Assembly (NCBI GenBank): GCA_963768705.1 | Contig: CAVYJE010000028.1 | Span: 90,571-154,570 of the forward strand | Length of the DNA stretch: 64,000 bases | Direction of reading: 5' to 3' | DNA from: an uncultured Chloroflexia bacterium | GTDB taxonomy: Bacteria > Chloroflexota > Dehalococcoidia > DSTF01 > WHTK01 | Shown here: one piece after another, positions 1 to 64,000 of the stretch | How positions within the stretch are numbered: position 1 is the stretch's first letter | How the letters are laid out: every line of letters begins with the position of its first letter | Position numbers and translations under genes: made by a program | Notes under the pieces: model-generated | Told to the model about the DNA's origin: nothing | Database searches by the model: none | The model's input: the letters and a program-made list of their open reading frames with translations, nothing else

Positions 1-998
1 ATCGTGCGCGTCGCCGTGCCCGACCGCGAGGCCGCCGAACGCGCTGCCCGAGATCGTGCGCCAGACGCCGGTGCCGCTGATCGCCGACATTCACTTCGAC
101 TACCGCTGGGCCCTGGCCGCGATCGAGTCCGGCTTCCACGGCCTGCGCCTCAACCCCGGCAACATCCGCGACCCCGAAAAGGTGAAGACGGTCGTTCAGG
201 CCGCCAAGGAGCGCAACATGCCGATTCGCATCGGCGTCAACGCGCGGCTAGCCTGCCGCCGATCCCGCGCCCTCGGCCGAGGGTGAGATGCCGCCGACGA
301 TGGTCGAGCGCATGGTCGAAGCCGCGCTCTGGGAGATCAACATCCTGGAGGAGATGGACTACGACAACATCAAGATCTCGATGAAGGCGTTCGACGTGCC
401 GACGATGGTCGAGGCCAACCGTGAGCTGGCGCGCGTCCTGGACGAGCGCGGCACGCCGTACCCGCTGCACCTCGGCGTCACCGAGGCGGGTACGCCGCGC
501 GCCGGCTCCGTGCGCAGCGCCATCGGTATCGGCATGCTGCTGGCGGAGGGCATCGGCGACACCATCCGCGTCTCGCTGGCCGCCGACCCGAAGGAAGAGA
601 TGCCGGTCTGCTACGACATCCTCAACACGCTCGGCCTGCGACAGCGCGGCGCCACGCTCGTCGCCTGCCCGACCTGCGGCCGCATCGAGATCGAGCTGAT
701 CCCGCTGGCCCAGAAGGTCGAGGAGCACTTCAACAAGGTCGGTAAGCCGATCACGGTCGCGGTCATGGGCTGCGTCGTCAACGGGCCGGGCGAGGCGAAG
801 ATGGCGGACCTCGGCATCGCCGGTGGCAAGGGACGAGGCGTGATCTTCCGCAAGGGCGAGGTCATTCGCACCGTCGACGAGCCCGAGTTCCTGAGCGCCC
901 TGATCGAAGAGGGCGACCGCGTCATCGCCGAGATGGAGGGCCTGGAGGCCGCTCCGCGTACCGGTGACGACTTCCTGATCCCGATCCAGGCGCTATAG
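1..998 (+). pseudogene. ispG: 4-hydroxy-3-methylbut-2-enyl diphosphate synthase IspG (GcpE), 5'-partial at window edge, reading frame broken
   Basis: Three consecutive frames carry collinear IspG segments (VRVAVPD.. ; [40 protein letters not shown] ; MVERMVEAALWEINILEEMDYDNIKISMKAFDV..CPTCGRIEIEL..VNGPGE). Frame switches near nt ~45 and ~245-255, with a TAG at 249-251 in the connecting frame. Confidence 0.75.
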
Positions 999-999
999 T

Positions 1000-1028
1000 C
1001 CGGCTTTGGGCCGGGGCTGTTTGTTTCC
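1000..1028 (+). terminator. weak hairpin (CCGGC-tttgg-GCCGG) plus T-rich tract after ispG
   Basis: 5-bp GC stem followed by gctgtttgtttcc immediately after the ispG stop codon. Confidence 0.25.
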
Positions 1029-1122
1029 CGCGCGGGGCGGCTGAGCTGTGAGCCAGTGACTCTTCTTCGTAGTGAACCTGGTGTTCAACGAGAGGATGCT
1101 GAGCTGACTGGAAAGTGTCCTC

Positions 1123-1629
1123 ATGATTGCATCTTTCCTTCGCCGACTATCGCTGGCCCTCGTGACGGTGGGCTTCGGCCTCGCCGTGGCATGTGGCGGT
1201 GGCGATGACGCGGGCAACGAACAGACTGGCCAAAACACACCGCCGACACAGCAGGGCGCTGCCTCGACGATCGGCGCCGCCGGTAGTCAGCCTCCGGTTG
1301 GCTCCATAGCCTCCGAGGGCGAGGCGCGGGTTACGGCGGATGGCGTGGAGACGGTGCTCAGCATTGATGATTGTGTCATCCTCGATTCGGCCGTCGCTGT
1401 TACTGCCACGAGCGCGTCCGAGAACGCGAGTCTGAACGTGGTCGGTCTCCCGTCGAACGCCACCGCCGGCGTCGCTACGATCGGGTTCAGCCGCAGCGGC
1501 GATCAGTGGACAGCTGCCGGTGCGCTCATCGAGATCGCCGGATCGAGCATTCGCTTCTCGGGCACTGCGCTCAAGACGAGTGCATCACCGCCGGAGTCGC
1601 AGCTCCTGATCGAGGTTACCTGCCACTAG
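1123..1629 (+). CDS. hypothetical lipoprotein
   Basis: ATG start; N-terminal signal peptide with lipobox LAVAC-GGG; low-complexity Gly/Thr/Ser-rich body; no recognisable domain. Confidence 0.5.
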   Translation: MIASFLRRLSLALVTVGFGLAVACGGGDDAGNEQTGQNTPPTQQGAASTIGAAGSQPPVGSIASEGEARVTADGVETVLSIDDCVILDSAVAVTATSASENASLNVVGLPSNATAGVATIGFSRSGDQWTAAGALIEIAGSSIRFSGTALKTSASPPESQLLIEVTCH

Positions 1630-1958
1630 CGACCCTGAGAACATTCAGCCTTGGAGCCTATCGATGACCTCGGAGCGCTCTTCGAGCCTGCGAACGATGG
1701 CGTCTGGGACGATGTAGGGTCGTCCGAGCAACGTGGCAGCGGGCGGTGTGCCAGAATCGCATGCCTGCGCGCTGAGCACCGATAACGTTGAGCGCCAACG
1801 AACACGGCTTCGTCTGGTCGCACGTCGATGCACTTTGGGGCGGTCGCCTCGTTTCGCTGCTGGCACTGCCTGACTGCGCCGATAACTAAGACGATGGCAT
1901 CAATCGCGCGTACGGGCGAAAACGTCCAGGTCGTCTCCTTCGGTAAGGCATTCTTCAA
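1626..1958 (-). pseudogene. truncated or frameshifted HAD-family hydrolase remnant (paralogue of 2802..3479)
   Basis: Translation ..CIDVRPDEAVFVG.. and, in a second frame, ..DSGTPPAATLLGRPYIVPDAIVRRLEE.. parallels DAGVRAIWYNP..YPYIVPDAVIHGLDEL of the intact HAD. The DNA string gaacacggcttcgt is shared (1798-1811 and 2963-2976). No N-terminal DxD half is present. Confidence 0.45.
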
Positions 1959-2805
1959 CGTTATGGCGGCGCCGGCGCTATTCGTGCTGTTCGTGGGCCT
2001 GTTCGCGCTGCGCCCGTCGACACCGGCGCTACCCTACGTGGCGCTCGTGGGGGCCCTCGGCTTTTCGGCGTGGCGCTGGTTGCCTCGTACCGACTTCCGC
2101 ACGTTCGCTCTGTACATCCTGGCCTTCTCGCTGTTCAACGGCCTGCGTACCGTGGCGGACCAGACCGGCAATCCCGTGCACTTCGACTATCCAATCACGG
2201 TGGACAAGGTGCTGTTTCTTGGCGCCGTGCCGTCGGTCTGGCTCCAGGACCGCCTGTACGAGGCCGGCCGCATTTCGACGCTGGAATGGGGCTGTGTGAG
2301 CGTTTATGCGTCGTACTTCACCGGCCACTTCATCCTGGGTGCGATCATCTGGGCCAAGAAGCGCGAGTTACTGCCGGTCTATGCTTCCGTCGTCGCGCTG
2401 ACGCTTCTGATCGGGCTCGTGATTTACTTTCTGGTTCCGACGGCGCCGCCCTGGCTCGCCGCGAACACGGGCGATCTGCCCAACGTAGCACGCATCTTCG
2501 CGCTCGCGAACAGCGATGTGTGGGCCGATGCCTACGAGCGGGGCGCCTATGTGGCCGGCGCCAACGACGTCGGCGCCATGCCGTCGCTGCACACGGCGCT
2601 TACGACCGTGATCGCGATGGCCTGCTGGCGCATGAACAGGTTCCTGGGTGTTGCCGGCTGGCTGTATGTCGGCGCGATGGGGTTCTCGCTCATGTACCTG
2701 GGCGAGCACTACCTCACGGATGTCCTCGCGGGCATCGCCGTCGCCGCGCTGGCGTGGCGCTTCGTCACCTCACGCATGGACGTCGCAACCGAAGCTAACC
2801 CCTAG
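1828..2805 (+). CDS. PAP2-superfamily membrane phosphatase / inositol-phosphotransferase-like protein
   Basis: Multi-TM; PAP2 signature PSLH..(x)..GEHYLTDVLAGIAVA near C-terminus. The true start may be the internal MASIARTG (~1894), because the 5' end overlaps the HAD remnant on the opposite strand. Confidence 0.6.
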   Translation: MHFGAVASFRCWHCLTAPITKTMASIARTGENVQVVSFGKAFFNVMAAPALFVLFVGLFALRPSTPALPYVALVGALGFSAWRWLPRTDFRTFALYILAFSLFNGLRTVADQTGNPVHFDYPITVDKVLFLGAVPSVWLQDRLYEAGRISTLEWGCVSVYASYFTGHFILGAIIWAKKRELLPVYASVVALTLLIGLVIYFLVPTAPPWLAANTGDLPNVARIFALANSDVWADAYERGAYVAGANDVGAMPSLHTALTTVIAMACWRMNRFLGVAGWLYVGAMGFSLMYLGEHYLTDVLAGIAVAALAWRFVTSRMDVATEANP

Positions 2806-3479
2806 TCGCTCAGCTTCTCGATCAGGTCCGGTAGTTCGTCGAGACCGTGAATCACGGCGTCCGGCACGATGTAGGGGTAGTGCGAGCGGCGACGGCGCGG
2901 GTTATACCAGATGGCTCGCACGCCGGCGTCCAATGCGCAGATCACGTCGAGGTCCAGGTGGTCGCCGATGAACACGGCTTCGTGCGGTTGGAGGCCGAGA
3001 CGGTCTAGCGCGATGCGCAGGATCTGCGGGTCCGGCTTGTGCACGCCGGCCTCACCGCTGGGCAGGAACAGCTCGAAGTAGTCGTGCAGTCCCGTGTGAT
3101 CGAACTTATGGCGCTGCGTCTCGGCAGGTCCGTTCGTCACTACGCCGAGCCGGTATCGCGCGCTGAGCACGTCGAGTGCGGCTGTGCAGCCTGGCGATAT
3201 CGCCAGCAGGTCCTCGGCGCCCTGGAAGAACCAGAGCCCGACGCATTCTTGGCCCAGCTCGGTGGAGTGCAGGCCGAGCTCTCGGATGGCGCCGGGCATG
3301 CCCTTACTGTAGAAGCCGCCTTCGTCCAACTCGTTTATCACGTGCCAGAACGCGCCCCAGCTTACGGCGATGCCTTCCTCTCGCAGTCGCGTGTGAGCGC
3401 GGCGAGCCCGCTCCTGGCGCGACGCAGATACGTCGATCAGGGTGTCATCGAAGTCGAAGAGGACGGCTTTGAGGGTCAT
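2802..3479 (-). CDS. HAD-IA family hydrolase
   Basis: N-terminal motif I LFDFDDTL; ..VVTNGP.. ; motif IV FIGDHLDLDVICALDAGVRAIW. Confidence 0.8.
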   Translation of the reverse strand: MTLKAVLFDFDDTLIDVSASRQERARRAHTRLREEGIAVSWGAFWHVINELDEGGFYSKGMPGAIRELGLHSTELGQECVGLWFFQGAEDLLAISPGCTAALDVLSARYRLGVVTNGPAETQRHKFDHTGLHDYFELFLPSGEAGVHKPDPQILRIALDRLGLQPHEAVFIGDHLDLDVICALDAGVRAIWYNPRRRRSHYPYIVPDAVIHGLDELPDLIEKLSD

Positions 3480-3650
3480 GAAGGGTCAGAGTCCTGCCGT
3501 TCGGCTCGCGAGCGTCTGAGACGTAGGAGGATTGCCACGTCGGCTATCGCCTCCTCGCAACGACAGGATAGACGCCCACATTGAGGGACCCGAAGTGCGA
3601 CTCTGAATCCCATGCTCGACGGCGGCAGCCCTCTGCCGGCATGCAATGCC

Positions 3651-5303
3651 CTAGTGGTAGCCGCCGCGGAAGGTCGAGTAGTTCTTTTCCTTCGTGGTGA
3701 TGAACTCGAGCAGTGCGGGCTGGCCGTTCTGTGTGGCCTCGATGCCGCGCTTGATCGCCGGGACGATCTCGTCCGGGGAGGTGATGCGCTCGCCGTAGCC
3801 GCCGAGGGCCGTCGCGAAGTCGGCGTAGTTGCCGGAGATGTCGGTCGTGTTGAACTTCGCGTGGGAGGCCTTCATGACCGGGATCTCCATGGCCATGGAG
3901 AAGTTGTTGAACAGGATCGAGAGGATCGGGATGCGCTCGCGAACGGCGGTCTCGAAGTCCATGCCCGTCATGCCGATGGCCGCGTCGCCCCACATGTTGA
4001 TGCAGAGCTTGTCCGGCTGGGCGACCTTGGCGCCCATCGCCAGGCCGAGGCCGTAGCCGAGCTGCGTCGTCTTGCCCCAGCCGATGTAGCTCAGGGGCGC
4101 AGTCGTCTCCCAGAACGGCGATAGCTCGTCGCGCGGGCTGCCGGCGTCGTGCGTGATCACCGTGTTGGCGACGTCGACCGTGTGCAGGAGGTCCCAGATC
4201 ACCCGGTACGACTCTAGCGGCGCCTCGTTGTGGGTCAGGCGCGGCATCCACTCCTGCAGCCACGGCTCCTTCTGCGACTTGATCGTCGAGACGACCTCTT
4301 CGCGACGGCCGCGAGGCTTGCCGCCGAGCCGGTCGCTCACGGCTTCGACCAGCGCCGCCAGCGTGAGCTTCGAGTCGCCGACCAGGGCGTGCTCGGTGGG
4401 GATGTTCTTGTTGATGTCCATCGGGTCGACGGTGTTGTGGATGAAGGTCTTGCCCTCGGTGGGGAAACGGATGCCGAAGCCGGTGGCCGTGAAGCTGGCG
4501 CCGACGCCGAAGATCACGTCGGCGTCCTGTACGTGCCGGTATACCGACGCGGGCATCGCGACGCCGCCGGAGCCCAGGGAGAGCGGGTGGTTCTCCGGGA
4601 AGGAGCTCTTGCCCTCCAGGCTCGTCGTGACCGGCGCCTCCAGGAGCTCGGCGAGCTGCATGAGCTCGTCCCAGGCTTTGGCGTAGTGCACGCCCTGGCC
4701 GGAGTAGATCACGGGCCGCTCGGCGGCGATCAGGGCAGCCGCGGCCTCGTCAATGCTCTGGTCGTCCGGCGCGAACCTGGCGCGCGTCGTTGGCGTGTAG
4801 TTGATCTCGCCATCGACCTCTTCGTTCCAGATGTCGCCGGGGATTTCGAGCAGCACAGGGCCGGGGCGGCCGTTACGCGCCTGGGTGAACGCCCGGCGCA
4901 TCGAAGCGACGATGCCGGCCGGCGTCGTGACCTGCTCGGCCCACTTCGTCACGTGCTGGTAGTTCAGCGCGGCGTTGAACGCCGGCTTGACCCACGACTG
5001 GGCCCGGGCCGAGCCGCCGGGGATGGCGATCAGCGGCACCGCCTCCGAGTATGCCTGCGCGATGGCGCCGAAGGAGTTCTCGACGCCGGGACCGCCCTGC
5101 ATGCAGAAGATGCCGACGCTCTCACCGGAGCTGAGGCGGCTGCCCGCATCCGCCATGTGCACGCCGATGCGCTCCTGTCGCACGATGATCGGGCGTATAT
5201 CGGCCTCCGCAGCCGCCTCGATTAACGGGTTGAGGGGATAGGCGAAGATCTGCTTGACGCCCTCGCGCTTCAGGATTTCGGCGATGGCCTGGCTGACTCT
5301 CAT
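3651..5303 (-). CDS. thiamine-pyrophosphate-dependent enzyme (acetolactate-synthase-like family)
   Basis: 550 aa; N-terminal TPP-pyrimidine domain (..FAYPLNPLIEAA..GGPGVENSFGAIAQAY..); central domain; C-terminal TPP-binding GDAAIGMTGMDFETAVRERIPILSILFNN motif. Confidence 0.8.
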   Translation of the reverse strand: MRVSQAIAEILKREGVKQIFAYPLNPLIEAAAEADIRPIIVRQERIGVHMADAGSRLSSGESVGIFCMQGGPGVENSFGAIAQAYSEAVPLIAIPGGSARAQSWVKPAFNAALNYQHVTKWAEQVTTPAGIVASMRRAFTQARNGRPGPVLLEIPGDIWNEEVDGEINYTPTTRARFAPDDQSIDEAAAALIAAERPVIYSGQGVHYAKAWDELMQLAELLEAPVTTSLEGKSSFPENHPLSLGSGGVAMPASVYRHVQDADVIFGVGASFTATGFGIRFPTEGKTFIHNTVDPMDINKNIPTEHALVGDSKLTLAALVEAVSDRLGGKPRGRREEVVSTIKSQKEPWLQEWMPRLTHNEAPLESYRVIWDLLHTVDVANTVITHDAGSPRDELSPFWETTAPLSYIGWGKTTQLGYGLGLAMGAKVAQPDKLCINMWGDAAIGMTGMDFETAVRERIPILSILFNNFSMAMEIPVMKASHAKFNTTDISGNYADFATALGGYGERITSPDEIVPAIKRGIEATQNGQPALLEFITTKEKNYSTFRGGYH

Positions 5304-5451
5304 GCGTATGTTCCTCGTATCTAGTCTGAATGTGGCGCCATTCTAACCGAGCCGTTCGTTCGAGAGTGCTTCTTGCAAGCCTCGTCTGTGCTCGATTTGC
5401 CAGGCGGCGATTCGAGCTTGGCAGGTGAGGGGTGAGGCCAGCTCTCGCGGT

Positions 5452-6000
5452 CTATCGCGGGAGCTGTGGGGCGTCTGCGGCGGGCTCGATCTGGAGGCCG
5501 TTGAGCAGGCAGCCCATGAGCGAGTAGTAGCCCACCGTCGCGATCAGCTCGATGACGCCCGCGTCGCCGTACTTGGCCTTCGCGGCGTTGAAGTTAGCGT
5601 CGGAGAGCGCGTTCTTGCGCCGCAGCTCCAGCGCTACGTTGACCGGCAGGGCGTCGTCCTCGTTGAAGCCGGCGGGCGCCGTACGGTTGGCGATGGCTTC
5701 GAGCTGCTCCTCGGTGATGCCGGCTTCTTTGGCGATACGGAAGTGGCCCGCCCACTCGAAGCGCGCATCGACCTCACGCGCCGTCGCCAGGATCGCCAGC
5801 TCGCGCGCCCTGTCGGGCAGCACGGAATCGAAGCGGATGAAGCTACCCAGGTGGGCGACGCGATAGGTCAGCTCCGGGTTGTTGAGCACGGCGGAGAAGG
5901 GCAGGCGGACGGCGCCGCGAGTCTCCTTCAGGTAGTCGTGGATGAACTGCTTGTCTTCCGGCAGGGCGTTGCGATCGAGGACCTCGGGCAGGCGTGGCAT
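5452..6000 (-). CDS. carboxymuconolactone decarboxylase (CMD/AhpD-like) family protein
   Basis: 182 aa; CMD-family repeats (..PELTYRVAHLGSFIRF.. ..ELAILATAREVDARFEWAGH..); good RBS AAGGAG before the ATG. Confidence 0.7.
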   Translation of the reverse strand: MPRLPEVLDRNALPEDKQFIHDYLKETRGAVRLPFSAVLNNPELTYRVAHLGSFIRFDSVLPDRARELAILATAREVDARFEWAGHFRIAKEAGITEEQLEAIANRTAPAGFNEDDALPVNVALELRRKNALSDANFNAAKAKYGDAGVIELIATVGYYSLMGCLLNGLQIEPAADAPQLPR

Positions 6001-6281
6001 GAGAAGGCTCCTTGGCTAGCTAGGGAATTCGGGGCGCATCAAGCGTGCAGGGCGAATTCTAGATTGCCCTAAGAAATGTCACAATTTTTGTCTGAGGAGA
6101 AATCCAGAAGCGGGGGTGCTCCGTATATTAAGACGGAGCCACCTAATCAATGGTGGCCCCGTCCGGGGAGCGCCGCTCCACTGCTACTGGTCAGTGGAGG
6201 GCAATTTCATATTACACCTCTTGAACAAGCGTGAAAGACTTTCGGCGTAAAGAAAGCCTTAAAATCCGCTTGCCCATCTGG

Positions 6282-7066
6282 CTATCGCCATCTCACTACT
6301 GCCTTCTCGATCAGGCCTACGAGCACGAACAGCGCGAGCGATAACGCCGCGATGAGGAAGATCGCGGCCAGCACCATGTCCGTGCGGAACGAGTTGCGCA
6401 TCAGCAGCACGTAGTTCCCCAGCCCACCGGTCGACCCTGACCACTCCGCAAACACCGCGCCGACGATCGCGTAGGTGACGGCGATGCGCAGGCCCGTGAA
6501 CAGGTAGGGCAGGGCTTGGGGCACCTGGAGCAATCGCAGCGTCTTCCAGCGGTTGGCGCCGAGCGTGCGCATGAGCATCATCGCCTCCGTGTCCGCGATC
6601 GCCAGGCCCGACGCGAAGGCAACAGTGATCGGGAAGAACGTGTAGAGGGTGACGACGAGGATCTTGGGCAGGATGCCGAAGCCGAACCAGAGCACGAACA
6701 AGGGCGCGATCACGACCACGGGCAGGGTCTGAGAACCGACGAGCAGGGGATAAAGCCCGCGGCGCACCGGCGGCAGCGCGTCGATGAGCAGCGCCATGGC
6801 GACGCCGAAGGAGATGCTGACGGCGAGGCCGCTGAAGGTCTCCTGCAGGGTCTTGACGCTGTTCTCGGCCAGGATGTCCCGGTTGCGCCAACCCGCCTCA
6901 ATCACGCGCGAGGGCGCCGGTAGGGTGACGCGGGATATGCCAGACAACTCGACATAAAGCTCCCACGCACCGAACAGGGCGAGGATGATCAGGGCCGGCG
7001 GGACGACGTTGAACGCCGTCACGCTCATGCGCGATCCGAAGCCCGGCTGCGCGCTTTCGGGCGGGT

Positions 7067-7070
<4 letters not shown>
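6282..7070 (-). CDS. thiX: ABC transporter permease, NitT/TauT (ThiX-like) family
   Basis: 6-TM permease with EAA-like loop ..MLMRTLGANRWKTLRLLQVPQALPYLFTGLRIA..; 4-nt overlap with upstream ATPase gene. Confidence 0.75.
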
Positions 7071-7843
<773 letters not shown>

Positions 7844-7851
7844 CGCCCCGG

Positions 7852-8910
7852 CTAGCTGCCCGGCAGCAGGGCGTTGCTGAACAGCGGGCCGCCCGGCAGC
7901 TCGTCCTCAGACTCGAGCACCTTGTCCTTGTCGTCCACGACGATGCCTTGCTCGATGAAGTAGTGCGTGTAGGCCTTCCAGTCGTCGGCGTTCTGCACGC
8001 CCCAGGCGGTGCCGTCCGTGACGAGGTAGTCCTGCAGCGCCTCCGTCGAGCGCGTGACCAGCTCCGGCTCCGGGAAGGCATCCGGCAGGTAGTCCAGGAA
8101 GACCTGCGAGGCCTCGTCCGGGTGCTCGGCGGCGTACTGGTAGCCGCGGCGCGTGACTTCGAGGAACTTCGTCAGCTTGGCTGAGCCGGCGTTGACCACG
8201 TCGGAGCGCGCGATGAGCACGACGCCGGGGAAGTCCGGCACGCCGTAGTCGCTGTACTTGAATCCACGGACCTCGATGCCCCGCATGTCCGCCTCGATGC
8301 CCTCCCAGGTCATGAACATCTCCGTGAAGTCGGCCTGGCCGTTGTAAAGCGCCTCGTAGGCGAAGGTGTCCAGCGTGGCAACCTTGAAGTCGCCCGTGCC
8401 GCCGTCCGCCTGGATCACGGTCTTGATCTGAGGCTCCTCGTACGGCAGGCCGAAGCCCGCGTACGTCTTGCCGTCGAAGTCCTTCGGGCGCTGGATGTCG
8501 CTGTCGGCGAGCACGGTGAGCTCCGTTGGGTTGCTCTGGAGCACGGAGGCGATGCTCGTGAGCTCGAGGCCCGCCGCGCGCGAGAAGATCACGTTCGCCG
8601 GGAAGCTGACGCCCACGTCTGCCTGCCCGTTGGCGACGACGGTGTCCGGGTTTGTGTCGCCGTAGGGCAGGATCTTGAGGTCGATGCCGGCGTCCTCGTA
8701 CCAGCCGTTGGCCAGCGCCACGTAGATGCCGATGTGGTTGGTGTTGGGCGTCCAGTCCAGCTGGAGGCTGACGGTCTGCGGCGCATCGGCGCTGGGCTCC
8801 GCGCCGCTGCCGTCATCGTCGTCACCGCCACAGGCGGTGGCGAAAACCAGCGTGGCGGTGAGCACGACAAGAGCGATGCCGAATCGTCTTAACGTCTTCG
8901 AAGAGTGCAT
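7852..8910 (-). CDS. thiY: NMT1/THI5-like substrate-binding lipoprotein (ThiY-like HMP/thiamine-precursor binding protein)
   Basis: Lipoprotein signal MHSSKTLRRFGIALVVLTATLVFATAC; NMT1/THI5-like body. The ORF track starts at 8931, but the ATG at 8910 has a GGAGGAA RBS. A TPP riboswitch lies immediately upstream. Confidence 0.8.
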   Translation of the reverse strand: MHSSKTLRRFGIALVVLTATLVFATACGGDDDDGSGAEPSADAPQTVSLQLDWTPNTNHIGIYVALANGWYEDAGIDLKILPYGDTNPDTVVANGQADVGVSFPANVIFSRAAGLELTSIASVLQSNPTELTVLADSDIQRPKDFDGKTYAGFGLPYEEPQIKTVIQADGGTGDFKVATLDTFAYEALYNGQADFTEMFMTWEGIEADMRGIEVRGFKYSDYGVPDFPGVVLIARSDVVNAGSAKLTKFLEVTRRGYQYAAEHPDEASQVFLDYLPDAFPEPELVTRSTEALQDYLVTDGTAWGVQNADDWKAYTHYFIEQGIVVDDKDKVLESEDELPGGPLFSNALLPGS

Positions 8911-8984
8911 GGAGTTCCTCCGCGTACGCATCCCTGACGGGCGTGCCGGAGGAAATGGAGATCGCAGCTGGCCCCGCTGCTCAT

Positions 8985-9076
8985 CACCACGCGCTTTCCT
9001 CCGCCGGCATTACCCGGATCAGGTTCGACGGGTTTGATCTCAGGCCGTCCTCAGGTCCGAAGACGACCACCCCGTG
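8985..9076 (-). promoter_or_regulatory. TPP (THI-box) riboswitch
   Basis: Minus-strand RNA CACGGGGUGG..CCUGAGAUCAAACCCGUCGAACCUGAUCCGGGUAAUGCCGGCGGAGGAAAGCGCGUGGUG. It has the P1 CACG/CGUG stem, GGGGUG, CUGAGA, ACCC, GAACCUGAUC, GGGUAAUGCCGGCG and AGGAAAG, all in canonical order and spacing. Confidence 0.85.
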
Positions 9077-9094
9077 CGTAGCGGCCCCAGCATA

Positions 9095-10393
9095 TCACGC
9101 ATCGTCCTGCTGCCTGGAAGCCCGGTCCTTCGAGACGATGGCGCCGGTGATCAGCCGGGCGGCGCGGCCGTAGGTGACGTAGTTCCAGGCCCACTGCACG
9201 AGCACGAGGATGCGGTTCTCGAAACGTGCCAGCATCATGATGTGCACGAATAACCACGTCACCCAGCCAATGAAGCCGTGCAGCCTCAGCGGGCCCAGTA
9301 CGGCAATCGCGGCAGACCTGCCGATCGTCGCCATGGTGCCGCGGTCCTTGTAGCGGAAGGGCGTTGCCGTCTTGCCCGCCTGGCGCTCGATGATCATCTT
9401 GGCCACGTAAGCGCCCTGCTGCATCGCGACCGGCGCCAGGGGCGGTACCGGCTTGCCGTCTTGCTCAAGGAAGGCGAGATCGCCGATGACGAAGATTTCG
9501 GGACGCCCCGGTAGGGTGAGCTGCGGCGTGACTGGGATGCGCCCCGATGGCCCAAGCTCGCGCTCGGCGGCATCCGCCAGGGTCTTGCCGATGGAGGTGC
9601 CGACCACGCCGGCGGCCCAGATTACCGTGCGAGCCTCGATGCGTTGCGTGCCGTCGGGGGTCTGCACCGTGATGCCGGTCTCGTCCACGCCGGTGACGCG
9701 GGTGTGCGTACGAACCTCGGCGCCGAGGCGGTTCAGCGACTCTACCGCGTGGCCGGCCAACGACTCCGGATAGGCGTTGAGGATGCGGCTGTCAGCCTCA
9801 ACGAGGATGACCCGGGCGTCGGCGGCCTTGATGCGCCGGAAGTCGCCCGGCAGCGTCGTGCGTGCCAGCTCCGCAATCGCGCCGGACATCTCGACGCCTG
9901 TGGGGCCGCCGCCGACGACCACAAAGGTCTGCCAGGCCGCCACAGCGTCGGCGTCTCTTGCCATTTCGGCTTCCTCGAAGGCATGCAGGATACGACCCCG
10001 GATCTCTGTCGCGTCCTCGATGGTCTTGAGGGACGGCGCGACAGCGGCCCACTCGGGATGGCCGAAGTAGTTGTAGTGGGAGCCGGTGGCGACGACCAGG
10101 ACGTCGTAGTCGTGCGTCGATTCGACTGCCAGCACTTGCTTGTGCTCCAGGTCGAAGCCCGTGACTTCGTCCAGGACAACGCGCACGTTGCGCTGCGTGC
10201 GGACGACACCTCGCAGCGGCGCCGCGATGTTGGCGGGCGAGAGGCCACCGGTCGCGACCTGGTAGAGCAGGGGCTGGAAGAGGTGGAAGTTGCGCCGGTC
10301 AATCAGCGTGACCTCGATGTCACGGCCGGCGTCCTCCAGCCCCCGCACGGCAGACAGCCCGCCGAACCCACCGCCGATGACCACGACCTTCAT
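9095..10393 (-). CDS. ndh: type II NADH dehydrogenase (NDH-2), FAD/NAD(P)-binding oxidoreductase
   Basis: MKVVVIGGGFGGL first Rossmann motif; second VVVGGGPTGVE; C-terminal membrane-association helices. The start is placed at the internal ATG with a GGAAG RBS (the ORF track extends to 10447). Confidence 0.8.
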   Translation of the reverse strand: MKVVVIGGGFGGLSAVRGLEDAGRDIEVTLIDRRNFHLFQPLLYQVATGGLSPANIAAPLRGVVRTQRNVRVVLDEVTGFDLEHKQVLAVESTHDYDVLVVATGSHYNYFGHPEWAAVAPSLKTIEDATEIRGRILHAFEEAEMARDADAVAAWQTFVVVGGGPTGVEMSGAIAELARTTLPGDFRRIKAADARVILVEADSRILNAYPESLAGHAVESLNRLGAEVRTHTRVTGVDETGITVQTPDGTQRIEARTVIWAAGVVGTSIGKTLADAAERELGPSGRIPVTPQLTLPGRPEIFVIGDLAFLEQDGKPVPPLAPVAMQQGAYVAKMIIERQAGKTATPFRYKDRGTMATIGRSAAIAVLGPLRLHGFIGWVTWLFVHIMMLARFENRILVLVQWAWNYVTYGRAARLITGAIVSKDRASRQQDDA

Positions 10394-10510
10394 GCTTCCA
10401 TTTTCTCGTGCGGATGGCAGCAGGGCTACTGCCTTCGTATTGCACATACGTACAGGCCTGCGATTGCGTGGCTCCTCCTACGCGGGCATGACCAGTGCTA
10501 ACCTGCGCGC

Positions 10511-11443
10511 ATGAGCGTACGAATCGGTCTTGGTTTTGCCGCATTTCCTTTCTCCAGTCCTGAAGCCTTCTGGCGCTGGATCGATGCCTGTGAGGACAGC
10601 CCTGTGGACTCGATGTGGCTGAGCGAGCGCATGGTGTCGCCGCAGCCGTTTCTGGAGCCTCTGAGCACGCTTGCGGCGGTCGCGGGGCGCACGAAGCGCC
10701 TCAAGTTCGGCATGAACACCACGGTGCTGCCTCTGCGCGACCCGCTTGTGCTGGCGAAGGAGTGTGCCACGATCGACTACCTGAGCGGCGGCCGTCTGCT
10801 GCCGATGTTCGGTGTGGGCAACGATGCCTCGCCGGAGTGGAAGGCACTCGGCGTCAACTCGAAGGGCCGCGGTCCGCGCTCGAACGAGATGCTGCAGCTC
10901 CTGAACCGGCTCTGGACCGAGGACAACGTCACGTTCGAGGGCCGGTACTACCAGTACGAGAACGTGACGATCAGCCCGAAGCCGAAGCAGACGCCGCTGC
11001 CCATCTGGATCGGCGGCAGCAGCGAGGCGGCGATCGACCGCACGGCGCGCTACGGCAGCGGCTGGCTTGCGGGCGCGGGGCAATCGCCGGCCCAGATCGG
11101 GCGGGTCGTGACGGCGATCAAGGAGCGTTGCGCCGAGCTGGGGCGGACGATCGATGACGATCACTACGGTTGCGGCTTCAGCTATCGCTTCGGTAGTTGG
11201 GATGAGCCCGTGGTGGAGCGCAACCTGCAGGCGCTGCAGGCCAGGCTGGGCCCGGACGCCAACCCGCGTGCCTTTATGGCGGTCGGCGGTGCTGACGAGG
11301 TGATCGAGCTGGTCTCGGTGCTGAGGGCGGTGGGCGTTTCGAAGTTCGTCGCGCGTCCCATCGCAGGGAGCGATGAAGAGATGCTGGAGCAGAGCCGTCT
11401 CATGGCCGAGAAGGTGATCCCGGCCGTCCACAAGATGCCATAG
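10511..11443 (+). CDS. LLM-class (luciferase-like) flavin/F420-dependent oxidoreductase
   Basis: 310 aa; typical LLM TIM-barrel signatures (..DSMWLSERM.. ..LSGGRLLPMFGVG.. ..WIGGSSEAAIDRTARYGSGWL..). Confidence 0.75.
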   Translation: MSVRIGLGFAAFPFSSPEAFWRWIDACEDSPVDSMWLSERMVSPQPFLEPLSTLAAVAGRTKRLKFGMNTTVLPLRDPLVLAKECATIDYLSGGRLLPMFGVGNDASPEWKALGVNSKGRGPRSNEMLQLLNRLWTEDNVTFEGRYYQYENVTISPKPKQTPLPIWIGGSSEAAIDRTARYGSGWLAGAGQSPAQIGRVVTAIKERCAELGRTIDDDHYGCGFSYRFGSWDEPVVERNLQALQARLGPDANPRAFMAVGGADEVIELVSVLRAVGVSKFVARPIAGSDEEMLEQSRLMAEKVIPAVHKMP

Positions 11444-11548
11444 GATCATGTCTTGAAATTCACGGAACGACTTTCATGATCATCTGCTGCCTTGACGAGT
11501 CTGCCTGTTCGTACTTAGCTCTACGAAACATGTAAGGCAGGTGTGTGA

Positions 11549-11908
11549 ATGGCGCAGCGACGTGGCCCCGGCCTTCTGGCAGGACTGATCTCGGTGGTAG
11601 CGGCGGGTGGCCTTGTCGCCTGCGGGGGCGGCGACAAGCTCCCTGATATCGTACCGACCGCCACGACAGCCGCCACTGCCGTGACTCAGCCTACGCAGGC
11701 TCCAGCAACCGCCACGACAGCGCCTGTTGTGACGCCGACCCAGGAGGTCGGTGGACAGCAGGAGTACACGGTGCAGGCCGGTGACAGCCTCGGCGCTATT
11801 GCAGCCCAGTTCGGCGTCACCGTCGATGCCATCGTGCAGGCCAATAGCATCACGGACCCCAACCTCATCTTGCCGGGCGAGACCTTGATTATCCCGGCCG
11901 CACAGTAG
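11549..11908 (+). CDS. LysM-domain lipoprotein
   Basis: Lipobox LVAC-GGG; Thr/Ala/Pro-rich linker; C-terminal LysM (YTVQAGDSLGAIAAQFGVTVDAIVQANSITDPNLILPGETLIIP). Confidence 0.7.
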   Translation: MAQRRGPGLLAGLISVVAAGGLVACGGGDKLPDIVPTATTAATAVTQPTQAPATATTAPVVTPTQEVGGQQEYTVQAGDSLGAIAAQFGVTVDAIVQANSITDPNLILPGETLIIPAAQ

Positions 11909-11933
11909 GGCGAAGTTCCTGGTTAGCCTGTGT

Positions 11934-11970
11934 GCGAGCCCCTGCTTCATGTGCTGAAGCCGGGGCTCGC
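11934..11970 (+). terminator. strong GC hairpin (15 bp, one bulge) downstream of the LysM gene; no U-tract
   Basis: GCGAGCCCC-t-GCTTCA-tgtgc-TGAAGC-c-GGGGCTCGC. Confidence 0.35.
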
Positions 11971-12043
11971 CGTATGACTGATCCTTAACCCCTGATCTTT
12001 TCCCATCTACCGCCACCCGTTTACAACGCGTTAACATTGCGGC

Positions 12044-13591
12044 ATGCCTGAAGTCAGCTTCGATCTGCCCGATCCTGCGCTTGCGGAGCACACGTGGGTC
12101 CTCTTCGATGAGCACACGCCCCTCGCCTCGCCGCCGCTGGGTACGGCCCTCTTCAGCGGCCCGGCCAGCGCCGAGCAGCCCGGTGTGCCGCGCTCCATCC
12201 GGCTGAACGGCTATACCTACATGCGCCGCGGCACCGCGCCCGGGGAGGGCGGCCCTTTTGGCTCCGTCACGCTGGCGCAATCGGTCGAGGAGATGCGGGC
12301 CTGGCGCACGCGGCTGCAGCCTCAGGTCGACGACGTGGTCGGGCGGCTGCAGCAGTTCGATCCCGCCGCCGTGACGCCCGGCCACTGGCGGCGCACCCTC
12401 GACGCGCACACGAGCCTGTACTGGGGCGTCTTCGGGCCGATTCATCGCGAGGCGGTGTTCCCGGCTCACGCCGTCGCCCGCGCCTTCCAAGACCTTTATA
12501 CGCAGCGTTTCGGTCAGGAGCGCCTCGGTGATGCTGTCGCCTTGCTGCAGGGCATGCCGAACGCCTCGCTGGAGCGGGCCGCGATGCTCTGGGACCTTAG
12601 CCGCATCGTGCGCGAGGACGCCGAGCTGGCTGCGAGCATAGCCCTGGGCAAACCGGCGCCGGACACCGAGGGCGGCCGGGAGTTCCTACGGCAGTTCGAG
12701 GCGCTGCGTCAGGCGTTCGGTGCCACCGGCGAGGGCTTCGTCGAGGACCAGCCGACTTGGGGCGAGAACGACGCGATCCCGCTGATGGCGATTCGCGCCT
12801 ACGCCGGTCAGCCGGACGGCAACGGCCCGCTCGACTCGGCCCGGCGGCAAGGCGAGCACCGAGATGCTCTGGAGGCGGAGCTGCGGGCGCTGCCGAAGTC
12901 TGACGAGCAGGTCTCGGAGCTGCTACGGCTGCTGCCGATGGCGCAGGAGCTGCTGCCGAACCTCGAAGACCACAACTACTACACGGACCAACGACTGAAC
13001 GCGGCGTCCCGTGCGCGATGGCTGGCGATCGGCGGGCACCTGAGAGAGCGAGGCCTCGTGCAACAAGCGGACGATGTCTTCTATTTCCAGCGCGATGAGC
13101 TGATTGCTGCGCTCGAAGGCGAGTCGTCGTTGGCCTCCGAGGAGCTTGCCCACCGTCGCGCAGATCTTGCCCTGTGGCGCTCTGTCTCGCCGCCGCCGGT
13201 CTTGGGCAAGCCCTATGAGCAGAGCATTGATGAGCTACCGAGCGAAATGGTCGCCCGTGCCTCCGAGCTACGAGTGGTGCGCGGTGTGGGTACCTCACCG
13301 GGTAGCTACCGGGGCCGTGCGCGCGTGATCGATGCCATCGAGCAGGCGGAGACACTGGAGCCCGGCGACATCCTCGTGACGCGCGTGACTACGCCGGCCT
13401 GGACGCCGTTCTTCGGTGTCGTATCGGCGCTGGTGATCAACGTCGGGGGCCTGCTATCGCACGCCTCGGTGGTCGCGCGCGAGTTCGGGCTGCCGGCGGT
13501 CGTCGGCACGCGCGACGGCACCGTGCGCATCCCGGACGGTGCCACGATTACGGTCGACGGCACGAGCGGGCTGGTGCTCGTCGAGTCGTGA
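12044..13591 (+). CDS. PEP-utilising enzyme family protein (PpsA/rifampicin-phosphotransferase-like mobile His domain at C-terminus)
   Basis: 515 aa; C-terminal ..DILVTRVTTPAWTPFFGVVSALVINVGGLLSHASVVAREFGLPAVVGT.. is the PEP-utilisers mobile domain; the N-terminal ~400 aa has no assignable domain. Confidence 0.65.
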   Translation: MPEVSFDLPDPALAEHTWVLFDEHTPLASPPLGTALFSGPASAEQPGVPRSIRLNGYTYMRRGTAPGEGGPFGSVTLAQSVEEMRAWRTRLQPQVDDVVGRLQQFDPAAVTPGHWRRTLDAHTSLYWGVFGPIHREAVFPAHAVARAFQDLYTQRFGQERLGDAVALLQGMPNASLERAAMLWDLSRIVREDAELAASIALGKPAPDTEGGREFLRQFEALRQAFGATGEGFVEDQPTWGENDAIPLMAIRAYAGQPDGNGPLDSARRQGEHRDALEAELRALPKSDEQVSELLRLLPMAQELLPNLEDHNYYTDQRLNAASRARWLAIGGHLRERGLVQQADDVFYFQRDELIAALEGESSLASEELAHRRADLALWRSVSPPPVLGKPYEQSIDELPSEMVARASELRVVRGVGTSPGSYRGRARVIDAIEQAETLEPGDILVTRVTTPAWTPFFGVVSALVINVGGLLSHASVVAREFGLPAVVGTRDGTVRIPDGATITVDGTSGLVLVES

Positions 13592-13648
13592 CGCCGTCTC
13601 GCATGCGCCGGTGCCGGATCTCGGGAGTTCGCCGTTATAATGCCCGAC

Positions 13649-13736
13649 GGAGGGGTGGCAGAGCGGTTTAATGCGGCGGTCTTGAAAACCGCTGTGGGGC
13701 AACTCACCGGGGGTTCGAATCCCTCCCCCTCCGCCA
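13649..13736 (+). tRNA. tRNA-Ser (anticodon TGA)
   Basis: 88 nt. Acceptor stem GGAGGGG/CCCCTCC; anticodon loop CU-UGA-AA; long variable arm; T-loop GGTTCGAATCC; encoded CCA end. Confidence 0.85.
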
Positions 13737-13794
13737 TCACCCTTCTTGTCCGATTCTGCACCGCCCCCTGAAACCTTGCAGAAAGGCCCTGTTA

Positions 13795-13862
13795 GCGCAA
13801 CGTTAACAGACCTGAAGGCTGGCCTGACTCTTGTGTAGCGTGAGCTTGCGTTAACGTTGCAG
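13795..13862. repeat. pair of inverted 11-bp sites GCAACGTTAAC / GTTAACGTTGC about 40 bp apart, between the tRNA and the island
   Basis: gcGCAACGTTAACag at 13795-13809 and gcGTTAACGTTGCag at 13849-13862. A related AACGCGTTAACATTGCGG lies at 12022-12040 just upstream of the PEP-enzyme gene. Confidence 0.3.
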
Positions 13863-14054
13863 AATTGCTGCCAGTGTGTCCGAATGGCCCCCACGGTTGC
13901 TTGAAATTACCCCCGCCGGGTGTCTGGTCACGTGATGTCTTTCGTGATCCCTGGCAGCGCTTTACCTGAAAGGAGATCGTCTTGATTCCAGCTAGCTAGT
14001 GACTCCATTTGCCGCCATCAGGCGGGTTTTTCAAAAGCGAGGAGGGCTTCGAAA

Positions 14055-14708
14055 ATGAGTCGAAGCATTTTGTTAAGCATCATGTTCATCGCGGGTACGC
14101 TGGGCGTCATCGCCTTCAGTGCCGCCCAGTTCACGGACTTCGAGACCGATACGTCCGATCCCATTGACGCTGGAACTCTCAATTTGGAAATCGCCAACGT
14201 AACAACCTGCACTGTAGATGCCGACGGCCTTGAGGGTGATCCGGGCGAGGCTGACGGCGACACGCAGGCCACTTGTGACTTCAGTGTCCAGCACACAGGC
14301 TCGCTCAACAACGCGGACCTCTACCTCAAGATCGACGACGTCACGGCTTTCGCGTGTACGGACGCAGCCAACGGCGGCCGGGACGACGACTCTGACTATT
14401 GCGACGGTGGCGCCGATCTAACCTCGGACGAGTTCGATCTGATCAGCCTCGTAATCACGGCTGGTGGTGGCGAGGACTACACGCCGCTTACGCAGGATAC
14501 GTTGACTAACTACATCGACCAATGTGGCCTGATCGACAGCGATGTCGATAGCGGGGACACGGTTGAGGGAACCTATACGGTTGAGCTCTTTCAGGATCGC
14601 ACGACCAATGTGATGCAGGGTGACGCGATCAAGCTCGTCCTTAGCTTCGAGTTGGCCGAGGATCAAGCGACCACGGGCGCCGGTTTTGCTGACTGCGTCG
14701 AAGACTAG
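14055..14708 (+). CDS. TasA/CalY/camelysin-like secreted protein with SipW-cognate signal peptide
   Basis: ATG with GAGGAGGG RBS; N-terminal TM signal then AAQFTDFETDTSD..GTLNLEI (TasA: AAFND..GTLDLSA); C-terminal ..GDAIKLVLSFELAEDQ (TasA ..NSIKLQFSFEATQ); acidic; locally low GC. Confidence 0.7.
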   Translation: MSRSILLSIMFIAGTLGVIAFSAAQFTDFETDTSDPIDAGTLNLEIANVTTCTVDADGLEGDPGEADGDTQATCDFSVQHTGSLNNADLYLKIDDVTAFACTDAANGGRDDDSDYCDGGADLTSDEFDLISLVITAGGGEDYTPLTQDTLTNYIDQCGLIDSDVDSGDTVEGTYTVELFQDRTTNVMQGDAIKLVLSFELAEDQATTGAGFADCVED

Positions 14709-14724
14709 GGCTCGCTGTTGATGT

Positions 14725-15321
14725 TTGACTTCTGAGGCTAGCTTCGTGATTGCTGACGGCTATCGATTATTGAGTCCCCATTTGCGGGGACCAGGGTGGT
14801 GGTTGCCTCGCCTTGCGCGTGGCGGTATGGCGCTGGTCGCCCTCTTGCTGGGCTTTGCCGCGCTGTTTGCCCTGATCGGTCCGCAATTCGGTTACAGCTA
14901 TGCGGTGGTCAAGAGCGGCTCAATGGCGCCGGCCTACGGTGTAGGGGCCGTCATCGTGGTCGACGAGGTCAATCCGTCCTCGGTGCAGGTCGGAGACGTG
15001 GTCAGCTTCCGTCTCCCCGAGAGGCCGAGTGACGAGATCGTGACGCACCGGGTCGTCGAGGTGCTTAGCGAGGACGGAGCACTGCAATTTCGGACCAAGG
15101 GCGACGCGAACGAGGAGCCCGACCCTCGCCTCATCGAGGCTAGTCAGGTGAAGGGGCGCATCGTATTCGGTGTGCCCTGGATTGGACGTCTCGCGCCGAC
15201 GCTTCAAGCCAAGGGTCTGTTCTTCCTGGTTGTCCTCGCTTGTGGCGGACTGCTCATCGCTGGTGAGTTGGCCAACATCTTTCGGGAGCTACGTGGTCCG
15301 AGGGAGCGGCCTCTTGGGTAA
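14725..15321 (+). CDS. sipW: signal peptidase I, archaeal/ER (SipW) type
   Basis: ..AVVKSGSMAPAYGVGAVIVV.. (catalytic Ser), ..VTHRVVEV.. (His), KGDANEEPD, C-terminal TM anchor. The track start is a TTG; the GTG at 14746 or the ATG at 14824 may be the true start. Confidence 0.8.
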   Translation: MTSEASFVIADGYRLLSPHLRGPGWWLPRLARGGMALVALLLGFAALFALIGPQFGYSYAVVKSGSMAPAYGVGAVIVVDEVNPSSVQVGDVVSFRLPERPSDEIVTHRVVEVLSEDGALQFRTKGDANEEPDPRLIEASQVKGRIVFGVPWIGRLAPTLQAKGLFFLVVLACGGLLIAGELANIFRELRGPRERPLG

Positions 15322-15330
15322 CGGAGTGTG

Positions 15331-16428
15331 ATGAAGAAGACTGCGGTGCAAGGGCAAGGAGCGTGGCGGCGATTGGGCCGTCCGGTGATTCTTTGCGCCC
15401 TGGTGGCAAGTCTTCTCCTTTGGCTCGCGTCAGGACATGTGCCCTATACGAGCGGTCAATTTGCTGATTACGAAACCGATACCAGCGATGCGCTCTGGAT
15501 GAGTACCCATCCGGCCGACATCAAAATCGTCGTGAGTGCTGACGCCCCAGGCTTCATCGAGTTCACCAGCGACATTCCCGGATGCCCGTCCTCCTTCAGC
15601 TTTACTTTCGCAGAGGCAGGGTCGCAATCGTGGTTGTGCAACCCGGTCCCGGCAGGAACATACGAGGTCACTGAGACCACGCTTGGCTGGGACATCACAA
15701 TCAGCTGCATCGAGTCTGACACCGAGAACAGCGATGACGATAACCCCCCTTCAGCGACGATCGTCCTTGAGGAATACGAGAAGGTCATGTGTACCTTCAC
15801 GAACGAAATCGTCGACACCGGCAGCCTTGCCGTCGATCTCGACTACTCTGACGACTCCGTGATCGGGCTCGACGTAAACGTCGCATGTGATAGTGGTGCT
15901 TCGCCGGACACCAATGGCATGACCGCCTACGAAGGCACACCTGCTGAGTTCCAAATCAACGACCTGCCGCCCGGTGGTACATCCTGCGACGCGGAACTCG
16001 ACAGTCCGCCCGCAGACTATGCCGTGGACGACTCGGACTGCGCAGGTGTTTCACTAACGCCGGTTTTCCCGGATGCCGTTTGCACCATCGTCCTGACCAA
16101 GCTGGGTTCGATTACGTTCCTTCAAGACTCACCATCTGGCGAAGAATCGACCGACGTTACATTCGAGTTCTCGTCCAACCTTTCTGATTGTGAGCCGGGA
16201 CAGTTCCTGTTGGCGGAAGACGATGGCAGCGAGACCTGTAGTGGTCTTGTCGAGGACACGTACACCGTTACGCAGATACCGGGGGACTTGCCGTCTGGCT
16301 GGATTCTCTCCGACATCGACTGCAGTGCAGTGGATTCTGAGAACGATCTGGTTGCCGGAACTGTCACGATTGACCTGCAGCCTGGCGAGGACGTGACCTG
16401 CGTGTTCGTCAACGAGGTGCCTTCGTGA
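15331..16428 (+). CDS. secreted Cys-rich protein with SipW-cognate signal peptide and three tandem ~100-aa beta-sandwich (prealbumin/SpaA-like) repeats
   Basis: Signal peptide followed by SGQFADYETDTSD, the same motif as 14055. Three repeats each end in ..GTYxVTE..GW.I..I.C.. / ..G(E)(D)VTCxFxNE. Acidic. Starts at ATG 15331 (the track's 15328 is a GTG). Confidence 0.6.
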   Translation: MKKTAVQGQGAWRRLGRPVILCALVASLLLWLASGHVPYTSGQFADYETDTSDALWMSTHPADIKIVVSADAPGFIEFTSDIPGCPSSFSFTFAEAGSQSWLCNPVPAGTYEVTETTLGWDITISCIESDTENSDDDNPPSATIVLEEYEKVMCTFTNEIVDTGSLAVDLDYSDDSVIGLDVNVACDSGASPDTNGMTAYEGTPAEFQINDLPPGGTSCDAELDSPPADYAVDDSDCAGVSLTPVFPDAVCTIVLTKLGSITFLQDSPSGEESTDVTFEFSSNLSDCEPGQFLLAEDDGSETCSGLVEDTYTVTQIPGDLPSGWILSDIDCSAVDSENDLVAGTVTIDLQPGEDVTCVFVNEVPS

Positions 16429-18320
16429 GTCGCCTCGTCTCGCGCAACAATGTGCTTCGGCTGGTCCTGGTCCTCTTCGTGGCGTCGTTCATCACGGCCA
16501 TCTACGCGACTTCCTCCTCTCGTCTAGGTGGCCGGGTGCCCGTCGTCCTTGCGGAGGCGGGCGGCGTCGTGGACGTACAGATCGATGACGGCAGCGGTAG
16601 TCTCGTGTTCACGCCGGCCGAGTGTCAGACCCAGATCGCCTCGCTCTCGCAGTGCACGACAACGCTCGAGGTGGTAAACGCGGGCGGAACCGACAGCGCC
16701 GAGTTCGAGTACTCAATCGATGTCTGGGCTGATACGAACGGCGTCGACAACGGCGACATGGGCTACCACGACGACGATTTCAGTGCCTGCTACAACGTCA
16801 CGCTGGTCAAGGGTGGCACGCCCAACATGACCGCGACCAAGCCGCATGTTGGGCCGCTCTTCGGTGATTCGCTGCAGCTGGGCCAGTCGAAGGAGTGGAG
16901 CCTCGCGCTCGCCGTCAAGGGCGACAACAGCTGCCAGGGCGCGACCACAACCGTCATCGTCGCCGTGCTGGCGTCGGATGTCCCCGGCTTCTTCGATGAC
17001 ATCAAGCCGGTGCCGACGCTCGTGCCTTCGCCCAGTGTCGTGGCAGTAGCCGAGTCTCCAACGGTGACTGAAGAGACTCCAGGTCCGGCTTACGAAATCG
17101 AGGATGACGAACAGGCTCAGGCGCCAGTAGAGACCGTGACGGAGACCGCCACGCCAGAGCCGACATCGACCGCGACGCCGCGACCTGCCACCCCCACGCT
17201 GGTGCCCGCAACGGCGGTTGTGCCGGTTGCGACCGCGACGCCAAGCCCGACGCCTTCGCCGACGGCAGAGGTCAGCAAGAAGCCAGGCCGCGAAGATGGG
17301 CCGAACTTCCTGACCCAGGAGATCCCCAGTCCGAGCGCGATCTCCACCAACGTGAAGGTGGTTGCCACCAACTTCACGCTCTCGCTGCTTGCGCTGTGCG
17401 TGATCCTGGTGGCAACGACGGTATTCAACTCCACGCTGGAGGAGAACGCCATCGAAATCGGCGTCGTGATGAACCGCCTCACCGGCCCCACGACGAGAGT
17501 GGGCAAGGTCCTCGGCTGGATCGACCTGGACGACGAGGACGATGACAGGCCTGGCTGGCTGGCGTCTCTGCTGAAACCCCTGGGTATCGTGGCGATCACG
17601 GCCCTTATCTACACTGCTCTGGAGCCCGACTTCGGCTTCAATAATGAGACGCTGACCCTCACGGTGGCGCTGATGGCCGGCATCGCCATGAGTACCTTCC
17701 TGTACGAAGGCGGCCAGGTCTTCTGGTCGTCGAAGCGATATCGCACGCCGGCGGCCATGCGCGTCTACCCGATGGCGATCGTGATCGCGGTGGTTTCGGT
17801 GCTCATGACGAAGTTCGTGAGCCTGCACCCCGGCGTGATCTTTGGCTTCGTCACCGCCGCAACGATCTTCCCGCGAGGCGCCATGTCGCCCAAGGAGAAG
17901 GGGATGATCGTGCTGGTGCCCCTTGTCGGCCTGCTCGCGACCTCGATCATCGCCTTCCTGCTCATCGAACCGTTGCGCGCGTACTCGGTCGAACACCCCG
18001 GCGTGTGGAACGCCCTGCCGGAGACGGTCGCCATCGCCCTCTTCGTCGGTGGTGCCCAGAGCGCTCTGCTGATCCTGATCCCCGTGACGTTCAACGACGG
18101 TGAGAAGATCTGGGAGTGGAACAAGCTGGTGTGGTTCGCCATCGCCCTGCCGGCGAGCTTCCTGTTCTTCCACGTGATGATCAATAGCGGTGGCGACTAC
18201 GGTGACATCGTGGACAACGGCAAGGCACTGACGTTGCTGATTACCGCGTTTACCTTCCTGGGGGTCGCGGGCCTGACCTGGCTATACTTCCGCATACGCT
18301 TTGGACCCGGTGAAAACTGA
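16425..18320 (+). CDS. polytopic membrane protein: N-terminal TM + TasA-like ectodomain + Pro/Thr-rich linker + ~10-TM C-terminal domain
   Basis: GTG start overlapping the upstream stop (GTGA) with a GAGGTG RBS. Ectodomain ..CTTTLEVVNAGGTDSAEFEYSIDVW.. resembles the TasA beta-sandwich. PT-rich ATPEPTSTATPRPATPTLVPATAVVP region. Ten predicted TM helices of unknown family. Confidence 0.55.
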   Translation: MSRLVSRNNVLRLVLVLFVASFITAIYATSSSRLGGRVPVVLAEAGGVVDVQIDDGSGSLVFTPAECQTQIASLSQCTTTLEVVNAGGTDSAEFEYSIDVWADTNGVDNGDMGYHDDDFSACYNVTLVKGGTPNMTATKPHVGPLFGDSLQLGQSKEWSLALAVKGDNSCQGATTTVIVAVLASDVPGFFDDIKPVPTLVPSPSVVAVAESPTVTEETPGPAYEIEDDEQAQAPVETVTETATPEPTSTATPRPATPTLVPATAVVPVATATPSPTPSPTAEVSKKPGREDGPNFLTQEIPSPSAISTNVKVVATNFTLSLLALCVILVATTVFNSTLEENAIEIGVVMNRLTGPTTRVGKVLGWIDLDDEDDDRPGWLASLLKPLGIVAITALIYTALEPDFGFNNETLTLTVALMAGIAMSTFLYEGGQVFWSSKRYRTPAAMRVYPMAIVIAVVSVLMTKFVSLHPGVIFGFVTAATIFPRGAMSPKEKGMIVLVPLVGLLATSIIAFLLIEPLRAYSVEHPGVWNALPETVAIALFVGGAQSALLILIPVTFNDGEKIWEWNKLVWFAIALPASFLFFHVMINSGGDYGDIVDNGKALTLLITAFTFLGVAGLTWLYFRIRFGPGEN

Positions 18321-18330
18321 CCCTAACGAA

Positions 18331-18696
18331 ATGCCGCTGGACCGCCTGCGAAGGCTGTGTATGGCGCTGCCCGAAGTAACGGAGCGCCTCTCCCACAGTG
18401 AGCCGACCTGGTTTGTGCGGGACAAGAAGACCTTCGTCATGTTCGCGGACCATCATCATGACGACAGGCTGGCTTTCTGGTGTGCAGCGCCGGAGGGCGC
18501 CCAGACGTCACTAGTGGCGGCATACCCAGACCGATTCTTCCGGCCGCCCTACGTAGGCGTACGTGGATGGCTCGGCGTCTACCTCGATGTCCCCGTGGAC
18601 TGGGACGAGGTTGCCGTCATCGTGGAGGACGCTTATCGCGTGGTGGCGCCGAAGAAGCTCGTGGCGTTGTTGGGATCGCCTGGCACGGAAGGCTGA
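18331..18696 (+). CDS. MmcQ/YjbR-family protein
   Basis: MPLDRLRRLCMALPEVTERLSHSEPTWFVRDKKTFVMFADHHHDDRLAFWCAAPEG..; the internal ATG is chosen to avoid overlap with the upstream gene. Confidence 0.55.
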   Translation: MPLDRLRRLCMALPEVTERLSHSEPTWFVRDKKTFVMFADHHHDDRLAFWCAAPEGAQTSLVAAYPDRFFRPPYVGVRGWLGVYLDVPVDWDEVAVIVEDAYRVVAPKKLVALLGSPGTEG

Positions 18697-18749
18697 CGAC
18701 AGCCCGTCCGGTCTGTCAGGATCTTGCGTCCAGCCGGTAAGCTGGAGGC

Positions 18750-19190
18750 ATGCAAGAGCCCGGTTTCAGGTTCTACTCCTTCAGTTGGGGCACGCCCCAA
18801 GACCGCGGTCGCTTCGACCGCGAGCGCTGGCCGGCGCTGCTGGTGCGCTGGCTCATGCTGGCGTTTTCGGTGTGGGTCGCTGCGGAGGTCGTGGGCGGCA
18901 TCCATCTCGATGGCCTGGTGAGCATTCTCGCTGTCGCTGCCATCCTGGGCTTGCTCAACCTCTACCTGCGCCCTGTCCTGTTTGTGCTCTCATTGCCCTT
19001 CACGATCCTCACGCTGGGCTTCTTCGTGATCGTGATCAACGCGATCCTGCTGGGAATCACGGACTGGCTGGCCGACATCTTCGGTATCCACTTTGCCGTC
19101 GATAGCATCGGCGCGGCGCTGCTGGGCGCCCTCTTGATCAGCCTGGTGAACCTGATGCTGGCGGCCTTCCTGCGCCCAAGTAAGGTCTGA
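18750..19190 (+). CDS. phage-holin-4 (DUF360/YvlD) family membrane protein
   Basis: 4-TM; ..LNLYLRPVLFVLSLPFTILTLGFFVIVINAILLGITDWLA.. parallels YvlD (..LIRPLLLLLTLPITILTLGLFTFVINA..); GGAGG RBS. Confidence 0.7.
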   Translation: MQEPGFRFYSFSWGTPQDRGRFDRERWPALLVRWLMLAFSVWVAAEVVGGIHLDGLVSILAVAAILGLLNLYLRPVLFVLSLPFTILTLGFFVIVINAILLGITDWLADIFGIHFAVDSIGAALLGALLISLVNLMLAAFLRPSKV

Positions 19191-19353
19191 CCGCAAGCGG
19201 TCCAATCGCCGTTTGTGCCCTGCCTGTAGGCGAAACCAGGGGCTCAATGGCGCGTCTCGTGAGCGCACTGAGCCGTCGCTGTGTGTCCGGAGATATCGAT
19301 TGCCTGAAGATTGCCATTAATTTCTCGGGTCGCTCTGTCGCAGCAACGCTTTC

Positions 19354-20058
19354 ATGCTATTGCAAGCGCTGCTCGGTGCCGAGGATTCATATGTAGTGAG
19401 AAGGCTTCATACTCGTCCTACGGCGGTCGCGGCCGGCATTGTCGTGCTGCTGTTTGGGATTGTGTGGACGCTGTCTGCCACGGACCTCACCTTCATAGGC
19501 TCCTTCATGGCAGCCATCGTTGTAGCCGCTGCGGTGGGTGCAGGGATTTACCTGTTCAAGTCGAGTACGGAGCCGGGCGAACATGGCAATCGCCTGCTGG
19601 AGCTCATGCAGCGCTCCAGCGATGCCCGACGTGGCATTCGCGACGATACGACCGGCCTGCTCAATCGCTGGTACCTGGAGCGCCGTCTTGACGAAGAGGC
19701 GGCACGCTGCGTGCGTTACGGGCACTCCATGGCGGTCATCGTCCTCAAGGCCGTCGCCCTCGATCTCGCACGATTCTCGCTCGATGGCTGGCAGCAAGAG
19801 TCGGCTGCAGCGGCGCAACGCTGTGCCCAGGTCATCCGGAACGTGGACCTCAGCGCTTCGCTGGCACCGTTCGAATTTGCGATGTGTTTGGTGCACTGCG
19901 ATCGCACCGGCGCAAACGCCGCGTTGGAACGCATCGTCACGGAGTTCCGGGACTACGACTGCAGCATCGGCATCGCCGTCTACCCCGAGGACGAGTGCGA
20001 GCCGCGAGCCCTGATTGAGCTCGCGCGTGTGCGCTCCCACGAGGTCGAAGCAGCTTAG
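19354..20058 (+). CDS. membrane protein with degenerate GGDEF domain (GGDEF replaced by APFEF)
   Basis: Two N-terminal TM helices; RDDTTGLLNRWYLERRLDEE..YGHSMAVIVLKAVALD (GGDEF-domain core) but the active-site motif reads LAPFEFAM. Confidence 0.55.
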   Translation: MLLQALLGAEDSYVVRRLHTRPTAVAAGIVVLLFGIVWTLSATDLTFIGSFMAAIVVAAAVGAGIYLFKSSTEPGEHGNRLLELMQRSSDARRGIRDDTTGLLNRWYLERRLDEEAARCVRYGHSMAVIVLKAVALDLARFSLDGWQQESAAAAQRCAQVIRNVDLSASLAPFEFAMCLVHCDRTGANAALERIVTEFRDYDCSIGIAVYPEDECEPRALIELARVRSHEVEAA

Positions 20059-20801
20059 GGCAGCAGTAGGCCGAAGTAGCAGACGCGGCGCAGCTCCCGG
20101 ATGCCGCGCATGTGCGTCTTGCCCAGGATGTAGCCGCCGGGCAACTCGACGATCTCATCGACGATACGGCGCACGGGCAGGGGGTTAGCCGGGTCCGAGT
20201 ACTCCAGCTTCAGCACCTGCACCTCTTCCTCCTCGATGTCGAGCGAGACGCTTGTCTTGAATGGGAAGACACGTACGGTGCCGCTGGGTGTGTCCTTCTC
20301 GACACGGTAGCCGGGCCAGCCGAAGCGGCCCGTGGCACGCGACCACACGTTGTCCTGGAAGATGTTGTCGCCGGAATGCGTGGCCGCGACGAAGTTCTTG
20401 CCCTGCCACGGCAGGTAGATGCGCGTCAGCCACTCGAAGAAGGGGTCCGAGAGCAGGCCCGTCGAGAGTGCGACCAGCTCACCCTGATAGTGTCCGTCCG
20501 GTGCCGGCACAGTGCCGAGGCGAAAGAGGCGTCGCAGGATGTGCTGCGGGTTGTGGCGGTCGTTCTCGAGGCGGGAGTGGGCGAATCGAACTGCCCGCAT
20601 CGCTGTCTCGTTGAGGTAGCGCCACTGCCCGTCGGTCAGGTGCTCGCTACCGACCTCATCGGCCCGTAGCAGCAGTTCCCCTGCCTCGCGCACGTAGGCG
20701 ACGACTTCGCTTGGCTCGGCTGTGAACGGGTCCGGCTCACGCTCCCGAAACGCATTGATTTCGGCGACAAGCTGCTCAGAACGGTCGCTATGCAGTGTCA
20801 T
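20055..20801 (-). CDS. hypothetical protein
   Basis: Coding-like ORF with no recognisable domain; the start is placed at the internal ATG (MTLHSDRSEQ); the track's start codon is a TTG. Confidence 0.4.
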   Translation of the reverse strand: MTLHSDRSEQLVAEINAFREREPDPFTAEPSEVVAYVREAGELLLRADEVGSEHLTDGQWRYLNETAMRAVRFAHSRLENDRHNPQHILRRLFRLGTVPAPDGHYQGELVALSTGLLSDPFFEWLTRIYLPWQGKNFVAATHSGDNIFQDNVWSRATGRFGWPGYRVEKDTPSGTVRVFPFKTSVSLDIEEEEVQVLKLEYSDPANPLPVRRIVDEIVELPGGYILGKTHMRGIRELRRVCYFGLLLP

Positions 20802-20846
20802 GTGAGTCAATTCAGCTTAGCACGGGGCTGTAGTGGTCAGTCCTCG

Positions 20847-20922
20847 GTTTTCAGTATCAGTTCAGAGTGTCAGCGTGCGAGGCCGGTACTCGAAGAACTG
20901 AAAAAACTGACTACTGACTACT
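20847..20922. repeat. inverted array of heptamer repeats (TTTTCAG/TATCAG/TAGTCAG family)
   Basis: ggttttcagtatcagttcagagtgtcag ... gaactgaaaaaactgactactgactac; the right half is the reverse complement of units of the left half. Confidence 0.45.
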
Positions 20923-22508
20923 AGATCTTCGCTGTGCGCACCGAGAAGATGTCCGGGATCGCCTCGATCTCTTCCTGGGTCTGCGTGTCGATTTCGGCGT
21001 CGAGGCCGAGGACCATGAGGGCGTGGCTGCCCTGTGTCTGGCGTCCGACGCGCATGAAGCTGATGTTGATGTCCTTGGTGCCGAGGAAGTTGCCGATGCG
21101 TCCGATCATGCCGGGCCGGTCCACGTTCTCGCAGAACAGCAGGTGGCCCTCGCCGGCGCGAGACGTCCACCCAGAAGTCGTTGATCTCGACGATGTGGGG
21201 GCCATCCTGGGCCACCGTGGCGGATACGGTCGTTTCGCCCGTGCTGGTCTTGAGGCGGACGCGGATCAGGTCCTTGTAGATGCTGTCGTGCTGGCCCTTG
21301 CTCTCGCGGATCGCATGCCGCGCTGCTCCGCGATCAGGCTGGCGTTGACCAGCGTCACGTTCTCTTCGCTGACGGGCGAGAGCAGGCCCCGGATCACGGC
21401 CGACTTCAGCGGGCTCGTGTCGTGGTTCGACCAGCTCGCCCACGTACTCGATCTCGACGCTCTCGAGCTGGCCGGACGAGAGCTGGGTCGCCAGTGAGCC
21501 GGCCTTGCGTCGCGGCCTGCAGGTAACGGTGCGATGAACTTGAAGGCCTCGGCGGCGATGAACGGCGCGTTGACGGCGTAAGCAGCCGGCTCAGCCGCAG
21601 CAGGGCCGTGATCAGCTGCTCCGCCACGTCCACGGAGAGGCGCTCCTGCGCCTCGGCGGCCGACGCGCCGAGGTGCGGCGTTACGACCACGTTTGGGTGA
21701 TGCACCAGCTGCGAGTCCGGGGCTGGCGGCTCCTTTTCGAACACGTCGATGGCGGCGCCGGCGACCTTGCCGCTGTCGAGGGCGCGTACCAGCGCGTCTT
21801 CGGAGATCAGCTCGCCGCGCGCGACGTTGATGACCCGCACGCCGTGCTTCATCTGCGCGAACTGGCTCGTCGTCCAGGAAGTGGTGGTTTTGCGGCGTGA
21901 GGGGCAGGTGCAGGGTGATGAAGTCGCTCTCGCGCAGCAGCTCATCCAGGGTGACGAGGCTGACGCCGATGGACTGGAAGCGCTCCGGCATAACGAAGGG
22001 GTCGTAGCCGATGACGCGCATCTCGAAGGCGCGGGCGCGACGGGCCACCTCGGCGCCGATGCGGCCGAGGCCGACGACGCCGAGCGTCTTGCCGCGCAGC
22101 TCGACGCCGACGAACTTCGAGCGTTCCCACTTGTCCGGCGGTCAGCGAGGCGTGCGCCTCGGGATGTGGCGGGCCAGCGCCAGCATCATGCCGAGGGTGT
22201 GCTCCGCCGTTGCGATCGTGATGCGCTGCCGGGGCGTTGACCACGACGATGCCGCGCTCGGTGGCGGCGTCGACGTTGATGTTGTCGACGCCGACGCCGG
22301 CGCGGCCGACGACGACGAGGTTCTTGGCCGCTTTGAGCACTTCAGCGGTGACTTTGGTCTCGCTGCGCACCGCCAGGGCTTCGTAGTTAGGGATGACGTC
22401 GAGTAGCTCTTCGGGCGTCATGCCGAGCATAACGTCCACTTCGAGCTTGTCTCGCAGGATCGCGAGACCCTCTTCGCCGATGCGATCGGTTACCAGTACA
22501 CGTGGCAT
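20921..22508 (-). pseudogene. serA: D-3-phosphoglycerate dehydrogenase SerA, interrupted by at least 4 frameshifts
   Basis: Collinear SerA segments across minus frames: MPRVLVTDRIGEEGLAILR..VGRAGVGVDNINVDAATERGIVVVNAP ; ..RVIGYDPFVMPERFQSIGVSLVTLDELLRESDFITLHLPLTP ; ..FAQMKHGVRVINVARGELISEDALVRALDSGKVAGAAIDVFEKEP..VVVTPHLGASAAEAQERLSVDVAEQ ; C-terminal ACT domain ..MIGRIGNFLGTKDINISFMRVGR.. Confidence 0.75.
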
Positions 22509-22521
22509 CGGAGGCCGCGGC

Positions 22522-23626
22522 TCAGCTAACGGCAGCCGGCTTTTTGTAGCCGAGCTGCTCGAGGACGGTCGCAAGCGCTTCGATGGCGGCGTCGATGTCC
22601 TTCGTGTCGACGATGCCCATGTGTCCGATGCGGAAGATCTTTCCGGCGAGCTTTCCCTGTCCGGCCGCCAGCACGGTGTCGTACTCCTTGTTGAGGATGC
22701 TCAGCAGCTGCTTCGGCGTCGACGCCCTCGGGCACGACAACGCTCGTGACGGTGTCGGAGGCCTGCGGGCCTTCGGCGAGGAGCTTGAGGCCCAGGGCCT
22801 TGATGCGGTTGCGCGTGTAGTCGGCGACGGCGTGGTGACGGGCGTTGGTCTGCTCGAGGCCCTCCTGGTACATCATGTCCAGCGCGAGGTCGAGGCCGTA
22901 GTAGAGGGAGACGGCGGGCGTGAACGGCGTCTGGCCGATCTCGGCGTACTTCTTAGCCTTGCCGATGTCCATGTAGTACTTGCGCATGTCGGAGCGCTCG
23001 TAAGCGGCCCAGGCGCGCGGGCTCATCGTGATGAAGCCGAGGCCCGGCGGGATCATGAAGCCCTTCTGCGAGGCCGTCGTCGCGACGTCGACGCCCCAGG
23101 CGTCGGTCGCGAAGGGCAGGCAGCCCAGGGAGCTGATGGCGTCGACGATGAGGAGGACCTCCGGGTTGACGGCCTTGACCGCCTTGCTGATCGCAGAGAT
23201 GTCGTTTGTGACACCGGTGGAGGTTTCGTTGTGGGTGACGATGACGGCCTTGGTGTCGGGCTCCACGTTCTCGGCGACGACCTTGGCGTCCGCCTGGGTG
23301 CCGGGCTCGAAGTCGAGCCGCTTGACGTTGGCGCCGAAAGTCTCAGCGATATCAGCGAAGCGGGCGCCGAACTCACCGATCGAGACGGCGAGCACCTTGT
23401 CGCCCTCGGACAGCGTGTTGACGACGGCGGCTTCCATGACGCCGGTGCCGGAGGTGGTGTAGACGTAGACCTCGTTCTCGGTGCGGAAGAAGAGCTTGAG
23501 GCGCTCCATGATCCGTCCCTGCATCTCGGCGAACTCGGGTCCGCGGTGATTGATCATCTGTCGCGAGAGCTCATTGAGCGTCTCGGGCGGGCACGGTGTT
23601 GGGCCAGGGATGCGAAGGTTCTGCAC
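22522..23626 (-). pseudogene. serC: class-V aminotransferase (AGXT / archaeal-type phosphoserine aminotransferase SerC-like), one frameshift near 22740
   Basis: GTG start; ..PGPTPCPPETLNEL..HRGPEFAEMQ..TTSGTGVMEAAVVN..SQKGFMIPPGLGFI..; the C-terminus ..KQLLSILNKEYDTVLAAGQGKLAGKIFRIGHMG.. continues in another frame (22522-22740); adjacent to serA. Confidence 0.7.
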
Positions 23627-23827
23627 TATAGGTCTCCGATATGAAAGTTGCTCAGGTATCGAGCGTGACTATCAAATCGTAGCCACGTGCCAAGTGAGGG
23701 TCAATGGCCGTTCATCATCTGTTGATACCCAGCCACTGGTATTTAGGACAGGTTGCTACACCTTCGATCCGGGGCTGAAGCGTATCTGCGATGTTAGACT
23801 GAGCCTGCCTTCTAGGCGGGAGAATAC

Positions 23828-25483
23828 ATGCCAGAAACCATCCTTATCGGCGTTGCGTGGCCTTATCCCAACGGGTCCTTGCACCTGGGACAGATCGCCG
23901 GCGCCTACCTTCCCGCCGATATCTTTGCCCGCTACCAGCGCAGTCGCCGGCAACCGTGTCGCCATGGTGTCCGGCTCGGACCAGCACGGCACGCCGATCG
24001 CCGATCCGGGCGGAGCAGGAGGGCACGACCCGCAGGAAGTCGTCGACGCACTACCACACCGAGTACCTGCGACTGCTGGGAGCGCCTCGGCATCACCTTT
24101 GACCTCTACACCACGACGGGCACCCAGAACCACATCGAGACGGCGCAGGAGATCTTCCTCAAGCTCTACGAGCAGGGCGACCTCTACCTCGAAGACCATG
24201 GAGCAGACCTACTGTGTCCAGGAGGGGCGCTTCCTGCCCGACCGCTACGTCGAGGGCACCTGCCCGCACTGCGGCTATCGAGGGCGCCCGCGGCGACCAG
24301 TGCGACAACTGCGGTCGCACCCTGGACCCGGTCGACCTGATCAACCCGCGCTGCCGTCTCGACGGCTCCGACGCCGGAGCGCGCGAGCCTCGAGCACTTC
24401 TTCCTGCGCCTCAGCGCCTACAACGAGCAGCTGAAGCAGTGGCTGAGCACCGGTAAGGAGCACTGGCGGCGCCAGTGCTCGGCTTCGCGCTGGGCGTGCT
24501 CGCAGAGGGTCTGAACGACCGCGCGATCACGCGCGACCTCGAGTGGGGCGTGCCGATCCCGCTGGAGGGCTACGACACCAAGCGCATCTACGTCTGGTTC
24601 GAGAACGTCATCGGCTACCTCTCCGCGGCCAAGGAGTGGGCGCAGAAGCAGGGCACGCCCGAAGCCTGGCGCGACTTCTGGGAGGACCCGAGCGCGAAGG
24701 TCGTACTACTTCATCGGCAAGGACAACATCTGGTTCCACACGCTGAGCTGGCCGGCCGCAGGTGCATGATGTACGGCGGCCTCAACCTGCCCTACGACGT
24801 GCCGGCCAACCAGTACGTCAACTTCGGCGGCTGGAAGGCGAGCACGAGCCGCGGCACGGCGCCGTTCCTGCCGACTTACCTCGAGCGGTACGACCCCGAC
24901 ACGCTGCGCTACTACCTCGCCGCGATCATGCCGGAGACTAGCCGACAGCGAGTTCAGCGACGACGACCTGGTGCGCCGCAACAACGATGAGCTCGTCTCG
25001 ACCTGGGGCAACCTCGTCAACCGGGTGCTGACGATCACGTATCGCAACTTCGACGAGAAGGTGCCGGAGCCGGGCGATCTGCAGCCGGGCGACGAAGAGC
25101 TTCTGAAGCAGGGCGAGGAGGCGCTCGCGGCCGTGGGCAAGAGCATCTCCGAGTGCAAGTTCCGCGAGGGTCTGCGCGGCGCGATGGGCTATGCCCAGGA
25201 GGTCAACCGTTACCTCAACCAGGAGGAGCCCTGGAAGACGCGCGAGACCGACAAGCCCGCCGCGGCGCGCTCGCTCTACACGGCGCTCTGCGCCATCGAG
25301 GCGCTGAAGCTGGCGTTCTATCCCTACCTGCCGTTCACGTCGCAGCGCCTGCACGAGATGCTCGGCCACAACGACGCTATCGATGCGCAGGGCTGGAGCA
25401 CGAGTCGGCTCGTGCCGGGCACGTCGCTGCAGGAGCCGAAGCCGCTGTTCAAGAAGCTCGATATGCCGGAGCCGGTATCGTGA
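23828..25483 (+). pseudogene. metG: methionine--tRNA ligase MetG, interrupted by at least 5 frameshifts
   Basis: Segments in all three plus frames: [34 protein letters not shown] ; [27 protein letters not shown] ; [21 protein letters not shown] ; GVLAEGLNDRAITRDLEWGVPIPLEGYDTKRIYVWFENVIGY ; (K)MSKS region; C-terminal anticodon-binding part 24971-25483. Confidence 0.8.
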
Positions 25484-26313
25484 GCCTGCGTTTCGTCGAT
25501 ACCCACACACACCTGCAGGGCGAAGAGTTCGCGGAGGACATCGAGGCCGTGATCGAGCGCGCTCGTGAGGCCGGCGTCGAGCAGCATGGTCGTACCGGGC
25601 GTCGACCTCGACGACGGCGCGGCGATGCCTCGCGCTGGCCGAAGCGTAGAGGGCGTCTACGCGACGGCAGGCTATCCACCCGCACGAGGCCTCACAGCTG
25701 GACGCAGGCGCCGCGTCCGTGAGATCGAGACGATGCTGGCGCACCCGAAGGTCGTCGCGGTGGGCGAGATCGGCCTCGACTACTACTACGAGCACTCGCC
25801 GCGGGACGCGCAGCTCGCGTGCATCGAGGAGATGCTGGGGCTGGCCAGAGCGCACGCTATGCCCGTGATCGTGCACTGCCGCGACGCGTGGGATGACGCG
25901 GCGGCTGTGCTGGCGCCATGGGCACGCCAGGTCCGCGAAAGCTTCGCCGGACGGCCCGTTGGGCGTCATGCACTACTTCTCCGGCACGCTGGAGCAGGCG
26001 CCGCTTCTACATCGACCTGGGCTTCGTGATTTCGATGCACACCTCGGTGACGCACAAGAAGCAGACCGGCATGCGCGAGGTCGTCTCGCAGCTGCCGTTG
26101 TCGTCACTGGTCATCGAGACGGATTCGCCGTATGGTGCGCCGCAGGCCTACCGGGGCAAGCGCAACGAGCCGGCGTACGTGGTCGAGGCCGCGAAGCAGA
26201 TCGCCGCGGAGCAGGGTCTGTCCCTCGAAGCCGTCGCGGAGGCTACGAGCGCCAACGCCGCGCGGTTGTTCGGCCTGCCGGTCGTCGCAGGAACAGGAGC
26301 GGCGAGCCGATGA
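25480..26313 (+). pseudogene. tatD: TatD-family metal-dependent DNase, interrupted by about 3 frameshifts
   Basis: VSLRFVDTHTHLQGEEF.. ; ..LAHPKVVAVGEIGLDYYYEHSPRDAQL..AHAMPVIVHCRDAWDD.. ; ..GVMHYFSGTLEQA.. ; ..FVISMHTSVTHKK..LSSLVIETDSPYGAPQAYRGKRNEPAYVVEAA.. in successive frames; overlaps the metG stop and the ispB start. Confidence 0.7.
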
Positions 26314-27296
26314 CCAGTCCCAGCATCTCCTCCGAGCTCTATGGCCCCGTTCGCTACGACGTCGGCAAGGTCGACGAGCTGATCGCATCGCTGAAGCCGG
26401 ACGACTTCCCGTTCCTGGCACGCATGCTGGACCACGTGCTGGAAGCCGGCGGCAAGCGCATTCGGCCCGCCATCGCCCTGCTCGCGGGACGCATGGGCGA
26501 GTACAGCCTGGACCTGCTGGTGCCGCTGGCGGCCTCGATCGAGCTGCTGCACTCCGCCACGCTGGTGCACGACGACGTGATCGACGCGGCGCCGACGCGA
26601 CGTGGTCGCGCGACGGCGAACTCGCTGGCGGGCAACGCGGCCTCGGTCATGGTGGGCGACTACATGTTCGCCCACGCCGCCGAGCTGATCGCCCGCACCG
26701 GCAACATCGAGGTGATCCGGCTGTTTGCCCGCACTCTGATGGAGATGGCGACGGGCGAGCTGCATCAGGACCTGGGCGCCTACAGCTACGGTCAGGGTAC
26801 GCGTGAGTACTTCAACCGCATCTACGGCAAGACGGCATCGCTGTTCGCCACGGCGGCGCAGGGTGGCGCCATGGTCGCCGGCCTCACGGAGGCGCAAGCG
26901 CAGTCGCTGCGGGACTTCGGCGAGAACCTCGGCATGGCGTTCCAGATCGTCGACGACATCCTCGACTTCACCGGCGACTCGTCCGAGATGGGCAAGCCGG
27001 CCGGCAGCGACCTCATGCAGGGCACCCTGACTCTGCCGGCCCTGATCCTGATCGAGCGCTACCCGGACAAGAACCCCGTGAAGCGCTACTTCGCCGGCCG
27101 CAACAAGGCGAAGAACCTGGAGACGGCGCTGCAGATGATCCGCGAGTCCGACATCCTGGACGAGTCGTTCAAGGTGGCCCACGACTTCCGCGACAAGGCC
27201 TTGCGCGCCCTCGAAGAGGCGAATGTCAGCGAGGAGATGGGCGCGCGCGAGTCGCTGACCGACGTGGCGTACTGGGTGACCCAGCGCCGCAGCTAG
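26310..27296 (+). CDS. polyprenyl diphosphate synthase (IspB/HepT-like, trans-isoprenyl diphosphate synthase)
   Basis: FARM motif LLHSATLVHDDVIDAAPTRRG and SARM motif GMAFQIVDDILDF; 328 aa; ATGA overlap with the tatD stop. Confidence 0.85.
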   Translation: MTSPSISSELYGPVRYDVGKVDELIASLKPDDFPFLARMLDHVLEAGGKRIRPAIALLAGRMGEYSLDLLVPLAASIELLHSATLVHDDVIDAAPTRRGRATANSLAGNAASVMVGDYMFAHAAELIARTGNIEVIRLFARTLMEMATGELHQDLGAYSYGQGTREYFNRIYGKTASLFATAAQGGAMVAGLTEAQAQSLRDFGENLGMAFQIVDDILDFTGDSSEMGKPAGSDLMQGTLTLPALILIERYPDKNPVKRYFAGRNKAKNLETALQMIRESDILDESFKVAHDFRDKALRALEEANVSEEMGARESLTDVAYWVTQRRS

Positions 27297-27383
27297 GCAA
27301 GCCGTTAGCACTCAGCTTCCAGCCATTGGCAATCAGCCTGCGTCCTCTGTGTGGTGTCTTATCGACCTTCGGGATGTCGTCCC

Positions 27384-27422
27384 GAGATTGCTTCGCCTCG
27401 CTGTCGCGATGGCTCGCAACGG
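27384..27422 (+). repeat. solo copy of dispersed repeat arm A (GAGATTGCTTCGCCTCGCTGTCGCGATGGCTCGCAACGG)
   Basis: Same 38-bp element as at 39262, 40228 and 54203 (direct) and 39088 (inverted). Confidence 0.55.
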
Positions 27423-27452
27423 GGTCGAGCGTGCTCGAGCGGACGCAAAAAA

Positions 27453-27474
27453 GGAGCGGCCCGAAGGCCGCTCC
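27453..27474. terminator. intrinsic terminator hairpin between convergent ispB-like gene and fmdB-like gene
   Basis: caaaaaa-GGAGCGGCC-cgaa-GGCCGCTCC-tgttgc; on the minus strand the A-run becomes the U-tract after the hairpin (terminating fmdB). Confidence 0.6.
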
Positions 27475-27508
27475 TGTTGCTGAGTGCTGAAAGCTGACTG
27501 CTCGCCGG

Positions 27509-27967
27509 CTAGTCCGGGATCTTGCGGTCGACGTGGCCGCTGGCGCCGAACTTCGGCGAGAGCATGGGCCTGCCGTCCTGGCCGATGGCCGGCGAGAGGC
27601 CGGAATCGACCATCATCTTGGCGTGGCGGCCCTTGAGGTAGTTGACCTCGCGCTTCACGTCGATGTCGTGCTTGGTCGGGCGCGAACGGGGCTTTGGCTT
27701 GTAGAGCTCCGGGTGCTCGTTCATGGGGACGCCGCCGGTGTTCATGTTCTTCACCTTGCGGCCGTCGTGGTGCCAGTACTTGAAGTCGTCCGGGATGCGG
27801 CGCGGCATGCCGTCACGGAAGGTGAACGCCGCGAACGACGTCGGCATGATGCGCTGGCTGTCGTGGTCGCACAGCGGGCAAGGCGACGGCTCAGAGGACT
27901 CGCGCATGGAGCGCAGTTCCTCGAACACGCCATCACAGTTATCGCAGTAGTACTCGTATAGCGGCAC
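27509..27967 (-). CDS. FmdB-family zinc-ribbon protein
   Basis: MPLYEYYCDNCDGVFEEL....CPLCDHDSQR : two CxxC pairs at the N-terminus, then a basic tail. Confidence 0.7.
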   Translation of the reverse strand: MPLYEYYCDNCDGVFEELRSMRESSEPSPCPLCDHDSQRIMPTSFAAFTFRDGMPRRIPDDFKYWHHDGRKVKNMNTGGVPMNEHPELYKPKPRSRPTKHDIDVKREVNYLKGRHAKMMVDSGLSPAIGQDGRPMLSPKFGASGHVDRKIPD

Positions 27968-28746
27968 GGCTCACTCCTCGAATGTCGCGTAAGTCTCTGA
28001 AAGTATACGTCAGACCAATGGCTGAGCGATCTACGGGGAGTGGAGAAGCGCCGCCAATCTCTCGCAAGTCCTCGATGACGTGGCTGGCGCCGGCCTGCCG
28101 CAGCACGTCGGCGTTCCCACCCGTGAGGCGTCCGATGCCGAGGATGCCGGCCTTGCGCGCAACCTCCATGTCGTAGACGCCGTCGCCGATGAAGACGCCA
28201 TGGTGTCTGCAGCTCCGAAGTCGGTCACGTCGAGGGCGTCCATGATCATCGCGAAGTGCCCCGGGCCTTTCGCGAGGCCCGCCACGTCTTCGTCTGAGCC
28301 CAGGGCGAGTCGAAACAGGTGGTCGATGCCGGTGACGCGCGTCTTGCGCTCGACGGAGCTCGGGATGCTGCCGCTGCTGACGACGAGCGTGTGGCCGTCG
28401 CGTCGCAAGTCCTCCAGCACATCGAGGACTTCGGGGAACAGATCCGGCACGTCTTCTTCCGCTCGCAGCCAGTAGCGCCGCGTCAGGTCATCGACCAGGG
28501 CTTCGTCCATGCGCTTCGAGCTGCTGGAGCACGGCCGCAAACTGGGCTTTGGGGCCCTTGCCCATGAGGCGCGTGTAGATCGGGCGGGCGACTTCGTCCG
28601 GAATGCCGCACTCCAGCTGCAAGCATCTCGCAGAACAGGTCGGCCGCCGGGCCCATCGAATCGACGAGCGTGCCGTCGAGGTCGAAGATCAGGATGCGCT
28701 GGGCGACGCCATCAGGCTTCCTCTGCGATGGCGGTCGCAGCTTCAT
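27939..28746 (-). pseudogene. HAD-family hydrolase (phosphoglycolate-phosphatase-like), frameshifted; ends uncertain
   Basis: ILIFDLDGTLVDS (motif I) at ~28690; ..DGHTLVVSSGS.. middle frame; ..KAGILGIGRLTGGNADVLRQAGASHVIEDLREI.. C-terminal frame. At least two frame changes; the 3' end may lie near 28000 rather than 27939. Confidence 0.5.
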
Positions 28747-29525
28747 CCGCAGCGACGATTCGCGGCGGCAACGTGCGCACGCTCTCGACGAAGCGGGCGG
28801 TGCGCACGTCGCGCTCCATAACGTACCTTACATAATCACCAAGGCAGGTCTGCAGCTCCAAGGCCAGCTCGCCGGAGAGCCGAACGCGCGATGCGTCCTC
28901 GAAGCTGCCGCGCTCGATCAGCCGCAGCATCTTCAGGGCGTTGAGGCTCAGCGGGGCGAGTCGTAGCGAATCGTCGGTGCAGTTGGGGCAGATGGCGCCG
29001 CCGACGGAGACGCTCCAGTAGTTCATCTGAGGCTGCAACGGCTGAGTCGCAGACAGCGCAGGCGGAGAGGGCAGGCCGATAGCCGAGCTGGTCCATCAGG
29101 CGCAGCTCAAAGCGGCGGACGGCCAGCTCGTAGCCGGGTGAGGTGCCGAGGTAGCCCAGAGTCTCGTGCAGGAGCCGGAAGATCGGGTTGCCCTCGGAGC
29201 GCTCCGGCGTCAGGCGGTCGACGAGCTCGGCGCAGTAGAGGCCGCGGCTGAGTCGTTCGAGGTCCTCGCGCAGGCCGGGGAAGGCGTCGACCGTCTCCGC
29301 CTGGGTGACGATATCGAGCTCTCGGCCCTCGGCGAGGAGGTAGGAGCCCAGCGTCAGCGGCTCCAGATGCCCGGCGAGCTTGCTCTTGGTGCGCCGGACG
29401 CCCTTGGCGACGGCATCGACGCGGCCGCCGTGCGAGGTGTAGAGCGTGACGATCTTGTCGGCCTCGCCCAGCTTGCGCTGTCGCAGGACGATCGCCTGGG
29501 TCTTGTAAACGCGGGGTTTCGGCAC
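28712..29525 (-). pseudogene. recO: DNA repair protein RecO, one frameshift near 29040
   Basis: N-terminal OB-fold MPKPRVYKTQAIVLRQRKLGEADKIVTLYT..; zinc-finger C-terminal part ..CPNCTDDSLRLAPLSLNALKMLRLIE.. in a second frame. Confidence 0.75.
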
Positions 29526-29680
29526 GGCTCGCTCTTAGAGAGAGCGTAACAGAAGACCGGAAGGCGAAGGGGTGCTATCGTTTGCGTGGTTGCAAGCCGA
29601 CAATGCTCGGCCGTGAAGCAGGAAACCTGCTTCACCTATCAATTTCATTGCAATCTGTGTAACCCCCTCTTAAACGTTAC

Positions 29681-29718
29681 GTAACAACCCCGAAACAATC
29701 CTGTTACCGGCGTGAAAC
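29681..29718 (+). promoter_or_regulatory. GlnR-box-like operator: GTAAC-n6-GAAAC-n6-GTTAC-n6-GAAAC
   Basis: cGTAACaaccccGAAACaatcctGTTACcggcgtGAAACat, matching the actinobacterial GlnR a1-b1-a2-b2 consensus gTnAc-n6-GaAAc-n6-GtnAC-n6-GAAAC; lies in an AT-rich intergenic region 20-60 bp upstream of the regulator ORF. Confidence 0.5.
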
Positions 29719-29740
29719 ATCGCATACCTAGTCTCCGCAT

Positions 29741-30148
29741 GTGAGCAACTTGGTGGCGATGGGTGATGACATGACGTTCCACGAGGAGAGCAGCGATTCC
29801 GGCTCGGGAGAGCTGCAGTTAGGCAACGTCAAGGTCGATCTCGCGACATTCAAAGTAACCGTGGGCGTAAAGCCCGCAAACCTCACGTATCAGGAGTTCG
29901 AGTTGCTGCGCTACTTGGCGGACTTTCGTGATCGCGTCGTCTCGTTCGACGTGCTCAGCGGTCTGCTGTGGGGTTCTACGGGGCCAAAGGAAACCAGACG
30001 ACTTAACGTCCTCGTCTGCAGGCTCAGGTCCAAGTTACGCAACTCTTTCCCCTACCGGCTGGAGACCGTACGAGGCAGGGGGTACGGCCTTCTCGGAGGC
30101 GCCGGTGGTGGTGAGCCTGCACAGGGACGTGAAGGGGGCGCTTCTTGA
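29741..30148 (+). CDS. OmpR/PhoB-type winged-helix DNA-binding protein lacking a receiver domain (GlnR-like output domain only)
   Basis: ..LTYQEFELLRYLADFRDRVVSFDVLSGLLWGSTGPKETRRLNVLVCRLRSKLRNSFPYRLETVRGRGYGL.. = trans_reg_C fold; GTG start (the ATG alternatives at 29759 and 29771 are in frame); no upstream coding sequence for a receiver. Confidence 0.6.
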   Translation: MSNLVAMGDDMTFHEESSDSGSGELQLGNVKVDLATFKVTVGVKPANLTYQEFELLRYLADFRDRVVSFDVLSGLLWGSTGPKETRRLNVLVCRLRSKLRNSFPYRLETVRGRGYGLLGGAGGGEPAQGREGGAS

Positions 30149-30197
30149 CGAGTTCGTAGGCAGTCAGTCGGGGATAGCAAAACACACGGAGGTAAAG

Positions 30198-31638
30198 ATG
30201 CTAGAGAAAATTCTGCGATTCCGAAGGCCTCTCACCGTCTTGTCGGGAGCGGCCCTCGCGCTCGCGTTCATCGCCTCGGCGCACGCCCAGTCGGCTGAAG
30301 ACAACGCCGCGAGCATTGAGGACCTGGCAAGCGCCCTTGACCAGGCCTGGCTGATGATCGCGGCCTTCCTGGTGTTCTTCATGCAGGCCGGCTTCGCCAT
30401 GGTCGAGGCCGGGCTTCGTGCGTTCGAAGAACGTCGTCAACATTCTCATGAAGAACATCCTGGACGGGTGTGTTGGCGCAATTTCCTTCTGGGCCGTCGG
30501 TTGGGCGTTTGCCTATGGGTCTGACGGTGCCTTCATCGGCCACAGCCAGTTCTTCCTGCACGGCTTCAGCGACTACGCAAGCTGGATCTTCCAGTTCGCC
30601 TTCGCCGCAACGGCCGCGACGATCGTTTCCGGCGCCATGGCGGAGCGCACGAAGTTCCAGGCGTACCTGTTCTACAGCGTGTTCATCTCGGCCATCATCT
30701 ACCCGGTCGTCGTGCACTGGGCCTGGGGCTGCCGGCTGGCTCACCGCCTTCACGGACGACCCGATTGGCACGAACGGCTACCTGGACTTCGCCGGTTCCG
30801 GTGTCGTCCACATGGTCGGTGGCTTCGCCGGCCTCATGGGTGCGATCATCGTTGGCCCTCGCCTGGGCAAGTTCAGCAAGGGCGGCGGCGTCAACCCGAT
30901 TCCCGGCCACAACATCTCCATCGCCGTTCTCGGTATGTTCATCCTGTGGTTCGGCTGGTACGGCTTCAACCCCGGTTCCACGCTTGGCCTGAGCGGTGGC
31001 CTTGCGGCGCTGGCAGCCAAGGTTGCGGTCAACACGACGCTTGCGGCCGGTGCTGGTACCGTCGCCATGACGATCTCTGGCCGAAGTTGCGCACGGGCAA
31101 GTACGACATGGGCCTCGCGATCAACGGCGCCCTCGGCGGCCTCGTCGGCATCACGGCGCCCTGTGCTTCTGTCGACCCATGGGCCGCCGTAGTCATCGGC
31201 GTAATTGCAGCCATCGTCGTAATGTTCGGTGTCGAGTTCCTCGACAAGATCGGCATCGACGACCCGGTTGGCGCCGTGTCGGTGCACGGCTTTGCAGGCC
31301 TCTGGGGCGTCCTTTCGGTAGGTCTCTTCGCGACCCAGCAGGGTGTCCTCGACCACACCGGCGTCGAGTCCGACGTCTACGGTCTGTTCCTGGGCGGTGG
31401 CGTCGAGCAGCTCGGTATCCAGGCGCTGGGTGCTGCAGCGATCATCGTGTGGACGTGTCTTACCTCGGGCATACTCTTCCTGGTGATCAAGTACACCATC
31501 GGTCTCCGAGTCTCGGAGGAAGAAGAGCTGCGCGGTCTGGACGTGGACGAGCACGGCGTCGAGGGCTACCCGTACTTCGAGCGAGTGCCTGAGTCTGGCA
31601 TGATGTTCGTTGGCGATGGCCAGGGCGGCGGAGCGTAG
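30198..31638 (+). pseudogene. amt: ammonium transporter Amt, about 3 frameshifts (near 30415, 30735, 31080)
   Basis: Signal peptide MLEKILRFRRPLTVLSGAALALAFIASAHA; Amt segments ..WLMIAAFLVFFMQAGFAMVEAG / ..[31 protein letters not shown].. / ..[55 protein letters not shown].. / ..[35 protein letters not shown].. in alternating frames. Confidence 0.8.
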
Positions 31639-31680
31639 TCTATGTCGATACCGGACAAGGAAGCCAAGGAGTAAGTTGGC

Positions 31681-32019
31681 ATGAAAAAGATTGAAGCAAT
31701 CATCAGGCCAGAGAAGCTGAATATCGTGCATGAAGCGCTGAAGGAGCTGGGCTACCCCGGCATGACGATCAGCGAGGTCAAGGGCCACGGTGTTCAGAAG
31801 GGCATCGTCCAGCAATGGCGAGGTCGCCAGTACGCGGTCGAGTTTCTTCCGAAAGTGAAGATGGAGATCGTGGTGCCGGATGCTGCGGTGGCCCAACTTC
31901 TCCAGGTAATCAAGGAGAACGCCGAGACGGGCTCCATCGGTGACGGCAAGGCTTTCGTAATGCCGGTTGACGATGCCATGCGGCTGAGGACCGGCGAATC
32001 CGGGGACGCAGCGCTCTAG
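31681..32019 (+). CDS. glnK: nitrogen regulatory protein P-II
   Basis: MKKIEAIIRPEKLNIVHEALKELGYPGMTISEVKGHG.QKG....RG..Y.VEFLPKVKMEIVV; 112 aa; immediately downstream of amt. Confidence 0.9.
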   Translation: MKKIEAIIRPEKLNIVHEALKELGYPGMTISEVKGHGVQKGIVQQWRGRQYAVEFLPKVKMEIVVPDAAVAQLLQVIKENAETGSIGDGKAFVMPVDDAMRLRTGESGDAAL

Positions 32020-32041
32020 CGAACCCGAAGCGCCTTTAGTA

Positions 32042-32076
32042 AGAGAGGGAGGTCTCACAGGCCTCCCTCTCTTCTT
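32042..32076. terminator. intrinsic terminator after glnK (bidirectional position between convergent genes)
   Basis: AGAGAGGGAGG-tctcacagg-CCTCCCTCTCT followed by TCTT. Confidence 0.7.
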
Positions 32077-32084
32077 GCCCGAAG

Positions 32085-32767
32085 CTAGAGCAGGGCTTCG
32101 ATTGCCGTCAGGATGTCCGCGGCGTCGTGTACTTCGGCGTCTGGGATTTCGTCCCAAGACCGAGGTTGTTGGGCGATGTGACGCCCGGTGCGCAAGAGCA
32201 CCGCGCGCATGCCCAGGAGCTTCGCCGGCACGACGTCGTTGTCGATGCGGTCACCGACCATGAGGCACTCCTCCGGCGCCACACCGAGGTCCTCGCAGGC
32301 GCGGAGGAAGAGGCGCACGTCCGGCTTACGGAAGCCGTAGACGCCGCTGATGCCCTGGTTTTCAAAGTAGTGCGCGATGCCATGTCGCTCCAGTCGCTGG
32401 AGCACGGCGGCGGGCTGGTTGGCCGCGAGGCCGAGCTTGAGCCCGCGTCTTTTGAGCGCCGCTAGGACCTCGGCGATGCCGGGTCGCAGCTCGAAGAAGT
32501 CTCGTTCGTGACTCGTACGCTCCATCCACTCGTAAATGCGCTCGCTGGCCTCGTGGTTGCCGCCAGTCAGGCGCCAGATCACGGCGCGGTAGACACTCGG
32601 GGCGAAGGAGTCGACGGCGTACCGGTTCGCGGCCGCCCACGCTTCTTCGTCAACCACGAAGCCCTCGCGGGCCAAGCCCTGCGCGAATGTCGGCGTCGAT
32701 CGCCGCTTCGTGCGCGATCTCGAGGTCGAGCGGCCCGCCGACGTCGAAAAGCACGGCGCGAATCATG
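32085..32767 (-). pseudogene. HAD-family hydrolase, one frameshift near 32680
   Basis: N-terminus MIRAVLFDVGGPLDLEIAHEAAIDADIRAG in one frame (32680-32767), then ..LAREGFVVDEEAW....LGLAANQP....MVGDRIDNDVVPAKLLGMRAVLL.. in a second. Confidence 0.65.
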
Positions 32768-32775
32768 AATGCGAG

Positions 32776-33200
32776 CGCCCCAGGTACCCGATGCGTTCTC
32801 GATGGGATAGGGCGAAGTCGAAGTGTTCCAGTACGTCCAGGCCGATGAGGTTGCCGAAGGTCAACTCAACCTCGGGCGCGAATGCTGCTTCAACCGTGAT
32901 CTGGAGGTCGGGCTCATCCAGCAACATGATGGTCAACTCGGCGAAGTCTAGCCTCCCTGATCAGGCCACCAAGGCCTGACAGGCTAGTGGAGGGCTGACT
33001 TTGCAGCTGCAAGCCGAGTTCAATGGCCAGACGTTCGTCGAACAAACTGAGATCTGCGCCGGTATCGATGAGAGCCTCGGTGGCAACACGAGTGCCGGCG
33101 AAGGAAACTAGGGTGACGGGGACAACAGGCTCGCGAAAGTAGACGAATTCGTGCGGGAACCCCAGGTTCAGCGGATCATCCTTATGCCCTGGTACTCGCG
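32776..33200 (-). pseudogene. retropepsin-like (clan AA) aspartic peptidase, one frameshift near 32925; start uncertain
   Basis: ..PVTLVSFAGTRVATEALIDTGADLSLFDERLAIELGL..; the C-terminal continuation ..LLDEPDLQITVEAAFAPEVELTFGNLIGLDVLEHFDFALSHRERIGYL.. is in another frame; the upstream part of the track ORF overlaps the DUF5678 gene by ~150 nt. Confidence 0.5.
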
Positions 33201-33404
33201 CCGTCGAATGCCCGTGATGAGGGCATGGGGATATCCCTTTTGCTCTGCTTCTTCCCGAACTGCGCTGGGGGTAGAACCTGTCGCAATCAGCTCTTCGCCC
33301 GCGACGGCAATCCACTGGCCTGCATGCTTAGCCCAGAGGTAATCGCGATTCTTCTGAATCCAGACAACTTCGGTATTCTCGTGCCGAATCGGGTCAATGC
33401 TCAC
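33168..33404 (-). CDS. DUF5678-like small protein
   Basis: ..NRDYLWAKHAGQWIAVAGEELIATGSTPSAVREEAEQKGYPHALI.. resembles DUF5678 (..YAGKWVAL.G..LI.HG....V..EA...G...PF.); 78 aa. Confidence 0.45.
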   Translation of the reverse strand: MSIDPIRHENTEVVWIQKNRDYLWAKHAGQWIAVAGEELIATGSTPSAVREEAEQKGYPHALITGIRRREYQGIRMIR

Positions 33405-33445
33405 TTGCTAAAGATACCTCACCTACGAGCTCTTTCCAACGTCGA

Positions 33446-33652
33446 TTACGCCGAGGGGTTGTGGCGCATGCCCATGTACACGCCTCCCTGGGCCAATTCG
33501 TCGAGCATCTGGTGCAGGCGCTTCGAGCGAGTTTCTGGACGTTTAGCGCGCGTGATCCAGCCGAGGTAGTCGTTGCGCTGGTATGCGGGGCGCGCTTCGT
33601 ACGCCGACATTAGGTCTCGCGAAACAAGGGCCTGCTGGATGTCGTCAGGCAT
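33446..33652 (-). pseudogene. C-terminal fragment of a YdeI/OmpD-associated family protein
   Basis: ..AYQRNDYLGWITRAKRPETRSKRLHQMLDELAQG.. matches the C-terminus of that ~190-aa family, but only 68 codons are open. Confidence 0.4.
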
Positions 33653-33693
33653 GGGGTTCAGTGGGCGCTGGAGGTGGGACGGCGAGCTCGTGG

Positions 33694-34311
33694 CTAGACC
33701 TCCTGGCGGCTCTCCAGGGCGCGGGCGAGCGTGAGGTCGTCGGCGTATTCGAGGTCGCCGCCCATGGGCAGGCCGCGGGCGAGGCGCGTGACGCGCACGC
33801 CAAGGGGCTGGAGGAGGCGGCTGACGTACATCGTCGTGGCTTCGCCCTCCAGGTTCGGGTTCGTGGCCATGATCACCTCGGTGACGCTGCCGTCGCGCAG
33901 GCGTTCAAGGAGCTCACGGATCTTGAGCTGCTCCGGGCCGATGCCCTCCATGGGCGAGATCGAGCCGTGGAGGACGTGGTAAAGCCCGCGATGGCCCCGG
34001 GTGCGCTCGATGGCGAGGATGTCGAGCGGCTCCTCGACGACGCAGATCACGCTGCGGTCGCGGGCGTCGTCGCTGCAGGTCAGGCAGGGCTCGACGTCTG
34101 TCGTGTTCTGGCAGACCGAACAGAGCTTGATCTTCTCTTTGACCTCGAGGATGGCTTCGGCGAGGGCCTGAGCCTCTTCCTGGGTGGAGCGGAGGATGTG
34201 GTAGGCAAGCCGCTGGGCGCTCTTGGGGCCGATGCCGGGCAGACGGTGCAGCTCCTCGATCAGGCGTGCGACCGGTGCGGCGGCTCCGGAAGGGCGCCAG
34301 GGCTCGTTCAC
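33694..34311 (-). CDS. recR: recombination protein RecR
   Basis: HhH ([15 protein letters not shown]), C4 zinc finger ([16 protein letters not shown]), Toprim ([17 protein letters not shown]). Confidence 0.9.
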
Positions 34312-34315
34312 GGCG

Positions 34316-34696
34316 CTATCGCTTGCCGGCGCGACGGGCGGCGCGGTTCATGGGCGGAGGCGTGCCGCCATCGGCGCCGGGGGCACCGAGACCGGGGATG
34401 CCGAGGCCGCCAAGGTCCGGCATGGCGCCACCCATACCTTCGGCATGGAAGGCCTGCACCTGCGTCAGCGCCTCGTTGACGGCGGCCGTGACCAAGTCTT
34501 CGAGCATGCTCATGTCGTCCGGGTCGACCACGTCGGGCTCGATGTGGAGCGACTTCACTTTATAGCCGCCGGTGATCTCGACCTCGACGGCGCCGCCACC
34601 GGCCGTGCCCTTGGCGACGCGGTTCTCGATCTCCTCCTGGGCCTTCGCGAGCTGCTCCTGCATCTCGGCCAATCGCTTGAGCATGTCCTGGTTCAT
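34316..34696 (-). CDS. ybaB: YbaB/EbfC nucleoid-associated protein
   Basis: [19 protein letters not shown]....[41 protein letters not shown]. Confidence 0.85.
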
Positions 34697-36606
34697 CGTT
34701 GTCCCTCTGGTCCCGCCTCGTCCGGTCCTGTCCGTACTACTTGAGCGCCCATCTCCTGCGCAGCCCGCACCAGCGGGTTATCGCGGCCGCGGGAGCTGGC
34801 TTCGCGCTGCGTCCATGCCACAACATCTTCGGCAACTTCGCAGCGCACCATGACCTCGCGGCCCAGTACCTCACTGACGACGCGGGTCAGGGTCTCCAGG
34901 TTCTGCTTCTCAGACGCCTTGATGGCGTGAAACTCGTGCCGGAAGCCCAGAACGATGACGCTCTCGTCAGATTGAATGATATCGCAGCCGCCATTGAGCA
35001 GGGCGCCGAGTTGGAAGCCGACGGCCTTCGCCTTCTCGTAGATCGGGCGCATGGACTCTCGGGCCTCGGCCAGACCGGCGCCGACGGGCGTAGGTGCAGC
35101 CGTGGGGGAAGCGGGAGGCGGTTCGGGCGCGACTTGAGGAGCCGGCGGAGGCTCTTCAGCTTTCGGGGCCGACGTGGCCGAGCCGTTGGTGGGCGTCGCA
35201 GTCGCCGGTTCGCCGAGGGGCGGTACTTCGTCCAGCCATGGCGGAGGCACCGGCAGGTTGTCTTCGGGCGTTGGGCGACTCGGTGCTGCGGAGGCGGCTG
35301 CGCCAGTGGTGTTGGGCGCTTCGCGGCCTGCGACAGGCTCCGGGCGAACGGATGAAGGCGCGGCAGGCTCGGGGCGAGCGGTTGGAGTTGCAGCAGGCTC
35401 GGGGCGCGCTGGGGGAGGAGGTGCGACTTCCCGGGGCGGAGGTGGGGGCGCTGAGGGCGCTGCCCGTTGGGTGACGGGCTGGCTGCTCGGCTGGGCGACG
35501 GCTGCCGGCGCGCTTGATTGTTTGATTGTTTTCTCATCCCGTAAAACGCAGTCGGCGAGGGCGATGTCGAGGGGAAGGGTGGAGTTGGGGTCCTGCTTGA
35601 GGTCGGCTTCACCGAAGGCCTTGAGAGCCGTGAGGATCTGGGCCGTCGGGATCTCGGCGCTGGCGCTGCGCAGCTCCTGCAGGCGTTCCTCGGTGGCGCC
35701 TTCGGCCGGGGCGAGGCCGGACTTGACCATGAGGAGCTCTCGCAGCTCGTCGATGAGCTCTTTCTGGAACTGGCGCAGGTCGAGGCCGTCGTCGCGCACG
35801 GCGGCGATAAGCTCAAGGCCGCCTGCGAGATCGCCGCCCAGGACGACGCGGGCGAGCTGGGCCACACGCTCGTCGGCGATGAGGCCGAGGCCGGCCCGAA
35901 CGCGATCTACGGTGAGCTCGCCGCCGTAAGAGGTAGCGAGCTGGTCGAGGAGGTTGGTGCCGTCGCGCAGAGAGCCCGTGGCCTGGCGGGCGATGAGCTC
36001 CAGGGCCTCCGAGTCCGCCTTGATGTTCTCGCCTTCGCAGATCGTCTGGAGGCGGGCCATGGCGGCGCCGAGGGGAATGCGCTTGAAATCGAAGCGCTGG
36101 CATCGGGAGGCGATGGTGGCGGGGAGCTTGTGGGCTTCCGTGGTGGCGAGGATGAAGACGACGTGGGGCGGCGGCTCCTCCAGGGTCTTGAGGAGGGCGT
36201 TGAAGGCCGCGTCCGTGAGCATGTGGACTTCGTCGATGAGGTAGACCTTGTAGTCGCCGGCGCCGGGGGCGAAGGCGACCTTGTCACGCAGGCTGCGGAT
36301 CTCATCGATGCCGCGGTTGCTGGCGGCGTCGAGCTCGATGAGGTCCATGGCGCGGCCGGCGAGGAAGGACTGACAGCTCTCACACTGGTTGCAGGGCTCG
36401 CCGTCCTGGCGGTCGGTGCAGTTGAGGGCCTTGGCGAGAAGGCGGCCGGTGCTGGTCTTACCGGTGCCGCGCGAGCCGGAGAACAGGTAGGCATGCGCCA
36501 CCCGGCCGGTCGCAAGCGCGTTCTTGAGGGTGGTGGCGACGTGTTCCTGGCCCGCGACCTCGTTGAAGCGGGTGGGGCGCCATTTTCGGTAAAGGATCTC
36601 GGTCAT
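34693..36606 (-). CDS. dnaX: DNA polymerase III subunits gamma/tau
   Basis: AAA+ clamp-loader Walker A GSRGTGKTS; zinc module CTDRQDGEPCNQCESC; DEVH; Pro/Ala-rich tau linker; dnaX-ybaB-recR synteny. Confidence 0.9.
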   Translation of the reverse strand: MTEILYRKWRPTRFNEVAGQEHVATTLKNALATGRVAHAYLFSGSRGTGKTSTGRLLAKALNCTDRQDGEPCNQCESCQSFLAGRAMDLIELDAASNRGIDEIRSLRDKVAFAPGAGDYKVYLIDEVHMLTDAAFNALLKTLEEPPPHVVFILATTEAHKLPATIASRCQRFDFKRIPLGAAMARLQTICEGENIKADSEALELIARQATGSLRDGTNLLDQLATSYGGELTVDRVRAGLGLIADERVAQLARVVLGGDLAGGLELIAAVRDDGLDLRQFQKELIDELRELLMVKSGLAPAEGATEERLQELRSASAEIPTAQILTALKAFGEADLKQDPNSTLPLDIALADCVLRDEKTIKQSSAPAAVAQPSSQPVTQRAAPSAPPPPPREVAPPPPARPEPAATPTARPEPAAPSSVRPEPVAGREAPNTTGAAASAAPSRPTPEDNLPVPPPWLDEVPPLGEPATATPTNGSATSAPKAEEPPPAPQVAPEPPPASPTAAPTPVGAGLAEARESMRPIYEKAKAVGFQLGALLNGGCDIIQSDESVIVLGFRHEFHAIKASEKQNLETLTRVVSEVLGREVMVRCEVAEDVVAWTQREASSRGRDNPLVRAAQEMGAQVVRTGPDEAGPEGQR

Positions 36607-36850
36607 GGTCGGGCGCTGCGGGGGTAGCAGGGCATCGGGTTGCTCCGGTGGTCTCGTAACGGTTCTGAGGGCCAGTTTAGCGCATGAGGGTTGAGGGTGA
36701 GGTCTTTCAGTGCCCCTTGACGCCAGACTAGTACATCTGTCCTAATACTGCTAGATGTTTTCACAGCTTGCTTATGGCTAAAGCGCTTCATCGATTAAGC
36801 GCGATACAATAGGTCAACTTCAAGAGCAGATTGCGAGTAACCGCCCCGTC

Positions 36851-39031
36851 ATGACCACCGCCGAAGCCCTGTCCGCCAAGACTGCCCTGCCTTCGATCAC
36901 CGACGTGTTGTCCCGCTACTGGGGCTACAAGAGCCTGCGGCCGCTGCAGAGCGATGCCATCGATGCGGGGGTGATGCAGCGGGACTCGCTGGTGGTGCTG
37001 CCGACGGGCGGGGGCAAGTCGTTGTGCTACCAGATCCCGCCGGTGGTGGCGGGGCGTACGGACGTGGTGGTGTCGCCGCTGATCTCGCTGATGAAGGACC
37101 AGGTGGACGCGCTGCGGGCGAACGGCTACGAGGCGGCGGCGATGCACAGCGGTATCACCGAGCAGGAGCGCTCCGACATCGTGCGGGCGCTGATGGCGGG
37201 GAAGCTGAAGCTGCTGTTCGTTTCGCCGGAGCGGCTGCTGAACCCGTGGTTTATCACGCTGATGAAGCGGGCGCAGGTCACGAGCTTCGCGATCGATGAG
37301 GCGCACTGTATCTCGCAGTGGGGCCACGACTTCCGGCCGGAGTACCGGCGGTTGGCGGAGCTGCGGGAGCACTTCCCGGAGGCGAGCATCCACGCCTTCA
37401 CGGCGACGGCGACGGAGCGCGTGCGCCAGGACATCATCGAGCAGCTCAAGCTCAAAGACGAGAACGTCCTGGTGGGTCGCTTCGACCGGCCGAACCTGAG
37501 CTATCGCGTCATGGCGCGGGCGAACATCGACGCGCAGCTTGTGGAAGCGGTACAGGCGCACAAGGACGAGGCCGTGATCATCTACTGCATCAGTCGCGCC
37601 GACACGGAGCGTGTGGCCGAGGTGCTGAAGGCGAAAGGGATCAAGGCGGCGCCGTACCACGCCGGCCTCGACGCCAAGACGCGCGCGCGCACGCAGGAGG
37701 CGTTCACGGCCGAGAAGCTGGATGTGGTCGTGGCGACCGTGGCGTTCGGCATGGGCATCGACCGCAGCAACGTGCGGTGCGTGATCCACGCCGCGATGCC
37801 GAAGTCGTTGGAGCACTACCAGCAGGAGACGGGCCGAGCCGGTCGAGACGGGCTGGAAGCCGAGTGCGTGCTGTTCTTCGGCAACGGCGATTACCGGCGA
37901 TGGGAATCGCTGATGAACCGCAGCGCGGCGGAAACGGGGCAACCGGCCGAGTTCACGCAGGCGCAGCTGGCGCTGGTGAGCGAGATGTACAACTTCGCGA
38001 GCGCGCAGGTGTGCCGCCACAAGCAGCTCTCCGAGTACTTCGGCCAGGCGTACACGGAAACGAACTGCAAAGCGTGCGACGTCTGTCTCTCCGACGCGCC
38101 CGACATGGCCGATGGCAACGAGATCGCGCAGGAGGTCATTGGCTGCGTGCAGGGGCTGCGGGTGCCGTACGGCGTCGGCTACGTGGTCGACGTGCTGCGC
38201 GGCTCCAACTCGGAGCGCATCGAATCGCGGCATCACGACAAGCTGCCGCAGTTCGGGTCGTTGAAGGCGCTTTCGAAGGAGCACCTGCAGAAGCTCGTGT
38301 ATCAGATGGTGGGCACGGGGCTGCTGGAGCGCACGGAGGGCGACCGTCCCGTGCTGCTGGTGACCGAGGAGGGCCGCAAGGTGGGGGCGGGCAAGGCGGA
38401 AGCGCGCCTGAAGACGCCTCTGGTCGCCGCGGCGACGAAGTCAGACGAGAGCGAGGGCTGGCGCGGCGTCGACCGCAGCCTGTTCGGCGCCCTGCGAGAG
38501 CTGCGACGGGCGATCGCCGAGGAGCGCGACGTGCCTCCGTTCGTCGTGTTCAGCGACACGGTGCTGCGCGACATGGCGCGGGCGCGCCCGAAGACGCTGG
38601 AGGACCTGCGAGGGATAAAGGGCGTGGGCGAGAAGAAGCTGGCCGACCTGGGCGCCCGGTTCCTCGATGCGATCGCGACCTGGGTGCGGGAACATCCACC
38701 GTTGCCGCAGTCCGTGCATCGCACGGCGGCAACGGGCAACGTCTCGAAGACGACGGCCTTCCAGCTGTTCGATGAGGGGAGCTCGCTGGATGACGTGGCG
38801 GCGAAGACGGGTCGTTCTCGCAGCACGATCTCGTCGTACCTCGAGGACTACGTGGCGGAGCGCAAGCCTGAGAGCGTATCGCCGTGGGTGGACGAGGTGA
38901 CGTACGCGCGAGTGCGGTCGGCTGCGGAGCGCACTCCGGGCACGTTCCTCAAGCCGGTGTTCGAGGCGCTGAACGGCGCCGTGAGCTACGACGACATCCG
39001 GGTGGTGATGAAGCACGCGGGGATCCGGTAG
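36851..39031 (+). CDS. recQ: ATP-dependent DNA helicase RecQ
   Basis: DEAH (FAIDEAHCISQWGHDFRPEY), helicase C, RQC zinc motif CRHKQLSEYFG....CKACDVC, C-terminal HRDC. Confidence 0.9.
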   Translation: MTTAEALSAKTALPSITDVLSRYWGYKSLRPLQSDAIDAGVMQRDSLVVLPTGGGKSLCYQIPPVVAGRTDVVVSPLISLMKDQVDALRANGYEAAAMHSGITEQERSDIVRALMAGKLKLLFVSPERLLNPWFITLMKRAQVTSFAIDEAHCISQWGHDFRPEYRRLAELREHFPEASIHAFTATATERVRQDIIEQLKLKDENVLVGRFDRPNLSYRVMARANIDAQLVEAVQAHKDEAVIIYCISRADTERVAEVLKAKGIKAAPYHAGLDAKTRARTQEAFTAEKLDVVVATVAFGMGIDRSNVRCVIHAAMPKSLEHYQQETGRAGRDGLEAECVLFFGNGDYRRWESLMNRSAAETGQPAEFTQAQLALVSEMYNFASAQVCRHKQLSEYFGQAYTETNCKACDVCLSDAPDMADGNEIAQEVIGCVQGLRVPYGVGYVVDVLRGSNSERIESRHHDKLPQFGSLKALSKEHLQKLVYQMVGTGLLERTEGDRPVLLVTEEGRKVGAGKAEARLKTPLVAAATKSDESEGWRGVDRSLFGALRELRRAIAEERDVPPFVVFSDTVLRDMARARPKTLEDLRGIKGVGEKKLADLGARFLDAIATWVREHPPLPQSVHRTAATGNVSKTTAFQLFDEGSSLDDVAAKTGRSRSTISSYLEDYVAERKPESVSPWVDEVTYARVRSAAERTPGTFLKPVFEALNGAVSYDDIRVVMKHAGIR

Positions 39032-39040
39032 CGGGCGAGT

Positions 39041-39068
39041 TTTCAGTTTTCAGTTTTCAGTTATCAGT
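39041..39068. repeat. heptamer tandem repeat (TTTTCAG x3 + TTATCAG)
   Basis: gttttcagttttcagttttcagttatcagttc immediately after the recQ stop. Confidence 0.55.
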
Positions 39069-39087
39069 TCTTGGCAATCGCCACCTC

Positions 39088-39302
39088 GTAGCGAGCCATC
39101 GCGATAGCGAGGCGAAGCAATCCCGTTCTCGCGACCGTTCGTTGAACTACGGCTGCTCGCGTGCGTTATGGAACCCTGTAGGGGCGCATGGCCATGCGCC
39201 CCTACGACGGCGCCGTCATCTTTCGGATGTTGGTGCGCGGATCGAACCCTGTCGGTGGACCGGGATTGCTTCGCCTCTCCCTACAGTCGATGGCTCGCAA
39301 CG
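39088..39302. repeat. composite dispersed repeat element: arm A (inverted, 39088-39125) - 32-bp perfect palindrome B (39174-39206) - arm A (direct, 39262-39302)
   Basis: A = GGGATTGCTTCGCCTCkCyryCGcGATGGCTCGCAACG; B = CCCTGTAGGGGCGCATGGCCATGCGCCCCTACG; the same B-A pair recurs at 40146-40270 and 54113-54240, and A alone at 27384-27422. Confidence 0.6.
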
Positions 39303-39387
39303 AGGAGATGGGGTGGCCTCGAGTTCGCAATCCGATGCCCCAAACGGCACTGCCCGATTGTGCGACCGGCGCGCCTATAATCTGGGC

Positions 39388-40065
39388 ATGACGATATTCC
39401 CCCATGACCTACGCGCCGGTGCCGACGTTTACAGCAGCGATGGCCAGAAGCTCGGTGAGCTGCACCGGGTTGTGCTGGCTCGCAGCGACCTTCGGGTTAC
39501 GCATGTCGTGGTCGACATCGGGTTTTTGCGGTCGGGGCGGCCGATCTGGCAGGGCGGCCTCGGGCTGGACTACGACCGCGTCGTGGACATCGGCGACGTG
39601 GCGAGCGCGACGACTGAGCGCGTCGACCTGGGGCTGACGGCGGAGCAGTTCAAGGACCTGCCGGAGTACACGGAAGAGACGTACGAGGAGCCGAAGGACC
39701 TTTCGCCGAACGAGTACGACCTGCCGGACGTGGTGACGCAGCTCAATCACCTCTCCTCGATCTTCAACAGCACAAGCGGCCTGTGGCTGTACGAGAACCT
39801 GCGGAAGTCCGACAACGAGATCGACATCTCGGAGGGCACGCCGGTCTGGCGCCGCGAGCCGCACGAGAAGCTGGGCGACGTGAAGCAGCTGATCTTCGAC
39901 GAGGCGTCGGGGCAGCTTCAGGCGCTGGTGATCGCGCGGGGCTTCATCTTCAAGCACGAGGTGGTGCTGCCGATCCGGCACGTGGTCGAGATGTACGACG
40001 ACCTCCTGCACGTCGATATCGCCGACAAGGACATCGAGGGGCTGAAGGCGTACGAGGCGGGGTAG
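39388..40065 (+). CDS. PRC-barrel domain protein (two PRC-barrel-like repeats)
   Basis: ..DVYSSDGQKLGELHRVVL....THVVVD.. and ..LIFDEASGQLQALVIARGFIFKHEVVLPIRHV.. ; flanked on both sides by repeat-filled intergenic regions. Confidence 0.6.
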   Translation: MTIFPHDLRAGADVYSSDGQKLGELHRVVLARSDLRVTHVVVDIGFLRSGRPIWQGGLGLDYDRVVDIGDVASATTERVDLGLTAEQFKDLPEYTEETYEEPKDLSPNEYDLPDVVTQLNHLSSIFNSTSGLWLYENLRKSDNEIDISEGTPVWRREPHEKLGDVKQLIFDEASGQLQALVIARGFIFKHEVVLPIRHVVEMYDDLLHVDIADKDIEGLKAYEAG

Positions 40066-40070
40066 CTTCG

Positions 40071-40100
40071 AGCTGATAGCTGATAGCTGATAGCTGATAC
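40071..40100. repeat. heptamer tandem repeat (AGCTGAT x4), reverse-complement family of the 39041 array
   Basis: agctgatagctgatagctgatagctgatac directly after the PRC-barrel gene stop. Confidence 0.55.
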
Positions 40101-40145
40101 TCGAGGCGAGAAGGGCGCACTGCGGGATCGAGAACGGCCGGGCGT

Positions 40146-40270
40146 CGTAGGGGCGCATGGCCATGCGCCCCTACAGGGTTGCATCATCGCAAAGGACTTG
40201 CTCGAGTCAACGGGCCGTCGCGTAGATCGGGATTGCTTCGCCTCTCCCTACCGGTCGATGGCTCGCAACG
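40146..40270. repeat. composite dispersed repeat copy 2: palindrome B (40146-40178) + arm A (40228-40270)
   Basis: cgtaggggcgcatggccatgcgcccctacaggg ... gggattgcttcgcctctccctaccggtcgatggctcgcaacgagg. Confidence 0.6.
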
Positions 40271-40345
40271 AGGAGCCTGGGGGCGGTTTGTCGCGCTCCA
40301 GAGCGTCTGGGTTACTTGAGGGCGGTTCCTTGATACTCTTCTGGC

Positions 40346-42789
40346 ATGGATGAGCACGCCCTTCGGGTCCTCGAGTACGACAAGGTGCTGGCGCGCCTTG
40401 CTGCCCTGACGTCGTTCTCGGGCGGGCGGGAGCTGGCGCTGGCGCTGAAGCCGTCGCCGGACTACGACGAGGTGCTGGAGCGGCAGCACGTGCTCGCGGA
40501 GGCGATCCGGCTGCGGGCGGCCCGGCTGCCGCTGAACCTGAACAGCGCGCTCGACGTGCGGGCAGGGGCTGGAGAAGGCGAGCATCGGCGGCGCGCTGGA
40601 TGGGCAGGAGCTTCTGGCGGTGGCGGCGACGCAACGGGCGGCGCACCAGGCGCGGGCCGTGCTTACGCGGGTCGCGACGCAGTTCCCGCGCCTCGGCGGG
40701 CTGGGCGAGGACCTGATCGAGCACGAGGCGGTGGTCTCGGAGATCGGTGGGGCACTGGACCAGCGCGGCGAGGTGGTCGATGGCGCGTCGCCGGCGCTGA
40801 CGATGCTGCGGCGCAACATCAAGGTGTCGCACGACCGTCTGCAGGCGAAGCTGCAGGAGTTCCTTGGGTCCGCGGCGGGTCGGCTGGCGGCGCAGGAGTC
40901 GCTCGTGACGCTGCGAGACGGTCGCTACGTGATCCCGGTGAAGGCCGACTTCCGGGGCGAGGTGCGCGGCATCGTGCACGACGTCTCGTCCAGCGGCGCC
41001 ACGGTATTCATCGAGCCGCTGGCGGTCGTGGAGCTGGGGAACCAGTGGCGCGAGTACCAGATCGAGGAGCGCCGGGAGGTCGAGCGCATCCTGCGGCGGC
41101 TCAGCGAGGTCGTGGGCGCCGTCGCGGGCGACATCGTGGCCGAACGTGGGGCTGCTGGCGCAGCTCGACCTGGCGATGTCGGCGGCGCGGCTGGCGGAGG
41201 AGCTCTCGCCAGCGGGGATGACGGTGCTGCCGGGAACTGAAGAGCCCCTCCCCCAACCCCCTCCCCGCTGGCGGAGAGGGGGCATGATGCCGCGGCGCCG
41301 GAGACGTGGCTGCAGCGATCGCCGGGGGTGCTGGAGCTGCGTGAGGCGCGTCACCCGCTGCTGACGACGCCGGTGCCGATCTCGTTGCGCATGGGCGGCG
41401 ACGACCGCGTGCTGCTGATCACGGGGCCGAACACGGGCGGCAAGACGGTGGCGCTGAAGACGGTGGGGCTGCTTTGCCTGATGGCGCAGTCGGGGCTGCC
41501 GGTGCCGGCGGAGCCGGGGAGCACGCTGCCGGTGCTGGAAGAGGTGCTGGCGGACATCGGCGACGAGCAGAGCATCGAGCAGTCGCTGTCGACGTTCAGC
41601 GGGCATCTGCGCAACGTGATCTCGCTGCTGGAGCGCGCGGGGCCGAAGTCGCTGGTGCTGCTGGACGAGCTGGCGGCGGGCACTGACCCGGCCGAGGGCG
41701 CCGCGCTGGCCCGGGCGTTGCTGCAGGACCTGCTGGGCAAGGGCGCCCTGACGATGGCGACGACGCACCACGGCGAGCTGAAGCTGTTCGCGCACTCGAC
41801 GCCGGGCGTGGTCAACGCGGCGGTCGAGTTCGACTCGGTGACGCTTTCGCCGACGTATCACATCGTCATGGGCGTGCCGGGGCGCAGCAATGCGTTGGCG
41901 ATCGCGGCGCGCCTGGGCCTGCCGGAGTCGATCCTGCGGACGGCGCAGGAGTCGTTGGCGCCGGAAGAGGCGGCGATGGAGTCGCTGCTGACGGAGCTAC
42001 ACCAGGAGCGTGAGGCTGCTCTGCAGGCGCGCCAGGGCGAGCAAGAGGCACGCCGCCGGGCCGAGGACGCCCGCCGCAACATCGAGCAGCGCCTGGCGGG
42101 CATCGACGAGGAGCGGGCACGGCGGCTGGACGAAGCTGCGCTGGCACTCGAAGCCGAAGTAGAAGCCGCACGCGCCGGCCTGCAGCGAGCGCACCGCATG
42201 GCGGAGCGACGTCTGGTCGCCGAGGTGACGCCCGAGGAAGCCGCGGAGGCACGCGAGGCGATCGGCCAGGCTTCCGACACGGCGAAGCGGCATCCGCAAG
42301 CGCTCGCGCCGCCGGCGTCGCAGCGGGCTGCAACCGGAGCAGATCGTGCCCGGGGCAGAGGTGTGGATCCAGGGCGTGCCGATGGCGGCCGAGGTGCTGA
42401 CGAAGCCCGACGCGCGGGGAGAACTTGACGTAACGTTCGGGGGCCTGCGGGCACGGGTCGGCGTCGGTCAGGTTGTGCGCGTGCAGGCGGCGACACCGAA
42501 GCCGGCGGAGCGCACCGTGATCCCGCGGGCGCCGGCGTACGCTGCTCAGGAGATCGAGGTGCGCGGCCAGACCCTGGACGAGGCGCTGCCGCTGATCGAC
42601 AAGTTCCTCGATGACGGGTTCCGGGCCGGTGTGCCGCGGTTGCGCGTCGTGCACGGTAAGGGCACAGGGAAGATGCGCAACGCCGTGCGCCAGATGCTGA
42701 CGAAGCACCCGCTGGTCAAGGGCTTCGAGTTCGCCGAGCCCAGAGAGGGCGGCGAGGGCGTGACCGTCGTCGATATGGCGCTGGGGTAA
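40346..42789 (+). pseudogene. mutS2: endonuclease MutS2 (Smr-domain), about 4 frameshifts
   Basis: MDEHALRVLEYDKVLARLA.. ; ..RDGRYVIPVKADFRGEVRGIVHDVSSSGATVFIEP.. ; Walker A ITGPNTGGKTVALKTVGL ; ..SLVLLDELAAGTDPAEG.. ; coiled-coil ; C-terminal Smr ..LRVVHGKGTGKMRNAVRQML.. spread over three frames. Confidence 0.75.
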
Positions 42790-42913
42790 CCCTTTTCATT
42801 GTCCCGAAGTAATGCTGATTCATTGAACTGGTTACGTATCTCTGTACCTTTAGTCCTCCTGTCTACGTGAGCCAAATGGGCGGTGCTCGCGGTGGGTTAA
42901 AAAGGAGAGTTAC

Positions 42914-43912
42914 ATGGTCAGGTTGAGGCTCCTGTCTTTGACAGCAGTCGTTGCCGGGTTGATACTCGGCGCCGGTTCACTTGTATTTGATCGTGGAAGC
43001 GCAAGCGCGGATCCGACGATTGAAGGTACGCTCGATGCGCTGGTTACTGCCTGGAATGCGAAGGACTTCGAAACCTTCGCCGGCTACTTCACGGATGAGG
43101 GCCTGGATTATCAGTTTGGCGTCACTCGTGACAATGCTGTCGAAGGCATTGCTGCCCAGTGGGATGACTCCGGAAGCATCGTGAGTGCCAAGGTGTCTCA
43201 CGTTCGTCTGGAGGGTGGTGTCTTTACAGGCACTGTGGACATCGCGTTCGATGGCGGATTTTCTCTGTACGAGGATTGGCAGTTCGTTCAGAGCGACGGT
43301 GGCTGGCTGGTGGGGGCCGGCATGACGGCTTCTCGGCCGATCCCGCCGGGTGTGCCGGCGGTCGATCTTTCGCTGCAGGAGTACGCCTTCAACTTCAACG
43401 CGGCTGCGATCCAGGCGGCGGACGGTAACTTCGCATTCAAGGTGACGCAACGTCGGTACGCAGGCGCACGAGGTCGTGGTGCTGAAGCTGGACAGCGAAC
43501 GACGCCATTCCGGCAGTCCTGGATAGCCTGGCGCAAGCGGGCGAAAACGACCTTCCCGCGGGCATCGAGTTTGTCGACTTTGGTGGCGTGTACCAGCCGG
43601 GCGACCAGGGCAACTTTGTCCTCGGCGGACCGCTGGCTTCCGGACGTTACGCTTTCGTCTGCTTCCTGCCGTCTGAAGACGGCACGCCGCACGCGTTCCT
43701 CGGTATGGACGCCGAGTTCAGCGGTTGGTTCCGCGGCTCCGGCTCCTACCGGTGGCAGCGGCGGCGGTATCACGCCGCCGAACACGGGCGACGCGGGTCT
43801 GCTGGACCAGGGGCACAGCACGGCGACGTGGCTGATGCTGGGCCTGGCGCTGGTGCTGGTCCTTGGCGGCAGCGCCGGTCTGGTGAAGAGCCGGGTGGAC
43901 GCTAGCGCTTAA
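42914..43912 (+). pseudogene. secreted SnoaL/NTF2-like + cupredoxin (type-1 Cu) protein with Gly-rich linker and C-terminal TM anchor; about 3 frameshifts in the cupredoxin part
   Basis: Signal peptide ..GAGSLVFDRGSASA|DP; NTF2-like domain (..LVTAWNAKDFETFAGYFTDEG..); cupredoxin segments ..GNFAFKVTNVGTQAHEVVVLKLDS.. and ..YAFVCFLPSEDGTPHAFLGMDAEF.. (H..C..H..M ligand set) in alternate frames; tail GGSGGGITPPNTGDAGLL..TWLMLGLALVLVLGGSAGLVKSR. Confidence 0.5.
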
Positions 43913-43992
43913 CGGGTAAACAGTCGATAGTCAGAGGGAGGCTGTGCTATAGCAGCCTCCTTCTTTTTGCCTAGAGAGCGGAGCGGCGTACG

Positions 43993-44622
43993 GTGAAGTT
44001 CCTGGTGATGGTGTTCCTGGTGGCAGGACTTGGGTTGACGGCTGCCTGTGGCGGCGGTTCCGACAAGCCGAGCGCGAGTGAGACGCCGGGGACGGCGACA
44101 GCCAAGCCCTCCAGCACAAGCGTCGAGACCACGCCGACGAAGTCGCCGACCGCGCAGGTCACGATTGCCGCCGCGACGGCGACGCCAGTGCCCCCGACAG
44201 CGACGACGGCACCCACAGATACGCCGGTGCCGACCGATACGCCCACAGCGACGCCTGAACCACCCACGGCCACCCCTGAGCCGCCGACCGCGACACCCGT
44301 ACCGCCCACAGCCACGTCGGCCCCTGCGCCTCCGACGGCGACGACGGCGCCTTCGTCCGGCGGTGGTGGGTCTGTCAGCCTGACGGCGCAGAGTCTGCAG
44401 TTCGCTCCGGCGGCGCTGTACGCCTCGTCCGGGACGGTGACAATTACGTTGAACAACCTGGACAACTTCGTGCCGCACAATGTGTCGGTAGACGGCCTTG
44501 GCACCAGCGGGACATGCTCGGGGCCGTGCACGGTGGCGCTATCGGTCCAGGCGTCTCCGGGTAGCTACGGGTTCCACTGCACGGTTCACCCCTACATGAC
44601 GGGGACGCTCTTCGTTCAGTAG
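43993..44622 (+). CDS. cupredoxin (blue-copper, plastocyanin/pseudoazurin-like) lipoprotein with Pro/Thr-rich linker
   Basis: Lipobox LTAAC-GGG; PT-rich repeats (TATPEPPTATPEPPTATPVPP); C-terminal ..FVPHNVSVDG....YGFHCTVHPYMTGTLFV = His-Cys-His-Met type-1 copper site. Confidence 0.7.
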   Translation: MKFLVMVFLVAGLGLTAACGGGSDKPSASETPGTATAKPSSTSVETTPTKSPTAQVTIAAATATPVPPTATTAPTDTPVPTDTPTATPEPPTATPEPPTATPVPPTATSAPAPPTATTAPSSGGGGSVSLTAQSLQFAPAALYASSGTVTITLNNLDNFVPHNVSVDGLGTSGTCSGPCTVALSVQASPGSYGFHCTVHPYMTGTLFVQ

Positions 44623-44841
44623 GCGTTGGCAGTAGGCGTTCGCCAGCAAGTCGTTGCGGTCTTTTCCTATGTCTGGCGTCTATCAGATGCGCGTGATAGC
44701 ACCTGTCCCTTCGAACAGGTGAAGCGCAATACCGAATTTGTGTTCACAGATAATTAACAACTCCTAATGACATATGCCGAATACATAGTTATACTCTATG
44801 TGTGGTCGAAAGACCCGAAAGCAAGGAAGGAAAAGTCACGT

Positions 44842-45054
44842 ATGTATAGTTGGAACGCTTCGGAGGACATAGCGGCGCTCGCCCGCGATGAAGCAGTCCT
44901 CGCTGGCGAGAACGCTCGCCTAATGCTCGAGCTGGAGGAAGGCGATTTCGAGGTCGAAGTCGTGCGCGAAGGTATGCGCCGGCGCCTCGCTCGCACCCTG
45001 GTGCAGCTCGGTATGAGGATTGACCCCCTGGTAGGGGAAGAGACCGGCGACTAA
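44842..45054 (+). CDS. hypothetical small acidic protein
   Basis: ATG after GGAAGGAAAAG; 70 aa; sits just downstream of an unusually AT-rich (~40 % GC) 130-bp block; no known domain. Confidence 0.3.
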   Translation: MYSWNASEDIAALARDEAVLAGENARLMLELEEGDFEVEVVREGMRRRLARTLVQLGMRIDPLVGEETGD

Positions 45055-45162
45055 GCGAAGCCCGGGTCAGGACGGACTCGGAACTTTGCACCCCGTCGCA
45101 GCGCTGGCTCGCCGGACCTCGTTGGTATACTGAGGCAACTCAAGATCAGCGAGGTCCCGGCG

Positions 45163-45339
45163 ATGACAGGCCAGCAATCGGCTCCAGGGCCGGAGAAACA
45201 ACGAGAAGTGCGCCTGGGGGATCAAGTATGCCCCCGCTGCCACGAATCTTTCACCATCAGCTACTGGTCCAACGGCACCCTGATCCAGGCGCGCTGTCTG
45301 AGCTGCGAGCTCAAGTGGCCGTTACCGAACGTGGTGTGA
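45163..45339 (+). CDS. putative 58-aa zinc-ribbon protein (below ORF-track cutoff)
   Basis: MTGQQSAPGPEKQREVRLGDQVCPRCHESFTISYWSNGTLIQARCLSCELKWPLPNVV : CxxC-x15-CxxC. Confidence 0.3.
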   Translation: MTGQQSAPGPEKQREVRLGDQVCPRCHESFTISYWSNGTLIQARCLSCELKWPLPNVV

Positions 45340-45445
45340 AGACTGACGCAAACTTAACCGAACTGTCTCCCAGTCGCGTTGACCGAAGGGTTGCTGACGC
45401 CGAGTATCTAATGACTGCTCGGCGTTCAATTTGATTCGAGGTGTC

Positions 45446-47158
45446 ATGGCGTCAGAGACTCGCGTTGCCTATCTCTCCATGGAGATTGGCCTAAGAACTG
45501 AGATGCCGACCTACAGCGGTGGCCTTGGCGTCCTCTCCGGCGACACTTTGCGGGCAGCGGCCGACTTGGGCGTACCCGTCGTTGCCGTAACCCTGCTCTA
45601 TCGCCAGGGCTTCTTCCGTCAGCATCTGGCCGCGGATGGCCATCAGTCTGAGGACCAGCCTGTCTGGGACCCGGAGCGCTTCCTGGAACCCTGCCCGCAA
45701 CGGGCCAAGGTGATGGTGGAGGGCCGTGAGGTCGTGCTGCGTGCATGGCTCTACCGCCTGCAGGGCGTGCACGGCGACGAGGTGCCGATCTACATGCTGG
45801 ACGCGGACCTGCCGGAGAACGCGCCGGAAGACGCCGCGCTCACCGGTCAGCTTTACGGCGGCGATCAGCGCTACAGGCTGCGCCAGGAAGCTGTGCTGGG
45901 CATCGGCGGCGTGGCGATGCTGCGCGCCCTGGGCTACAAGGACATCGAGACGTATCACATGAACGAGGGCCACAGCGCCCTCCTGACGCTGGCGCTGCTC
46001 TACGAAGAGGAGCCCGGCCGCGCGTCAGGTTGGACCGACCCGGCGATGATCGCAACGGTGCGCAGCAAGTGCGTGTTTACGACGCACACGCCGGTGCCCG
46101 CCGGCCACGACCGTTTCCCCATCGGCCTCGTCACTGAGGTACTCGGGGATGAGATCGCAGAGACGATCCACCAGCTGCCGTGCGTCGAAGGCCACGTGCT
46201 CAACATGACGTACCTGGGGCTGTTCTTCTCGCGTTACGTGAACGGTGTGGCGCAGCTGCACGGCCAGGTGGCGCAGGGCCTGTACCCGGACTACAAGATC
46301 CACTCGATTACGAATGGCGTGCACGCCCGGACGTGGACGTCCAATCAGATGGCGAAGCTGTTCGATGAATACATCGAGGGCTGGAATGCCGACTCGCATA
46401 TGCTTCGCCGTGCCCTGACGATCCCGGTGCATGAGATCATCTCGACCCACCGCAAGGCGAAAGGGGCGTTGCTGGACGAGGTGTTCAAGCGCACGGGCAC
46501 GATGCTGGACCCTTCCGTGATGACGATCGGCTTCGCGCGGCGGGCTGCGACGTACAAGCGCGCCGACCTCGTGTTCGGGAACATCGAGAACCTGAAGCGC
46601 ATTGCCCACGAGGCAGGGCGTATCCAGTTCGTCTACGCCGGCAAGGCCCATCCGCACGACGAGCCCGCGAAGGACATCATCCGTCGCGTCTACCAGGCTC
46701 GTGACGCGCTGCAGGGCGAGATACCAGTGGTTTACCTGGAAGAGCACGACATGACGCTGGGGAAGCTTCTGTGCTCCGGTGTCGACCTGTGGCTGAACAA
46801 CCCGCAGCGGCCGATGGAGGCCTCGGGCACGAGCGGTATGAAGGCGGCGCTGAACGGGGTGCCTTCGCTGAGCGTGCTGGACGGCTGGTGGCCGGAGGGC
46901 TGGATCGAGGGCGTGACGGGCTGGAACATCGGGGACGGCGTTGCCGACATCGATGACCCTGAGGTCGAACGGGCCTGGCTGCACAACAAGCTCAACTACG
47001 TCATCGTGCCGATGTTCTATGGCTCGCCGGAGTCATACGGCCGGGTGATGCGCTCGACGATTGCGATTAACGGCTCCTACTTCACGGCCCAGCGCATGCT
47101 GCAGCAGTACGTGACGGATGCCTACAGGCTCAGCGAGGAAGTCGCGGTGCACGCCTGA
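45446..47158 (+). CDS. alpha-glucan phosphorylase (GT35, GlgP-like archaeal-type)
   Basis: ..AYLSMEIGL..YSGGLGVLSGD.. N-terminus; ..EASGTSGMKAALNG.. PLP-lysine region; 570 aa; ATG 45446 with GAGGTG RBS (the track's TTG at 45431). Confidence 0.8.
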   Translation: MASETRVAYLSMEIGLRTEMPTYSGGLGVLSGDTLRAAADLGVPVVAVTLLYRQGFFRQHLAADGHQSEDQPVWDPERFLEPCPQRAKVMVEGREVVLRAWLYRLQGVHGDEVPIYMLDADLPENAPEDAALTGQLYGGDQRYRLRQEAVLGIGGVAMLRALGYKDIETYHMNEGHSALLTLALLYEEEPGRASGWTDPAMIATVRSKCVFTTHTPVPAGHDRFPIGLVTEVLGDEIAETIHQLPCVEGHVLNMTYLGLFFSRYVNGVAQLHGQVAQGLYPDYKIHSITNGVHARTWTSNQMAKLFDEYIEGWNADSHMLRRALTIPVHEIISTHRKAKGALLDEVFKRTGTMLDPSVMTIGFARRAATYKRADLVFGNIENLKRIAHEAGRIQFVYAGKAHPHDEPAKDIIRRVYQARDALQGEIPVVYLEEHDMTLGKLLCSGVDLWLNNPQRPMEASGTSGMKAALNGVPSLSVLDGWWPEGWIEGVTGWNIGDGVADIDDPEVERAWLHNKLNYVIVPMFYGSPESYGRVMRSTIAINGSYFTAQRMLQQYVTDAYRLSEEVAVHA

Positions 47159-47238
47159 GGCAGGTCAAAAGACTGACCGATGTTGGCCTAAGGCGTGAAA
47201 CAGCTATAATGACCCGTGTCTAAATTCAAGGAGGGGCG

Positions 47239-47334
47239 ATGTCGTCCGTCGTAAAGAAGCGCCGCAAGAAGATCCGGAAGCATAAGTACCGGAAGATGCG
47301 GAAAAAGACTAGATGGCAACGGATGCACAAGTAG
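47239..47334 (+). CDS. 31-aa Lys/Arg-rich small protein (AURKAIP1/COX24-like family)
   Basis: MSSVVKKRRKKIRKHKYRKMRKKTRWQRMHK with AGGAGGGG RBS; matches the conserved MGSVIKKRRKRM.KKKHRKLL..TR.QRR family. Confidence 0.6.
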   Translation: MSSVVKKRRKKIRKHKYRKMRKKTRWQRMHK

Positions 47335-47390
47335 CATCGTAATCGCCGTCCGAGGTCGCACGTCGGCCTCGGACGGCTTGCTTATCTGTC

Positions 47391-47897
47391 ATGTCCGTCA
47401 CCGATGTTCAGCTGCAACAAGAAGATGCGCGGCTAGTGTTTCTGGCCGTCGCATATCATCTTGGCCGTCCCGGATCGGAGCTCGATCCGTACACGAAGCA
47501 GCCTGTCGACCACGGTCTCGCCGAGGTCGCTGCGATCCTGCAGCCTCAGCTAGGTGGCGATAGCGCATCGATCAGCCTGAACCAGGACCAGGCCCGGCGC
47601 CTGCTCTCCGGCATGCTCGGGACGATTTCGGAGCTGAAGTCGTACCCCATGCTGGAACTGCGTGCAGGGCCGGACGGCCGTCGTAGCACGGTGCCCGGTT
47701 TCGACCGTACCCTGCTTCATCTGTTCCCCGAGGTCGAAGAGGACGCGCACCTGACGTTGGACGTCGCGGAGGCGATGCTGCGGCTGCGGCGGCGGATGGA
47801 TGACGACCTTGCAGAGCTCCTGGCGGAGCCCGAGCAGGTGGTTTTGCCGCCGGCCAAACCTCAGCGCAAGTGGTGGCCGTTCGGCAAGCAGGGCTGA
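47391..47897 (+). CDS. hypothetical protein
   Basis: 168-aa coding-like ORF; no recognisable domain. Confidence 0.4.
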   Translation: MSVTDVQLQQEDARLVFLAVAYHLGRPGSELDPYTKQPVDHGLAEVAAILQPQLGGDSASISLNQDQARRLLSGMLGTISELKSYPMLELRAGPDGRRSTVPGFDRTLLHLFPEVEEDAHLTLDVAEAMLRLRRRMDDDLAELLAEPEQVVLPPAKPQRKWWPFGKQG

Positions 47898-48023
47898 GCT
47901 ATTACGGCGACGTGAATTCGTCATAGGAATCATTTCGATCCGGCGATCATGACTTCCCTGTTAGCTGAAAACCGTTCTAGAATGACGGCGAGTGGGACCA
48001 AGAACTAAAAGGAGAAGTAACCA

Positions 48024-48320
48024 GTGGCCTATGTAATCACCGACGCGTGCATCGGCACCAAGGACCGATCTTGTGTTGACGTTTGCCCGGTGGACTGCAT
48101 CCACCCGACGTCTTCAGAGGAAGACTCCGCGGATGAAATGCTCTACATCAACCCGGACGAGTGCATCGACTGCGGCGCTTGCGAGCCTGCCTGCCCGGTG
48201 ACGGCCATCTACGCCGAGGACGACGTCCCGGACAACATGAAGCCCTACGTTGAGATCAACGTGCTGTGGTACTCCGACAAGGACGGCGCCCGCGCCAAGG
48301 TGAAGGAAGCCCACGGCTAA
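48024..48320 (+). CDS. fdxA: 7Fe ferredoxin (3Fe-4S + 4Fe-4S, FdxA-type)
   Basis: GTG start with AAAGGAGAAG RBS; CIGTKDRSCVDVCPVDCI and CIDCGACEPACP cluster motifs. Confidence 0.85.
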   Translation: MAYVITDACIGTKDRSCVDVCPVDCIHPTSSEEDSADEMLYINPDECIDCGACEPACPVTAIYAEDDVPDNMKPYVEINVLWYSDKDGARAKVKEAHG

Positions 48321-48342
48321 ACGGCTGTAGCAAACAGATGCC

Positions 48343-48378
48343 AAAAGAGGCGGCCGATTGGCCGCCTCTTTTCGTTTT
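48343..48378 (+). terminator. intrinsic terminator after ferredoxin gene
   Basis: AAAAGAGGCGGCC-gatt-GGCCGCCTCTTTT-CGTTTTGG. Confidence 0.8.
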
Positions 48379-48519
48379 GGTCGATGTCGGTTGGTGCAGC
48401 TCAGGTCGTGGACGAACCCCTCCCTCATTCCCTCCCCGTTGACAGGGAGGGACGCCTCGCCTTGGCACCATCGAAGGGTATCGTGCGTCTCGGCGTTTAG
48501 GAGGTTGCTTTCTGCCTGT

Positions 48520-49858
48520 CTACGCCCGGAGCTTTTCCTGCAGGGTGCCGAGGAGCTCCTCGATGCGGACGCGGGTCTGCTGCATGGAGTCTCGTTCGCG
48601 GATGGTGACGGCGTTGTCGTCCAGGGTGTCGAAGTCGATGGTGACGCAGAGGGGCGTGCCGATCTCGTCCTGGCGGCGGTAGCGGCGGCCGATGGACTGG
48701 GCGTCGTCGAACTGGGTCATGAAGTGGGGTCGCAGGAGCTTGTGCACCTCGCGGGAGATCGGGCCCAGCTTCTCGTTGCGGGAGAGGGGCAGCACGGCGA
48801 CCTTGATCGGCGCCACGCTGGGGTGGAGGCGGAGGTAGACGCGCTTCTCGGTCTTGCCGTCCGCCGTCGGAGCTTCTTCCTCGCGATAGGCGTCGTAGAG
48901 CAGCACGAGGAAGGTGCGGTCGACGCCGACCGCGGGCTCGATGACGTAGGGGGTGATGTGCTCGTTCGACTCCTCATCGAAGTAGGTGAGGGCTTTGCCT
49001 GAGACCCTGGAGTGGGCCGAGAGGTCGAAGTCGGTGCGGTTGGCGATGCCTTCGAGCTCGGACCAGCCGAGGGCGGCGTAGTGGTACTCGATATCGTAGG
49101 TGCCCTTTGAGTAGTGCGAGAGCTCATCCTGGCTGTGCTCTCGCAGGCGCAGGTTCTCGTCGCGCACGCCGAGGCGCTTGAACCAGGCCATACGCTCCTG
49201 GATCCAGTGCTGGTGCCACTCTTCGTCCGTGCCGGGCTTGCAGAAGAACTCCATCTCCATCTGCTCGAACTCGCGCAGGCGAAAGATGAAGTTGCCCGGC
49301 GTGATCTCGTTGCGGAAGGAGCGGCCTTGCTGGGCGATGCCGAAGGGCAGCTTGCGACGCATCGACGTGAGCACGTTCTCGAAGTTCGTGAACATGGCCT
49401 GAGCGGTCTCGGGGCGCAGATAGACCTGGTGCGGCGGACTCCTCGACGGGACCGACGTGGGTCCTGAACATGAGGTTGAAGGGCCGCGCTTCCGTGAGCT
49501 GGCCCTTGACGCCGCAGTCCGGGCAGACGTCCGACTCCAGGTGGTCGGCGCGGAAGCGGTGCTTGCAGTTACGGCAGTCGACCATCGGGTCGGTGAAGGT
49601 GGCGACGTGGCCGCTGGCCTCCCAGACCTTCGGGTTCATGATGATCGAAGCATCGATACCGACGACGTCGTCACGCTCCTGGACCACGGCGGACCACCAG
49701 AGGTTCTTGATGTTGCGCTTCATCTCGACACCAAGCGGTCCGTAGTCCCAGAAGCCCCCGATGCCGCCGTAGATCTCGCTGCTGGGGAACACGAAGCCGC
49801 GTCGCTTGCACAGGGAGACCAGGGTCTCGAACTGCAGCTCGGGGTTGGTGTCAGACAT
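48520..49858 (-). pseudogene. glyQS: glycine--tRNA ligase (dimeric GlyQS type), one frameshift near 49400-49440
   Basis: [56 protein letters not shown].. then ..[47 protein letters not shown].. in a second frame. Confidence 0.8.
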
Positions 49859-50218
49859 TGGGTTGCTCCTGGATTGGGATCACGCCTGGCTGGCGCGTCT
49901 TACGTGGTTGCTTCGGAGGTGCTGCGCATCGCTGGCGCGCTGCTCCGCTCAGTCTTAAGGGAAGGGAGTGTGGGGGACACCCCCCAAGCCGCCGCGCAAG
50001 GGCTTCGCCCCCGCTACCCCTGCTTGTCCTCGCTTCGCTTGGAGGGAGTGCCGCCGGGGTGGCTTCATGATTGGGAGGACACCCAAGCCGGTGCTGGGCC
50101 TTGCCCCTGGTACCTCTGGACTCTCCTCGCTTCGTTCGGCCGTGGCCGATGGCTTGCGTCATGGTGAGGGTGGCGTGCTCGCGTATCTCCTGACGTGGCT
50201 TCCGAGGCGTGGGTGATT

Positions 50219-50500
50219 CTACAGGTCCTCGTCGTCGTCGTCGGCTTCGAGCTCGTCGGTGTCGACCCAGAGGATGTCGACCTCGTCGCGGGTGCCAAGG
50301 GCTTCGTTGAGGAGATGGAGGAGGACGCTGTCGGCTCCGCGAGCCTTGAGCATCTCGATCATGGCGCGGTTGATGTAGTAGTCGCGGTCTTCCGGCCACT
50401 CCTCCTCGAGGTTGTCGACCAGCATGTCGAGCTGTTCTTCGCTTATCTCGCCAACCTGTGCGTAGAGCAGGATCATCGTCGTTGCCGCCTTTCGCGTCAC
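50219..50500 (-). CDS. hypothetical acidic protein
   Basis: Coding-like, highly acidic C-terminus (ELEADDDDEDL); no known domain; the start is probably the internal MILLYAQ. Confidence 0.35.
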   Translation of the reverse strand: MTRKAATTMILLYAQVGEISEEQLDMLVDNLEEEWPEDRDYYINRAMIEMLKARGADSVLLHLLNEALGTRDEVDILWVDTDELEADDDDEDL

Positions 50501-50747
50501 TGGGCGAGCCCGAGCTCGCGCTTCCTTGTCGGTAATGTCCGGCCGCTATTGCCTGGACAAACACACGCCCCGAAGCACAAAGCCCGGGGCGCACGCCGTC
50601 AGGTTCGCCGGACCGCGTGAGCCGTTTAGGAGCGTCCTCCGTGGATAAAGGAGATTACGATCACTCGATTGAACCTACGGTAAGCGATTGCTTCTGTCAA
50701 TCGCGCAGGTTGCCAGCGTTGGGTATGACGGTTAAGGTCATTCTCGT

Positions 50748-51758
50748 ATGCGAATCGACAGGCTGGCGGCGCTGGATAACGAATCGCTGATCGTGCTGGC
50801 GCGGCGGGCTGGACTCGTGGTGCTGGCGGGCGGTCTGCTCTTCACGATGAAGGCCACGGAGGGCCCGGGAGACGGGGGACCGTTCTGGAAGGCGATGGCG
50901 TACGGCTTGCCTTACGGCGTGTCCGGCGCCCTCGTTTTCTTCTCGGCGGAGCGACTGAGGCCTGCCGAGGAGCGCTCGCGAGCGCCGGTGATGCTGATCG
51001 GGCTGTTCGTGGCTGGCCACGTGGCGCTTGCTCTCAAGGTCAGTGACACGCGTATGGCCATCGGCAGCGGCGACACGGGGATCTGGGGCTTCATCAACGT
51101 GCTGTTCGCGGGTGGCCTGAGCGGCGTCGTTTTGCTGTGGCTTGTCGCCGTGACGACGCAGTCGCTCCAGACCCGGCTCCTTGTTGGTGTCACTGCCGCG
51201 CTGGCCTTCCTGTTGGTGCATGGTGCGATTGAGATTCATACGCCGGAAAGCCTGTTCCTGAGCGACTTCTGGGACTTTCTCTGGTCGTGGCCGGGTGTGA
51301 TTGCGCGGTCGGCACTCCTGATCGTAGCGGCGGTGTATCCGCGCTCTCTCCGGCAATGGTCGGGGCTGGTATGGCTGCTGGCAGTCGCTCTGACGCTGGC
51401 GGCGGTGGCGTCGTCCTGGAAGCTGGCTGAGGGCCTGCCTTCAGATGCGTGGTGGGGACCGGTGGCGATCGTGAACAGCCGTTTGACGTTTGTGTTGCTG
51501 CTTCTGGCCTTCGCGCGGGTGGTGTCGCCGCGAGCTGTGCTCGCGGGCGCGATCGTGCTGGTGCTGACCGCGCTCGTGTATACCTGCTACCAGATCGTAG
51601 TGACGCTTGAGGGCTCTGATGCATCGTTCTGGGCCTTCCTGCTCCAGATGCTGGCGATCGGATCGCCGGCGGCGCTGGCCGTGATGGTGGCGGAGGTGGG
51701 CGTCAGGGTGCCGGCGGATGACATGGCGTCTGAGGCCCACGCGAACGCCGGTTCCTAG
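50748..51758 (+). CDS. hypothetical polytopic membrane protein (~9 TM)
   Basis: ATG start; repeated hydrophobic helices; no recognisable family. Confidence 0.5.
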   Translation: MRIDRLAALDNESLIVLARRAGLVVLAGGLLFTMKATEGPGDGGPFWKAMAYGLPYGVSGALVFFSAERLRPAEERSRAPVMLIGLFVAGHVALALKVSDTRMAIGSGDTGIWGFINVLFAGGLSGVVLLWLVAVTTQSLQTRLLVGVTAALAFLLVHGAIEIHTPESLFLSDFWDFLWSWPGVIARSALLIVAAVYPRSLRQWSGLVWLLAVALTLAAVASSWKLAEGLPSDAWWGPVAIVNSRLTFVLLLLAFARVVSPRAVLAGAIVLVLTALVYTCYQIVVTLEGSDASFWAFLLQMLAIGSPAALAVMVAEVGVRVPADDMASEAHANAGS

Positions 51759-52071
51759 CCCTGCCGGGGTTGCTGTGCACGATGCGAGATTGCCGCGTCG
51801 CCGCGGTCGCCCGCGACCGCGGCGACGCGGCAATGACCAGACGTTGGGCTCTTGGTATATAAGACGCTTGGTTGCTGCCACCTGGGGCTCTGGGTACCCG
51901 CTAGGGGCACCCCTACGCCGGGAATTGTGCTCCTCACCCTGTCCACTGCGGGTCGACACGCCTCTCCGTCGCACAGAGAGGGGGCGCCTGCTTCGGGAGT
52001 CATGGGGGCATTTGAGACCGCCAGCCGCGGGCGACACACATGCCTGTGGGTGTAGAGCGTGCGCTAATCGA

Positions 52072-52641
52072 TCAGGCGTGAGAGGGGCGGGTGGGTTCTT
52101 CGTCCTCGCCGTAGAAGTCGGCGCGGCGAATCTCCATGAGGATGAAGTTGTAGTCGCCGCGGCGGGAGACGCCGTAGCGAGCGAATCCGGCCTTTTCGAA
52201 GCAGCGTTGGGCGCGCACGTTCCAGTCGAGGGTCTTGAGGTAGATGCGGTCGAGCTTCAGGGCTTCGAAGAGGTAGCCGGCGAAGGTGCGCATGAGGTCT
52301 GTGCCGTAGCCGCGGCTCCAGTACTCGCGCAGGCCGATGGTGATGCCGATCTCGGCCTCGCGGCGGTGAAAGTCGGCGTTGTAGTACATGACGTTGCCGA
52401 TGTGGGTGCCGTCGTGGTCCTCGACGGCGATGGTCTTGCGGTAGGGGCTGGGGTAGCTGAGCTCGTCGCCGAAGATCGACATGTACTCGCGCAGGCTGCC
52501 GTTGTAGGGCCTCGCGGCGTCGAAGGTCGCGAGTTCGGGGTCACGGCGCCACTCGTAGTCCTGAGGCGCATCAGACGTCGTCTTGGTCCGGAGCACGATC
52601 AGAGTGCCGCGGGCCACCTCTCCCTCAACGACTGCCGTCAT
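52072..52641 (-). CDS. GNAT-family N-acetyltransferase
   Basis: ..IGITIGLREYWSRGYGTDLMRTFAGYLFE..RIYLKTLDWNVRAQRCFEKAGF.. acetyl-CoA-binding core. Confidence 0.75.
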   Translation of the reverse strand: MTAVVEGEVARGTLIVLRTKTTSDAPQDYEWRRDPELATFDAARPYNGSLREYMSIFGDELSYPSPYRKTIAVEDHDGTHIGNVMYYNADFHRREAEIGITIGLREYWSRGYGTDLMRTFAGYLFEALKLDRIYLKTLDWNVRAQRCFEKAGFARYGVSRRGDYNFILMEIRRADFYGEDEEPTRPSHA

Positions 52642-53098
52642 TGTTCTTCTCTGCCTTGCGCCCTTCCGCCATATCGATTGCTTGACGCAGAATACGCCCC
52701 TCGTTGCGATAGGTCAGCATGCGCAGGGCTTCTTCTACGGGAAACCAGCGCACGTCGTCGAACTCGTGGTCGTGCAGGCTCGTGTCGCCGCCGATGGGCT
52801 TGAACAGGTAGTGGCGCACCGTCTTGTAGTAGCGCACGCCTTCTTGCGGCCGCGAGAACCAGTAGCGGATGTCGCCGACGATGCCCTCGGGCTCGACCTC
52901 GACGCCGGTCTCTTCGCGCACTTCTCGCAGGGCCGTTTGCTGCATGGATTCGCCGCGCTCAGGTGTGCCTTTCGGCAGGCACCAGAGCTTGTCGCCGGTG
53001 CGACCGCAGAGGAGGACCTCGCGGCCGGTGTTATCGCCGCGGAAGACGACGCCGCCGGCCGAGAACACGCGCTCCGTGCGCAGGCCTGAACCCGCCAT
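52625..53098 (-). CDS. NUDIX hydrolase
   Basis: Nudix box GTPERGESMQQTALREVREETGVEV. Confidence 0.8.
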   Translation of the reverse strand: MAGSGLRTERVFSAGGVVFRGDNTGREVLLCGRTGDKLWCLPKGTPERGESMQQTALREVREETGVEVEPEGIVGDIRYWFSRPQEGVRYYKTVRHYLFKPIGGDTSLHDHEFDDVRWFPVEEALRMLTYRNEGRILRQAIDMAEGRKAEKNNDGSR

Positions 53099-54015
53099 CA
53101 GGGCGCCCCCAGTGGGTCGTCGTCGAAGTCGATTTCTGCCACGGCTGCCTCGATCGCTTCTTGCAGGGCTTCGTCGCCCTCGTAGAGCACGCCCTGCAGG
53201 GCGACACGGGCCGTGGCGCCGCCGATGGCGCCGAGGGAGCGGATGGCGGCGAGCTGGACTTCGCGGTCCGGGTCCATGAGGGCCATGCGACGGAGCTGCG
53301 GTATGGCCTCATTCTCCCCGATCTCGCCGGCAGCGAAGGCAGCGGCGTGACGCATCTCCGGCGCGCGGTGCTCGGTCTCGCGGAGGACGGTCGGCAGCCA
53401 CATGGCGTCGCAGCTGCGGCCCATGGCGTCGATGGCGCCGACTTTGAGCCAAAGGCTGTCTTCCATGTAGATGCTCTCGATGAGGTTCTGGGTGTCTTCG
53501 CCGCTGATGGCGCCCAGGGCTTCGATGGCGCGAGAACGCACGCGTTCGTCCTCCTCGATGTCCTCGGCGCTCTCGATGAGGGCGTTGCGGATGGCGCGGG
53601 CATCGGCGTGGCTGAGGCGCTCCAGCTCGGCGGCGAGGGCGTAGCGGCCGAGGGCGATGGCGGCTTCGCGGCGCACCTCGATGTCCTGATCGATGAGCAG
53701 AAGGTCGATGAGGGGGGCGATGAGGTCGCTCTCCTCGTACTCGTCCAGGCCGCGGATGGCGGCGGCGCGTACGTAGGGCTCCTCGTCGGAGAGCGCGACC
53801 TTGAAGAGGGCATCGAAGTTGAGCTCGACGTTGTCGTCGGCGAGCTCGCTGAGCTCTCGCACGATATTGAGCCGGCGCATCATGGCGATTTCGGGCCAAG
53901 TTGTGGAGACCGTGAGCACGTCCGCGCCATCGAGGTCAGAGAGGTTCTTGAGCTGGGTGGCTGAGAGCCGTTTGTTTTCGTCGCTGATTTCTTGGAGGTC
54001 AGATTCGAGGGGCAT
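53098..54015 (-). CDS. HEAT-repeat (PBS-lyase-like) protein
   Basis: Repeated ..D.VR..AA.ALG.IG.. units (EPYVRAAAIRGLD, DIEVRREAAIALGRY, RVRSRAIEALGAI, APEMRHAAAFAAGEIG, DREVQLAAIRSLGAIG). Confidence 0.7.
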   Translation of the reverse strand: MPLESDLQEISDENKRLSATQLKNLSDLDGADVLTVSTTWPEIAMMRRLNIVRELSELADDNVELNFDALFKVALSDEEPYVRAAAIRGLDEYEESDLIAPLIDLLLIDQDIEVRREAAIALGRYALAAELERLSHADARAIRNALIESAEDIEEDERVRSRAIEALGAISGEDTQNLIESIYMEDSLWLKVGAIDAMGRSCDAMWLPTVLRETEHRAPEMRHAAAFAAGEIGENEAIPQLRRMALMDPDREVQLAAIRSLGAIGGATARVALQGVLYEGDEALQEAIEAAVAEIDFDDDPLGAP

Positions 54016-54112
54016 ATCTAATTCTATCTAAGCAGTGGTCTTGAGGCGTGTCAAACCGGGGTGGGGAGATGGCAAATCCATCAGCCACGGTGCCCTTCTG
54101 GGAGGGATGGAG

Positions 54113-54240
54113 CCCTGTAGGGGCGCACGACCGTGCGCCCCTACGTAGCGCCGGTGACCCTGCCGAGCGGTTGGTGGTGATCATGTTGGCCTGAAGAGCA
54201 CCGGGATTGCTTCGCCTCGCTATCGCGATGGCTCGCACGG
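54113..54240. repeat. composite dispersed repeat copy 3: palindrome B variant (54113-54146) + arm A (54203-54240)
   Basis: ccctgtaggggcgcacgaccgtgcgcccctacg ... gggattgcttcgcctcgctatcgcgatggctcgcacgg; the palindrome carries a compensatory T->C / A->G pair relative to copies 1 and 2. Confidence 0.6.
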
Positions 54241-54278
54241 GGGATGGCGCGGTTTCTCGGCGGTATTGATGAGTGGGG

Positions 54279-55274
54279 CTAGTCGCGTTCGGGGCGGGTG
54301 GCGCGGGCCATGAGGTCGCGGACGGCTTCGATTGCGGGCTTGGCCTCGAAGAGGACGCTGTAGAGCGACTCGCAGATCGGCATGGCGACGCCGTAACGCT
54401 GGGCGAGTCGGGGCAGGGAGCGGGCGGTCTCGACGCCTTCGACAACGCCGGCGGCCGACTCGATGGCCTCTTCGAGGGTCATCTCCTGGGCGAGGGCGAC
54501 GCCGAGGGCGTGGTTGCGTGACTGGTTGGTCTGGCAGCTGAGCAGGAGGTCGCCTATGCCGGCGAGGCCGAGGAAGGTCATGGGGTTGGCGCCGGCGGCG
54601 ACGCCGAGGCGGGTGATCTCGGCGAGGCCGCGCGTGATCAAGCCGGCCTTGGCGTTTTCGCCGTAGCCGAGTCCGTCGGAGAGACCGCAGGCGATGGCGA
54701 CGATGTTCTTGAGGGCGCCGCCGACCTCGACGCCGACGAGGTCCTCGCTGGTGTAGACGCGGAAGGTGGGACCGCTGAGCAGCGATTGCACCTGTCGCGG
54801 GCGTTCGGCGTCCGTGCCCGCGACGACGGTGGCGGCGGGCAGGCCGCGGGCGATCTCGCCGGCGAAGTTGGGGCCGGAGAGGGCCATGATGCGCGCCGGT
54901 TCGATGCCGAATGTGGCGATGACCTCCGACATGCGCAGGCAGTCGGGCGCCTCGATGCCCTTGGTGGCGCTGACGATGCCGGCGTCGGGCGAGATGGCGG
55001 GGGCGCTGCGAATGAGGTTCTGGCGCATCGTGGCGGAGGGCACGGCGATAAGGACGACCTCTGCGGTGGCGAGGGCTTCGGGGTCGAAGGTGGCGTGCAG
55101 GGTGTCCGGGAATCGCAGGCCGGGTCGATGGCGTCGATTTTCGCGTGCGGTCTCGAGGGCGTCGGCTTCGGCGACGTTGCGGGCCATGAGGGAGACGGCG
55201 TTGCCGTTGCGAGCGAAGAGGGCCGCGAGGGTCGTGCCCCAGCTCGTGGTGCCGATGACGGCGACGTTCGCCAT
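54279..55274 (-). CDS. gpsA: NAD(P)H-dependent glycerol-3-phosphate dehydrogenase
   Basis: VAVIGTTSWGTTLA Rossmann; ..GALKNIVAIACG..; 331 aa. Confidence 0.9.
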   Translation of the reverse strand: MANVAVIGTTSWGTTLAALFARNGNAVSLMARNVAEADALETARENRRHRPGLRFPDTLHATFDPEALATAEVVLIAVPSATMRQNLIRSAPAISPDAGIVSATKGIEAPDCLRMSEVIATFGIEPARIMALSGPNFAGEIARGLPAATVVAGTDAERPRQVQSLLSGPTFRVYTSEDLVGVEVGGALKNIVAIACGLSDGLGYGENAKAGLITRGLAEITRLGVAAGANPMTFLGLAGIGDLLLSCQTNQSRNHALGVALAQEMTLEEAIESAAGVVEGVETARSLPRLAQRYGVAMPICESLYSVLFEAKPAIEAVRDLMARATRPERD

Positions 55275-55963
55275 CAGGACGGCGAGGCGGCGGGGCCGGT
55301 CTCGACGCGCTGTCCCACCTTGCGCTCCGTGCCCGCGCGCAGCCTTTCGATGTTGTCGTGGTGCAGGACGATGATCAGGGCGCTGCCGATGGCCGCCGCG
55401 ACAACGAAGGCCCAGGGATGCAGGCCGAGGGCGGCGAAAACGGCGAATGAGACCGCCGCGAGGGCTGCAGTGCTAATCGACATAAGGGACATGTAGCGCC
55501 AGCGGTAGAGGATGAGGCCGGCGATGGGCAGCACGACGATGAGGGCGATGGGGCTGAGCCCTACGAGCACGGCGGCGCCTGTGAGCACGCCGCGGCCGCC
55601 TCGGAAGCCCGCGAACACGGGCCACACGTGGCCGATGACGGCTGCGAGGCCGCCGATGGCGCGAGCCCAGGGGTCGTCCGTATAGAGCAGGGGCAGGAGG
55701 GCGGCGGCGAGGCCCTTGGCGAAGTCGCCTGCGAACACAGGAGCTGAGCCCCGGAGGCCGAGGACGCGCAGGCTGTTCGTGAAGCCGGTCTTGCCGGAGC
55801 CGTAGTCGCGGAGGTCGACGCCGCCTCGCAGCTTGCTGGCGATGAGGCCGAATGGGATCGAGCCCAGCAGGTAGCCCGTGATGGCGGCGATGAGGATGGC
55901 CACGAGAACGCCCCTCTCCCTATCCCTCTCCCCAGCGGGGCGAGGGGACTGCGGAGAGAACAA
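55274..55963 (-). CDS. plsY: glycerol-3-phosphate acyltransferase PlsY
   Basis: ..ITGYLLGSIPFGLI....GSGKTGFTN....HVWPVFAGFRGGRGV..; the real start is probably ~55909 (VLVAIL). Confidence 0.8.
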   Translation of the reverse strand: MFSPQSPRPAGERDRERGVLVAILIAAITGYLLGSIPFGLIASKLRGGVDLRDYGSGKTGFTNSLRVLGLRGSAPVFAGDFAKGLAAALLPLLYTDDPWARAIGGLAAVIGHVWPVFAGFRGGRGVLTGAAVLVGLSPIALIVVLPIAGLILYRWRYMSLMSISTAALAAVSFAVFAALGLHPWAFVVAAAIGSALIIVLHHDNIERLRAGTERKVGQRVETGPAASPS

Positions 55964-56079
55964 TACTCCCCAAGAGGGGCGAGGCGACTGGAGAGCACCC
56001 GATGCTCGCCATGAGTGTGAGGGGACTTGTGAAACGCACAGTATTTCCCCAAGGGGGCACGGTGACAGTGGAGCGCATC

Positions 56080-57459
56080 CTACTCCTCGCTGCGGGAACG
56101 GAAGATCAGCTTGAGGCCGGCAGCGCGATAGCCGAACTGGCGCCGCAGGGCGTTTTCGAGGTAGCGCTTGTAGGCGGAGGACACCAGGTCGGCGTCGTTG
56201 ACGAAGAAGACGAACGTCGGCGGCTCGATGGCGACCTGGGTGACATAAAGCAGCTTGAGGCGCTTCTTGCCGGCGATTGTGGGCGGCCGGCGGGCGAGGG
56301 CGCCGCGGATGATGGCGTTGAGCTCGCTGGTCTGGACGCGCTTCGTGCGCTCTTCGCCGGCCACGATGACCTCTTCGAGGAGCTCATCCAGGCCGGTGGT
56401 TTCGAGGGCGGAGACGACGGCGAAGCCCGACCAGGTGGCGAAGTGGAGGCGGCGGCGCATGGCGTTGCGGAACTTTTCCGGATCCCACGTCTCGGCGATG
56501 AGGTCCCATTTGTTGGCGCAGACGACGAGGCCGGTCGATTCTTCGAGGGCGATGCCGATGATGTGGAGGTCCTGCGCCCGCAGCCGCATCGAGGCGTCGA
56601 AGACGACGACGGCGACGTCGGCGCGCTTCACGGCATCCTTGGCGCGCATAACGCTGTAGTGCTCGATGGAGCCCTCGACGCGGCCGGGACGGCGGATGCC
56701 CGCCGTGTCCACAAGGGTGATGTCGTGATCCTTGTACTTCATGCGCGTGTCGACGGCGTCGCGGGTGGTGCCGGCGATGTCGCTGACGATGACGCGGTCT
56801 TCGCCGAGGAGGGCGTTGGTCAGGGCGGACTTGCCGACGTTGGGGCGGCCGATGATGGCGACTCGCAGTGGGCGGGTGGTCGGCCCGGCCTCCTCAGGCT
56901 CTTCGGGCAGGAGCGGCAGCATGTCCGAGATCATGTCGAGCAGCTCACCGACGCCGCCGCCGTTAATGGCGCTGACGGCGACCGGCTCGCCGAGGCCGAG
57001 CTCGTAGAACTCGGGGGCAGACTCGTCGGCGCGGCGCTGGTTGTCTGCCTTGTTGGCGACGAGGATGGTCGTCTTGGCGGCTCGGCGCAGCATAGCGGCG
57101 ACTTCGTAGTCTGCGGCGGTGAGGCCGGCCTTGACGTCGACGATGAAGAGCAGGAGGTCGGCGTCTCCGACGGCCGAATCGACCTGAGCGCGAATCGCGT
57201 CCATGTAGGCGCCTGAGCCGGCGACGCTGGTCGGTTCGGCGAGACCGCCGGTGTCGGTGAGGTCGAAGAGGCGCAGGCGCCACTCCACTTCGCCGGTGAG
57301 GCGGTCGCGGGTCGTGCCCGGGATGTCCTCGACGATCGCCTTGCGGTGGCCGATCATGCGGTTGAACAGGGCGGACTTGCCTACGTTGGGCCTGCCCACG
57401 ATGGCGACGAGCGGTTTACGGGTCGCGGTGTTGGGCGTCTCGGGCTCAGTCATTGTCAT
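56080..57459 (-). CDS. der: ribosome-biogenesis GTPase Der (EngA)
   Basis: Two tandem G domains (VAIVGRPNVGKSALFN ; VAIIGRPNVGKSALTN) plus a KH-like C-terminus. Confidence 0.9.
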   Translation of the reverse strand: MTMTEPETPNTATRKPLVAIVGRPNVGKSALFNRMIGHRKAIVEDIPGTTRDRLTGEVEWRLRLFDLTDTGGLAEPTSVAGSGAYMDAIRAQVDSAVGDADLLLFIVDVKAGLTAADYEVAAMLRRAAKTTILVANKADNQRRADESAPEFYELGLGEPVAVSAINGGGVGELLDMISDMLPLLPEEPEEAGPTTRPLRVAIIGRPNVGKSALTNALLGEDRVIVSDIAGTTRDAVDTRMKYKDHDITLVDTAGIRRPGRVEGSIEHYSVMRAKDAVKRADVAVVVFDASMRLRAQDLHIIGIALEESTGLVVCANKWDLIAETWDPEKFRNAMRRRLHFATWSGFAVVSALETTGLDELLEEVIVAGEERTKRVQTSELNAIIRGALARRPPTIAGKKRLKLLYVTQVAIEPPTFVFFVNDADLVSSAYKRYLENALRRQFGYRAAGLKLIFRSRSEE

Positions 57460-58676
57460 GGTCTTAACGCTATCACGGCCTGCTGTGGGTCGACAGCGTC
57501 CAACCGTACGTTATTCGGCACGACAACCTTGACGTCGAGCGTGTGAGAGCCTTCTGCGAGGCCCGAGGCGTTGACGGTGGCCTGAATGTCGGCCGCCGTG
57601 AGCTCGTTGAGCACGGGGGTGTCGCCGCTGATCCTGACGGTGAGCGAGGAGGTTTGCAGCACCGCGTTAAGGCCGTCCGGGACGTTGGTGACGACGGGCG
57701 CGACCGTGATGGCGCGAGACCCAGGCGCCGGCTTGATTTCGATCACGACATCGATAGCCTCGCGTTCGGCCTGAACGCCCTCGGGTATCTGGAGGTCGAC
57801 TGAGCGCGTAATGGTTTCGTTGGCGCCACTGACATCGATCGGTTCGGTCAGCAGAGAGTCGAGGCTCTGCAGGGTCTCCAGTGAGCCAGTTACGAGCACG
57901 TTCCATGGGTCGGGCGTGATGCCGACAACGTTGTAGCCGTTGGCCACCGTGCCCTGAGTCTGCACCTGCACGGGGACGATCTGGGGTGTTTCCAGCTGCT
58001 GGATCGTCAGGCTAACCTGGGCGCTGCTGGGCTCGATAGTCACGCGGGGCTGGATGGCGCCGCCGGCGTCGCGGGGCGTGAGCTCGTACGCCAGATCAAT
58101 GTTCGAGCGCACGCCGGTGAGGTTAACGTCGGCGTCGGCGTGCTTGACGAGGTCGACGCTGGTGGCGGGGCCAACGATTGTCACCTGTGCCGGGTCAGTC
58201 GTCGTGGAGGCGATGGTGAAGCCCTGGGCAAGCGAGCCGAGGCGGTTGACCTGCACCGGCACCGTCTTGCTGACCTTGGTCTCGAGGACGACGCGTGTGG
58301 CCCGGGAGGACACCTCGACGATGTTGGCCTCCTCATCGAGGCCGACGATTTCGACCACGACGCTCTGAGTCGACTGGGTGTCGCGAATGCCGGTCATGTT
58401 GACGGTGGCGCGGAAGTTCGAGGCCGTGAGCTTCGCCAGGACGTCGTCTGTGGCGCGTGCGGTAACGACGACAGCATCCGGCGACATGCTGTAGACGGCG
58501 AGGCCGTCCGGCACACCGACGGGCTCCAGGGGGATCGAGAAGGGGAGCTCCTGGTCCGTGGTGGGGTTCTCGGTCTCGGTGACGGCGACCCAAAGCGCCA
58601 CAGCGGCGATCAGGGAGACGATCGCGAGGGCGATAGGGGTCATGGCTTGGCGCATACCGGGCATGCTTCGAAACAC
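57456..58676 (-). CDS. cdaR: YbbR-domain protein (CdaR, regulator of diadenylate cyclase)
   Basis: N-terminal TM then four YbbR-like repeats; overlaps the cdaA stop. Confidence 0.75.
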   Translation of the reverse strand: MFRSMPGMRQAMTPIALAIVSLIAAVALWVAVTETENPTTDQELPFSIPLEPVGVPDGLAVYSMSPDAVVVTARATDDVLAKLTASNFRATVNMTGIRDTQSTQSVVVEIVGLDEEANIVEVSSRATRVVLETKVSKTVPVQVNRLGSLAQGFTIASTTTDPAQVTIVGPATSVDLVKHADADVNLTGVRSNIDLAYELTPRDAGGAIQPRVTIEPSSAQVSLTIQQLETPQIVPVQVQTQGTVANGYNVVGITPDPWNVLVTGSLETLQSLDSLLTEPIDVSGANETITRSVDLQIPEGVQAEREAIDVVIEIKPAPGSRAITVAPVVTNVPDGLNAVLQTSSLTVRISGDTPVLNELTAADIQATVNASGLAEGSHTLDVKVVVPNNVRLDAVDPQQAVIALRP

Positions 58677-59488
58677 TAGGTGGTTGCCTGGGCCGCTGGT
58701 CTAAAAGGGCTTGTCCGGGACATGAGCAGGGCTTCCAGTGTGGAGCGCAGGCGCGTCTCGTCCCGCAGCGGGATCAGACGCCCCTCTGAGGCGATCGAAA
58801 TGCCACCGGTCTCTTCCGACACGACGACGGCGACGGCGTCGGTTTCCTCACTGACGCCGAGGGCGGCGCGGTGGCGTGTGCCCATGCGCGACGTACCGCC
58901 AGCGACCGAGAGCGGCAGGGTGCAGCCGGCCGCGACGATGCGCTTCTCCCGGATGATCACCGCCTTGTCGTGCAGGGCCGAGTTGGGGAAGAAGATGGCG
59001 CGCAGAAGGCGGGCGGTGAGCTCTGCATCGATGTGCACGCCGTTCTCGATGAGGTCTTCAAGGCCGGTGCTGCGCTCGATGACCATGATGGCGCCGTGGC
59101 GCTGACGGGCGAGGTCCGTCACGGCAGTGGCGATCTCGTCCAGCGAGAAGTCATCGCTGGGGTTGAGAAGCCAGCGCCGTACGCTGGTGCGGCCCGCGCG
59201 TTCGAGGGTACGCCGGATCTCCGGCTGGAAGATAACGATGATACCGAGGACCAGACCAGTGAGGGAGTTGCGCACGAGGAAGTTGACGACGCTGAGATCC
59301 AGGATGCGGCCCAGGAGGAACATGATGATGATGATCGCCACGGCGCCGCGCAGCAGGGTCATCGCGGTGGTGCCACGCAATGCCATGAGCAGGGCGTAGA
59401 TCAGCACGGCGATGATCAGGATGTCGAGGGCTGCGGCGCCGTCCAGGCGTTGAAGTGTGGTCCAGATATTGTCGAGGAAGTCGCTCAC
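58676..59488 (-). CDS. cdaA: diadenylate cyclase CdaA (DAC domain, membrane-anchored)
   Basis: Three N-terminal TM helices; DAC motifs ..LHDKAVIIREKRIVAAGCTLPLS.. and ..GTRHRAALGVSEETDAVAVVVSEETG.. Confidence 0.85.
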   Translation of the reverse strand: MSDFLDNIWTTLQRLDGAAALDILIIAVLIYALLMALRGTTAMTLLRGAVAIIIIMFLLGRILDLSVVNFLVRNSLTGLVLGIIVIFQPEIRRTLERAGRTSVRRWLLNPSDDFSLDEIATAVTDLARQRHGAIMVIERSTGLEDLIENGVHIDAELTARLLRAIFFPNSALHDKAVIIREKRIVAAGCTLPLSVAGGTSRMGTRHRAALGVSEETDAVAVVVSEETGGISIASEGRLIPLRDETRLRSTLEALLMSRTSPFRPAAQATT

Positions 59489-59497
59489 GGCGCCTCC

Positions 59498-60425
59498 CTA
59501 GGCCGGGGCCTCGCTCGCCAAGATCGCGGCGAGCAGGGCCTTCTGTGCGTGTAGTCTGTTCTCGGCCTGGTCGAAGACGACCGACTGCGGCCCTTCGATG
59601 ACCTCCTCGGAGATCTCTTCGCCGCGGTGAGCCGGCAGGTCGTGCATGAAGATGGCATCGGGCTTGGCGAGAGACATCAGCGCCTGGTCGACGTGGTAGG
59701 CGCGAAAGACCTCGAGGCGCTCTCGGTAGGACGCTTCCTGGCCCATTGAGGTCCAGACGTCCGTGTAGATAACGTCGGCGTCGCGGGCGGCGTCTTCGGG
59801 GGCGACGACGGTCTCGATGGCGCCGCCGGTCTTGGTCGCCCAGCTGCGGGCCACGTCGACCATGACCTCTGGCAGAGCGTAGCCGTCCGGTGAGGCGATG
59901 ACGAACTCGGCGCCGGCGAGACCGCAGGCGACCGCAAGCGAGGCGGCGACGTTGTTGCCATCGCCGATGAAGGCGATGCGGACGCCCTTGAGGCGGCCCT
60001 TGTGCTCCTGCACCGTGAGGAGGTCGGCGAGGGCCTGGCAGGGGTGCTCGTCGTCGGAGAGGGCGTTGACCACGGGGACGTCGGCGGCCTCTGCCAGCTC
60101 GAAGAGGGTCTGCTGGGCGTAGGTGCGGGCGACGATGCCGGCGACGTAGCGGCTGAGCACGCGCGCGACGTCCTTGACGGGCTCGCGCTGGCCGAGGCCG
60201 ACCTCTGACTGCGAGAGGTAGATCGCGTGGCCTCCGAGCTGACTTCATGCCAACCTCGAAGCTCACGCGCGTACGCAGGGAGGGCTTCTCGAAGAGCATG
60301 GCAACGGTCTTGCCTTCGAGCACGGGCCGAGAGCCATCGCGCTTCATCGACATGGCGGTTTGAAGCAGCATGGTGAGCTCGTCAGGCAGGAGCTCGGAAA
60401 TAGACAAAAGGTCGCGTCCGTGCAT
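59498..60425 (-). pseudogene. argF: ornithine carbamoyltransferase ArgF, 1-2 frameshifts near 60240
   Basis: N-terminus MHGRDLLSISELLPDELTMLLQTAMSMKRD..KTVAMLFEKPSLRTRVSFEVGM (STRTR carbamoyl-P site) in one frame; ..VARTYAQQTLFELAEAADVPVVNALSDDEHPCQALADLLT....FIGDGNNVAASL....HDLPAHRGEE.. in another. Confidence 0.75.
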
Positions 60426-60512
60426 CGGCGCTGTCTCTCAAAGAATTGTCGTCTGTCGAGGCTCAAGTATATAGCACCTTCGAATTGGAACCCGATCTTC
60501 ATCGGCAGATAG

Positions 60513-60541
60513 TTGACTCGTGGGCCTGATGCTCGTATAAG
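60513..60541 (+). promoter_or_regulatory. sigma70-like promoter upstream of comEA (TTGACT-17 nt-TATAAG)
   Basis: agTTGACTcgtgggcctgatgctcgTATAAGc 40 bp upstream of the comEA ATG. Confidence 0.35.
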
Positions 60542-60581
60542 CGTCAGTAGCCCATCCCGCCGGGCGTTGAGGTAGGCACGG

Positions 60582-61142
60582 ATGCTCGCCTGGCTGGAAC
60601 GGAACCCCTTCCTGGTCGTCGCCCTTTCCGGCCTCGTGCTGCTCTCCGGCCTGGCAGCGCGAGATGTGCTGCGCCCGCACGATGCGCCCGTGGTGGTTCT
60701 GCACGAAGACGCGCTCGCGCCGGGTACGGCGATCCGAGTGCATGTCGCCGGTGCGGTGGCGGCGCCGGGTGTGTACGAGCTGGCGTCGGGCGACCGGGTC
60801 GAGGACGCCGTGGCCGCGGCCGGTGGCGCAAACGATGGCGCTGACCTCGAGGCGATCAACCTGGCGCGACATCTGCGAGACGGCGAGCAGGTCTTGATTG
60901 AAGGGCCCGATGCGCCCGCTACGGTCGTGCTGACGCCAGGGGAGCCGCTCGACCTCAACGTGGCAACGCCGGAGCAACTCGACGCCCTGCCCGGCATCGG
61001 CGAGGCGTACTCGCGGCGCATCGTGGACTCGCGCGCGGTCGACGGCCCCTTCGCGTCTGTGGAGGACGTGCTGGCGCGTGGCCTGGTGCCGCAGCGGACG
61101 TTCGACGGCATCCGGGCGATGGTTACGGTTTCGGCGCCTTGA
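60582..61142 (+). CDS. comEA: competence protein ComEA (SLBB + tandem helix-hairpin-helix)
   Basis: N-terminal TM; ..IRVHVAGAVAAPGVYEL..GDRVEDAV..AGG (SLBB); C-terminal ..LDLNVATPEQLDALPGIGEAYSRRIVDSRAVDGPFASVEDV.. (HhH). Confidence 0.75.
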   Translation: MLAWLERNPFLVVALSGLVLLSGLAARDVLRPHDAPVVVLHEDALAPGTAIRVHVAGAVAAPGVYELASGDRVEDAVAAAGGANDGADLEAINLARHLRDGEQVLIEGPDAPATVVLTPGEPLDLNVATPEQLDALPGIGEAYSRRIVDSRAVDGPFASVEDVLARGLVPQRTFDGIRAMVTVSAP

Positions 61143-63541
61143 TCCTGCTGCTCGTCGCGATCGCGTGGCTCGCGGGGGCATCACTGGGCGCCTTGGGCCT
61201 GGCATCGTGGTGGCCCGCGTTCGTGCTTGGCGGTGGCGGGCTTGCTCTGGGCTGGGTGCTTACGGGCGAGTACTCGCGGGCGCTGCTCGTGGGCGTCGTC
61301 GTGGTTGCGGGCGTCCTGAGCCTCGTGCGCTACGAGTCTGCTTTGCCGCCGGACGAGCCTCAGGGCGTCGCCGTGTACAACGACGGTGAGGCCGTGCACC
61401 TGATCGGCACGGTGAGCACGGAGCCGGAGGAGCGGGAGACGAGCCAGCGCTTCGTCGTGGACGTCGTGGGGGTTGAGATTGAGGGCGCCTGGCAGGAGAT
61501 CGACGGGCGGGTGGTGGTGACGCAGCGCGTGTTCCCTCGCTACGCCTACGGCGACATCGTGGAGCTGACGGCGAAGCTGGAGACGCCGCCGGTGTTCGAA
61601 ACGTTCGACTACCGCGATTACCTGGCGCGGCAGGGCATCGTCTCGACAGCGGTGTATCCGGGCACGGCACTGCTGCGGCACGACGGGGGCGACGACCTCC
61701 AGCGCTTCGTGATCGAGACGCGCGCGCCGCTGGGCGAGGCGCTGGCACGGACGTTGCCGGAGCCGGAAGCGGCGTTGGCGCGTGGCATCCTTCTGGGCCA
61801 GCGCTCGACGATTCCGGACGACGTGAACGAGGCGTTCAACGCGGCGGGCATCTCCCACCTGATCGCGATTTCGGGCTACAACGTGATGTTGGTCGCGGGG
61901 GCGGTGATCGGGGCGCTAACACCGCTGGCGGGCCGCCGCAGGGCAACGGCGATCGCGATGGCCGTGGTGGTGGCGTACGCGGTGTTCGTAGGCGGATCGC
62001 CGTCGGTGCTGCGAGCGATGCTGATGGCGCTGGTCATGCTGGGGGCGACGCTGGCGGGGAGGCCGGGGAGCGCGCTCACGGGCGTGGCGCTGGCGGGCGC
62101 CGGGCTGGTGCTGTGGCGGCCTCTGATCATCGAGGACGTTTCGTTCCAGCTCAGCTTTGCGGCGACGCTGGGCCTCGTGCTGCTGGCGACACCGCTGCGG
62201 GAGCGACTGCTGGCGCTGCTTGTGCCCGCGATGCCCGGCGGCATCGCGTCGTTCGTGGCAGAGCAGGTGGCCGTAACCACCGCAGCGACCATCGCCGTGC
62301 TGCCGATCATCGCGTCGAGCTTTGGGCGGCTCTCGCTGGTGTCGCTGCCCGCGAACCTGCTGGCGGCGCCGGCGTTTGCCCTCGCGCTCTTCGGCGCCTT
62401 CGTTACGTCGGCGGTGGGGGCCATCGATACGGGAGCCGGCCGCCTCGTAGGTGAGTTGGCGTACCTGCCGCTGCACTACCTCGTCGTGTTGGCGGAAGTG
62501 GCTTCGGACCTGCCGATGGCGTCGGTGTCGATCGGTGGCTTCGGTTTGGCAAAGTCGCTGGCCGCGTACGGAGTGATTGGAGTCGTTGCGCTGCTGGTCT
62601 CACGGCCTCGGGCGGAGACTCTCGAATTGCCTGCAAGCGTCCGCTTGCGTCCGGTGCCGGTGCTTGCGGTCGCGTCGATGGCGGTTGGCGGCTTCCTTTG
62701 GTGGGGAGCATTGCACCCTGTCGACCACCACCTGCGGGTTTCGATCCTGGACGTGGGGCAGGGCGACGCGATCTTGATCGACGCGCCATCGGGGGCGCGG
62801 GTGCTGATCGACGGCGGGCCGAGTGGGGCGCGGCTCATGCACGCGCTGGGCGAGGAGATGGGGCCATCGGACCGGCGCATCGACCTGATGGTGCTGACGC
62901 ATGCCCAGGACGACCATGTCACGGGCCTGATCGACGTGCTGGAGCGCTACGACGTGGGCGCGGTGTTGTGGAACGGCATCAAGGGGCAGTCGGCGGCGTC
63001 GAGGGCGTGGGAGGACGAGGTGTCGCGACGAGGGCTGCCGGTGGCGTTCGCGCAGGCAGGACAGGTCATCGAGTTGGGTGACGGCGTCCGTATGGAGGTG
63101 GTGCATCCGCAACCGGCGTTGCTCTACGGCACGGAGGACGACCTGAACAACAACGCGGTGGTGCTGCGACTGGTCTACGGCGAGGTGAGCTTCCTGCTCA
63201 CGGGCGATATCGAAGTCGATGCGGAGAACGCGATCCTGGCTGCGGGTGAGGACGTTTCGGCGACGGTGCTCAAGGTGTCGCACCACGGCTCCGATGGGGC
63301 CACGACACAGCCGTTCCTCGATGCGGTCTCGCCGTCAATCGCGGCCATCTCAGTGGGGGCCGACAACTCGTTCGGGCATCCGTCACCGACGTTGCGTCTA
63401 CGGCTGGCGGATGTGCCGCTGCTGCGAACCGACCTCAATGGCACGGTGAGCTTCGAGACGGACGGGACGCAGCTCTGGGTGGACTACGAGCGCGGCGGGA
63501 TCAGCCTTGTCGATGCGGAGGATGCGGTAGGCGTCCGTTAG
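61139..63541 (+). CDS. comEC: DNA internalisation competence protein ComEC/Rec2 with C-terminal metallo-beta-lactamase domain
   Basis: TTG start overlapping the comEA stop; competence-domain multi-TM core (..GISHLIAISGYNV..); C-terminal MBL motif ..VSILDVGQGDAILID..THAQDDHVTGL..KVSHHGSD.. Confidence 0.85.
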   Translation: MILLLVAIAWLAGASLGALGLASWWPAFVLGGGGLALGWVLTGEYSRALLVGVVVVAGVLSLVRYESALPPDEPQGVAVYNDGEAVHLIGTVSTEPEERETSQRFVVDVVGVEIEGAWQEIDGRVVVTQRVFPRYAYGDIVELTAKLETPPVFETFDYRDYLARQGIVSTAVYPGTALLRHDGGDDLQRFVIETRAPLGEALARTLPEPEAALARGILLGQRSTIPDDVNEAFNAAGISHLIAISGYNVMLVAGAVIGALTPLAGRRRATAIAMAVVVAYAVFVGGSPSVLRAMLMALVMLGATLAGRPGSALTGVALAGAGLVLWRPLIIEDVSFQLSFAATLGLVLLATPLRERLLALLVPAMPGGIASFVAEQVAVTTAATIAVLPIIASSFGRLSLVSLPANLLAAPAFALALFGAFVTSAVGAIDTGAGRLVGELAYLPLHYLVVLAEVASDLPMASVSIGGFGLAKSLAAYGVIGVVALLVSRPRAETLELPASVRLRPVPVLAVASMAVGGFLWWGALHPVDHHLRVSILDVGQGDAILIDAPSGARVLIDGGPSGARLMHALGEEMGPSDRRIDLMVLTHAQDDHVTGLIDVLERYDVGAVLWNGIKGQSAASRAWEDEVSRRGLPVAFAQAGQVIELGDGVRMEVVHPQPALLYGTEDDLNNNAVVLRLVYGEVSFLLTGDIEVDAENAILAAGEDVSATVLKVSHHGSDGATTQPFLDAVSPSIAAISVGADNSFGHPSPTLRLRLADVPLLRTDLNGTVSFETDGTQLWVDYERGGISLVDAEDAVGVR

Positions 63542-63550
63542 GAGCGGCGG

Positions 63551-63982
63551 TCAGGCGGGCTGGAGGGCCTTGCAGCGGGGGCAGATGCCGTAGATCTCGA
63601 TGCGGTGGCCGACGATGTCGTAGTCCGTGGCGTTGCGTACGCCGACGAGGACGTCTTCGACGTCGTTCATATGTACGTCTTCGGTGGCGCCGCAGCTTAC
63701 GCAGACGACGTGGTGGTGGTGGGCCTTGTGGCTGGCGCGGTAGCTCACGGAGCCATCGCCCATGACGATGCGGCAGACGAGGCCCCGATCGAGCAGCAGC
63801 TTGAGGGTGCGGTAGACCGTGGCGCGGCCAATGGAGTCGAGCTCGGCGGCGAGCTCCTCGGCCGTGAAGTTGTCTTCGCGGTTGGCGACGGAGGCGATGA
63901 CGCGATTGCGGGGAGAAGTGATCTTGAAGCCCTGGTCGCGTAGCTCGCTAAGAAGCCCCTCGGCGGAGTCGGCGGCGGTCAT
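63551..63982 (-). CDS. Fur-family transcriptional regulator (Fur/Zur/PerR)
   Basis: wHTH ..TSPRNRVIASVANREDNFTAEELAAEL....RATVYRTLKLL.. ; metal sites HKAHHHHVVCVSCG ... CPRC. Confidence 0.8.
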   Translation of the reverse strand: MTAADSAEGLLSELRDQGFKITSPRNRVIASVANREDNFTAEELAAELDSIGRATVYRTLKLLLDRGLVCRIVMGDGSVSYRASHKAHHHHVVCVSCGATEDVHMNDVEDVLVGVRNATDYDIVGHRIEIYGICPRCKALQPA

Positions 63983-64000
63983 GGCCTCATTATAGCGTTC

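Follow-up and report, generated by a model that had tools for sequence, protein, structure and literature searches.

Does the group of four genes directly after tRNA-Ser(TGA) in this Chloroflexota genome encode an extracellular fibre of the TasA type, and is it a recently acquired element or an old one? An initial reading made from the sequence alone (hereafter, the sequence-only reading) described a low-GC island encoding a TasA-like fibre module with its own signal peptidase. Here we evaluate that proposal, using as the window the whole 64-kb stretch of DNA analyzed.

Layout of the cassette

The tRNA gene is followed by four co-directional genes on the + strand (g1 to g4) that occupy 4.6 kb (Table 1). 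The tight spacing originally described agrees with the ARAGORN prediction and with the open reading frame coordinates: the intergenic gaps are 16 nt (g1/g2) and 6 nt (g2/g3), and g4 starts on a GTGA that overlaps g3 by 4 nt. The motifs quoted for g1, g2, and g3 were all present in the translations. The accessory four-gene cassette spans 13737 to about 18323, and the true start of the YjbR-family gene is likely near 18331. The leader upstream of g1 (GC 0.53-0.58) contains a perfect 11-nt inverted repeat (GCAACGTTAAC and GTTAACGTTGC) and a GAGGAGG ribosome-binding site, both partly kept upstream of the g1 orthologue in L002; these are putative regulatory elements. Rfam gave no match here besides the tRNA itself, and no sigma-70 consensus promoter was found in the leader.

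Table 1. Features of the cassette and its boundaries (window coordinates)
Feature	Positions	Strand	Size	Evidence or composition	Assignment
tRNA-Ser(TGA)	13649-13736	+		ARAGORN; Rfam RF00005, 59 bits	Left cassette boundary, outside its machinery
Leader upstream of g1	13737-14054	+	318 nt	Low GC	
Inverted repeat, left arm	13797-13807				
Inverted repeat, right arm	13850-13860				
g1	14055-14708	+	217 aa		Predicted major fibre subunit, divergent TasA/camelysin superfamily member
g1 mature N-terminus	14127-14159			QFTDFETDTSD	Predicted; donor-strand-like
g2	14725-15321	+	198 aa		Dedicated ER/archaeal-type (SipW-like) signal peptidase I
g3	15328-16428	+	366 aa		Predicted tip, nucleator, or adhesin protein
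g3 motif	15457-15489			QFADYETDTSD	
g4	16425-18320	+	631 aa		Predicted membrane anchor or fibre base
g4 ectodomain	16512-17009				Beta-sandwich
g4 linker	17010-17309			Pro/Thr/Val/Ala-rich	
g4 membrane domain	17310-18320				Polytopic cola_mem domain
YjbR-family gene	18301-18696	+		Pfam YjbR PF04237, 53.4 bits	Right boundary, outside cassette

Distribution and origin

If the cassette were part of the core genome, the same gene content would be expected in all close relatives. Instead, the site is empty in three of them (L070, L071, and L072), in which the genes for a PEP-utiliser, tRNA-Ser, and YjbR are adjacent. In 3/3 relatives that retain the tRNA, YjbR lies 7 to about 510 nt past it (7 nt in L071). 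Other Chloroflexota also carry the four-gene set, with the genes ordered as here or permuted, consistent with the core of the sequence-only reading. In L002, the contig starts within the same tRNA 3′ end and ends in the YjbR N-terminus right after g4; the gene order is that of the window, and both junctions are alike at only 50-64% protein identity, so the arrangement is old. The four components are also adjacent in L004 (permuted order, in a third genomic context) and in L005 and L074, where the peptidase and g3 are fused and the cassette interrupts the smc-ftsY gene pair. All four of these genomes have g3 orthologues. A further locus (L023) has three proteins with SipW-type signals, one of which passes Pfam PF12389, adjoining a peptidase and a protein of the cola_mem family (see below). 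Given the three empty sites and the cassettes found elsewhere between smc and ftsY, we conclude that the cassette is accessory, but old.

The description as a low-GC island proved overstated. The window averages 0.652 GC and the flanks 0.65-0.70; in 400-nt windows, GC drops to 0.53-0.59 over the leader, g1 (0.58 overall), and g3 (0.57) only, whereas g2 and g4 are at 0.62 and 0.63. The depression is shared by g1 and g3 orthologues in other genomes (GC1 0.53-0.60). Being both partial and common to these orthologues, the low GC provides no evidence of recent transfer. The sequence-only reading found neither an integrase nor an att duplication, and this stands: a repeat search of the 64-kb window found no duplicate of the tRNA-Ser 3′ end, and no integrase or transposase Pfam domains were detected in the neighboring genes.

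It is possible, though doubtful, that the block is ancestral at the tRNA-Ser/YjbR site and was deleted in the L070, L071, and L072 lineages, its low GC simply reflecting the amino acid composition of acidic, Thr/Ser-rich secreted proteins. The conserved L002 junctions, the lack of an integrase or att repeat, the GC depression of the orthologues, and the GC3 of g4 (0.83, host-like) would all fit this history. It is less easily reconciled with the short tRNA-to-YjbR distances in all three tRNA-retaining relatives, the related cassettes in the smc-ftsY and third contexts, and the GC3 of g1-g3 (0.67-0.72, below the 0.84-0.85 of the flanks). In addition, L072 has a second copy, 48 nt long, of the 3′ half of tRNA-Ser, which shows that integration events do occur at this tRNA.

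The component proteins

Judged by its conserved sequence features, g2 is a signal peptidase I of the ER/archaeal type, as originally proposed. With TIGR02228 it reaches 89 bits (cut-off 51.85), and with the Bacillus SipW equivalog NF046067 81 bits, below that model's cut-off of 190. It matches human SEC11C (7p2q, E 4e-9) and SEC11A (7p2p, E 1.8e-8) in alignments that span the Ser, His, and Asp motifs (SGSM-P, HRV, and KGD-N), which in g2 are SGSMAP (aa 64-69), THRV (aa 107-110), and KGDAN (aa 125-129). Transmembrane helices lie at both ends (aa 33-51 and 165-183).

Mature g1 is acidic (45 Asp+Glu in 193 aa, with six Cys) and follows a predicted signal peptide of about aa 1-24. The protein contains AAQFTDFETDTSD (aa 23-35), GTLNLEI (within AGTLNLEI, aa 39-46), and IKLVLSFELAEDQ, and has a C-terminal N-x-x-QGD-x-I strand (aa 185-204). 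Because g1 itself has no Pfam or NCBIfam match at E <= 1, its family assignment is transitive. P0032, which is 43% identical to g1, passes Pfam PF12389 (TasA/camelysin; 28.8 bits, cut-off 22.5), as does P0033. A profile built from three g1 orthologues recruited 33 relatives of about 200 aa from 1.84 billion representative proteins, and among the 27 family members that were aligned, 20 hit PF12389 with E <= 0.1 (best E 5.7e-16). Against structures, the family profile matches TasA (5of1, E 2.1e-6), the TasA fibre (8aur, E 2.6e-6), and AbpX (9sj2, E 0.016). In the TasA alignment, FsDtE...AGtlDL pairs with the donor strand and N-QGD-I-I with NKYQGNSIKLQF. The SipW-type signal model TIGR04088 (cut-off 19) is passed by the g1-like protein of L004 (25.2 bits); g1 orthologues score 13.8-15.2 bits. 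Overall, the TasA likeness first noticed by eye is supported, and g1 can be placed by transitive homology in the TasA/camelysin superfamily.

In g3, a signal anchor is followed by QFADYETDTSD (within SGQFADYETDTSD, aa 42-54) and then by Cys-rich, prealbumin-like (SpaA-type) domains. The mature protein contains 12 Cys and 64 Asp+Glu, and two stretches match Pfam SpaA_4 PF24514 (51.8 bits, cut-off 27.3). Its predicted mature N-terminus is identical to that of g1 at 9 of 11 residues, and the two motifs co-vary by genome (g1/g3: ETDTSD/ETDTSD in the window, ETTTSN/ETTTSN in L002, ENITSN/DSTTSN in L005). Among ORFs of 60 aa or more across the 64-kb window, no other has a QF[TA]D-type motif behind a hydrophobic N-terminal segment. 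The sequence-only reading was right that this motif is near-identical and follows an N-terminal signal, but treated it as a SipW cleavage or recognition region. It follows the predicted cleavage site, within the mature protein, and aligns there with residues 28-38 of TasA, which constitute the donor strand (PMC9674648); it is thus more than a tag. By the same alignment, g3 would resemble a tip protein or TapA of Bacillus. The TapA N-terminus, similar to the donor strand of TasA, is predicted to complement that protein (PMC9674648); g3 likewise carries a g1-type strand. Its role and polarity are predicted.

The beta-sandwich ectodomain, Pro/Thr linker, and polytopic domain described for g4 are all present. 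An N-terminal transmembrane helix (aa 7-29) precedes a beta-rich region (aa 40-184), the linker (about aa 195-295), and about nine hydrophobic segments (aa 312-620), close to the ~10 initially counted. The membrane domain, whose family the sequence-only reading did not recognize, is a member of NCBIfam NF041501 ("cola_mem"; 174.5 bits, cut-off 150), with conserved PGxxFGF (aa 469-475) and IPxxFxDG (aa 552-559) motifs and conserved residues that include N335, E340, and N341. By fold, the anchor domain matches a site-2 protease best.

The TasA likeness of the g4 ectodomain is no more than suggestive. An hhalign comparison with the g1 family, collinear over 160 columns, gave 61% probability; confident columns are confined to the C-terminal strands, and the donor-strand segment has no equivalent in g4. 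The ectodomain keeps the AG-x-h-D-h, V-x-N-x-G, and N-x-CQG signatures. Pairwise BLAST against g1 gave E 0.43, and the best Foldseek match was FimA (E 0.026). Three loci (L016, L020, and L028) each have a cola_mem ectodomain paralogous to the adjoining small secreted proteins (E 1.7e-4 to 4e-6, database of 12 sequences). We found 62 cola_mem loci, nearly all in Chloroflexota, with variable ectodomains (some of them the unrelated DUF11, CARDB, and DUF7507) and Pro/Thr linkers. About 50 of the 62 lack both a peptidase gene and a TasA-like gene within 10 kb, which marks the membrane domain as a generic anchor rather than a fibre-specific part; cola_mem is a Chloroflexota surface-anchor family.

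A proposed cell-anchored fibre

We propose, with a probability of about 0.68, that the cassette builds a cell-anchored extracellular TasA-type fibre by donor-strand exchange. The peptidase g2 would remove the unusual signal peptides that g1 and g3 carry, cutting directly ahead of QF (after SAA in g1 and TSG in g3), and the freed N-terminal strand of each g1 subunit would enter the beta-sandwich of the next, leading to a polymer. With the same strand, but SpaA-type domains replacing the TasA-like body, g3 would donate its strand to a g1 subunit and may thus act as a nucleator or cap at one fibre end, the role proposed for TapA, while presenting adhesin-like domains. The g4 ectodomain, having no donor-strand counterpart, could accept the terminal g1 strand, and its wall-spanning linker and cola_mem domain would tie the fibre to the cell. 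The predicted function would be in biofilm formation or adhesion.

It is unlikely, in our view, that the cassette instead serves surface display without polymerization, g1 and g3 being ordinary secreted or wall-associated proteins (e.g., adhesins) that share a specialized signal peptide and peptidase, and g4 a generic surface protein, unrelated to them and co-transcribed by chance. SpaA-type domains are indeed typical of adhesins, and cola_mem proteins with DUF11, CARDB, or DUF7507 ectodomains mostly have no peptidase or TasA-like neighbor. However, the identity of g1 and g3 on the mature side, co-varying within genomes, is expected of a strand that fits a groove, not of a discarded signal, and the linkage of the four genes, g4 among them, persists even where the locus is rearranged. 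Furthermore, the structurally solved members of the superfamily of g1 considered here (TasA, ABP pilin, Tafi pilin, AbpX, and cannulae) assemble by strand donation (PMC9674648, PMC9245690, PMC12337348). We give little credence to a second alternative, in which the cola_mem domain of g4 is a membrane machine derived from a site-2 protease that actively assembles, processes, or releases the fibre or its own ectodomain. That g1 is a secreted camelysin-like metalloprotease (Pfam name Peptidase_M73) rather than a structural subunit is highly improbable, as H80 is the only His of the protein and an HExxH motif is absent, even though PF12389, "Camelysin metallo-endopeptidase", is the Pfam family nearest to it.

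Comparison with known systems

The fibre model is not without precedent, and the gene layout is less unusual than the sequence-only reading held it to be. In archaea, Tafi and AbpX loci already bring together a subunit, a signal peptidase I, a tip protein, and a membrane anchor (PMC12337348; bioRxiv 10.64898/2026.01.04.697558), the four component types also predicted for the Chloroflexota cassette. Most likely, the cassette represents a version, specific to its lineage, of a biofilm-matrix system previously described in Bacillus and archaea.

A four-gene cassette next to tRNA-Ser

The cassette lies 3' of the only tRNA gene in the window, tRNA-Ser(TGA), and its four genes have the predicted roles of subunit (g1), signal peptidase (g2), tip-like protein (g3), and membrane anchor (g4). 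ARAGORN and ORF calling bear out the tight, co-directional arrangement that had been described from the sequence alone, and every peptide motif cited in that sequence-only reading was found in the predicted proteins. The spacing is 16 nt between g1 and g2 and 6 nt between g2 and g3, and g3 and g4 share a four-base overlap (GTGA).

Coordinates of the cassette genes and nearby features in the window
Feature	Position	Strand	Detail
tRNA-Ser(tga)	13649-13736	+	ARAGORN; sole tRNA in window
Inverted repeat, first arm	13797-13807		GCAACGTTAAC
Inverted repeat, second arm	13850-13860		GTTAACGTTGC
g1, subunit (predicted)	14055-14708	+	217 aa
g2, signal peptidase	14725-15321	+	198 aa
g3, tip-like protein (predicted)	15328-16428	+	366 aa
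g4, membrane anchor (predicted)	16425-18320	+	631 aa
Phage_holin_4_2 protein	18750-19190		four TM segments; Pfam, 90.7 bits
GGDEF-like ORF	19354-20058		partial match

The block had also been described as an island of low GC content. This holds for the 318-nt leader, g1, and g3 (0.53-0.59 in sliding windows) but not for g2 (0.62) and g4 (0.63), which lie near the window mean of 0.652. Low GC cannot be taken as proof of recent transfer, because the g1 and g3 orthologues of other genomes show the same depression and the GC3 of g4 is host-like. The dip is owed partly to the composition of first codon positions.

The leader upstream of g1 contains a perfect 11-nt inverted repeat, which is partially conserved upstream of the g1 orthologue in L002 (a contig from another genome) and may be an operator. 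A scan of the leader for sigma-70 promoters returned zero sites, and an Rfam search for a riboswitch or other known RNA matched only the tRNA. A Logan contig (L001; run ERR11594398) corresponds to window positions 13708-16632 with 4 mismatches in 2925 nt; given such near-identity in a different sequencing run, the same strain-level cassette was therefore sampled independently.

Two genes downstream of the cassette can be mentioned here. Just past the YjbR gene is a small Phage_holin_4_2 protein, probably a housekeeping membrane protein because it has neither a PHROG match nor a phage context. About 1 kb downstream of the cassette is an ORF with N-terminal hydrophobic segments and a partial match to GGDEF (diguanylate cyclase).

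The signal peptidase and a predicted subunit of the TasA superfamily

The assignment of g2 as an archaeal/ER-type signal peptidase I is sound. The protein scores 89 bits on TIGR02228 (cut-off 51.85) over aa 43-156, has one transmembrane segment at each end, and contains the Ser, His, and Asp motifs found in SEC11 and SipW (SGSMAP, aa 64-69; THRV, aa 107-110; KGDAN, aa 125-129). It aligns with human SEC11C (7p2q, E 4e-9) and SEC11A (7p2p, E 1.8e-8) through SGSM-P, HRV, and KGD-N. On the equivalog model of Bacillus SipW (NF046067) it reaches 81.3 bits, short of the cut-off of 190. Judged by these profile scores, g2 is SipW-like in type, yet not an orthologue of Bacillus SipW.

The predicted subunit is rare: a word-indexed search of 5.8 billion sequences yielded three proteins. 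A Pfam scan of g1 gave nothing at E <= 1, so that the gathering score of PF12389 (TasA/camelysin, Peptidase_M73) was not reached directly, and NCBIfam likewise gave no match. When a profile of three g1 orthologues was searched against 1.84 billion representative proteins, 33 matches were obtained, mostly of ~200 aa and aligned over most of their length. The nearest relative outside the orthologue group (P0032; 43% identical, found with the profile of g1 orthologues at E 5.4e-38) reaches 28.8 bits on PF12389 (cut-off 22.5), covering profile positions 17-185 of 196, and three further relatives score 25.0 (P0033), 51.8 (P0052), and 59.4 bits (P0056). An alignment of 27 family members, 20 of which match PF12389 at E <= 0.1, has conserved columns at the N terminus (A-x-F-[ST]-D-x-E ... 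AG-T-L-D-L) and at the C terminus (N-x-x-QGD-x-I). The profile of these 27 sequences matches TasA (5OF1) and the TasA fibre (8AUR) at E ~2e-6, and weakly matches AbpX (9sj2, E 0.016). A PDB sequence search with six close g1 orthologues found nothing; TasA was reached only by the broader profile. Thus, the suspected TasA-likeness of g1 is supported by way of its relatives, and from homology to bona fide members we consider the protein a divergent member of the TasA superfamily. Its strong acidity would fit an assembly that depends on calcium. With a single His and no HExxH, g1 is unlikely to act as a camelysin-like protease.

Neither g1 nor g3 matches TIGR04088, the model of SipW-dependent-type signal peptides (cut-off 19 bits). 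The g1 orthologues in L002 and L005 (contigs from two other genomes) also fall below the cut-off, with 15.2 and 13.8 bits, respectively; a more distant homologue of 242 aa in contig L004 passes it with 25.2 bits.

A motif shared by the subunit and the tip-like protein

The g3 protein is Cys-rich and very acidic, and matches Pfam SpaA_4, which has a prealbumin-like fold (51.8 bits). After their hydrophobic segments, g1 and g3 continue with closely similar sequences, SAA-QFTDFETDTSD and TSG-QFADYETDTSD, and the A-x-F-[ST]-D-x-E core is visible in both. No other ORF of 60 aa or more in the window carries a motif of this type. Its presence in both proteins had been recognized in the sequence-only reading and attributed to recognition by the peptidase. 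Recognition is probably not the whole of it, however: in the profile-to-TasA alignment the shared segment corresponds to TasA residues 28-38, which constitute the donor strand of the TasA fibre (PMC9674648). Furthermore, the motif co-varies between g1 and g3 within each of the three genomes compared, reading ETDTSD in both proteins of the window, ETTTSN in both of L002, and ENITSN (g1) and DSTTSN (g3) in L005. In Bacillus, the N terminus of TapA resembles the TasA donor strand, and it has been predicted to complement TasA (PMC9674648). Because of the alignment with the donor strand, the similar TapA N terminus, and the within-genome co-variation, we read the motif as a putative mature donor strand, beyond a peptidase recognition tag, and g3 as a probable analogue of TapA or of a tip protein.

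The anchor protein and the cola_mem family

The membrane domain of g4 had been regarded as belonging to no recognized family. In fact, the C-terminal 320 residues belong to a named one, NCBIfam NF041501 (“cola_mem,” FGLLP motif-containing membrane protein), with 174.5 bits (cut-off 150). The segment HPGVIFGFV (aa 468-476) contains the PG-x-x-FGF (FGLLP-type) motif, whose residues P469, G470, G474, and F475 are invariant across 60 sequences. A full-text literature search for “FGLLP” returned nothing relevant, and we found no paper on the family.

An AF2 model of g4 (pLDDT 68) comprises a transmembrane helix, a beta-sandwich of nine strands (aa 40-184, pLDDT 70-87), a disordered Pro/Thr linker, and a helical membrane domain (pLDDT 70-95). 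The overlapping GTGA start, the beta-sandwich, and the linker are as originally described, but the proposed similarity of the ectodomain to TasA is no more than plausible. Comparison of the ectodomain with the g1 family by hhalign gives a probability of 61% (E 8e-5), with confident columns at the C-terminal strands, and in a greedy alignment the two are collinear over 160 columns. AGGVVDVQI of g4 falls opposite AGTLDL of the g1 family, V-x-N-x-G opposite N-x-GS, and N-x-CQG opposite N-x-x-QGD; the donor-strand segment of the g1 family has no residues opposite it in g4. Foldseek found no significant match for the model in the PDB. PDB sequence searches gave nothing for a profile of the ectodomain and only low-complexity matches to the Pro/Thr linker for a profile of the full g4 family. 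Weighed together, the hhalign probability, the collinear alignment, and the null Foldseek result make it plausible, but no more than that, that the ectodomain is a TasA-like acceptor lacking a donor strand of its own.

A search of GTDB species representatives recovered relatives of the cola_mem domain at 62 loci, nearly all of them in Chloroflexota: Dehalococcoidia, MAGs labelled “Chloroflexia,” Limnocylindrales, and Anaerolineae, with a few in Acidimicrobiia. These relatives also assign the window to Chloroflexota; the representatives do not include its own genome, the best match being 59%. The typical member begins with a signal sequence, followed by a variable beta-rich ectodomain (DUF11, CARDB, DUF7507, or others), a Pro/Thr linker, and the polytopic membrane domain. 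Most lack a peptidase or TasA neighbour, and a SipW-type peptidase is nearby in only a minority of loci. Unlike most NF041501 members, g4 is among the minority embedded in a predicted fibre locus. A peptidase is also present in L023, in which three SipW-signal proteins (one passing PF12389 with 32.4 bits) are followed by a peptidase and then a cola_mem protein. At three peptidase-linked loci (L020:9248-13867, L028:9512-15829, and L016:7290-11104), the cola_mem ectodomain is paralogous to adjacent small secreted proteins, which are 120-170 aa long and have no Pfam match; these loci may represent further undescribed fibre families with the same anchoring logic.

Three near-invariant residues of the cola_mem domain, P553, D558, and G559, recall the LDG motif of site-2 proteases (S2P). 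Membership in that family (M50) is not supported. The cola_mem alignment contains neither HExxH nor any conserved His, an hhalign comparison with RseP gives a probability of 1.6%, a Pfam scan of 24 cola_mem proteins found neither M50 nor another enzyme family, and the domain has ~9 transmembrane segments versus 4-6 in the S2P core (mjS2P 3B4R, RseP). We regard derivation of the anchor from an S2P-like fold as a possibility of low probability.

Recurrence and insertion sites

The cassette recurs in other genomes. In L002 the gene order is that of the window and the proteins are 50-64% identical to their counterparts; both junctions are shared, because this contig starts inside the same tRNA 3' end and stops in the N terminus of YjbR. 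In L004 the order is anchor, subunit, peptidase, SpaA_4 protein. Related cassettes in L005 (4107-8264) and L074 (9781-13937) separate smc from ftsY; in L074, rnc is found upstream, and no mobility gene is visible. They interrupt rnc-smc-ftsY, a cluster widely conserved in bacteria. In these two genomes the SipW-type peptidase and the g3-like protein are encoded together in one reading frame (372 or 381 aa; L005:5129-6247 and L074:10763-11908), whose g3-like part retains its own hydrophobic segment and SAQFTD motif. Occurrence in two genomes argues that the fusion is real. It would join a peptidase to the substrate predicted for it, and its topology is compatible with self-release.

A metagenome scan with the protein encoded upstream of tRNA-Ser (PEP-utiliser) recovered five syntenic relatives. 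As a synteny check on relatives had been proposed, it is useful that the site is empty in L070, L071, and L072: the upstream genes, the PEP-utiliser, tRNA-Ser(tga), and YjbR are kept adjacent, the cassette is absent, and the tRNA-to-YjbR gap is 7 nt, about 229 nt, and about 510 nt, respectively. L072 also has, 460 nt downstream of its tRNA-Ser(tga) (7233-7322), a second copy of the tRNA 3' half (48 nt, 7782-7829), which shares 98% identity with the corresponding part of the window tRNA. Between tRNA and copy lies one small ORF, immediately before YjbR. The arrangement resembles an att-type scar, which suggests that this tRNA-Ser serves as an integration hotspot in the lineage.

In the window itself, the absence of an integrase and of an att duplication, already remarked upon, was upheld. 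Repeat searches (including blastn-short) found no direct repeat of the tRNA 3' end within the window, and the neighbouring genes have no Pfam integrase or transposase domain and no PHROG match. An empty site in relatives is expected of a tRNA-targeting integrative island, but the integrase and distal tRNA repeat of such an island were not found here. Origin from a phage, plasmid, or mobile element is rejected; beyond the blank PHROG search, no similar plasmid DNA was found and a phage tblastn with g1 found nothing. We therefore take the four genes to be a genuine accessory cassette, located at different conserved intergenic sites in different lineages and old at the tRNA-Ser site.

A proposed model for fibre assembly

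Overall, the observations of the sequence-only reading are confirmed and its interpretation is supported with corrections. The four genes constitute a parts list and their linkage is conserved; the chemistry and polarity of assembly that we infer from them would be as follows. The peptidase g2 would cleave g1 and g3 directly before QF, and g1 would then polymerise through donation of its N-terminal strand. One end of the fibre would receive this type of strand from g3, which would display its prealbumin-type domains. At the opposite end, g4 would accept a strand and tether the fibre via its linker and cola_mem domain.

A more ambitious joint reading makes the cola_mem domain, almost restricted to Chloroflexota, more than a passive anchor. 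It would be an S2P-derived polytopic module without the HExxH zinc site, serving in fibre loci as a membrane platform for strand exchange of TasA-type subunits onto the cis-fused acceptor (a monoderm inner-membrane counterpart of an usher/anchor), and the four-gene unit would move as a cargo-only cassette into the tRNA-Ser/yjbR and smc/ftsY sites. We consider this unlikely, and prefer the tethered fibre with g4 as its anchor.

TasA-type donor-strand fibres are an emerging matrix scaffold common to bacteria and archaea, and their attachment to the cell is still poorly understood, Bacillus included. The locus and its Chloroflexota relatives provide a compact, linked parts list (predicted subunit, peptidase, strand-mimicking tip protein, and cis-anchored acceptor) that makes a polar assembly model directly testable. 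They also provide the first functional context for NF041501, an uncharacterised, phylum-wide family of surface-protein anchors. Beyond these two points, the locus extends a known system in a way that was to be expected, since Pfam-level TasA homologues have already been reported in Chloroflexota (PMC9245690).

Comparison with known systems

As in tapA-sipW-tasA of Bacillus subtilis, a dedicated ER/archaeal-type signal peptidase is encoded beside its substrates, the subunit is of the TasA/camelysin superfamily (F-x-D...AGT-L-D-L N terminus, N-x-x-QG C-terminal strand), and the N terminus of an accessory protein (TapA there, g3 here) mimics the donor strand. However, the host is a member of the Chloroflexota, the gene order is subunit, peptidase, accessory protein, anchor, and the Bacillus operon has no fourth gene for a polytopic membrane anchor. 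The parts also differ: g1 is too divergent to match PF12389 or TIGR04088 directly, g2 falls short of the SipW equivalog cut-off (81 vs. 190 bits), and g3 consists of SpaA-type prealbumin domains rather than a TapA-like fold.

The layout had been judged unusual, and it is indeed not that of Bacillus in order or gene number, but loci combining like parts are known: those of the Tafi and AbpX types already join a TasA-superfamily subunit, signal peptidase I, tip or minor subunits, and anchors (PMC12337348; bioRxiv 10.64898/2026.01.04.697558). The haloarchaeal Tafi locus, with TafA/TafE pilins, TafC tip, TafD signal peptidase, and TafF anchor, resembles the cassette by parts list (TasA-superfamily pilin, signal peptidase I, tip protein, and membrane anchor; PMC12337348). 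TafF has a jelly-roll(-like) ectodomain and 1-3 C-terminal transmembrane helices (PMC12337348), whereas in g4 a long Pro/Thr linker leads into a cola_mem domain of ~330 aa with ~9 transmembrane segments. DUF5305 (TafG), the transcription regulator TafB, and a Tat signal have no counterpart noted in the window.

AbpX-type loci are known from Pyrodictium abyssi and, as homologues, from bacteria including Chloroflexota, and there too a TasA-superfamily subunit adjoins a TIGR02228 signal peptidase (bioRxiv 10.64898/2026.01.04.697558). The bacterial loci often add anchors and c-di-GMP enzymes, and the window has its GGDEF-like ORF downstream; the AbpX-associated peptidases are described as having ten transmembrane helices versus two in g2, and the anchors described are SLH or LPXTG proteins, not cola_mem (bioRxiv 10.64898/2026.01.04.697558). 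By E-value, g1 is nearer to TasA than to AbpX (~2e-6 vs. 0.016). The cassette thus differs from the known systems in its divergent subunit clade, its SpaA-type predicted donor-strand mimic, and a cola_mem anchor fused to a putative acceptor domain.

Follow-up and report, generated by a model that had tools for sequence, protein, structure and literature searches.

In Bacillus subtilis, residues 28-38 of TasA form a structurally proven donor strand, and TapA, the other substrate of SipW, shares this stretch with TasA to donate a strand and thereby start the fibre (PMC9674648, PMC10151520). The sipW-bsaA-bsaB-bsaC genes of Clostridium perfringens encode SipW, TasA-like subunits assembled into polymers through donor-strand exchange, and a larger secreted accessory protein; for BsaA, strand exchange has been proposed to occur while the precursor is held in the membrane, with SipW cutting afterwards (PMC11580942). 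In the same superfamily as TasA, the AbpX, AbpA, and Tafi loci combine a major subunit, a tip, minor subunits, a dedicated type I signal peptidase, and a membrane-bound or LPXTG-linked anchor; the subunits have a pI of about 4, and for some of the proteins the resemblance to the major subunit is limited to the N-terminal ~40 residues (bioRxiv 10.64898/2026.01.04.697558; PMC11821415; PMC9245690). TafF and LPXTG anchors have been described at the Tafi and AbpX loci (PMC11821415; bioRxiv 10.64898/2026.01.04.697558).

This study analyzed a stretch of 64 kb, hereafter called the window, whose forward strand carries a four-gene operon in the order A-peptidase-C-D. Gene A (14055..14708) encodes a very acidic secreted protein of 217 aa. 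The SipW/ER-type signal peptidase I gene (14725..15321) can be read as 198 aa from a TTG, but the GTG at 14746 is the likelier start and yields the 191 aa given by the gene caller. Gene C (15328..16428) encodes an acidic secreted protein of 366 aa if translation begins at the GTG at 15328, and of 365 aa if it begins at the ATG at 15331; gene D occupies 16425..18320. The frames of A, the peptidase, and C (from the ATG) were as described in the initial annotation, although the region marked there ended at 15380 and the C motif discussed below lies beyond it. A scan of the locus for promoters and terminators was uninformative.

As in the B. subtilis operon, a SipW-type peptidase is encoded together with two dissimilar secreted proteins whose mature N-termini are alike; the gene order differs from tapA-sipW-tasA, the fourth gene carries an FGLLP domain with nine transmembrane (TM) segments, and the proteins are extremely acidic and cysteine-rich. 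The same gene set was found in six related loci (L001, L003, L004, L006, L007, and L008). In each, a SipW-like peptidase neighbours A-like and C-like proteins whose N-termini match, and the C bodies differed among the loci, being SpaA-like or RTX-like. We consider it likely, with a probability of roughly 0.68, that the operon encodes a TasA-superfamily extracellular fibre in which the shared motif is the exposed N-terminal donor strand, A is the core, C is the tip or initiator, and D is the probable anchor. This is a known design in a little-studied, probably Chloroflexota, lineage and does not overturn current understanding; it would add a Chloroflexota-type operon, readable as tip, core, peptidase, and anchor, to the biofilm and pilus fibres of the TasA superfamily.

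The shared motif reads QFTDFETDTSD in A (residues 25-35, 14127..14159, + strand) and QFADYETDTSD in C (residues 44-54, 15457..15489, + strand). The initial annotation had described an almost identical 13-residue stretch directly after the hydrophobic segments. The shared motif was real, but its core comprised 11 residues with 9 identities; the 15-residue strings quoted there likewise contained 9 identities, together with conservative F/Y, S/T, A/S, and A/G pairs. The position relative to the hydrophobic segment held for A, in which the motif lies 3 residues downstream, and more loosely for C (about 9 residues). In a six-frame translation of the window, ETDTSD and QF.D.E each occurred exactly twice, both times at the A and C motif sites. 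A BLASTP comparison of A with C returned the N-terminal match only (E 5e-05 for this single comparison; E >= 3 for all other segments). A 20-column profile HMM of the mature A N-terminus, searched against all 859 ORFs of the window, was too short to discriminate, scoring C at 3.4 bits (E 4.3).

That the similarity is a functionless remnant of duplication or local gene conversion between two neighbouring 5' ends, or a product of chance, appears very improbable. The best ungapped 11-mer identity between A and C was 9 (at positions 25 and 44), whereas composition-preserving shuffles (n=300) never exceeded 7 of 11. The 39-nt motif regions of the two genes were identical at 25 positions in the window, and different codons were used for six of the nine identical residues, placing the constraint on the peptide and excluding a recent copy of the DNA. 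The same held in L003 (different codons for 6/7 identical residues), and the pairing persisted in seven loci, the window and the six others, with different C bodies. In L001, by contrast, the motif regions of A and C were identical at 34/39 nt, a value that leaves room for some gene conversion there.

To place the motif relative to the signal peptides, the predicted cleavage sites were compared. The signal peptide of A was assigned to residues 1-24 (14055..14126, + strand) on the basis of the AlphaFold2 (AF2) helix and the -3/-1 rule, which cleavage after A24 satisfies. The predicted sites were SAA|QF in A and TSG|QF in C, the latter from the motif search and the cleavage-site rule, with ASG|H, 7 residues upstream, as an alternative candidate in C. 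The predicted +1 residue thus coincided with the start of the motif in both proteins. When A and C were aligned at these sites, 2 of 20 residues were identical upstream and 9 of 11 downstream, and a profile of the A signal peptide matched nothing in the window other than A. This places the shared stretch at the predicted mature N-terminus, and the proposal that conservation was confined to the signal and cleavage region was not supported.

These results bear on whether the motif serves mainly as a recognition determinant that sends the A and C precursors to a private SipW-like peptidase and not to LepB, as first proposed. For type I signal peptidases, the main determinants are positions -3 and -1 together with the hydrophobic region. 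The residues shared here are +1 to +11, and A and C have unrelated hydrophobic regions. Several observations are nevertheless in keeping with recognition, including the direct contact of the motif with both predicted cleavage sites and the conservation between orthologues of the entire A signal peptide and of the PYTSG region preceding the cleavage site of C. In the comparison with L001, PYTSG|QF of C was kept and its hydrophobic region had diverged; the first 31 residues of A were identical at 30 positions, against only about 45-50% for the whole proteins. This unusual conservation of the A signal peptide hints that, for A, recognition within the membrane is important as well.

In favour of the donor-strand reading, A and C co-varied at their N-termini across the loci: the matched pairing summed to 45 identities, compared with 29.7 on average, a value reached in 6 of 5040 permutations. 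The co-variation lay mostly between clades, and within clades the observed pairing only tied for the maximum. The first mature residue followed the same pattern (Q/Q, A/A, and V/I in A/C), which also agrees with recognition by the peptidase. Co-variation of A and C would also be expected if the peptidase were their common partner.

The NCBIfam model TIGR04088, "SipW-dependent-type signal peptide" (cognate_SipW), likewise lends itself to a reading in terms of recognition. Its layout resembles that of A and C, with a hydrophobic region, small-x-small, and then x-F-x-D-x-E ... AGTLDL. Alignment against this profile gave a divided result. Neither A nor C of the window produced a reported hit even at E<=10 and both thus fell below the 19-bit cut-off, but 18 of 25 A relatives matched (E<=0.1). 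The TasA control scored 41.4 bits, the A-like proteins of L004 and L006 passed with 26.9 and 32.5 bits, the L001 orthologue of A reached 17.7 bits, and the C-like proteins of L006, L007, and L008 gave sub-threshold hits of 12.5-16.2 bits. The adjacency to a SipW/archaeal-type signal peptidase I that TIGR04088 calls for was present in the window and in the six related loci. Half of the profile, however, corresponds to TasA residues 28-44, the donor strand (PMC9674648), so that a curated model named for a signal peptide spans the strand now known to interlock subunits. In addition, the alternating F-x-D-x-E pattern and the TasA and AbpX structures already give the motif a structural role, and archaeal AbpA and AbpB retain the donor strand without a dedicated peptidase (PMC9245690). 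Recognition of residues just past the cleavage site is unnecessary to explain the data, and we regard recognition as the main function of the motif as unlikely. What resembled an address label for a private peptidase is better read as an interlocking fibre strand.

The assignment of A to the TasA superfamily came from family-level comparison. As a single sequence, A gave no hit in the PDB, to Pfam PF12389 (Peptidase_M73, the camelysin/TasA family), or in NCBIfam, where the TasA equivalog NF046066 (cut-off 450) was also without a hit. A profile of 25 A relatives (A2) matched the TasA fibre 8aur_A and TasA 5of1_A with E 1.7e-7, in an alignment bounded by the N-terminal F and the N..QG..F..Q strand at the C-terminus. 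In this alignment, F26-x-D28 of the A family corresponded to TasA F29-x-D31, with the motif matching TasA from residue 29 onward, and A24, invariant in the family, corresponded to TasA A27 at position -1. Residues F26, D28, and E30 were invariant or nearly invariant across the 25 sequences, and 7 of the 12 such columns fell within residues 24-43 (A24, F26, D28, E30, A39, G40, and D43). Both the family conservation and the TasA alignment point to the motif as the mature N-terminus and putative donor strand.

The predicted structure agreed with this assignment. The AF2 model of A had a pLDDT of 83.5 (an earlier run from 3 sequences, with pLDDT 54.6, was discarded), and a Foldseek search of the PDB returned 8aur_A as the top match and the only one at E<1e-3 (9e-7, probability 1.00, TM 0.41). 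The model indicates a jelly-roll/beta-sandwich fold like that of TasA, with a modest TM-score of 0.41. In the monomer, residues 3-22 were helical and residues 23-43 unstructured. A is homologous to TasA at the family level only and is not a TasA equivalog. It thus differs from the B. subtilis protein in not being an orthologue of TasA, and roughly half of the A relatives give weak matches only. Two A relatives matched TIGR04090, the BsaA family; in contrast to C. perfringens, no type IV pilus linkage was found here, and the accessory protein differs. The A2 profile matched AbpX 9sj2_C weakly (E 0.066 over about 70 positions). Predicted mature A and C both have a pI of 4.05 (23% and 20% D+E, respectively), close to the value of about 4 for the AbpX, AbpA, and Tafi subunits.

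The intervening gene proved to be SipW-like, as originally described. The peptidase scored 89 bits against TIGR02228, the archaeal/ER-type signal peptidase I (cut-off 51.85), and matched Pfam Peptidase_S26, whereas its scores against the bacterial-type TIGR02227 (25.8 bits, cut-off 47) and the Bacillus SipW equivalog NF046067 (81 bits, cut-off 190) were below threshold. The last of these values indicates a SipW-like enzyme and not a SipW orthologue. Its translation contains SGSM, THR, and GDAN, among them the Ser and His motifs, and two TM segments, one N-terminal and one C-terminal; the peptidases of the AbpX loci have 10. A and C are probably substrates of this enzyme. The peptidase class, the TIGR04088 signature of the A family, and the contact between predicted cleavage site and motif make that part of the original proposal plausible.

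The body of C matched Pfam SpaA_4 (1.6e-13), indicating prealbumin/SpaA-like domains and not the TapA fold found in B. subtilis, and a search of NCBIfam, including TapA (TIGR04087), returned no hit. C may work like TapA, yet it is not a member of the TapA family. The motif is missing from homologues of the C body, whose signal peptides are ordinary. A possible Tat signal in C (RRLGR) was dropped, as the L001 orthologue lacks the Arg pair; export here is apparently not Tat-dependent, in which it differs from the AbpX, AbpA, and Tafi systems. As C has complete Ig-like domains and carries the strand, it could only donate, which makes it the predicted tip or initiator.

We further analyzed gene D, whose product comprises an N-terminal TM segment or signal, an ectodomain (about 16527-16994, + strand), a Pro/Thr-rich linker, and about nine TM segments (17322-18272). 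Residues 300-616 matched NF041501, "FGLLP motif-containing membrane protein", with 174.5 bits (cut-off 150). The QF.D.E motif is absent from the N-terminus of D itself. The ectodomain shows homology to an LPXTG protein of L007 that is sortase-anchored (hhalign 97.7%, E 2e-12) and to the L008 subunit, which is secreted and bears the motif (92%, E 5.6e-7); this parallels the TafF and LPXTG anchors; on this basis and from the TM profile, D is a predicted membrane anchor and fibre acceptor. The L008 subunit without its N-terminus matched the profile of the D ectodomain (A4) and not A2. A TasA-like nature of the D ectodomain was considered and not adopted, since hhalign of A2 against A4 aligned only the last strand and was non-significant (probability 2.2%). 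D is accordingly no more than a candidate acceptor of the A strand. A DUF5305 accessory gene as at the AbpX, AbpA, and Tafi loci is absent here, and the polytopic FGLLP domain is undescribed in the corresponding reports (bioRxiv 10.64898/2026.01.04.697558, PMC11821415, PMC9245690).

From these comparisons, we infer the following course of fibre assembly. A and C would be exported through the Sec pathway and cut by the SipW-like peptidase immediately before Gln-Phe, so that both mature proteins begin with QF[TA]D[FY]ETDTSD. By homology to TasA, the motif strand would enter the beta-sandwich left open in the following A subunit, perhaps with bound Ca2+, and A would polymerise head to tail. C would start or cap the fibre, like TapA, AbpB, or TafC, and present its adhesin-like domains. 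D, whose membrane domain carries an ectodomain that is subunit-like but has no donor strand, would probably accept the last strand and anchor the fibre. The peptide QFADYETDTSDAL is a candidate nucleator of monomeric A, as an alternative to mature C.

A variant of this scheme is that the peptidase reads residues +1 to +4 and the same residues then serve as the donor strand, so that cleavage is coupled to assembly. The BsaA model of C. perfringens (PMC11580942) offers a precedent, and many lineages have dedicated peptidases of the SipW type linked to TasA-like genes (bioRxiv 10.64898/2026.01.04.697558; PMC9245690). The motif immediately adjoins the cleavage site, and the A signal peptide is strongly conserved; that signal peptide, however, is not shared by C, and the present data do not separate such dual use from a donor strand alone. 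We consider dual use improbable, somewhat more so than recognition as the main function.

For the donor-strand fibre proposed here, a speculative extension, to which we likewise assign a low probability, is that the FGLLP domain of D forms a platform embedded in the membrane, on which monoderm Chloroflexota would assemble TasA-like fibres, holding a subunit-like acceptor at the membrane surface and, with the two-TM SipW-like peptidase, coupling cleavage to insertion of the QF.D.E strand. If so, the platform would be the functional counterpart of the Gram-negative pilus usher/terminator and of the 10-TM peptidases of the AbpX loci. A link to fibre anchoring would give the uncharacterised FGLLP family a testable function. 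Members of the D family without a neighbouring peptidase were found in L005 and L009-L016, indicating that the FGLLP domain is not exclusive to these operons.

A PHROGs search returned no hits, and thus nothing suggested a phage origin. The A family appeared to be rare, with 3 word-index hits and 33 representatives. A scan of metagenomes for A loci found nothing, and the loci scan with the A alignment returned 1 genome locus; the nearest genome locus belongs to a Dehalococcoidia MAG.

Four tightly packed open reading frames, all in the same direction, extend from a tRNA-Ser gene (13649-13736) to position 18320. They encode A, a TasA-superfamily subunit (14055-14708, + strand, 217 aa); a signal peptidase located between A and C (14725-15321, + strand); C (15328-16428, + strand, 366 aa, or 365 aa if translation starts with the ATG at 15331); and D (16425-18320, + strand, 631 aa). 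The middle gene product matched TIGR02228 with 89 bits (cut-off, 51.85), exhibited one N-terminal and one C-terminal transmembrane segment, and contained the SGSM, THR, and GDAN motifs; on these sequence features, it is classified as an archaeal/ER-type (SipW-like) signal peptidase I. Its score of 81 bits against the Bacillus SipW equivalog model was under the cut-off of 190. The peptidase start is ambiguous; the longest frame begins with the TTG at 14725 (198 aa), whereas the GTG at 14746 (191 aa) is favoured by the gene caller and by the orthologue in the related locus L001 (MIADGYRLL…).

The motif QF[TA]D[FY]ETDTSD was found in A and C exactly as quoted in the initial annotation, namely as QFTDFETDTSD in A (14127-14159, + strand, residues 25-35) and QFADYETDTSD in C (15457-15489, + strand, residues 44-54). 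The interval originally assigned to the pair includes the motif of A, but the motif of C lies beyond its end coordinate. A six-frame translation of the 64-kb window contained no further occurrences of ETDTSD or QF.D.E, and BLASTP of A against C revealed N-terminal similarity only. The two 11-mers share nine identities (maximum of seven in 300 shuffles), and six of the nine identical residues are encoded by differing codons. The shared motif is real and reflects selection at the peptide level.

In a profile alignment, F26-T-D28 of A fell on F29-N-D31 of TasA, the chain of which in 8aur starts at A28, the first residue past the SipW cut (PMC9674648). The homologous cut in A is predicted at SAA|QF, a site that satisfies the -3/-1 rule and includes A24, which is invariant in the A family. 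The equivalent predicted site in C is TSG|QF; PYTSG|QF is kept in the L001 orthologue of C, the hydrophobic core of which has diverged. Both predicted mature proteins would thus start with the motif. When A and C were aligned at the predicted cut, 2 of 20 residues were identical upstream and 9 of 11 downstream, and a profile of the signal peptide of A matched A alone within the window. A and C thus have in common the first eleven residues of their predicted mature chains, and their signal peptides are unrelated.

A as a single sequence had no direct match in Pfam, NCBIfam, or PDB, and only two close relatives were found in 5.8 billion proteins. An exhaustive profile search yielded 33 relatives; in the family alignment, the N-terminal consensus reads MRRILFPLLVIGLAAGLFTLGSGAFFSDTETDTGNTITAGTLDL, and a strand near the C-terminus carries N..QGD. 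The family profile matched TasA both as a fibre (8aur) and as a monomer (5of1) with an E of 1.7e-7, and AbpX weakly (E 0.066). The TasA model was matched by 12 of 25 family members at E<=0.1, all with scores far below its cut-off of 450 bits, and TIGR04088 ('SipW-dependent-type signal peptide') by 18 of 25. The A-like proteins of the related loci L004 and L006 passed the TIGR04088 cut-off, the A and C of the window did not reach it, and several C-like proteins gave sub-threshold matches. The AF2 model of A on the family alignment (pLDDT 83.5) comprises a signal helix (3-22), an unstructured stretch (23-43), and a beta-sandwich thereafter; among PDB entries, only the TasA fibre matched it significantly, with an E of 9e-7 and a probability of 1.00. 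Six cysteines of A (C52, C74, C101, C116, C157, and C214) are invariant among close relatives, and C has twelve, mostly within motifs of the C[TV]F[TV]NE type located where domains end, which suggests disulfide-stabilised extracellular domains in both proteins. The family profile also matched 12 separate stretches of P0041 (1684 aa), best at profile positions 34-72 (AGTLDL region), making P0041 a giant protein composed of repeats of this segment.

The donor strand of TasA (residues 28-38) completes the beta-sandwich of the following subunit, and fibres are lost when it is deleted (PMC9674648). TapA, the other SipW substrate, is structurally unrelated to TasA, shares sequence with its donor strand, and donates this strand to start the fibre (PMC9674648, PMC10151520). 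In A and C, the motif has F at position 2, D at 4, and further acidic residues at 6, 8, and 11, and residues 24-43 of A hold 7 of the 12 most conserved family columns. Taken together, these features make a donor strand common to A and C the best reading of the motif. A would then be the core subunit of the fibre. Like TapA, AbpB, and TafC, C would be a tip or initiator that only donates its strand. Both proteins have a pI of 4.05 and 20-23% D+E; the proteins of AbpX loci have a pI of about 4 (bioRxiv 10.64898/2026.01.04.697558).

The initial annotation had instead proposed that the motif marks substrates for a private signal peptidase rather than the housekeeping LepB. Part of this proposal stands: A and C are likely substrates, and the predicted processing site adjoins the motif in both rather than lying far from it, so the findings named beforehand as contradicting the proposal did not appear. 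Conservation as a recognition mark in the signal region is not borne out, the conserved stretch being on the mature side, with a structural role documented in homologous systems; recognition of the motif by the peptidase may occur but is not required. For A, the first 31 residues (14055-14147), which comprise the signal peptide and the start of the motif, are identical at 30 of 31 positions to those of L001 (L001:383-475), compared with about 45-50% for the whole proteins. This constraint is unusually strong for a signal peptide and makes recognition at the membrane, or a coupling of cleavage and assembly of the kind modelled for BsaA (PMC11580942), plausible for A.

Six related loci carry the same gene set (L001, L003, L004, L006, L007, and L008; L003 is a Dehalococcoidia MAG). 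The window's C has prealbumin/SpaA-like domains, and proteins homologous to its body bear conventional signal peptides and no motif. C bodies are SpaA-like in most loci and RTX-like in L006 and L008; despite these different bodies, the A-like and C-like N-termini match each other in all six, as in L001 (QFTDFETTTSNP and QFTDVETTTSNP) and L008 (AFTDSDDVTGTL and AFTSSASVTGQL). Across the window and the six loci, matched A/C identities summed to 45, compared with a mean of 29.7 for permuted pairings, and 6 of 5040 permutations attained that sum; this co-variation is mostly between clades, and within clades the true pairing just ties for best. It shows a common partner, and an acceptor groove or the peptidase would produce the same pattern. 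In L003 (5129-6247), the SipW-like peptidase and the C-like protein (…VSA|QFTDSDSTTSN…) are joined in a single 372-aa frame, which is either a natural fusion of enzyme and substrate or the product of a frameshift or missing stop codon (contig coverage 1.3x).

In D, a transmembrane segment or signal at the N-terminus precedes an ectodomain of about 150 residues; a Pro/Thr-rich linker then leads to a polytopic domain (NF041501 'FGLLP', 174.5 bits) with about nine transmembrane segments. The motif is absent from D. The ectodomain is homologous to a 346-aa LPXTG protein of L007 (3730-4770, - strand; hhalign 97.7%, E 2e-12), in which LPVTG, a transmembrane segment, and KGGKR come after it, and which has a sortase gene close by (L007:1-69). 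The same ectodomain therefore appears sortase-anchored in L007, and in the window it is attached to a membrane domain of the FGLLP type. A second homologue is the body of a secreted motif-bearing 165-aa subunit with a SipW-type N-terminus (L006:712-1209 and L008:3602-4324; hhalign 92%, E 5.6e-7). With the N-terminus removed, this subunit did not detectably resemble the TasA-like A family, so two different subunit bodies use one N-terminal module. A subunit-like body that lacks a donor strand and is joined either to a membrane domain, as in D, or to a sortase signal has the form expected of an anchor or terminator, and D would serve as one. TafF in Tafi is a comparable anchor (PMC11821415), as are the LPXTG and SLH anchors of AbpX loci (bioRxiv 10.64898/2026.01.04.697558). 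Because direct similarity between the D ectodomain and the A family was not significant, we regard this role as a supported hypothesis. FGLLP-domain proteins also exist without a neighbouring peptidase.

The design of a TasA-like subunit, a SipW-type peptidase, and a strand-sharing accessory protein is already established in Bacillus, Clostridium, and archaea, and the locus is a divergent case of it, probably from Chloroflexota. Only the FGLLP membrane protein, as a candidate anchor, is less familiar. The G+C content is 0.56-0.58 across A to C (13800-16400) versus 0.65-0.70 in the flanks, the operon lies directly downstream of tRNA-Ser, and L003 and L004 have different neighbouring genes; together, these observations indicate that the operon may have been acquired horizontally. 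A TPP riboswitch (RF00059), which scored 63.4 bits and thus exceeded the gathering score, is located at 8979-9084 on the - strand.

Follow-up and report, generated by a model that had tools for sequence, protein, structure and literature searches.

The window (the whole stretch of DNA analysed here, 64,000 nt in length, from an uncultured Chloroflexota bacterium) contains a gene, referred to below as gene 4, that is encoded in the same operon as a SipW-type signal peptidase I. The genes of this cassette and the features of gene 4 are as follows, with the basis of each assignment in parentheses:

14055..14708, + strand: gene 1, predicted secreted TasA-like subunit of 217 aa with a SipW-dependent-type signal peptide (ORF; matches of the subunit family, A6)
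14725..15321, + strand: gene 2, SipW-type (archaeal-type) signal peptidase I, 198 aa (TIGR02228, PF10502)
15328..16428, + strand: gene 3, predicted second SipW substrate, 366 aa, with SpaA-like prealbumin-fold domains (PF24514, motif)
16425..18320, + strand: gene 4, the membrane-anchored TasA-like protein of 631 aa reported here (ORF, homologs, AlphaFold2)
16425..16428, + strand: GTGA in which the stop of gene 3 and the start of gene 4 overlap, translational coupling (sequence read)
16425..16511, + strand: residues 1-29 of gene 4, hydrophobic at 10-28, signal peptide or signal anchor (hydropathy, alignment)
16557..16994, + strand: residues ~45-190, TasA-like beta-sandwich (AlphaFold2 strands, hhalign, subunit HMM, alignment)
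17010..17300, + strand: residues 196-292, disordered stalk rich in Pro/Thr/Ala/Val (composition, pLDDT <50)
17322..18272, + strand: residues 300-616, cola_mem domain with nine crossings, N-out/C-in (NCBIfam NF041501, topology)
17829..17849, + strand: residues 469-475, P-G-V-I-F-G-F, the P-G-x3-G signature (family conservation, DSSP of the model)

Gene 4 starts with a GTG codon preceded by GAGG 8 nt upstream, and this start position is supported because co-linear homologs open with MSGLVSR... or similar. The 631-aa reading frame and its GTGA overlap with the preceding ORF, both described in an earlier note on this DNA, are confirmed. The product is built, in this order, of an N-terminal hydrophobic segment, a four-cysteine beta-sandwich (~150 aa), a Pro/Thr-rich linker (~100 aa) and a nine-crossing membrane domain; the mean pLDDT of the full-length AlphaFold2 model is 70.9. 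By hydropathy, the N-terminal transmembrane segment of the earlier note corresponds to residues 10-28, and nine further hydrophobic segments lie within residues 312-620, yielding an N-out/C-in topology that obeys the positive-inside rule. Topology prediction, which that note had proposed as a check, places the ectodomain outside (by hydropathy and AlphaFold2 combined) and the C-terminus inside. The Pro/Thr/Ala linker also holds up, as a disordered stretch at residues 196-292 composed of 19% P, 18% T, 12% A and 12% V. Gene 4 is intact, although frameshifts seem to affect several housekeeping genes in other parts of the window.

The assignment of gene 2 is based on TIGR02228 (E 3e-25, 89 bits vs. 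a cutoff of 51.85) and PF10502 (E 1.1e-6), along with a match to the SipW model NF046067 (E 6.5e-23) that falls under the cutoff of that model. The signal peptide of gene 1 contains …FSAAQFTDFETDTSD… and its C-terminal part carries the motif N-V-M-Q-G-D-A-I-K-L; taken alone, gene 1 has no direct Pfam or NCBIfam match. Gene 3 matches PF24514 SpaA_4 (E 1.6e-13), with a SipW-substrate motif read from the ORF as …TSGQFADYETDTSDA…. In gene 4, the A…IYA/TSS stretch aligns with the …SGA/TFS position of the signal peptides of the free subunits. The F-[ST]-D-x-E motif is absent from the gene 4 N-terminus, where the aligned position reads IYATSSSRLGGR, and an NCBIfam search of the 631-aa protein found no match to the SipW-dependent-type signal model (TIGR04088), the motif being carried by genes 1 and 3. 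The LPXTG signal is absent from every ORF of the window. A GGDEF-like membrane protein is encoded 1 kb downstream.

AlphaFold2 models the ectodomain as a beta-sandwich at residues ~57-184 (pLDDT ~70-85). It holds the motif D-N-S-C-Q-G-A-T-T-T-V and four cysteines (C67, C77, C122 and C170), of which the last three are invariant, and C67 nearly so, in an alignment of anchored and free proteins. All four cysteines and a C-terminal N-x-C-Q-G are common to the ectodomain and the SipW-type subunits, and the segment CTTTLEVVNAGGTDSAEFEYSIDVW (residues 77-101) lines up with a strand that is conserved in these subunits, C-T-T-x-x-T-V-x-x-x-G-S-L. Profile comparison of the ectodomain family with the local SipW-dependent subunit family yielded an hhalign probability of 96.5% (E 7.7e-10, 142 columns) vs. 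0.1-0.2% for reversed and column-shuffled controls; an earlier comparison using five-sequence alignments was suggestive (28.7%), and the result became decisive once both families were enlarged. HMM matches are reciprocal, the subunit HMM covering residues 47-184 of gene 4 (E 2.3e-8). By BLASTP, the ectodomain matched neither of the two upstream proteins. The profile comparison shows the ectodomain to be homologous to the secreted, putatively SipW-dependent subunits encoded beside gene 4.

The link of the ectodomain to TasA itself is transitive, because the ectodomain matches the subunits and the subunits match TasA. Indeed, the subunit family finds the PDB structures of TasA (8aur, E 6.1e-5; 5of1, E 1.5e-4) and of AbpX (9sj2, E 0.01), and its members match TIGR04088 (14 of 15), PF12389 of the TasA/camelysin superfamily (10 of 15, best 3.5e-13) and the TasA model NF046066 (7 of 15). 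A five-sequence subunit profile and the gene 1 sequence gave no relevant PDB sequence match. Direct searches with the ectodomain (Pfam, NCBIfam and, by profile, PDB) returned no TasA, PF12389 or PDB chain match, and its comparison with a single TasA sequence, which is not sensitive, gave an hhalign probability of 0.8%. In Foldseek searches of PDB with the full and ectodomain-only models, both of medium confidence (pLDDT ~70, from alignments of 5 and 25 sequences), nothing reached E <= 1e-3 and the 50 matches listed did not include TasA; those listed were only weak generic jelly-roll/Ig-like matches (TMq <=0.40 with the ectodomain-only model and, in the case of one small domain, a target-normalised TM of up to 0.52). 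The TasA-like fold, which the earlier note had guessed from strand signatures, is thus supported by profile comparison via the subunit family. The TapA model (TIGR04087) has no match at E <= 1 in the 631-aa protein.

The C-terminal 317 residues of gene 4 exceed the curated cut-off of NF041501 (FGLLP motif-containing membrane protein) with E 2.6e-51 and 174.5 bits vs. 150, residues 300-616 aligning with model positions 2-305 of 312; the helical domain runs on to about residue 625 (pLDDT 80-95 for residues ~300-625 in AlphaFold2). The "~10-helix" domain of the original description retains its many-span character with a revised count: DSSP of the model resolves the nine crossings into eight TM helices and one extended segment bearing the invariant PG...G motif. 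This segment is predicted to be non-helical and membrane-crossing, and P469, G470 and G474 are invariant across the family. The signature reads PGVIFGFV in gene 4 (FGFV, not FGLLP), and among relatives YGFV and FGFV are dominant and YGLL is rare. The invariant residues of the cola_mem domain include P, G, N, W and R, and conserved motifs (FN-x-T, YEGGQ and F-x-DG-x-K-x-W-x-W) map to its cytoplasmic face.

NF041501 comprises about 2,654 clusters and, to our knowledge, is without an assigned function. Of 160 family members, 148 have the cola_mem domain at the C-terminus and the other 12 have long extensions following it; the linker preceding it is PTS-rich across the family (median 0.43). Its fusion partners include NHL, beta-propeller, TSP_3, DUF11/CLIPPER, RCC1, PPC, LRR and lectin domains, and zinc-ribbon and SHOCT matches also occur within the family; fusion to a TasA-like domain is seen in only seven of the retrieved cola_mem proteins (P0001, P0002, P0003, P0005, P0007, P0099 and the truncated P0026). 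Judged by the family as a whole, cola_mem resembles a polytopic C-terminal anchor used for surface domains in general, and its conserved residues, polar or on the cytoplasmic face, point to a role beyond anchoring.

Comparison of the membrane-domain profile with PDB sequences gave no relevant match, and no internal repeat was found when the two halves of the domain were compared. Pfam searches with the whole protein and 18 C-terminal domains returned DUF6114, DUF4271 and LPG_synthase_TM at sub-threshold levels, which we attribute to chance or composition. Assignments as an intramembrane protease, exosortase or GT-C enzyme found neither a catalytic motif nor sequence similarity, and are kept as a minor rival. 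The term "FGLLP" yielded no relevant paper in a full-text literature search, two proteins (P0001 and P0010) had no exact-sequence record, and no names came from look-ups of the clusters. That the earlier note could not assign this domain to a known family agrees with Pfam and NCBIfam, which give the uncharacterised NF041501 only, and a transporter or enzyme match, which would have spoken against a role in fibre biogenesis, was not found for the C-terminal domain by sequence or fold.

Five related loci also carry this cassette (subunit, SipW, second substrate and anchored protein), with the gene order kept in L013, L014 and L005 and changed in L001/L004; a fragmented remnant is present in L015. 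Linkage to a SipW-type peptidase is likewise observed in L001, L005, L013 and L014, the position of gene 3 being variable among these relatives (with a HemolysinCabind protein in L014). All cola_mem proteins that have a TasA-like ectodomain and a readable neighbourhood sit in such a cassette. In L017 and L020, a homologous ectodomain and PT linker are followed, instead of cola_mem, by LPVTG, a hydrophobic stretch and a basic tail, and both clusters also hold SipW and a sortase. About half of the examined cola_mem loci (e.g., L002, L003, L006-L012 and L019) stand alone, with no linkage to SipW, and cola_mem is therefore not specific to the TasA-like system. A simple either/or model of anchoring does not account for L016 and L020, where a separate CLIPPER-cola_mem gene adjoins a cassette already having an LPXTG anchor. 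The conservation of the cassette with SipW, and the swap to LPXTG next to a sortase, are two independent lines of comparative support for the anchoring role proposed in the earlier note.

We consider it reasonably probable that gene 4 encodes the subunit at the cell-bound base of a TasA-like, SipW-dependent fibre system in this Chloroflexota bacterium, most likely tethering secreted fibres to the cell; the upstream subunits would form these fibres, to judge by their family membership. According to the proposed mechanism, the N-terminal hydrophobic segment would direct Sec export and would probably be cleaved; the LPXTG-anchored homologs must lose theirs. The ectodomain, with two disulfides stabilising it, would be extracellular and sit on a stalk whose length suffices to cross the wall, and may enter the fibre via beta-strand complementation, by analogy with TasA-superfamily subunits. 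An acceptor-only terminal subunit is most likely, because the conserved F-[ST]-D-x-E segment of the free subunits is missing; such a subunit would accept a donor strand supplied either by the first subunit that SipW has processed or by the SpaA-domain protein. In the membrane, the assembly would be held by the cola_mem domain, which would take over the role played by sortase-mediated wall attachment in the LPXTG variants. Speaking against a passive anchor, a nine-crossing domain with invariant residues and cytoplasmic motifs exceeds what such an anchor needs.

A TapA-like nucleator, in which the free N-terminal stretch (…SRLGGRVPVVLAEAG…) would act after cleavage as the donor strand opening the first secreted subunit, is a rather unlikely rival, though one compatible with the anchor model, with polymerisation beginning at the membrane and anchoring being a by-product. 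The alignment of the N-terminal segment with the cleavable signals of subunits and LPXTG homologs is in line with this, as are a short strand at RVPVVL in the AlphaFold2 model (of low confidence) and the reported role of TapA as a starter of TasA filaments through strand complementation (PMC10151520); however, the segment lacks the aromatic and acidic F-[ST]-D-x-E of the subunits, its pLDDT is <50, and TIGR04087 is not matched. It is very unlikely, in our estimate, that the TasA-like domain is a monomeric adhesin or cohesion receptor acting outside any fibre, its place in the operon reflecting shared regulation. Many unrelated ectodomains are indeed carried by cola_mem, which is often solitary, and the donor-strand motif is missing from this one; yet SipW and a free subunit adjoin every cola_mem protein with a TasA-like ectodomain and a readable neighbourhood, gene 4 is translationally coupled to its cassette, and the domain is swapped with an LPXTG-anchored version in the same cassette type. 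Highly improbable, too, is a membrane domain that is the functional core (enzyme, transporter, or signal/force transducer) with the ectodomain as a specificity or sensor module that informs the cytoplasm of, e.g., fibre load or matrix state: conserved residues do gather in the intramembrane PG-x3-G segment and on the cytoplasmic face, some family members have long extensions past the domain or zinc-ribbon and SHOCT matches, and the GGDEF-like protein is close by, but the domain resembles no Pfam family, PDB sequence or PDB fold, has no transporter-type repeat or recognisable catalytic motif, and the LPXTG swap implies that the ectodomain works without it.

The proposed base subunit can be compared with several known systems. 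Haloarchaeal Tat-fimbriae (Tafi), pili of the TasA superfamily, have TafF as their proposed membrane anchor. TafF similarly combines a jelly-roll-like pilin-type domain with TM helices, the pilus locus also encodes a dedicated signal peptidase, and the proposed task of TafF is to keep a filament built by strand complementation attached to the cell (PMC12337348). It differs in having one N-terminal or three C-terminal TM helices, with neither a nine-crossing domain nor a Pro/Thr stalk, and in being archaeal and part of a partly Tat-dependent system; this comparison is by description only. LPXTG/SLH-anchored minor subunits of AbpX/TasA-like loci, with predicted donor-strand co-assembly (bioRxiv 10.64898/2026.01.04.697558), share the combination of a TasA-superfamily domain and an anchoring module, with signal peptidase I and free subunits in the locus, L017 and L020 being direct LPXTG examples with a homologous ectodomain. 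These proteins attach to the wall (covalently or non-covalently), whereas gene 4 uses an integral membrane domain, NF041501. TapA resembles gene 4 as an accessory protein of a SipW/TasA operon that has an N-terminal export signal and is credited with anchoring and starting TasA fibres. Unlike gene 4, it is a soluble secreted SipW substrate without a membrane domain, and its macroglobulin-like beta-sandwich is distinct from the TasA jelly-roll (PMC9245690), the gene 4 ectodomain being a paralog of the putative fibre subunit itself.

Overall, how TasA-type matrix fibres stay on the cell is unsettled, the role of TapA being debated and the archaeal anchors being proposals. The variant of a TasA-superfamily anchor described here, beside the proposed TafF, the LPXTG/SLH anchors and TapA, is new. 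As a "Rosetta-stone" fusion, it joins the fold of a fibre subunit to a membrane domain in this locus and to LPXTG in sister loci, and it names a testable base subunit. It also provides the first functional context for NF041501 (~2,650 sequence clusters). Quite tentatively, and more as a prospect than an expectation, cola_mem would be a widespread monoderm way of attaching surface proteins or fibres that replaces sortase/LPXTG anchoring; it may be a conserved, previously unrecognised nine-crossing C-terminal module, found chiefly in Chloroflexota among the retrieved loci. The invariant PG-x3-G segment and the conserved cytoplasmic face suggest that the domain is not passive, and it could be an assembly platform, or a transducer linking the cell interior to the state of TasA-like fibres or other ectodomains.

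The anchored protein is encoded by the last gene of a four-gene cassette, the other three genes lying upstream of it on the same strand.

14055-14708, + strand: gene 1, ORF for a 217-aa protein, N-terminus …FSAAQFTDFETDTSD
14725-15321, + strand: gene 2, signal peptidase I of the archaeal/SipW type (TIGR02228, E 3e-25)
15328-16428, + strand: gene 3, 366-aa protein with a gene-1-like signal (…GQFADYETDTSDA) and SpaA_4 prealbumin-fold domains (E 1.6e-13)
16425-18320, + strand: gene 4, the 631-aa anchored protein, GTG-start ORF

The GTG start of gene 4 overlaps the TGA stop of ORF 15328-16428 as GTGA, as the earlier note had read it, and GAGG is located 8 nt upstream. Because homologs share the start position and remain co-linear through to the end, the ORF can be taken as real and intact, unlike several housekeeping genes of the window that are apparently split by indels.

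Regarding the neighborhood, candidate serA- (phosphoglycerate dehydrogenase), aminotransferase- and metG-like (methionyl-tRNA synthetase) genes, identified by translation alone at 20921-22574 (-), 22526-23626 (-) and 23828-25483 (+), each appear split over several ORFs or extended by an out-of-frame, Arg-rich tail, which suggests assembly indel errors rather than pseudogenes; the cassette (14055-18320) is intact. A tRNA-Ser (anticodon TGA; 13649-13736, +) precedes gene 1 by about 320 nt, and GC content over 14-20 kb is 0.59-0.62 vs. about 0.65 around it; together these features could mark an acquired island. Three genes follow gene 4 (18301-19190, +, and 19354-20058, +): a YjbR-family gene overlapping its 3' end by 20 nt, a gene for a 4-TM protein assigned to PF04020 ("phage holin 4"), and one whose product, a small membrane protein, contains part of a GGDEF domain (E 8.4e-9); c-di-GMP enzymes are reported alongside TasA-like loci (bioRxiv 10.64898/2026.01.04.697558). 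An ORF 2 kb upstream (11549-11908, +) encodes a small secreted protein that combines a LysM domain (PF01476, E 1.5e-15) and a PT-rich linker, indicating that the organism has peptidoglycan.

Hydropathy analysis of the anchored protein, which is known from uncultured MAG sequence, yielded an N-terminal hydrophobic segment (residues 10-28), nine further segments within residues 312-620, and an N-out/C-in topology placing every Lys/Arg-rich loop as well as the C-terminal YFRIRF tail inside. An AlphaFold2 model of medium confidence (25-sequence alignment, mean pLDDT 70.9) comprises a beta-sandwich at residues ~57-184 (pLDDT 70-85) and a helical membrane domain modeled with confidence at residues 300-625 (pLDDT 80-95), separated by disordered residues 196-292 (P 19%, T 18%, A 12%, V 12%). 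Around the invariant P469-G470-x3-G474, residues 466-481 are modeled as non-helical, with short-strand pairing to residues 443-447; the predicted membrane domain therefore consists of eight TM helices and one extended crossing, close to, but not the same as, the roughly ten helices initially proposed.

Direct searches with the ectodomain were negative: it had no Pfam or NCBIfam match, BLAST against the two upstream proteins and a profile search of PDB sequences found nothing, and neither the full model nor an ectodomain-only model (pLDDT 69.8, built from five sequences) gave a Foldseek match at E <= 1e-3, TasA being absent among the 50 matches listed. A first profile-profile comparison with the subunits, using five-sequence alignments, was suggestive at most (probability 28.7%). 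With six ectodomains compared to 15 subunits, hhalign matched the two families over 142 columns, i.e., the whole domain, at a probability of 96.5% (E 7.7e-10), vs. 0.1-0.2% for one reversed and eight column-shuffled controls. The subunit HMM matches residues 47-184 of the anchored protein (E 2.3e-8), and the ectodomain HMM matches two free subunits, P0034 (E 1.6e-11) and P0031 (E 1.4e-9). Four cysteines are common to both groups in the joint alignment (C77, C122 and C170 invariant, C67 nearly so), consistent with two putative extracytoplasmic disulfides; the strand CTTTLEVVNAG, quoted in the earlier note, is aligned to CTTIITVNYTG of P0034, and the C-terminal motif DNSCQGATTTV to DACQDATTNI.

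The gene 1 protein itself has no direct match in Pfam or NCBIfam; its relatives found by profile search are named "SipW-dependent-type signal peptide-containing protein" in their sources. Among 15 family members, TIGR04088 is matched by 14, PF12389 by 10 (best E 3.5e-13) and the NCBIfam TasA model by 7. The family profile matches two TasA structures, one of the fibre (8AUR, E 6.1e-5) and one a crystal structure (5OF1, E 1.5e-4), as well as AbpX 9SJ2 (E 0.01), with a conserved C-terminal N-x-x-Q-G-x-x-I-x-L…A-T-Q aligned in all three. Since the hhalign result, the reciprocal HMM matches and the joint alignment tie the ectodomain to these TasA-matching subunits, it is, judged from sequence, paralogous to the local fibre subunits and, by this indirect route, probably belongs to the TasA superfamily, in line with its initial description as TasA-like. 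The Foldseek failure, still discordant, is best put down to the medium-confidence models and to the large insertions of TasA. Where the free subunits read …GA/TFSAFTD-x-E…, the anchored protein has …IYA/TSSSRLGGRVPVVLAE at the equivalent position; the TFSAFTD-x-E segment of the subunits is the end of the SipW-type signal and, by analogy with TasA and AbpX, would be the donor strand with its aromatic clamp.

The membrane domain, previously unplaced, scores 174.5 bits (E 2.6e-51) against the NCBIfam model NF041501, above its cut-off of 150, and so belongs to "cola_mem" (FGLLP motif-containing membrane protein), a family without assigned function whose FGLLP motif is not mentioned in the literature searched. 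The domain has no Pfam family (DUF6114 and DUF4271 at sub-threshold scores only), no PDB relative by sequence profile or Foldseek, and no internal repeat between its two halves; nor did the Pfam, PDB profile or Foldseek searches reveal a transporter or enzyme match, an outcome that the earlier note had considered. An exhaustive profile search returned 2,654 cluster representatives at E <= 1e-3 (1,393 of them at E <= 1e-30). Among 160 full-length matches in hand, the domain is C-terminal in 148, the N-terminal extension has a median length of 272 aa, and the Pro/Thr/Ser fraction of the 70 residues preceding the domain has a median of 0.43 vs. 0.15 within it. The modules fused N-terminally include NHL and other beta-propellers, TSP_3, DUF11/CLIPPER, RCC1, PPC, LRR, C-type lectin and InlB B-repeats. 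Given this C-terminal position, the PTS-rich linker and the varied extracellular fusions, cola_mem appears to behave as a general C-terminal anchoring module of surface proteins.

Conserved cola_mem residues (N316, F334-N335-x-T337, Y396, P401-x-F-G-x-N406, the YEGGQ motif with its family-wide conserved G429, R463, PG-x3-G, P553-x-x-F-x-D-G, W565/W570), many of them predicted on the cytoplasmic face, exceed the needs of a passive anchor. In 12 of the 160 proteins (P0078, P0085, P0089, P0091, P0104, P0116, P0129, P0132, P0158, P0169, P0175, P0183) the domain is followed by 68 to 583 residues, presumably cytoplasmic because of the C-in topology; Double zinc ribbon, UPF0547 and SHOCT matches also occur within the family. 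These extensions and matches hint at a cytoplasmic partner or output of cola_mem.

About 20 loci were sampled from Chloroflexota MAGs (Chloroflexia, Dehalococcoidia), one Actinomycetes MAG and one Methyloligellaceae bin. The cassette of subunit, SipW, second SipW substrate and TasA-like cola_mem protein recurs in several of them, and wherever the neighborhood was readable, every cola_mem protein with this ectodomain was found in such a cassette:

L013 (anchored protein P0002): same gene order
L005 (P0003): same gene order
L014 (P0007): HemolysinCabind protein in place of gene 3
L001/L004 (P0005): reordered
L015: fragmented cassette remnant only

The replacement in L014 (1936-2907) has RTX-type Ca-binding repeats and a signal resembling the SipW type (…GGTYAAFQSS…) and takes the place of the SpaA_4 protein, so the third position looks like swappable cargo or tip. 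In L015 (7676-9886) the cassette lies in short ORFs of 88, 112, 53, 233 and 216 aa; P0026, a truncated anchored protein ending inside the PT linker, and P0027, a frameshifted copy, are probably long-read indel artefacts. Solitary cola_mem genes are present in L002, L003, L006, L007, L009-L012 and L019, and thus the membrane domain itself is not specific to SipW systems. They include a conserved paralog (L003 7080-8993, L019 7238-9140 and the P0006 locus) that, in several Chloroflexia MAGs, follows trmD and rplS and precedes a polyketide-cyclase-like gene, seemingly split in L019 (201 aa + 379 aa).

Most informative are the variant cassettes in L017 (6001-12027) and L020 (2-2049 and 5739-6383), in which an LPXTG-anchored copy of the ectodomain is encoded alongside a TasA-like subunit, SipW, small proteins with SipW signals, a SpaA_4 protein of 583 aa and a nearby sortase. 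The LPXTG-anchored product has the same N-terminal hydrophobic segment, ectodomain and PT linker, then LPVTG, a hydrophobic stretch and finally a basic tail; its ectodomain matches that of the cola_mem proteins (HMM E 3.2e-15 in L020; 33% identity over 93 aa in L017). The same module is therefore anchored by either sortase or cola_mem, a natural swap that argues for equivalence of the two putative anchors. LPXTG proteins must lose their N-terminal signal, and by this homology the N-terminal segment of the window protein probably serves as a signal peptide that is cleaved as well. Both variant loci additionally carry a separate CLIPPER-repeat cola_mem protein (P0009, P0011) divergently transcribed from the cassette, which a simple either/or anchoring model does not explain.

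The proposed mechanism starts from ectodomain homology, NF041501 membership, conserved operon structure and LPXTG interchange, all established at the sequence level. The protein would be exported by Sec, held in the membrane by cola_mem, which may in addition signal or catalyse, and display its ectodomain outside the cell on a ~100-residue stalk, whose reach of up to roughly 30 nm if extended (our estimate, about 0.3 nm/residue) would suffice to cross the wall. It would enter the fibre through beta-strand complementation. As it is without the conserved donor-strand motif, the favored role is that of an acceptor-only base subunit. It would capture a partner processed by SipW (gene 1, possibly gene 3) by that partner's N-terminal strand, after which more subunits would be added distally. 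Alternatively, it may act as a TapA-like donor or nucleator with residues 30-45 as the working part. Of the nucleator-or-anchor role originally suggested, the anchor side gains from the conserved cassette and the LPXTG interchange, the nucleator side standing as a less likely alternative.

Published work has already put forward cell-bound jelly-roll proteins for loci of the TasA superfamily. For haloarchaeal Tafi, the membrane anchor is proposed to be TafF, which has one or three TM helices (PMC12337348); in AbpX-like loci of bacteria, AF3 predicts co-assembly of LPXTG and SLH anchor proteins with the fibril subunit (bioRxiv 10.64898/2026.01.04.697558); and TapA and AbpB, whose fold is different, have been proposed as anchors or nucleators (PMC9245690, PMC10151520). 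In contrast to TafF and the AbpX-like anchors, the window protein carries a conserved NF041501 domain; this predicted nine-crossing anchoring device and its natural swap with LPXTG are what is new here. Though not very surprising to a specialist, the finding provides a concrete, testable base-subunit candidate for the question of how TasA-type fibres are tethered, as well as a first functional context for NF041501, a large uncharacterised membrane-domain family.

Follow-up and report, generated by a model that had tools for sequence, protein, structure and literature searches.

A GlnR-Box-Like Array of Half-Sites, a Putative Operator, ahead of a Receiver-Less OmpR-Type Regulator and amt-glnK in Chloroflexota

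Genes and Features of the Locus

The window, namely the whole 64-kb stretch of DNA that was analysed, carries a small gene for a winged-helix regulator of the OmpR/PhoB type which is followed, on the same strand, by amt and glnK, encoding an ammonium transporter and a P-II protein, respectively (Table 1). Divergently oriented, recO begins at 29525, and the 215 bp between it and the regulator gene are too few to accommodate a receiver domain. Downstream of the regulator, amt starts 49 nt past the stop codon, behind a GGAGG sequence, and glnK, in which Tyr51 is present, follows 42 nt past amt. The remaining genes of the window have housekeeping functions and include recQ, dnaX, recR, der, cdaA-ybbR, comEC, gpsA, and others.

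In comparison to the intact 482-aa orthologue found in locus L001, the amt frame of the window is interrupted by three frameshifts located at 30414, ~30729, and ~31079; recO is also split. The frameshifts of the two genes are probably due to errors of long-read assembly; it is possible, instead, that amt and recO are pseudogenes, and the intactness of the operon in the source organism may be doubtful if the amt frameshifts are real.

Table 1. Features of the regulator-amt-glnK locus in window coordinates. Positions relative to the transcription start are inferred from the conserved -10-like hexamer and from the start codon 6 nt further on; columns are those of the 49-promoter alignment described in the text.
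Feature	Position	Strand	Remarks
Distal half-site GTAAC	29659..29663	+	~-82 to -78 of the inferred transcription start; weakly conserved
CTTAAAC element	29669..29675	+	includes half-site-like TAAAC, 29671-29675
Half-site a1, GTAAC	29681..29685	+	~-60 to -56; columns -33 to -29
Half-site b1, GAAAC	29692..29696	+	~-49 to -45; columns -22 to -18
Half-site a2, GTTAC	29703..29707	+	~-38 to -34; at the usual place of -35; columns -11 to -7
Half-site b2, GAAAC	29714..29718	+	~-27 to -23; between the -35 and -10 positions
-10-like hexamer TAGTCT	29729..29734	+	family consensus ccTAGnCTc
Winged-helix regulator gene, OmpR/PhoB-type, without receiver	29741..30148	+	135 aa; GTG start
amt (ammonium transporter)	30198..31638	+	Pfam Ammonium_transp, TIGR00836
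glnK (P-II)	31681..32019	+	P-II E = 5.5e-32; PRK10858 E = 2.2e-36

The Half-Site Array in the Intergenic Spacer

The G+C content of the intergenic spacer is 0.50-0.52, versus 0.64-0.72 in the flanks, and the letters at 29681-29718 are GTAAC-aacccc-GAAAC-aatcct-GTTAC-cggcgt-GAAAC; in the ORF list of the window, no ORF of at least 60 aa extends across these positions. The earlier note had described at this point a low-GC intergenic site, not covered by ORFs, with half-sites in the order a1-n6-b1-n6-a2-n6-b2, and the letters, the base composition, and the ORF list confirm this description. Its comparison with the operator of actinobacterial GlnR is also justified, since the half-site consensus and the gaps are the same as in the published definition of that element, consisting of a1 (gTnAc), b1 (GaAAC), a2, and b2 separated by 6 nt (PMC10235972).

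The array continues in the upstream direction, where a copy of the 38-bp pattern with three mismatches, 22 bp further upstream, provides two extra and weaker phased units; in particular, the distal GTAAC precedes the proximal box by 55 bp (5 x 11). In total, the array is made up of four strong half-sites phased by 11 bp and two weaker ones upstream of them.

The pattern is rare in the window. GTNAC-N6-GAAAC has two matches on both strands of the 64 kb against 0.18 expected from shuffles, and both fall within 29681-29718, where they adjoin one another in phase; the full 38-bp pattern has a single exact match, with 0.01 expected. A scan of the window for at least three of the four phased half-sites returned the locus at 29681-29718 only, the corresponding value being 0.13 per shuffled window. 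Neither other GlnR-like boxes nor weaker dimers nor promoters made of a single box plus a -10 were found in the window with any credibility, and a weak dimer at 36837, considered as a further site, was rejected as it overlaps the start of recQ. This scarcity is uninformative because the genes of the rest of the window are housekeeping genes only.

Other kinds of elements were also considered. The sequence does not fit the palindrome of Bacillus-type GlnR/TnrA (TGTNA-N7-TNACA) or the unit of the PHO box (GTTCACC), and an Rfam search at the array returned no RNA element.

Promoter Anatomy and Translation Start

The gap between the last GAAAC (b2) and the -10-like hexamer TAGTCT is exactly 10 nt, and 6 nt separate the hexamer from the GTG start codon at 29741. 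The first three letters of the hexamer, TAG, form a stop codon in frame with the regulator, 9 nt before its start codon, and therefore the ORF of the regulator cannot begin further upstream. A canonical sigma-70 promoter with two hexamers was not found in the spacer; in fact, the -35 position is occupied by ACCGGC, which is not -35-like. The GlnR-like box is thus predicted to extend from ~-60 to -23 at the promoter of the amt operon, b2 being located past the -35 position and the -35 element itself being absent.

The distance between hexamer and start codon suggests that the mRNA of the regulator is probably leaderless, with transcription starting at the GTG or within 1-2 nt of it. In 12 close relatives TAnnnT is followed, after 5-8 nt, by the start codon, and in the promoters of the close clade an ATG or GTG comes 6-7 nt after TAGnCT, which points to a leaderless mRNA. 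In the more remote family members a leader of 20-40 nt with GGAGG is present.

The Receiver-Less Regulator and Its Family

Trans_reg_C (PF00486) is the sole Pfam domain of the regulator, with 58.3 bits versus a cut-off of 26.2, and NCBIfam and Pfam assign to the protein this generic domain only. In an AF2 model built with 31 homologues, residues 24-119 adopt a winged-helix fold with pLDDT >90, with secondary structure elements in the order E-E-E-E-H-E-H-H-E-E, and residues 1-22 and 122-135 are disordered; the target-normalised TM-score is 0.8-0.88 versus the DNA-binding domains of PhoB, GlnR, and PhoP. Since the Pfam match exceeds its threshold and the predicted fold agrees with the topology of this class (an N-terminal sheet of four strands, then three helices, and a hairpin at the C-terminus), the regulator carries a winged-helix DNA-binding domain of the OmpR/PhoB type. 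A receiver-less OmpR-type regulator ahead of amt-glnK had already been proposed from the sequence, and Pfam, the AF2 model, and the gene order are all in agreement with it.

The regulator belongs to a family of small proteins. Of 90 homologues, 87 have E < 1e-17; these measure 81-150 aa and contain Trans_reg_C only, and the nearest receiver-containing proteins appear in the same search at E ~1e-5. An exhaustive profile search gave 39 cluster representatives below 1e-30; its best 150 matches are mostly of 100-150 aa, and matches with the size of response regulators (220-270 aa) are first met at ~1e-27 to 1e-22, versus 1e-30 to 1e-54 for the family. The 18 true relatives retrieved from a species-level genome collection are all encoded in MAGs labelled Chloroflexia or Dehalococcoidia, several of which are long-read soil assemblies.

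The N-terminal MSNL is conserved in the homologues. The recognition helix, RRLNVLVCRLR, is atypical of the superfamily, and the hairpin has the sequence ETVRGRGYG; many members have a conserved and disordered C-terminal tail, EPxQGRxGGAS. In some MAGs the small regulator has a paralogue with a similar box (L003 and L006, L004 and L018, L002 and L007).

The linkage to ammonium transport is frequent in the family: in 11 of the 18 genome loci amt is the next gene after the regulator, and in one locus it lies upstream; glnK is next in the operon in L001, L002, L003, L008, and L011. Homologues on long contigs show either a conserved synteny, with metG-tatD-polyprenyl synthase-recO divergent from regulator-amt-glnK, or lone regulators. 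The members of the family that stand alone are those of L161, L166, L007, L010, and L013-L015. The order of regulator, Ammonium_transp, and P-II is kept also for P0082, a homologue with 42% identity, in an unrelated neighbourhood. The regulator P0082 visibly has no GGAS tail, yet glnK is present in its locus, L165; no clean co-occurrence of the tail with glnK in the operon was thus observed, the tail having been inspected, among the glnK-bearing loci L008, L011, and L165, in the regulator of L165.

Conservation and Specificity of the Promoter

The upstream regions of homologous regulators were reduced to 49 non-redundant sequences and aligned on the promoter-proximal box only, so that columns -11 to -7, which correspond to a2, were not used as an alignment anchor. 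The resulting footprint has information peaks every 11 bp, at -11, -22, -33, and -44. The strongest conservation is found in the columns of a2 and b1, with G at -11 in 46/49 promoters and A at -8 in 48/49, followed by G at -22 (42/49) and A at -20 (42/49) and -19 (45/49); weaker peaks are present at -33/-29 and -43/-39, and G occurs at column -55 in 26 of the 49. Columns -43 to -39 reach 0.6-1.2 bits, and the spacers between the half-sites have ~0.1-0.3 bits. On the other side of the box, TAnnnT begins at +15, with T at +15, A at +16, and T at +20 each conserved in 48/49 promoters; the 10-nt gap between box and -10 hardly varies within the family, and a -35-like hexamer is found nowhere in the family promoters. 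The columns that show no variation among 9 close relatives are those of the half-sites, including the GTAAC of a1 (9/9), of CTTAAA, which is invariant in this close clade, and of CCTAGnCTC.

The specificity of the arrangement was assessed on control DNA consisting of 705 kb of unrelated high-GC loci obtained from the same searches. In 329 kb of family loci, 56 clusters have three or more of the four phased half-sites, and 54 of these lie on the same strand as the regulator; the 705 kb of control loci contain two such clusters. For a composite promoter, which had to combine the proximal box with TAnnnT 9-10 nt further on and with two or more additional phased half-sites, the family sequence (488 kb) gave 59 hits and the control 0. 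The half-sites are only 5 bp long, and a fortuitous resemblance in a low-GC spacer, with no regulatory role, could be imagined for this reason; however, the window statistics, the conservation across the 49 promoters, and the contrast of 59 versus 0 effectively refute such an origin, whose probability is negligible.

The same data bear on the identity of the binding protein. A regulator encoded elsewhere, for example a full-length response regulator of the OmpR family or of the GlnR-like type, might bind the boxes, with the small protein being a co-regulated target or a competitor reduced to the DNA-binding domain. The paralogous small regulators with similar boxes make some cross-binding plausible. 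In contrast, in the sequences scanned the composite promoter is found beside family regulators only and is absent from the control; the promoter or array is kept even at regulators without an adjoining amt (L161, L166, and L013-L015), and the receiver-containing or response-regulator-sized proteins are distant from the family at the E values given above. On the basis of these loci, binding by a protein other than the adjacent regulator is therefore improbable.

Recurrence at Other Genes

The promoter architecture is not limited to the regulator genes. An amt gene with its own promoter is preceded by it in L011 (5377), L012/L106/L107 (5354), and L006 (2630), and a Na+/H+-exchanger-type gene (PF00999) downstream of amt has the same promoter in L004, L017, and L121; in particular, at 6927 of L004 four perfect half-sites are followed, after 10 nt, by TAGCAT. 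In L005 the promoter lies ahead of a small peptide ORF just upstream of the exchanger gene. This conserved ORF, which codes for a hydrophobic peptide of ~30 aa, is accompanied by the promoter in L005/L094/L095, L096, and L101.

A degenerate array was also observed in L093, ahead of a nirA-like operon (NIR_SIR-MFS-Oxidored_molyb) that is directly upstream of a family regulator. It reads GACAC-TTCAC-GTAAC-GTAAG-..-GTAAC, followed by 10 nt and TAGTCT; with one clean half-site among -11, -22, and -33, it was found by eye and is not one of the 59 composite promoters. The earlier note had made its reading depend on the recurrence of the motif ahead of further nitrogen-assimilation genes in the same genome, and such recurrence is seen in relatives, at amt and, in degenerate form, at the nirA-like operon, so that the reading would withstand this objection as far as the relatives are concerned. 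Signatures of GS, GOGAT, urease, and GDH (glnA, gltBD, ure) were found neither in the window nor in any family locus fetched, and the proposal of the earlier note that nitrogen control in this genome would depend on a GlnR-like protein and not on NtrC/NtcA is accordingly speculative.

Comparison with GlnR, PhoB, and NnaR

In the complex of M. tuberculosis GlnR with RNA polymerase on an amtB fragment (-64 to +13), four protomers are arranged head-to-tail on a1-b1-a2-b2; the protomer on b2, downstream of -35, makes contact with sigma region 4 as well as with the beta flap, while receiver domains form the bridge to RNA polymerase (PMC10235972). A third box is present at the Streptomyces amtB (PMC5826061). 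The array of the window likewise offers four strong half-sites, on which an analogous binding is proposed, its b2 is downstream of the -35 position as in the GlnR complex, and its six phased positions are paralleled by the third box of Streptomyces. The operons are also comparable, being amtB-glnK-glnD for GlnR and regulator-amt-glnK here. On these grounds the system would work like the GlnR/amtB promoter. The differences concern the proteins and their genes: GlnR, an orphan response regulator of Actinomycetota, combines a receiver with an OmpR/PhoB DNA-binding domain, whereas the regulator has no receiver and its relatives belong to Chloroflexota MAGs; moreover, unlike GlnR, the regulator is encoded at the head of the amt operon and, for this reason, is apparently autoregulated. 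In a crystal structure the DNA-binding domain of GlnR alone sits on tandem sites.

The earlier claim that the regulator is a GlnR-like protein holds only in part. In a sequence profile search against the PDB the best matches are those of GlnR (8HML, 1.7e-19, then 8HIG and 8HIH), with RegX3 (2.1e-17) and MtrA (2.5e-16) close behind; Foldseek ranks PhoB, GlnR, and SaeR together, the top structural match being the effector domain of PhoB (1GXP). The DNA-binding domain of S. erythraea GlnR shares 37% identity over 75 aa with the regulator and is no closer to it than RegX3 or MtrA. Considering that the defining receiver is absent and that the matches to RegX3, MtrA, and PhoB are nearly as good, the regulator is not classed as a GlnR. 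The actinobacterial loci L019-L080, retrieved for a test of GlnR orthology, were discarded for this use, being mostly generic OmpR-family regulators matched by short peptide patterns; L023 is the only true GlnR among them (83% identity to S. erythraea GlnR), and these loci were reused as negative-control DNA.

The numbering of the regulator corresponds to that of S. erythraea GlnR minus 100, and R86, V90, and R94 are the counterparts of the base-contacting R186, V190, and R194. The recognition helix is RRLNVLVCRLR here and TRTVDVHVRRLR in GlnR; at position 93 the window regulator has Cys, the family has Cys, Phe, or His, and GlnR has R193. R65, V66, Y50, and V110 correspond to residues that in GlnR mediate the contacts between adjacent DNA-binding domains. 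The recognition residues are no proof of specificity for GTAAC because they are present also in PhoB and other family members; half-sites of the G(T/A)AAC type are, in addition, common in the OmpR family.

In the pho box, a class II activator site, repeats with a period of 11 bp stand in for the -35 element and precede the -10 by 10 bp. The promoter of the window resembles the PhoB/pho box system of E. coli in these periodic direct repeats that take the place of the -35 element, and it differs from it in the half-site, G(T/A)(A/T)AC here and of the TGTCA type in the pho box, as well as in the number of repeats, four to six versus typically two per box. PhoB responds to phosphate and is activated by phosphorylation of the receiver, which the window regulator does not have. 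The contact with sigma region 4 is made by the DNA-binding domain of PhoB (3T72, as cited in PMC10235972).

NnaR of Streptomyces, which likewise has an OmpR-type winged helix and no receiver, takes part in nitrogen control. This co-regulator of nitrate/nitrite assimilation has a large N-terminal domain similar to uroporphyrinogen-III synthase (HemD-like), which is absent in the window regulator, and is not known to be linked to amt, whereas the window regulator adjoins it. The NCBIfam match of the regulator to the C-terminal region of PRK07239 is weak, with E = 2.9e-5 versus 9e-14 for MtrA.

Proposed Mechanism

The array is interpreted as the operator of an activator-dependent promoter that would drive the regulator-amt-glnK operon and be bound by the adjacent regulator, a reading to which a probability of about 60% is assigned. 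The four G(T/A)(A/T)AC repeats spaced by 11 bp (-60 to -23), together with the two weaker ones, would stand in for the -35 element, and several copies of the small winged-helix protein would bind them head-to-tail. The promoter-proximal copy, between the -35 and -10 positions, would contact sigma region 4 and the beta flap, like GlnR and PhoB, recruiting RNA polymerase to a promoter provided with a -10 (TAGTCT) only. The resulting transcript of regulator, amt, and glnK would be leaderless and subject to positive autoregulation, and nitrogen status would be the signal. GlnR bridges to the polymerase through its receivers and the regulator has none, so that activation would need another route. 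The C-terminal EPxQGRxGGAS tail can be regarded as a candidate docking motif for a partner such as GlnK; since the tail does not cleanly track glnK, this idea is speculative.

Sites that cover the region of the -35 and of the spacer can also repress. The adjacent receiver-less regulator might occupy these positions, where the proximal sites overlap -38 to -23, block RNA polymerase at nitrogen sufficiency, and repress its own gene; GlnR reaches RNA polymerase through receiver domains, which the regulator lacks, and repression of some targets by actinobacterial GlnR is mentioned in PMC4140684. However, promoters without a -35-like hexamer, as are those of the family, should be weak when unaided, and the fixed 10-nt gap and the helical phasing are traits of PhoB- and GlnR-activated promoters, a geometry which a repressor does not need; repression is thus considered unlikely in comparison to activation by the same protein.

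The activator reading can be extended to a wider proposal, which is doubtful at present. Soil Chloroflexota, namely the MAG lineages labelled Dehalococcoidia, would respond to nitrogen limitation through OmpR-type activators made of the DNA-binding domain only, four or six of which would line up head-to-tail on GlnR-like boxes; nitrogen status would reach these activators by way of a partner such as GlnK, bound to the EPxQGRxGGAS tail, and not through phosphorylation. Such a system would be a functional analogue of GlnR that either evolved independently or was reduced from a fuller ancestor.

To our knowledge, nitrogen regulation in Chloroflexota is uncharacterised, and the literature searched contains no description of GlnR-type regulation in Chloroflexi/Chloroflexota, with incidental co-mentions only. 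A promoter of the GlnR-box/amtB type combined with a receiver-less OmpR-type regulator outside Actinomycetota would accordingly be new, and it suggests that this promoter design is not confined to that phylum. The locus supplies a regulator family, a promoter layout with a putative operator, and initial candidate targets, namely amt, glnK, the nirA-like operon, the CPA-type exchanger, and the small membrane peptide. It also raises the mechanistic question of whether a lone OmpR/PhoB DNA-binding domain can fill four to six tandem sites and activate the polymerase; if this is true, activators consisting of this domain only would be a minimal model for activation of the OmpR/PhoB type.

In the same spacer, a perfect 10-bp inverted repeat is present at 29614-29636, ~90 bp upstream of b2; several relatives have an inverted repeat at an equal distance from the box, with different arm sequences.

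Exchanger, Peptide and Nitrite Reductase-like Genes behind GlnR-Box-like Repeats

The amt gene is followed at several of the fetched loci by a PF00999 gene, encoding a CPA-type Na+/H+ exchanger, which is itself preceded by GlnR-box-like phased repeats; one would not expect a nitrogen regulon to include a cation exchanger. Immediately before it at L004, L017, and L121 stands the full composite promoter, in which phased half-sites are followed, after 9-10 nt, by a -10-like TAnnnT; at L101 no -10 is evident at the expected distance from the phased repeats. A conserved hydrophobic peptide ORF of ~27-30 aa (M/L-E-F/L-I-A-A/G-G-A-F...VVLP...) is likewise served by a composite promoter of its own, and no ORF resembling it is present in the window.

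In L093, a promoter of the same organization stands before genes for a NIR_SIR protein, an MFS transporter, and an Oxidored_molyb protein, which are located immediately 5' of a regulator of the family. This position of the promoter suggests that nitrate/nitrite assimilation is part of the regulon in the L093 organism.

Coordinates of the features in the window and in the fetched loci (L-numbers)
Feature	Source	Position	Strand	Remark
PF00999 exchanger	L004	6927-8210		full composite promoter directly 5'
PF00999 exchanger	L017	7647-8959		full composite promoter directly 5'
PF00999 exchanger	L121	4378 onward		full composite promoter directly 5'
PF00999 exchanger	L005	6180-7611		promoter 5' of small peptide ORF just upstream of exchanger
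PF00999 exchanger	L101	2550-3826		phased repeats at +2550
Hydrophobic peptide ORF	L005	~6262-6345
Hydrophobic peptide ORF	L094
Hydrophobic peptide ORF	L095
Hydrophobic peptide ORF	L096	~3400
Hydrophobic peptide ORF	L101	~2390-2300	minus
Promoter	L093	~285-366		phased repeats, 10 nt, TAGTCT
NIR_SIR (ferredoxin nitrite/sulfite reductase-like), MFS transporter, Oxidored_molyb genes	L093	399-3827
MutS_V	window	41328-42428		looks truncated
Phosphorylase	window	45431-47158		looks truncated
Class II tRNA synthetase	window	48520-49395		looks truncated
TPP riboswitch	window	8979-9084	minus	63 bits
tRNA gene (one)	window	13649-13733	plus

Paralogous and Lone Regulators

Several MAGs carry two receiver-less regulator paralogues (L003 and L006, L004 and L018, L002 and L007), each with its own amt and with similar boxes, and their cross-regulation is possible. 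The first type is leaderless, adjoins recO, and is accompanied by glnK; the second has a Shine-Dalgarno leader and is accompanied by the exchanger gene. In L161, a syntenic relative on a 240-kb contig, the regulator (10001-10435) and its boxes are kept beside recO and both amt and glnK are missing.

Sequences Flanking the Boxes

Upstream of the boxes, the window contains a 10-bp inverted repeat with perfect arms, GTGAAGCAGG-aaa-CCTGCTTCAC (29614-29636; RNA fold z = -2.65), whose centre lies ~90 bp from box b2. Inverted repeats are found at an equal distance (86-90 bp) in L001, L003, L084, L085, L088, and L163, where the arm sequences vary around a core GAA..TTC; the element of the window could be a second operator or part of the divergent recO promoter. 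Directly against half-site a1, an out-of-phase GTTAC generates the 10-bp palindrome GTTACGTAAC (29676-29685), which is not conserved, the relatives reading CGCCC-GTAAC at this position.

Reading Frames and Other Features of the Window

In comparison to the intact 482-aa orthologue of L001, the window amt (30198-31638) shows three frameshifting indels (+1, -2, and +2, at 30414, ~30729, and ~31079, respectively), and recO (28712-29525) is split between two frames. These defects may reflect pseudogenisation; errors of long-read assembly are the likely cause of the frameshifts and truncations. Truncated-looking genes also occur elsewhere in the window, examples being listed in the table, and the same fragmentation is found in L162, a related ENA contig.

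The TPP riboswitch, which precedes an NMT1/THI5-like gene on the minus strand (7852-8931), and the tRNA gene are ordinary. The family profile also matched very long database proteins with 5-12 tandem OmpR-type winged-helix domains (P0093, P0094, P0098, and P0100), including P0093, in which a receiver-like N-terminus precedes 7 copies, and P0100, with 6; these are unrelated to the window locus and are curious as arrays of DNA-binding domains in a single polypeptide.
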